In this document: in pieces, positions 1 through 8,494 of the stretch | Layout of the letters: each line of letters opens with the position of its first letter | Position numbering within the stretch: position 1 is the first letter of the stretch | Source: Octopus sinensis | Taxonomy: Eukaryota | Assembly: GCF_006345805.1 (NCBI RefSeq) | Contig: NW_021828558.1 | Coordinates: 1 to 8,494, forward strand | DNA length: 8,494 nt | Direction: 5' to 3' | The notes under the pieces: model-generated | What the model was told of the DNA's origin: nothing | The model's database searches: none | Seen by the model: the letters and a program-made list of their open reading frames with translations, nothing else | Translations under genes and position numbers: made by a program

Positions 1-297
1 ACAAGATTCTCTGACACAGCAAAAATCTAAAATCCATTAACATAAGACCACTTGGGATTAACGTTGCCAGCTAATTCTTTCCAGTACATTCTTCCAAAGA
101 TGATACCGTTTTCAGCTCTTACATTTAAGTCACTCATTATGTACAGTTTGTCTGTTTGGGTACCAAATGAATAAGACTCAAAAGTTCTTAAATGAAACTT
201 CCCCAGATGTAGAAGTAAGGGGCTATATACGATGGAAGTATCTTCAATCGAAACAGATTCTTGTGAAACAATAAAATATCAACGTACACTATTTCAA

Positions 298-316
298 AAA
301 CGCGCTATGCCGGTGA
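298..316 (+). repeat. Left target-site duplication of the SINE dimer
   Basis: aaacgcgctatgccggtga (298-316) vs aaacgcactctgccggtga (768-786): 17/19 identical, directly flanking the SINE dimer. Confidence 0.85.
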
Positions 317-548
317 AAGGCGGCGAGCTGGCAGAAACGTTAGCATGCCGGCGAAATACTCAGCGGTATTTCGTCTGTCTTTACGTTGTGAGTTCAAATT
401 CCGCCGAGGTCGACTTTGCCTTTCATCCTTTCGGGGTCGATAAATTAAGTACCAGTTACGCACTGGGGTCGATGTAATCGACTTAATCCGTTTGTCTGTC
501 CTTGTTTGTACCCTCTATGTTTAGCTCCTTGTGGGTAATAAAGAAACA
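317..548 (+). mobile_element. tRNA-derived SINE, copy 1 (full head)
   Basis: GGCGGCGAGCTGGCAGAAACG head with an A-box-like motif (329-339), B-box-like GTTCAAATTCC (392-402), and an A-rich tail aataaagaaaca. Near-identical to copy 2. Resembles an abundant octopus SINE (from memory). Confidence 0.8.
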
Positions 549-767
549 AGAAACGTTAGCACGCCGGGCGAAATGCTCAGCGGTATTTCGTCTGCCGTTA
601 CGTTCTGAGTTCAAATTCCACCGAGGTCGACTTTGTCTTTCATCCTTTCGGGGTCGATAAATAAAGTACCAGTTACACACTGGGGTCATTGTAATCGACT
701 TAATCCGTTTGTCTGTCCTTGTTTGTCCCCTCTATCTTTGGCCCCTTGTGGGCAATAAAGAAATAAG
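549..767 (+). mobile_element. tRNA-derived SINE, copy 2 (5'-truncated by ~16 nt, in tandem with copy 1)
   Basis: Direct repeat of 333-548 with a period of ~216-217 bp. It begins at agaaacgttagc, fused to the A-rich tail of copy 1, and ends aataaagaaataag. Confidence 0.8.
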
Positions 768-786
768 AAACGCACTCTGCCGGTGA
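768..786 (+). repeat. Right target-site duplication of the SINE dimer
   Basis: 17/19 match to 298-316. The LINE reading frame resumes here (GGT GAC AAT = G D N). Confidence 0.85.
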
Positions 787-1752
787 CAATGATGTATCCA
801 GTCATGATCAAATCCACGTCTAACAAATAAAGTAACTCTTGGGTCTCAGGATATGAAGATTACAGCCTAAAAGGTTACAACTTGTTCCAGTCTCATCCAA
901 AGTCCACCTCAAAAGATCGAAATAGACATCAACAACAACCCGATCGAAGAGGTTACCTGATTTCAATACCCTGGTTATATCGTCTCTTCCTATGTGACCA
1001 TGGACAAGGGTATCAACATAAGGATACGTGCAGCTCATGTTGTGTATGGAAAACTTTTTCAAAGAGTCTTTAAGAATCACAGAGTGAAAACTGTTGCCAA
1101 GTTGTCTGTATGCCGATCAGTAGTTATCAAATAATGACTTTATATTTGTTGACTCACACCAAAGAGCTGGAACTGTTCCACCAATAAAAACTTCATTCAC
1201 TTGTAGGGGACACAAATGAAGTACACCATAAATATGTCCTTAGAACAAACAGAAACGAAAAACCTCGATGTGATGATAAGCAGTTGTCAGCTGCTTAGGA
1301 TTGGCCATGTTCAAAGGATGGACAATGAATAAGTACGAAAATCAATTCTTTATTTCGATCTCGTAGCAGGAAAATGTCATCATTGAAGTCCACAACTGAG
1401 GTTCAAAAAATGTTTTGAAACAGAATCTCACACTTCGTGGAATCCAGTAAAAGCCGTCCGGACGGTCACAGAGAACAGAAAGCAACGAAGGAATCTTTGC
1501 TATCTTGGCTACTAACTATTTGAGCAGAACAGAAAAGGCAAATAGTACCAAAAAAAAAAAAAACAGCATATGAGAAACAGAAAGCTGGCCACGACTGGCG
1601 AAAGTGTCCCAGTAAACCCGTACAGGAAATGTCATCAAAAGTTTCAAGCAAATTGGGTTTCGGTAGTCATCTGAGGTCCCATGTTAGAAGGTGGAATAAA
1701 ATTGAAGTGGGTGAGACTAACAAAATTGAGTATGTCTAATACGTCAATGACT

Positions 1753-1798
1753 ATACACACACATCTGTATGTATGTATGTATAATAAATATATATATA

Positions 1799-1850
<52 letters not shown>

Positions 1851-2015
1851 ATGTATGTATGTATATATATATATATTATATATATATATTATAATATGTA
1901 TATATATATATGTATGGATGTATGTATATAATATATAGTATGTATGTATATATATATATATATATATATGTAGTATGTATGTATGTATATATGTAATATG
2001 TATTATATATGTATG

Positions 2016-2068
<53 letters not shown>

Positions 2069-2148
2069 GTATGTGTATATATATATATATATTATATATA
2101 TATATACATATATACTAACGCACACACACATACACACACACACATACA
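1753..2148. repeat. Compound microsatellite (TA)n/(TATG)n/(CA)n
   Basis: Directly visible di- and tetranucleotide runs. Confidence 0.95.
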
Positions 2149-2741
2149 CGTACGCATTAGAAAAACGCATGTCTATACACACACACGCCGGAGGTTTGTA
2201 ACCGTGCAAGAACCGTTATACCATCCATGTTTTATTATTGTTTTATTATTGTGTGTCTCTGCAAGTCACAATTATTTATATGTTGTACTTACCGCATTTA
2301 TATCTGTTGCCATTACTCATATATATTTTGTTATTATATATTTTTGATTTACATATATTTTTTCAGATTTTTTCATTCGTTATTCGCCTGTTTTTTTTTT
2401 TTTTGCATTTTTTGATATTTCTCATATTTGCTTTATTATTTTTAGTTCGAATATGGATGTATAAATGTGTGTATATTTGTATGTATATGTAAATACTTGT
2501 TTATGTATTCGACTACGAGTATGTATGCAAGTACGTGTAGGTTCGATGGTGTGCATATAATTATGTGAATACACTTCTTTGCGTGCGTGTATGTATGTAT
2601 GGTTGAATGAGAGAGTGAGAGAGTGCATGCGTGTGTGTACGTGTGTGTCTAAGAATACGGATGTATAAACATTGCTTAGACATGTAATTGCTAATATTTA
2701 ATCATCGGTGCTGATATGGCTCCAAAAATATATGTATGTAT

Positions 2742-2742
2742 A

Positions 2743-2791
<49 letters not shown>
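2742..2791. repeat. (CA)n microsatellite
   Basis: About 25 CA units with one interruption. Confidence 0.95.
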
Positions 2792-2792
<1 letters not shown>

Positions 2793-2796
2793 TCTA

Positions 2797-3020
2797 CTCC
2801 TTATGTAGAGTCTGACCACCTCCATGGCGTCTGATGTGACATTTAAACCCGGCAATGTATTGAAAATACACCAACTTTAGATTGCATATCTGATTTGGAC
2901 CACCAAGAGTTGCAGTTAAGTTCTGATCCTTGTGGATCTTAAAATGTATTTTGAGACCTCCGTTAAATTTGCAGACCTTATGACATACACGGTGTTGAAA
3001 GGTGTGCACAGATATATAGG
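2797..3020 (-). mobile_element. Possible 3'-terminal fragment of a second LINE with two degenerate C2H2 fingers
   Basis: The minus-strand ORF 2794-3009 contains HRVC-x12-HFKIH and CNLK-x12-HIRRH, both with C2H2 spacing and one Cys lost. GGLKxH/AGFKxH resembles RTE C-terminal fingers, there is no TGEKP linker, and a (TG)n tail follows the stop. Confidence 0.4.
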
Positions 3021-3026
3021 CAAAAT

Positions 3027-3090
3027 AGTTGGTGGAGGTTCGTTTTCGTAAGTTGGTGGAAGTTCATTTTCATAAGTTGGTGGAGGTTCG
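3027..3090. repeat. 24-bp minisatellite, ~2.7 copies
   Basis: agttggtggaggttcgttttcgta / agttggtggaagttcattttcata / agttggtggaggttcg. Confidence 0.9.
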
Positions 3091-3102
3091 TATATAAATA
3101 TA

Positions 3103-3148
<46 letters not shown>

Positions 3149-3208
3149 ATGCATACATGCACATATGTATACACTCACACACATGTATATATATATATAT
3201 ATATATAT
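3091..3208. repeat. (TA)n-rich compound microsatellite, left flank of the array
   Basis: TA runs at 3106-3150 and 3186-3208 with a CA-rich spacer. Confidence 0.95.
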
Positions 3209-3435
3209 AATCAATCAATATAGGGAGGCAAAAAAATTTTGTAGAATTCTTTTGCCCCAGCGGCCTAGTGGGAAAAAATTAAATAGTCATAAACCATTTT
3301 TAAGTTCAATATCACAATCAAGGAACGGCCATAATAGGCCATTCACCCACTAGAAATAACAGCCAAAAAGCTTCAACCGCAAAATAACATTAATTCCGTA
3401 AACCAGGAGAAAATTAAAAAACACTTTACCCTGAA

Positions 3436-3543
3436 ATTCCTTATACGATGCACCGTTTCGTCTACTTGTTAAATGGTAAACTAACCTGATTAAATTAAAT
3501 CAAGCCAATCTACCATAGGCCCTTAGATTCATCAGTAAGGAAT
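3436..3543 (-). ncRNA. Type I hammerhead ribozyme, copy 1 (intact core)
   Basis: Reverse complement reads ATTCCTTA-CTGATGA-[69-nt stem II domain ATCTA...TAGAC]-GAAACGG-TGCA-TCGTA-TAAGGAAT. Stem I is 8 perfect bp; stem III is A-U, C-G, G-C, G-U; GUA triplet. Predicted cleavage between 3444 and 3443. Confidence 0.85.
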
Positions 3544-3926
3544 AGCCAAATCGGAACAGATATTTTTCACGAGGCATTCCCGTCCATGCCTCGCTAATAT
3601 CTGACCTAAAATTTTCAAATCGTCGCACTCGCGCCAAATTTATCGGCAGCAAATAATATAAGCAGCCGATTCCATTACGGAACCAACCAGAAAATTCATA
3701 ATTAATCAATATAGGGAGGCAAAAAATTTTGTAGAATTCTTTTGCCCCCAGCGGCCTAGTGGGAAAAAATTAAATAGTCATAAACCATTTTTAAGTTCAA
3801 TATCACAATCAAGGAACGGCCATAATAGGCCATTCACCCACTAGAAATAACAGCCAAAAAGCTTCAACCGCAAAATAACATTAATTCCGTAAACCAGGAG
3901 AAAATTAAAAAACACTTTACCCTGAA

Positions 3927-4034
3927 ATTCCTTATACGATGCACCGTTTCGTCTACTTGTTAAATGGTAAACTAACCTGATTAAATTAAATCAAGCCAAT
4001 CTACCATAGGCCCTTAGATTCATCAGTAAGGAAT
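3927..4034 (-). ncRNA. Type I hammerhead ribozyme, copy 2 (intact core)
   Basis: Same 108-nt motif as copy 1, 491 bp away. Predicted cleavage between 3935 and 3934. Confidence 0.85.
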
Positions 4035-4713
4035 AGCCAAATCGGAACAGATATTTTTCACGAGGCATTCCCGTCCATGCCTCGCTAATATCTGACCTAA
4101 AATTTTCAAATCGTCGCACTCGCGCCAAATTTATCGGCAGCAAATAAATATAAGCGCCGATTCCATTACGGAACCAACCAGAAAATTCATAATTAATCAT
4201 ATAGGGAGGCAAAAAATTTTGTAGAATTCTTTTGCCCCCAGCGGCCTAGTGGGAAAAAATTAAATAGTCATAAACCATTTTTAAGTTCAATATCACAATC
4301 AAGGAACGGCCATAATAGGCCATTCCCCACTAGAAATAACAGCCCAAAAGCTTCAACCGCAAAATAACATTAATTCCGTATTTTGCGGTTGAAGCTTTTT
4401 GGCTGTTATTTCTAGTGGGTGAATGGCCTATTATGGCCGTTCCTTGATTGTGATATTGAACTTAAAAATGGTTTATGACTATTTAATTTTTTCCACTAGG
4501 CCGCTGGGGGCAAAAGAATTCTACAAAATTTTTTTGCCTCCCTATATTGATTAATTATGAATTTTCTGGTTGGTTCCGTAATGGAATCGGCGGCTTATAT
4601 TTATTTGCTGCCGATAAATTTGGCGCGAGTGCGACGATTTGAAAATTTTAGGTCAGATATTAGCGAGGCATGGACGGGAATGCCTCGTAAAAAATATCTG
4701 TTCCGATTTGGCT

Positions 4714-4817
4714 ATTCCTTACTGATGAATCTAAGGGCCTATGGTAGATTGGCTTGATTTAATTTAATCAGGTTAGTTTACCATTAAACATAGACGAACG
4801 GTGCATCGTATAAGAAT
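4714..4817 (+). ncRNA. Type I hammerhead ribozyme, copy 3 (GAAA reads GAA; stem I 3' strand lacks one G)
   Basis: ATTCCTTA 4714-4721, CTGATGA 4722-4728, 19-bp hairpin 4741-4784, then ...TAGACGAACGGTGCATCGTA-TAAGAAT. The 1-nt deletions may be decay or consensus error. Confidence 0.7.
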
Positions 4818-5201
4818 TTCAGGGTAAATGTTTTTTTAATTTTCTCCTGGTTTACGGAATTAATGTTATTTTGCGGTTGAAGCTTTTTGGCTGTTATTTC
4901 TAGTGGGTGAATGGCCTATTATGGCCGTTCTTGATTGTGATATTGAACTTAAAAATGGTTTATGACTATTTAATTTTTTCCCACTAGGCCGCTGGGGGCA
5001 AAAGAATTCTACAAAATTTTTTTGCCTCCCTATATTGATTAATTATGAATTTTCTGGTTGGTTCCGTAATGGAATCGGCGGCTTATATTTATTTGCTGCC
5101 GATAAATTTGGCGCGAGTGCGACGATTTGAAAATTTTAGGTCAGATATTAGCGAGGCATGGACGGGAATGCCTCGTGAAAAATATCTGTTCCGATTTGGC
5201 T

Positions 5202-5307
5202 ATTCCTTACTGATGAATCTAAGGGCCTATGGTAGATTGGCTTGATTAAATTTAATCAGGTTAGTTTACCATTAAACAGTAGACGAACGGTGCATCGTAT
5301 AAGGAAT
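5202..5307 (+). ncRNA. Type I hammerhead ribozyme, copy 4 (GAAA reads GAA)
   Basis: ATTCCTTA 5202-5209, CTGATGA 5210-5216, GTA 5297-5299, TAAGGAAT 5300-5307. Confidence 0.72.
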
Positions 5308-5688
5308 TTCAGGGTAATGTTTTTTTAATTTTCTCCTGGTTTACGGAATTAATGTTATTTTGCGGTTGAAGCTTTTTGGCTGTTATTTCTAGTGGGTGAA
5401 TGGCCTATTATGGCCGTTCCTGATTGTGATATTGAACTTAAAAATGGTTTATGACTATTAATTTTTTCCCACTAGGCCGCTGGGGGCAAAAGAATTCTAC
5501 AAAATTTTTTTGCCTCCCTATATTGATTAATTATGAATTTTCTGGTTGGTTCCGTAATGGAATCGGCGGTTTATATATTATTGCTGCCGATAAATTTGGC
5601 GCGAGTGCGACGATTTGAAAATTTTAGGTCAGATATTAGCGAGGCATGGACGGGAATGCCTCGTGAAAAATATCTGTTCCGATTGGCT

Positions 5689-5795
5689 ATTCTTACTGAT
5701 GAATCTAAGGGCCTATGGTAGATTGGCTTGATTTAATTTAATCAGGTTAGTTTACCATTAAACAGTAGACGAAACGGTGGCATCGTATAAGGAAT
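5689..5795 (+). ncRNA. Type I hammerhead ribozyme, copy 5 (core intact; 1-nt indels in stem I and loop III)
   Basis: ATTCTTA 5689-5695, CTGATGA 5696-5702, GAAAC 5771-5775, loop TGGCA, GTA 5785-5787, TAAGGAAT 5788-5795. Confidence 0.72.
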
Positions 5796-5912
5796 TTCAG
5801 GGTAAATGTTTTTTTATTTTCTCCTGGTTTACGAAATTAATGGTTTTTGCGGTTGAAGCTTTTTGGCTGTTATTTCTAGTGGGGAATGGCCTATTATGGC
5901 CGTTCCTTGATT

Positions 5913-5915
<3 letters not shown>

Positions 5916-5957
<42 letters not shown>
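5916..5957. repeat. (TA)n microsatellite, right flank of the array
   Basis: About 21 perfect AT units abutting the end of the array. Confidence 0.95.
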
Positions 5958-5960
<3 letters not shown>

Positions 5961-6956
5961 GTGTGTTTGTGTAGACAAATAATTATATGTGCGTATGTAT
6001 ACGTGTATCTATATCTACGTGTGTATGCGCATGTGATTGTATGTACATACATCTGAATACATTTTGTACGTAGGTATTGTGAATACGTGCATAATATTTG
6101 GATACATCTATATATGTACGTATTAACAGAAGTCCGAAGATGCACCCAAGATTAATTTTTACTCACATGTAATCTTGTGATCTGTATGTTTAATTCCTGC
6201 TCTAGTAGATATTTTTTCGGAAATACCTCTAGTTAATAAGTAAACCTTAAGCGCTTTGGAGGAGCATAATTTTGAGCAGGGTTCCTCGTAGTGAAAAACA
6301 AGGCATTTCTAGAGAGTTAGTATCACTCTGAACTCTCGGGTTTCGTACAATAAATGTTTTAGCACCTCACTATTGATCTCTCAGATTTGGACGATATTTG
6401 AATAGTATGAACATGTTTGGAGAAACATGTATCGGCAGACATAGCTATGTCCAGGTCACAAGTGATCCCAGTACTTTAAATTGGTTCTCTGTATAGGCGG
6501 GGATGAGGTAGAACTTTTCGTTGTGGCGATAATCTTTCTATAAGAGAGGACATGAAATTTTTTTCGGCGTTGAGCAATGTGTTTCGTATTCTCTGTAATA
6601 TATGGTATCTAGGTTTTGCTAAAACACACAAACATGCACATACGTGGGTGCGTAGTGTCGGGACACTTATCAGAAAGAATAAGGTGAGGTTTACATGGGG
6701 AGTGGAGTAACCGACATTATGGACCGTCATTCAAGGTAAAAATGGCACGGGGGAAACTAATAGCAGGTGAGCACTCACAAAATCATATGATAAATATATG
6801 TGTGTGTGTGAGTGTGTGTGTGAGTGTGTGTGTGCGCCTTCACACACTTTAAATTGAAGGATTACGCAGTACATTTGCAAATGCACAAATTTATTATTTC
6901 TTGTTTAAGAATAATATTGATAGTGACTTCGAAGTTTCGGCTAGCTAAGCCATCAT

Positions 6957-6997
6957 GTATGTATGTATGTATGTATGTATGTATGTATGTATCTATC

Positions 6998-7034
<37 letters not shown>

Positions 7035-7045
7035 TATATGTATAT
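6957..7045. repeat. (TATG)n/(TA)n microsatellite
   Basis: Directly visible. Confidence 0.95.
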
Positions 7046-7050
7046 AAGGA

Positions 7051-7374
7051 GCACTCCATCGGTTACGACGACGAGTGTCCCAGTTGATCCGATCAACGGA
7101 ACAGCCTGCTCGTGAAATTAACGTGTAAGTGGCTGAGCACTCCACAAACACGTGTACCCTTAACGTAGTTCTCGGGGATATTCAGCGTGACACAGAGAGT
7201 GACAAAGCTGTCCCTTTGAAATACAAGTACAACTCATTTTTGCCAGCTGAGTGGTACTGGAGCAACGTGAAATAATGTGTCTCGCTCAAGGATGTAACGC
7301 ACCGCCGGGAATTGAACTCACGACCTTACGATCGTGAGCCGAATGCCCCTACCCACTAAGCCACGCGCCTTCAC
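7051..7374 (-). mobile_element. tRNA-derived SINE with a CORE-like central domain
   Basis: Minus strand begins GTGAAGGCGCGTGGCTTAGTGG (A box 7353-7363) with B box GAGTTCAATTCC (7308-7319). It continues CCTTGAGCGAGACACATTATTTCAC...CAGCTGGCAAAAATGAG, resembling the CORE consensus CCTTGGGCAAGTCACTT...CTGTAAAATGGG, and ends in a microsatellite tail. Confidence 0.85.
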
Positions 7375-7381
7375 ACAACAC

Positions 7382-7400
7382 ACACATATATAGAAGATAT

Positions 7401-7470
<70 letters not shown>

Positions 7471-7558
7471 TAGATATATATAATATATAATTATATATAT
7501 AATATATATATATATATATTATATATATATATATATATAGATATATATATTATATACA
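7382..7558. repeat. Degenerate (TA)n microsatellite
   Basis: About 175 bp of almost pure A/T alternation. Confidence 0.95.
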
Positions 7559-8445
7559 CACGGAAAGTGCGTGGAATATAATGCAGTATATGGGGATCGG
7601 ACAATAAACGTAAGCCAGTGTCAACGGTGATTCCAGAAATTCCGAGCTGGAAACTAGGGCCTAGAAGACGAGCCTCATCCTGGAAGATCTGTAGAGCTCG
7701 ACGAGGACGTCCTGCAAACCCTGGAGGAACAAAATCCCATCATAACTTTTGAAGAACTAGCAGAGAAGCTTGGATTTGGTCATTCAACCAATCATCAACA
7801 CCTTCGTGCCTTTGGAAAAGTCAGTAAATTTTTCCGATGGGCTCCTCACAAACTCTTCTAGTCTAATCGTGTGCAGAGAGTGAATGTGCGCTCTTCTCTG
7901 CTGTCTCGTCTCAAGAATGAACCTTTCCCCAACCGAATAGTGACTGGTGACGAGAAATGGGCTCTCTTTAAAAATATCAAGCGCTGAAGACAGTGGGTAG
8001 GGAAAGGAGAAACACCGGCATCCCAGGCTAAAGGTCTTATCTCTCGTAAGGTGTTATCTGATTGGTGCCAAAAGTTTAAATCACTTTGAGCTTTCAAACC
8101 CAAACCAAGCGATAACCATGGAAATCTACTGCGAGCAGCTTAAGTCAGCACTAGAAGAAAAACGCCCATTTTTGGTTGCAAGACGAAAGGTGTTCTTCCA
8201 TTAGGATAACGCTCGGCCACATATAGCGAGGATGACATTTCAATGGCTGGAGCACTTTGATGGGAAACGATGCCCCACCCATCATATACGCCGAACATTG
8301 CCCCCATCTGATTAGCATTTATTCAAAATCATTTGGACAGAAAAAATATGAATTCTGTAGACGAGATCAGAACAGTACTGGAGGAGTATTTTTCGTCACG
8401 GACAAGTAAATTTTGAAAGAGAGCCCTTGAAAGTCTACCAGATAG
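7559..8445 (+). pseudogene. Decayed mariner (Tc1/mariner, DD34D) transposase; both ends and TIRs missing
   Basis: Translation across stops and frameshifts gives ...QCQR*FQKFRAGN*GLEDEPHPGRS (HTH region), RWAPHKL (WVPHEL motif), IVTGDEKW (D at 7949), FH*DNARPH (D at 8205), and HPSYTPNIAP/SD (YSPDLAPSD motif, D at 8310). The 105 nt between the last two Asp codons equals D34D spacing. Confidence 0.92.
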
Positions 8446-8494
8446 TGCCATGCATTGGAACTGAACCCGGAACCCATGGTTGCTAAGCGGGCTT
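8445..8494 (-). mobile_element. Fragment of the tRNA-like head of another SINE (cut by the window edge)
   Basis: Minus strand ...GGTTCCGGGTTCAGTTCCAATGCATGGCAC has a B-box-like GGTTCAGTTCC. Resembles a common octopus SINE head (from memory); only 50 nt are visible. Confidence 0.5.

What the first reader, a model, noticed from the sequence alone, without database searches (positions are those of the whole stretch)
3206..5919. A ~490-bp tandem unit with one type I hammerhead ribozyme per monomer: a retrozyme-like element
Seen: each complete unit contains ATTCCTTA-CTGATGA-(stem II)-GAAACGG-TGCA-TCGTA-TAAGGAAT. There are five copies: 3436-3543 and 3927-4034 on -, and 4714-4817, 5202-5307 and 5689-5795 on +. 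Predicted cleavage sites are 491, 489 and 488 nt apart. Established: type I hammerheads in tandem, non-coding genomic repeats define metazoan non-LTR retrozymes and the pseudo-LTRs of Penelope-like elements (PLEs); their transcripts self-cleave into monomers that can circularise. Inference: this is a non-autonomous retroelement whose multimeric transcript is processed into ~490-nt linear/circular RNAs and mobilised in trans, probably by a PLE reverse transcriptase. The monomer seems larger than the metazoan retrozymes I recall (roughly 150-400 nt), and I do not know of such a family in cephalopods, but I cannot confirm novelty.
Basis: partly seen in the sequence, partly recalled or inferred. 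Interest (0 to 1): 0.92.

Follow-up and report, generated by a model that had tools for sequence, protein, structure and literature searches.

The report
Hammerhead-bearing tandem repeat, retrozyme-like
A ~490-bp non-coding repeat carrying one hammerhead-ribozyme motif per unit sits as two head-to-head arrays inside a (TA)n microsatellite; it looks like one more member of the known animal "retrozyme" mobile elements, with an unusual and untested ribozyme variant.

Summary
A 488-491-bp unit is repeated 2.4 times (3207-4380, motif on the - strand) and 3.2 times (4381-5919, + strand). Each unit has a type I hammerhead-like motif at the stated coordinates, and predicted cleavage sites lie 491, 489 and 488 nt apart.

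Only the two minus-strand motifs are intact; each plus-strand copy has a 1-nt defect in the core, helix I or loop 3.

No Rfam hammerhead model detects the motif. It has an A·C mismatch at the normally G10.1-C11.1 pair, and a ~58-nt hairpin replaces loop 2.

All invariant core bases are present. Helix III plus its loop is a 12-nt quasi-palindrome, and co-folding gives a double hammerhead. The helix II base and core match the experimentally active mussel retrozyme ribozyme apart from G10.1→A.

The locus layout fits published Penelope-like-element insertions: inverted tandem arrays, 3' ends outward against (TA)n, and ends not at the cleavage site.

The best reading is a non-LTR retrozyme-type insertion, a new member of a known kind. 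The ~490-nt size is not unusual: published units span 51-972 bp, and pDo500 is ~500 bp.

No relatives, transcripts or host identity could be obtained. Cleavage, circularisation and mobilisation remain inferred.

The parts
3091..3206 (.). Left flank: imperfect (TA)n microsatellite directly abutting the array
   Evidence: TRF row 3091-3209, period 2; sequence
3207..4380 (-). Left array, 2.4 units, ribozyme-bearing (sense) strand is minus. Pieces: 3'-partial unit 3207-3443, full unit 3444-3934, 5'-truncated unit 3935-4380. The sense 3' end is at unit position ~238 (..TTGATTGATTAT) against (TA)n.
3436..3543 (-). Hammerhead motif copy 1, all boxes intact; predicted cleavage after A at 3444
3927..4034 (-). 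Hammerhead motif copy 2, intact (reference copy). Helix I 4027-4034 pairs with 3927-3934. CUGAUGA 4020-4026. A10.1 at 4019 and C11.1 at 3951. Proximal helix II 4015-4018 / 3952-3955. Distal 19-bp stem 3989-4007 / 3964-3982, with 5 G·U pairs. GAA 3948-3950. Helix III plus loop ACGGUGCAUCGU 3936-3947. A17 at 3935.
4365..4380 (.). Junction of the two arrays. These 16 nt are present only in the left arm (sense TACGGAATTAATGTTA, unit positions 44-59). The right arm starts at unit position 60. There is a 2-nt TA overlap at the joint. Both arrays are 5'-truncated here, joined head to head.
4381..5919 (+). Right array, 3.2 units, sense strand is plus. Pieces: 5'-truncated unit 4381-4810, full units 4811-5299 and 5300-5787, 3'-partial unit 5788-5919. 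The sense 3' end is at unit position ~135 (..TTGATTGTGATAT) against (TA)n.
4714..4817 (+). Hammerhead motif copy 3, defective as assembled: GAACGG (one A of GAAA missing), 2-nt deletion in helix II, TAAGAAT in helix I
5202..5307 (+). Hammerhead motif copy 4, defective as assembled: GAACGG, plus a 1-nt deletion and one substitution in helix II
5689..5795 (+). Hammerhead motif copy 5: core boxes intact, but helix I 5' strand reads ATTCTTA (C missing) and loop 3 has an extra G (GGTGGCATCG)
5920..5957 (.). Right flank: perfect (AT)n microsatellite directly abutting the array
   Evidence: TRF row 5916-5957

Best explanation
This is one insertion of a non-autonomous, non-coding retroelement of the animal non-LTR retrozyme kind.

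Shown:
- The unit is ~490 bp with one type I hammerhead motif.
- The locus reads (TA)n | 3'-2.4 units-5' | 16-nt offset | 5'-3.2 units-3' | (TA)n.

Inferred life cycle:
- A multimeric sense transcript folds so that neighbouring ribozyme copies pair through their 12-nt quasi-palindromic helix III, forming a double hammerhead.
[quoted passage not shown] Helix I holds these ends together for ligation into a circle by a host RNA ligase.
- The circular or multimeric RNA is then copied by a Penelope-like-element reverse transcriptase/endonuclease. The enzyme nicks a (TA)n microsatellite, and each DNA end primes on an AU-rich stretch of the RNA.
- Rolling reverse transcription gives more-than-unit-length cDNAs, and the two cDNAs are joined 5' to 5'.

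The ribozyme is a non-canonical variant of the mussel-type retrozyme hammerhead. It has A·C instead of G10.1-C11.1 and a long hairpin in place of loop 2, so it probably cleaves slowly, if at all, without help.

This particular locus looks like a decaying copy. At most the two minus-strand ribozymes are still complete.
For: Tandem organisation and spacing.

Ribozyme motif:
- All invariant core positions are present in the intact copies: C3-A9 CUGAUGA, G12-A14, the A15.1-U16.1 pair, H17 = A and the U1.1-A2.1 pair.
- Helix I (8 bp) and helix II form in the unconstrained minimum-energy fold. The full hammerhead fold lies only 3 kcal/mol above it (-31.1 vs -34.1).
- The ribozyme domain folds better than shuffles on the sense strand (z -4.75, 0/200) than on the antisense strand (z -2.36, 7/200). 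Five of the 19 distal helix II pairs are G·U, which pair only on the sense strand.
- Co-folding two domains gives exactly the double hammerhead, with a 12-bp inter-copy helix III and inter-copy helix I. Its energy is -79.5 against 2 x -34.1 kcal/mol. The same inter-copy helices appear in the fold of a 619-nt dimeric transcript.
- This matches the published description of animal type I hammerheads: a short helix III with a palindromic loop, active as dimers (PMC4209133, PMC7229834).
- The mussel Mg353 retrozyme ribozyme cleaves in vitro (PMC7229834 and its supplement). It shares ACTGATGA[G/A]TCT and the 12-nt GTAGACGAAACG with this motif.

Unit properties:
- GC is 37%.
- ORFs are at most 73 aa and have no homologues among 5.8 billion proteins.

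Architecture:
- Both arrays are 5'-truncated at the centre.
- Their 3' ends face outward and stop at different unit positions (238 and 135). Neither is at the cleavage site, and each lies at an ..AT(T)AT stretch merging into (TA)n.
- PLE insertions are described as partial tandems with an adjacent inverted 5'-truncated copy and a microsatellite bias, (TA)n for Naiads (PMC8557442).
- Retrozymes are proposed to be PLE-mobilised derivatives of PLE terminal repeats (PMC7229834; bioRxiv 10.64898/2026.07.22.740005).
Against: - No Rfam hammerhead model matches, even at E<=10 on 132 nt.
- A descriptor requiring a 10.1-11.1 pair finds nothing.
- G10.1-C11.1 is the most conserved helix pair of the ribozyme. 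Mismatches other than U·U are reported to work worse (PMC3088659).
- Loop-loop tertiary contacts cannot be recognised.
- Within the locus the ribozyme region is no better conserved than the rest: 2.2% against 1.8% differences.
- Three of the five copies are damaged.
- Whole-monomer structure scores are similar on both strands (z -6.3 and -5.5).
- No other copy, transcript or PLE could be found. Protein-word searches and DNA-pattern scans of three collections gave only two chance bacterial hits.
- (TA)n makes up 7-13% of the surrounding sequence, so landing in one is only mildly improbable.
- About half the differences between copies are 1-nt indels. This suggests assembly noise, so the inverted junction could be an assembly artefact.
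Confidence: 0.62

Rival explanations
1. This is an ordinary minisatellite or tandem repeat whose unit happens to contain a degenerate or fossil hammerhead-like motif with no catalytic activity. The arrays grew by unequal exchange or replication slippage. The inversion arose by a DNA-level fold-back event.
For: - Rfam is silent.
- There is an A·C at 10.1/11.1.
- The ribozyme region shows no extra conservation.
- The relaxed descriptor occurs by chance in about 0.5% of shuffled 8.5-kb windows, so a large genome would hold many chance motifs.
- The two arms are nearly in register, with only a 16-nt offset, as a fold-back would give.
Against: - The joint occurrence of several features is hard to get by chance: a complete core, an 8-bp helix I exactly flanking it, a palindromic helix III and loop, and a one-per-unit position in a tandem repeat.
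- The motif also shares a near-identical helix II base and core with an experimentally active mussel retrozyme ribozyme.
- The arms have unequal lengths and end at different unit positions against the microsatellite. A simple fold-back duplication does not predict this.
Confidence: 0.2
2. The repeat is not an independent element. It is the terminal repeat (pseudo-LTR) region of an autonomous Penelope-like element, present here as a 5'-truncated multi-copy fragment.
For: PLE terminal repeats carry hammerheads. PLE insertions are tandem or inverted and favour microsatellites. Retrozyme consensus sequences match PLE termini in Xenopus.
Against: - The period is 490 bp with no RT or endonuclease coding sequence between the ribozymes. 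PLE units are 3-4 kb.
- The whole unit gives no protein homologue in any of six frames.
- Metazoan PLE hammerheads are minimal variants that mostly lack helix III. They conserve G10.1-C11.1, usually with an extra base after A9. This motif has a 4-bp helix III and no G10.1-C11.1.
Confidence: 0.08
3. The tandem repeat is real, but the head-to-head arrangement is an artefact of long-read assembly (a chimeric or palindromic read). The true locus would then be a single direct array.
For: 24 of 51 differences between copies are single-base indels, which is typical of noisy long-read consensus. Palindromic joins are a known artefact class (own knowledge).
Against: The joint has a 16-nt asymmetric offset and unequal arms. 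Both outer ends run into the same kind of microsatellite. The layout is the one described for real PLE-type insertions.
Confidence: 0.12

Closest known systems
Metazoan non-LTR retrozymes (Cervera & de la Peña 2020, PMC7229834), especially the Mytilus galloprovincialis Mg353 element
   Same: - Short head-to-tail repeats of a few hundred bp, low GC and non-coding.
- One type I hammerhead per unit, with a weak or palindromic helix III.
- The mussel ribozyme shares ACUGAUGA-N-UCU...GUAGAC-GAAACG...CGU-H with this one.
- Like the mussel ribozymes, this one lacks the archetypal loop 1/loop 2 contact nucleotides.
   Different: - G10.1 is A, giving an A·C mismatch.
- Loop 2 is replaced by an internal loop plus a 19-bp hairpin, so the motif is 104-108 nt rather than about 45 nt.
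- Helix III is longer (4 bp plus UGCA).
- The cleavage triplet is GUA rather than GUC.
- The unit is 490 bp against 350-390 bp.
- There is no similarity outside the ribozyme.
- There are no expression or cleavage data.
Hammerhead-bearing satellite DNAs: Dolichopoda pDo500 (~500 bp) and newt/axolotl satellite 2 (330-350 bp)
   Same: - Monomer size matches pDo500.
- The ribozyme is proposed to act both as a single and as a double hammerhead on multimeric transcripts.
- There is a G·U pair in helix III.
- The axolotl Ax353 ribozyme also uses GUA and has a mismatch (U·U) at 10.1/11.1.
   Different: - Those form long satellite blocks of up to thousands of copies. Here there are two short arrays of 2-3 units in a microsatellite.
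- The mismatch here is A·C.
- Helix II is far longer.
Penelope-like elements and their minimal hammerheads (Cervera & de la Peña 2014, PMC4209133; Craig et al. 2021, PMC8557442)
   Same: - Tandem plus inverted 5'-truncated copies.
- Insertion into microsatellites, including (TA)n.
- Larger-than-usual helix II.
- Palindromic helix III region and dimeric action.
   Different: - There is no RT/GIY-YIG ORF.
- The unit is 490 bp.
- Helix III is not minimal.
- G10.1-C11.1 is not conserved.

Membership tests
Metazoan non-LTR retrozyme | [quoted passage not shown] | tested here: met
   Period 488-491 bp, 2.4 + 3.2 copies; size ranges
Metazoan non-LTR retrozyme | One type I hammerhead per unit with the conserved boxes CUGANGA / GAAA / UH and open helix I | tested here: met
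   Boxes are complete in 3 of 5 copies, and every element is intact in 2. Helices II and III are capped and helix I is open.
Metazoan non-LTR retrozyme | [quoted passage not shown] 2026) | tested here: inconclusive
   This is met by the minus-strand pair 3436-3543 / 3927-4034 under my relaxed descriptor only. It is not met if 10.1-11.1 must pair. Their rnabob descriptor was not available.
Metazoan non-LTR retrozyme | Low GC (<45-50%), no coding capacity, no LTR/PBS/PPT | tested here: met
   GC is 37%. ORFs are at most 73 aa with no homologues. No terminal repeats other than the unit itself.
Metazoan non-LTR retrozyme | Weak helix III with a palindromic loop, allowing a dimeric (double) hammerhead | tested here: met
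   ACGGUGCAUCGU is a quasi-palindrome. The duplex energy is -17.5 kcal/mol, and the double hammerhead is the co-fold minimum.
Metazoan non-LTR retrozyme | Self-cleavage and accumulation of linear and circular monomer RNA | not testable with these tools
   No transcript data or bench assay was available.
Metazoan non-LTR retrozyme | Multiple dispersed genomic copies; co-occurrence with autonomous PLEs | not testable with these tools
Searches of the available collections found no relative. There is no PLE ORF in the window.
Canonical hammerhead ribozyme (Rfam Hammerhead_1 and related models) | Score at or above threshold against curated covariance models | tested here: not met
   No hammerhead family appears at gathering score or at E<=10. 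A model built from four published retrozyme ribozymes could not span the 104-nt motif either.
Canonical hammerhead ribozyme (Rfam Hammerhead_1 and related models) | G10.1-C11.1 pair closing helix II | tested here: not met
   It is A·C in all five copies.
Canonical hammerhead ribozyme (Rfam Hammerhead_1 and related models) | Invariant core C3 U4 G5 A6 G8 A9 G12 A13 A14, the A15.1-U16.1 pair, H17 | tested here: met
   Read directly in copies 3436-3543 and 3927-4034
Canonical hammerhead ribozyme (Rfam Hammerhead_1 and related models) | Loop 1 / loop 2 tertiary contacts | tested here: inconclusive
   There is no terminal loop 2. An internal loop lies 5 positions from the core, and a small CU/U internal loop follows the 8-bp helix I. 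Whether they can make contact cannot be judged from sequence.
PLE minimal hammerhead / PLE pseudo-LTR | Helix III absent or 1 bp, G10.1-C11.1 conserved, motif in repeats flanking an RT-endonuclease ORF | tested here: not met
   Helix III is 4 bp. 10.1/11.1 is A·C. No ORF lies between the ribozymes.

The most novel reading that the evidence does not exclude
This could be an editing-gated hammerhead. The only departure from a functional core is an A opposite C at position 10.1/11.1, at the foot of a long (4 + 19 bp) helix II. An A·C mismatch in double-stranded RNA is the classical preferred substrate of ADAR adenosine deaminases (own knowledge). A-to-I editing would create an I-C pair equivalent to the conserved G10.1-C11.1. 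Self-cleavage, and therefore circle formation and mobility, would then depend on editing.

The authors of the mussel retrozyme study raised RNA editing as one possible explanation of sequence heterogeneity.
Probability: 0.04. Interest if true: 0.85.

Novelty: new member of a known kind. Interest (0 to 1): 0.4.

Why it matters
If real, it adds a retrozyme family whose ribozyme escapes the standard covariance models and descriptors, because helix II carries a long insert and 10.1/11.1 is mismatched. Current surveys could therefore be undercounting such elements.

The single-locus anatomy is also informative. The arrays are head to head. Their outward 3' ends stop at AU-rich internal positions rather than at the cleavage site, inside a (TA)n tract. 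That is what target-primed rolling reverse transcription of a circular RNA by a Penelope-like enzyme would leave behind. The retrozyme-PLE link has so far been argued mainly from co-occurrence and sequence similarity.

None of this changes the known picture. It extends it by one family and one suggestive locus.

Tried and rejected
- **Rfam scans.** I ran Rfam at gathering score on the whole window, at E<=10 on the array and at E<=10 on 132 nt around one motif. No hammerhead was found. The only matches were sub-threshold microRNA models, caused trivially by the long inverted junction and by (TA)n.
- **Own covariance model.** I built model R1 from four published retrozyme ribozymes (coral, mussel and two axolotl). 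Its top hits are at the motif sites, but through a spurious short alignment (UCCUUA-CUGAUGA-...-UAAGGG). The model cannot span the ~58-nt insert, so it is uninformative for membership.
- **Relatives by protein search.** I tried to reach other copies through ORFs that gene callers might have predicted on the repeat. The queries were a 73-aa ORF and a 987-aa six-frame pseudo-protein of the unit. Neither gave a hit.
- **Relatives by DNA pattern.** I scanned the metagenome, GTDB genome and viral collections with CTGATGA-N50-80-GAAACGGTGCATCGTA. This gave two chance hits in GC-rich bacterial coding sequence and nothing else.
- **Host identification.** I searched the decayed mariner transposase. The best hits are only 30-40% identical, including one Octopus bimaculoides SETMAR-like protein at 38%, which is not diagnostic.
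- **A retracted strand-asymmetry claim.** I first thought the whole monomer was far more structured on the sense strand, but I had compared the antisense energy with sense-strand shuffles. With proper strand-specific shuffles both strands score alike (z -6.3 and -5.5). Only the ribozyme domain shows a modest strand difference.
- **Covariation.** Analysis across the five copies is pointless, because they are 97-98% identical and differ mostly by indels.
- **Other copies in the window.** No further fragment of the unit is present.
Full report
**What is in the sequence**

Tandem Repeats Finder reports two adjoining arrays of one unit. One has period 491 with 2.4 copies at 3207-4380. The other has period 488 with 3.2 copies at 4379-5919. 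The repeat finder shows they are reverse complements of each other.

The base before the predicted cleavage site (A17 of GUA) lies at 3935 and 3444 on the minus strand and at 4810, 5299 and 5787 on the plus strand. This gives spacings of 491, 489 and 488 nt.

An alignment of all pieces cut at these sites shows 97-98% identity. There are 51 differences, of which 24 are single-base indels. That pattern suggests noisy long-read consensus as much as real mutation.

Only the two minus-strand motifs (3436-3543 and 3927-4034) are complete.
- Copies 4714-4817 and 5202-5307 lack one A of the invariant GAAA.
- Copy 5689-5795 lacks a C in helix I and has an extra G in loop 3.

**Is it a hammerhead?**

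In the intact copies every invariant core position is present: CUGAUGA, GAA, the A15.1-U16.1 pair, A17 and a U1.1-A2.1 pair.
- Helix I is 8 Watson-Crick pairs.
- Helix III is ACGG/UCGU capped by UGCA.
- Helix II is UCUA/UAGA, then a 7x8-nt internal loop, then a 19-bp stem with five G·U pairs.

The unconstrained fold forms helices I and II. It replaces helix III with a UGAUG/CAUCG pairing, and the hammerhead fold is 3 kcal/mol less stable.

Helix III plus its loop, ACGGUGCAUCGU, is a quasi-palindrome.
- Co-folding two domains gives the classical double hammerhead, with a 12-bp inter-copy helix III. Its energy is -79.5 against 2 x -34.1 kcal/mol.
- The same inter-copy helices appear in the fold of a 619-nt dimeric transcript.
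- Animal type I hammerheads are described in just this way: a short helix III, a palindromic loop, and activity as dimers in tandem transcripts (PMC4209133; PMC7229834).

The ribozyme domain is more structured than shuffles on the sense strand (z -4.75) than on the antisense strand (z -2.36).

**Evidence against a canonical hammerhead**

No Rfam hammerhead model matches at any threshold I could set.

The pair closing helix II, normally G10.1-C11.1, is A·C in all five copies. A descriptor that insists on that pair finds nothing. The literature calls this the most conserved pair after A15.1-U16.1. It records natural U·U mismatches there but says other mismatches perform worse (PMC3088659). The axolotl Ax353 ribozyme has U·U.

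The ~58-nt insert in helix II alone explains the silence of covariance models. A model I built from four published retrozyme ribozymes also could not span the motif.

**Chance**

A relaxed descriptor that accepts the motif fires in 14 of 3000 shuffled windows. A strict one gave 3 hits in 3000. For one 490-bp unit that is about 1e-4. This is convincing for a tandem repeat, but it is not enough on its own at genome scale.

**A link to a validated ribozyme**

The supplement of PMC7229834 prints the cloned mussel retrozyme Mg353, whose ribozyme cleaves in vitro.

| Ribozyme | Sequence |
|---|---|
| Mussel Mg353 | GCGUCA-CUGAUGA-GUCU-uuugu-AGAC-GAAA-CG..CG-UC |
| Window motif | UCCUUA-CUGAUGA-AUCUA-[insert]-UAGAC-GAAA-CGG..UCG-UA |

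The 12-nt GTAGACGAAACG is identical, and there is no similarity outside the ribozyme. The window's motif is therefore best described as a mussel-type retrozyme hammerhead with G10.1 changed to A and loop 2 expanded into a long hairpin.

**The unit**

GC is 37%, the same as the window. The longest ORFs are 66-73 aa. Neither they nor a six-frame translation of the unit has any homologue among 5.8 billion proteins.

The whole monomer folds better than shuffles on both strands (z -6.3 and -5.5). This shows many local hairpins but no strand-specific signal. An earlier claim of mine to the contrary rested on the wrong shuffles, and I withdraw it.

**The locus**

In the orientation of the ribozyme, both arrays start 5'-truncated at the centre. 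The left arm starts at unit position 44 and the right arm at position 60, with a 2-nt TA overlap at the joint.

Both arrays run outward. They end at unit positions 238 (..TTGATTGATTAT) and 135 (..TTGATTGTGATAT), and each merges into (TA)n. Neither end coincides with the cleavage site.

Craig et al. describe Penelope-like-element (PLE) insertions as partial tandems, often with an inverted 5'-truncated copy adjacent. They report a bias for microsatellites, (TA)n for Naiads, and that bias hides target-site duplications (PMC8557442).

Retrozymes are proposed to be copied from circular RNA into multimeric cDNA by PLE enzymes (PMC7229834). They have also been proposed as derivatives of PLE terminal repeats (bioRxiv 10.64898/2026.07.22.740005).

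The layout here fits that model:
- outward-facing 3' ends primed at AU microhomology on a nicked (TA)n;
- non-integer copy numbers;
- a 5'-to-5' join.

Caveats:
- (TA)n occupies 7-13% of the neighbouring sequence.
- The small 16-nt offset would also fit a snap-back or fold-back event.
- An assembly artefact cannot be excluded.

**Comparison and novelty**

The element meets the structural definition of a metazoan non-LTR retrozyme, and it works on paper like one. Cleavage, circles, copy number and a partner PLE are untested.

The size is not exceptional. Published ranges are 150-450 bp and 51-972 bp, and pDo500 is roughly 500 bp.

I found no paper describing retrozymes in cephalopods. I also could not confirm that the window is cephalopod.

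I rate it a new member of a known kind with an unusual ribozyme variant, of moderate interest. The boldest reading not excluded is that the A·C mismatch is an ADAR editing site that switches the ribozyme on. I give that about 4%.

Noticed in passing
window 6835-6954, minus strand (motif 6925-6951): This looks like a 5'-truncated remnant of a different hammerhead-bearing element. It reads GGCUUAGCUAGCC-GAAAC-UUCGAA-GUC. Helix II has G10.1-C11.1, and helix III is perfectly palindromic (ACUUCGAAGU). Only ..GAUG of the CUGAUGA box is left, and it abuts the (ATGT)n tract at 6955-7043. The piece is bounded on the other side by (TG)n at 6799-6834. The model hit is weak (8.5 bits, E 0.63), and there is no similarity to the 490-bp unit.
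   Followed up: partly
window 333-772: Two tandem copies (217-bp period, 91% identical) of a SINE-like sequence with a tRNA B-box-like stretch (GAGTTCAAATTCCGCCGAGGTCGAC). ARAGORN calls no tRNA and Rfam gives no hit.
   Followed up: no
window ~7295-7372, minus strand: A tRNA-like sequence with A-box and B-box-like stretches (..GGCTTAGTGGGTAGGGGCATTCGGCTCACGATCGTAAGGTCGTGAGTTCAATTCCCGGCGG..). It lies between two (TA)n-rich tracts. ARAGORN does not call it a tRNA, and it is probably the head of another SINE.
   Followed up: no
window ~7650-8460, plus strand: A decayed mariner-type transposase with several stops and frameshifts. The conceptual protein matches Pfam Transposase_1 above its cut-off, and its best database relatives (30-40% identical) carry HTH_48 and Transposase_1.
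   Followed up: partly
window ~880-1561, plus strand: A stop-ridden reading frame ending in an A-rich run (1548-1561). It looks like the 3' end of a LINE-type retrotransposon, but Pfam gives no significant match, so this rests on inspection only.
   Followed up: partly
window 4011-4032 (-) and equivalent positions in each unit: The helix I 5' strand (UCCUUA) can also pair with UAAGGG in the internal loop of helix II. That pairing would enclose CUGAUGA in a 10-nt hairpin loop. This competing inactive conformer appears in the fold of the dimeric transcript, and the home-made covariance model latched onto it.
   Followed up: partly
window 3207-5919: About half of the differences between repeat copies are single-base indels, many in homopolymer runs. 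This suggests the assembly is lightly polished long-read consensus, so single-base 'defects' in the ribozyme copies should not be over-read.
   Followed up: partly
window 4235-4510: Rfam plant microRNA models (MIR869 at 130 bits against a gathering score of 330, MIR5062, mir-8186 and others) match the centre of the inverted arrays. This is a trivial consequence of a near-perfect long hairpin, not a microRNA gene.
   Followed up: yes
window 3027-3091: A 24-bp motif (AGTTGGTGGAGGTTCGTTTTCATA) is repeated 2.7 times immediately left of the (TA)n tract that borders the array. It is unrelated to the unit.
   Followed up: no
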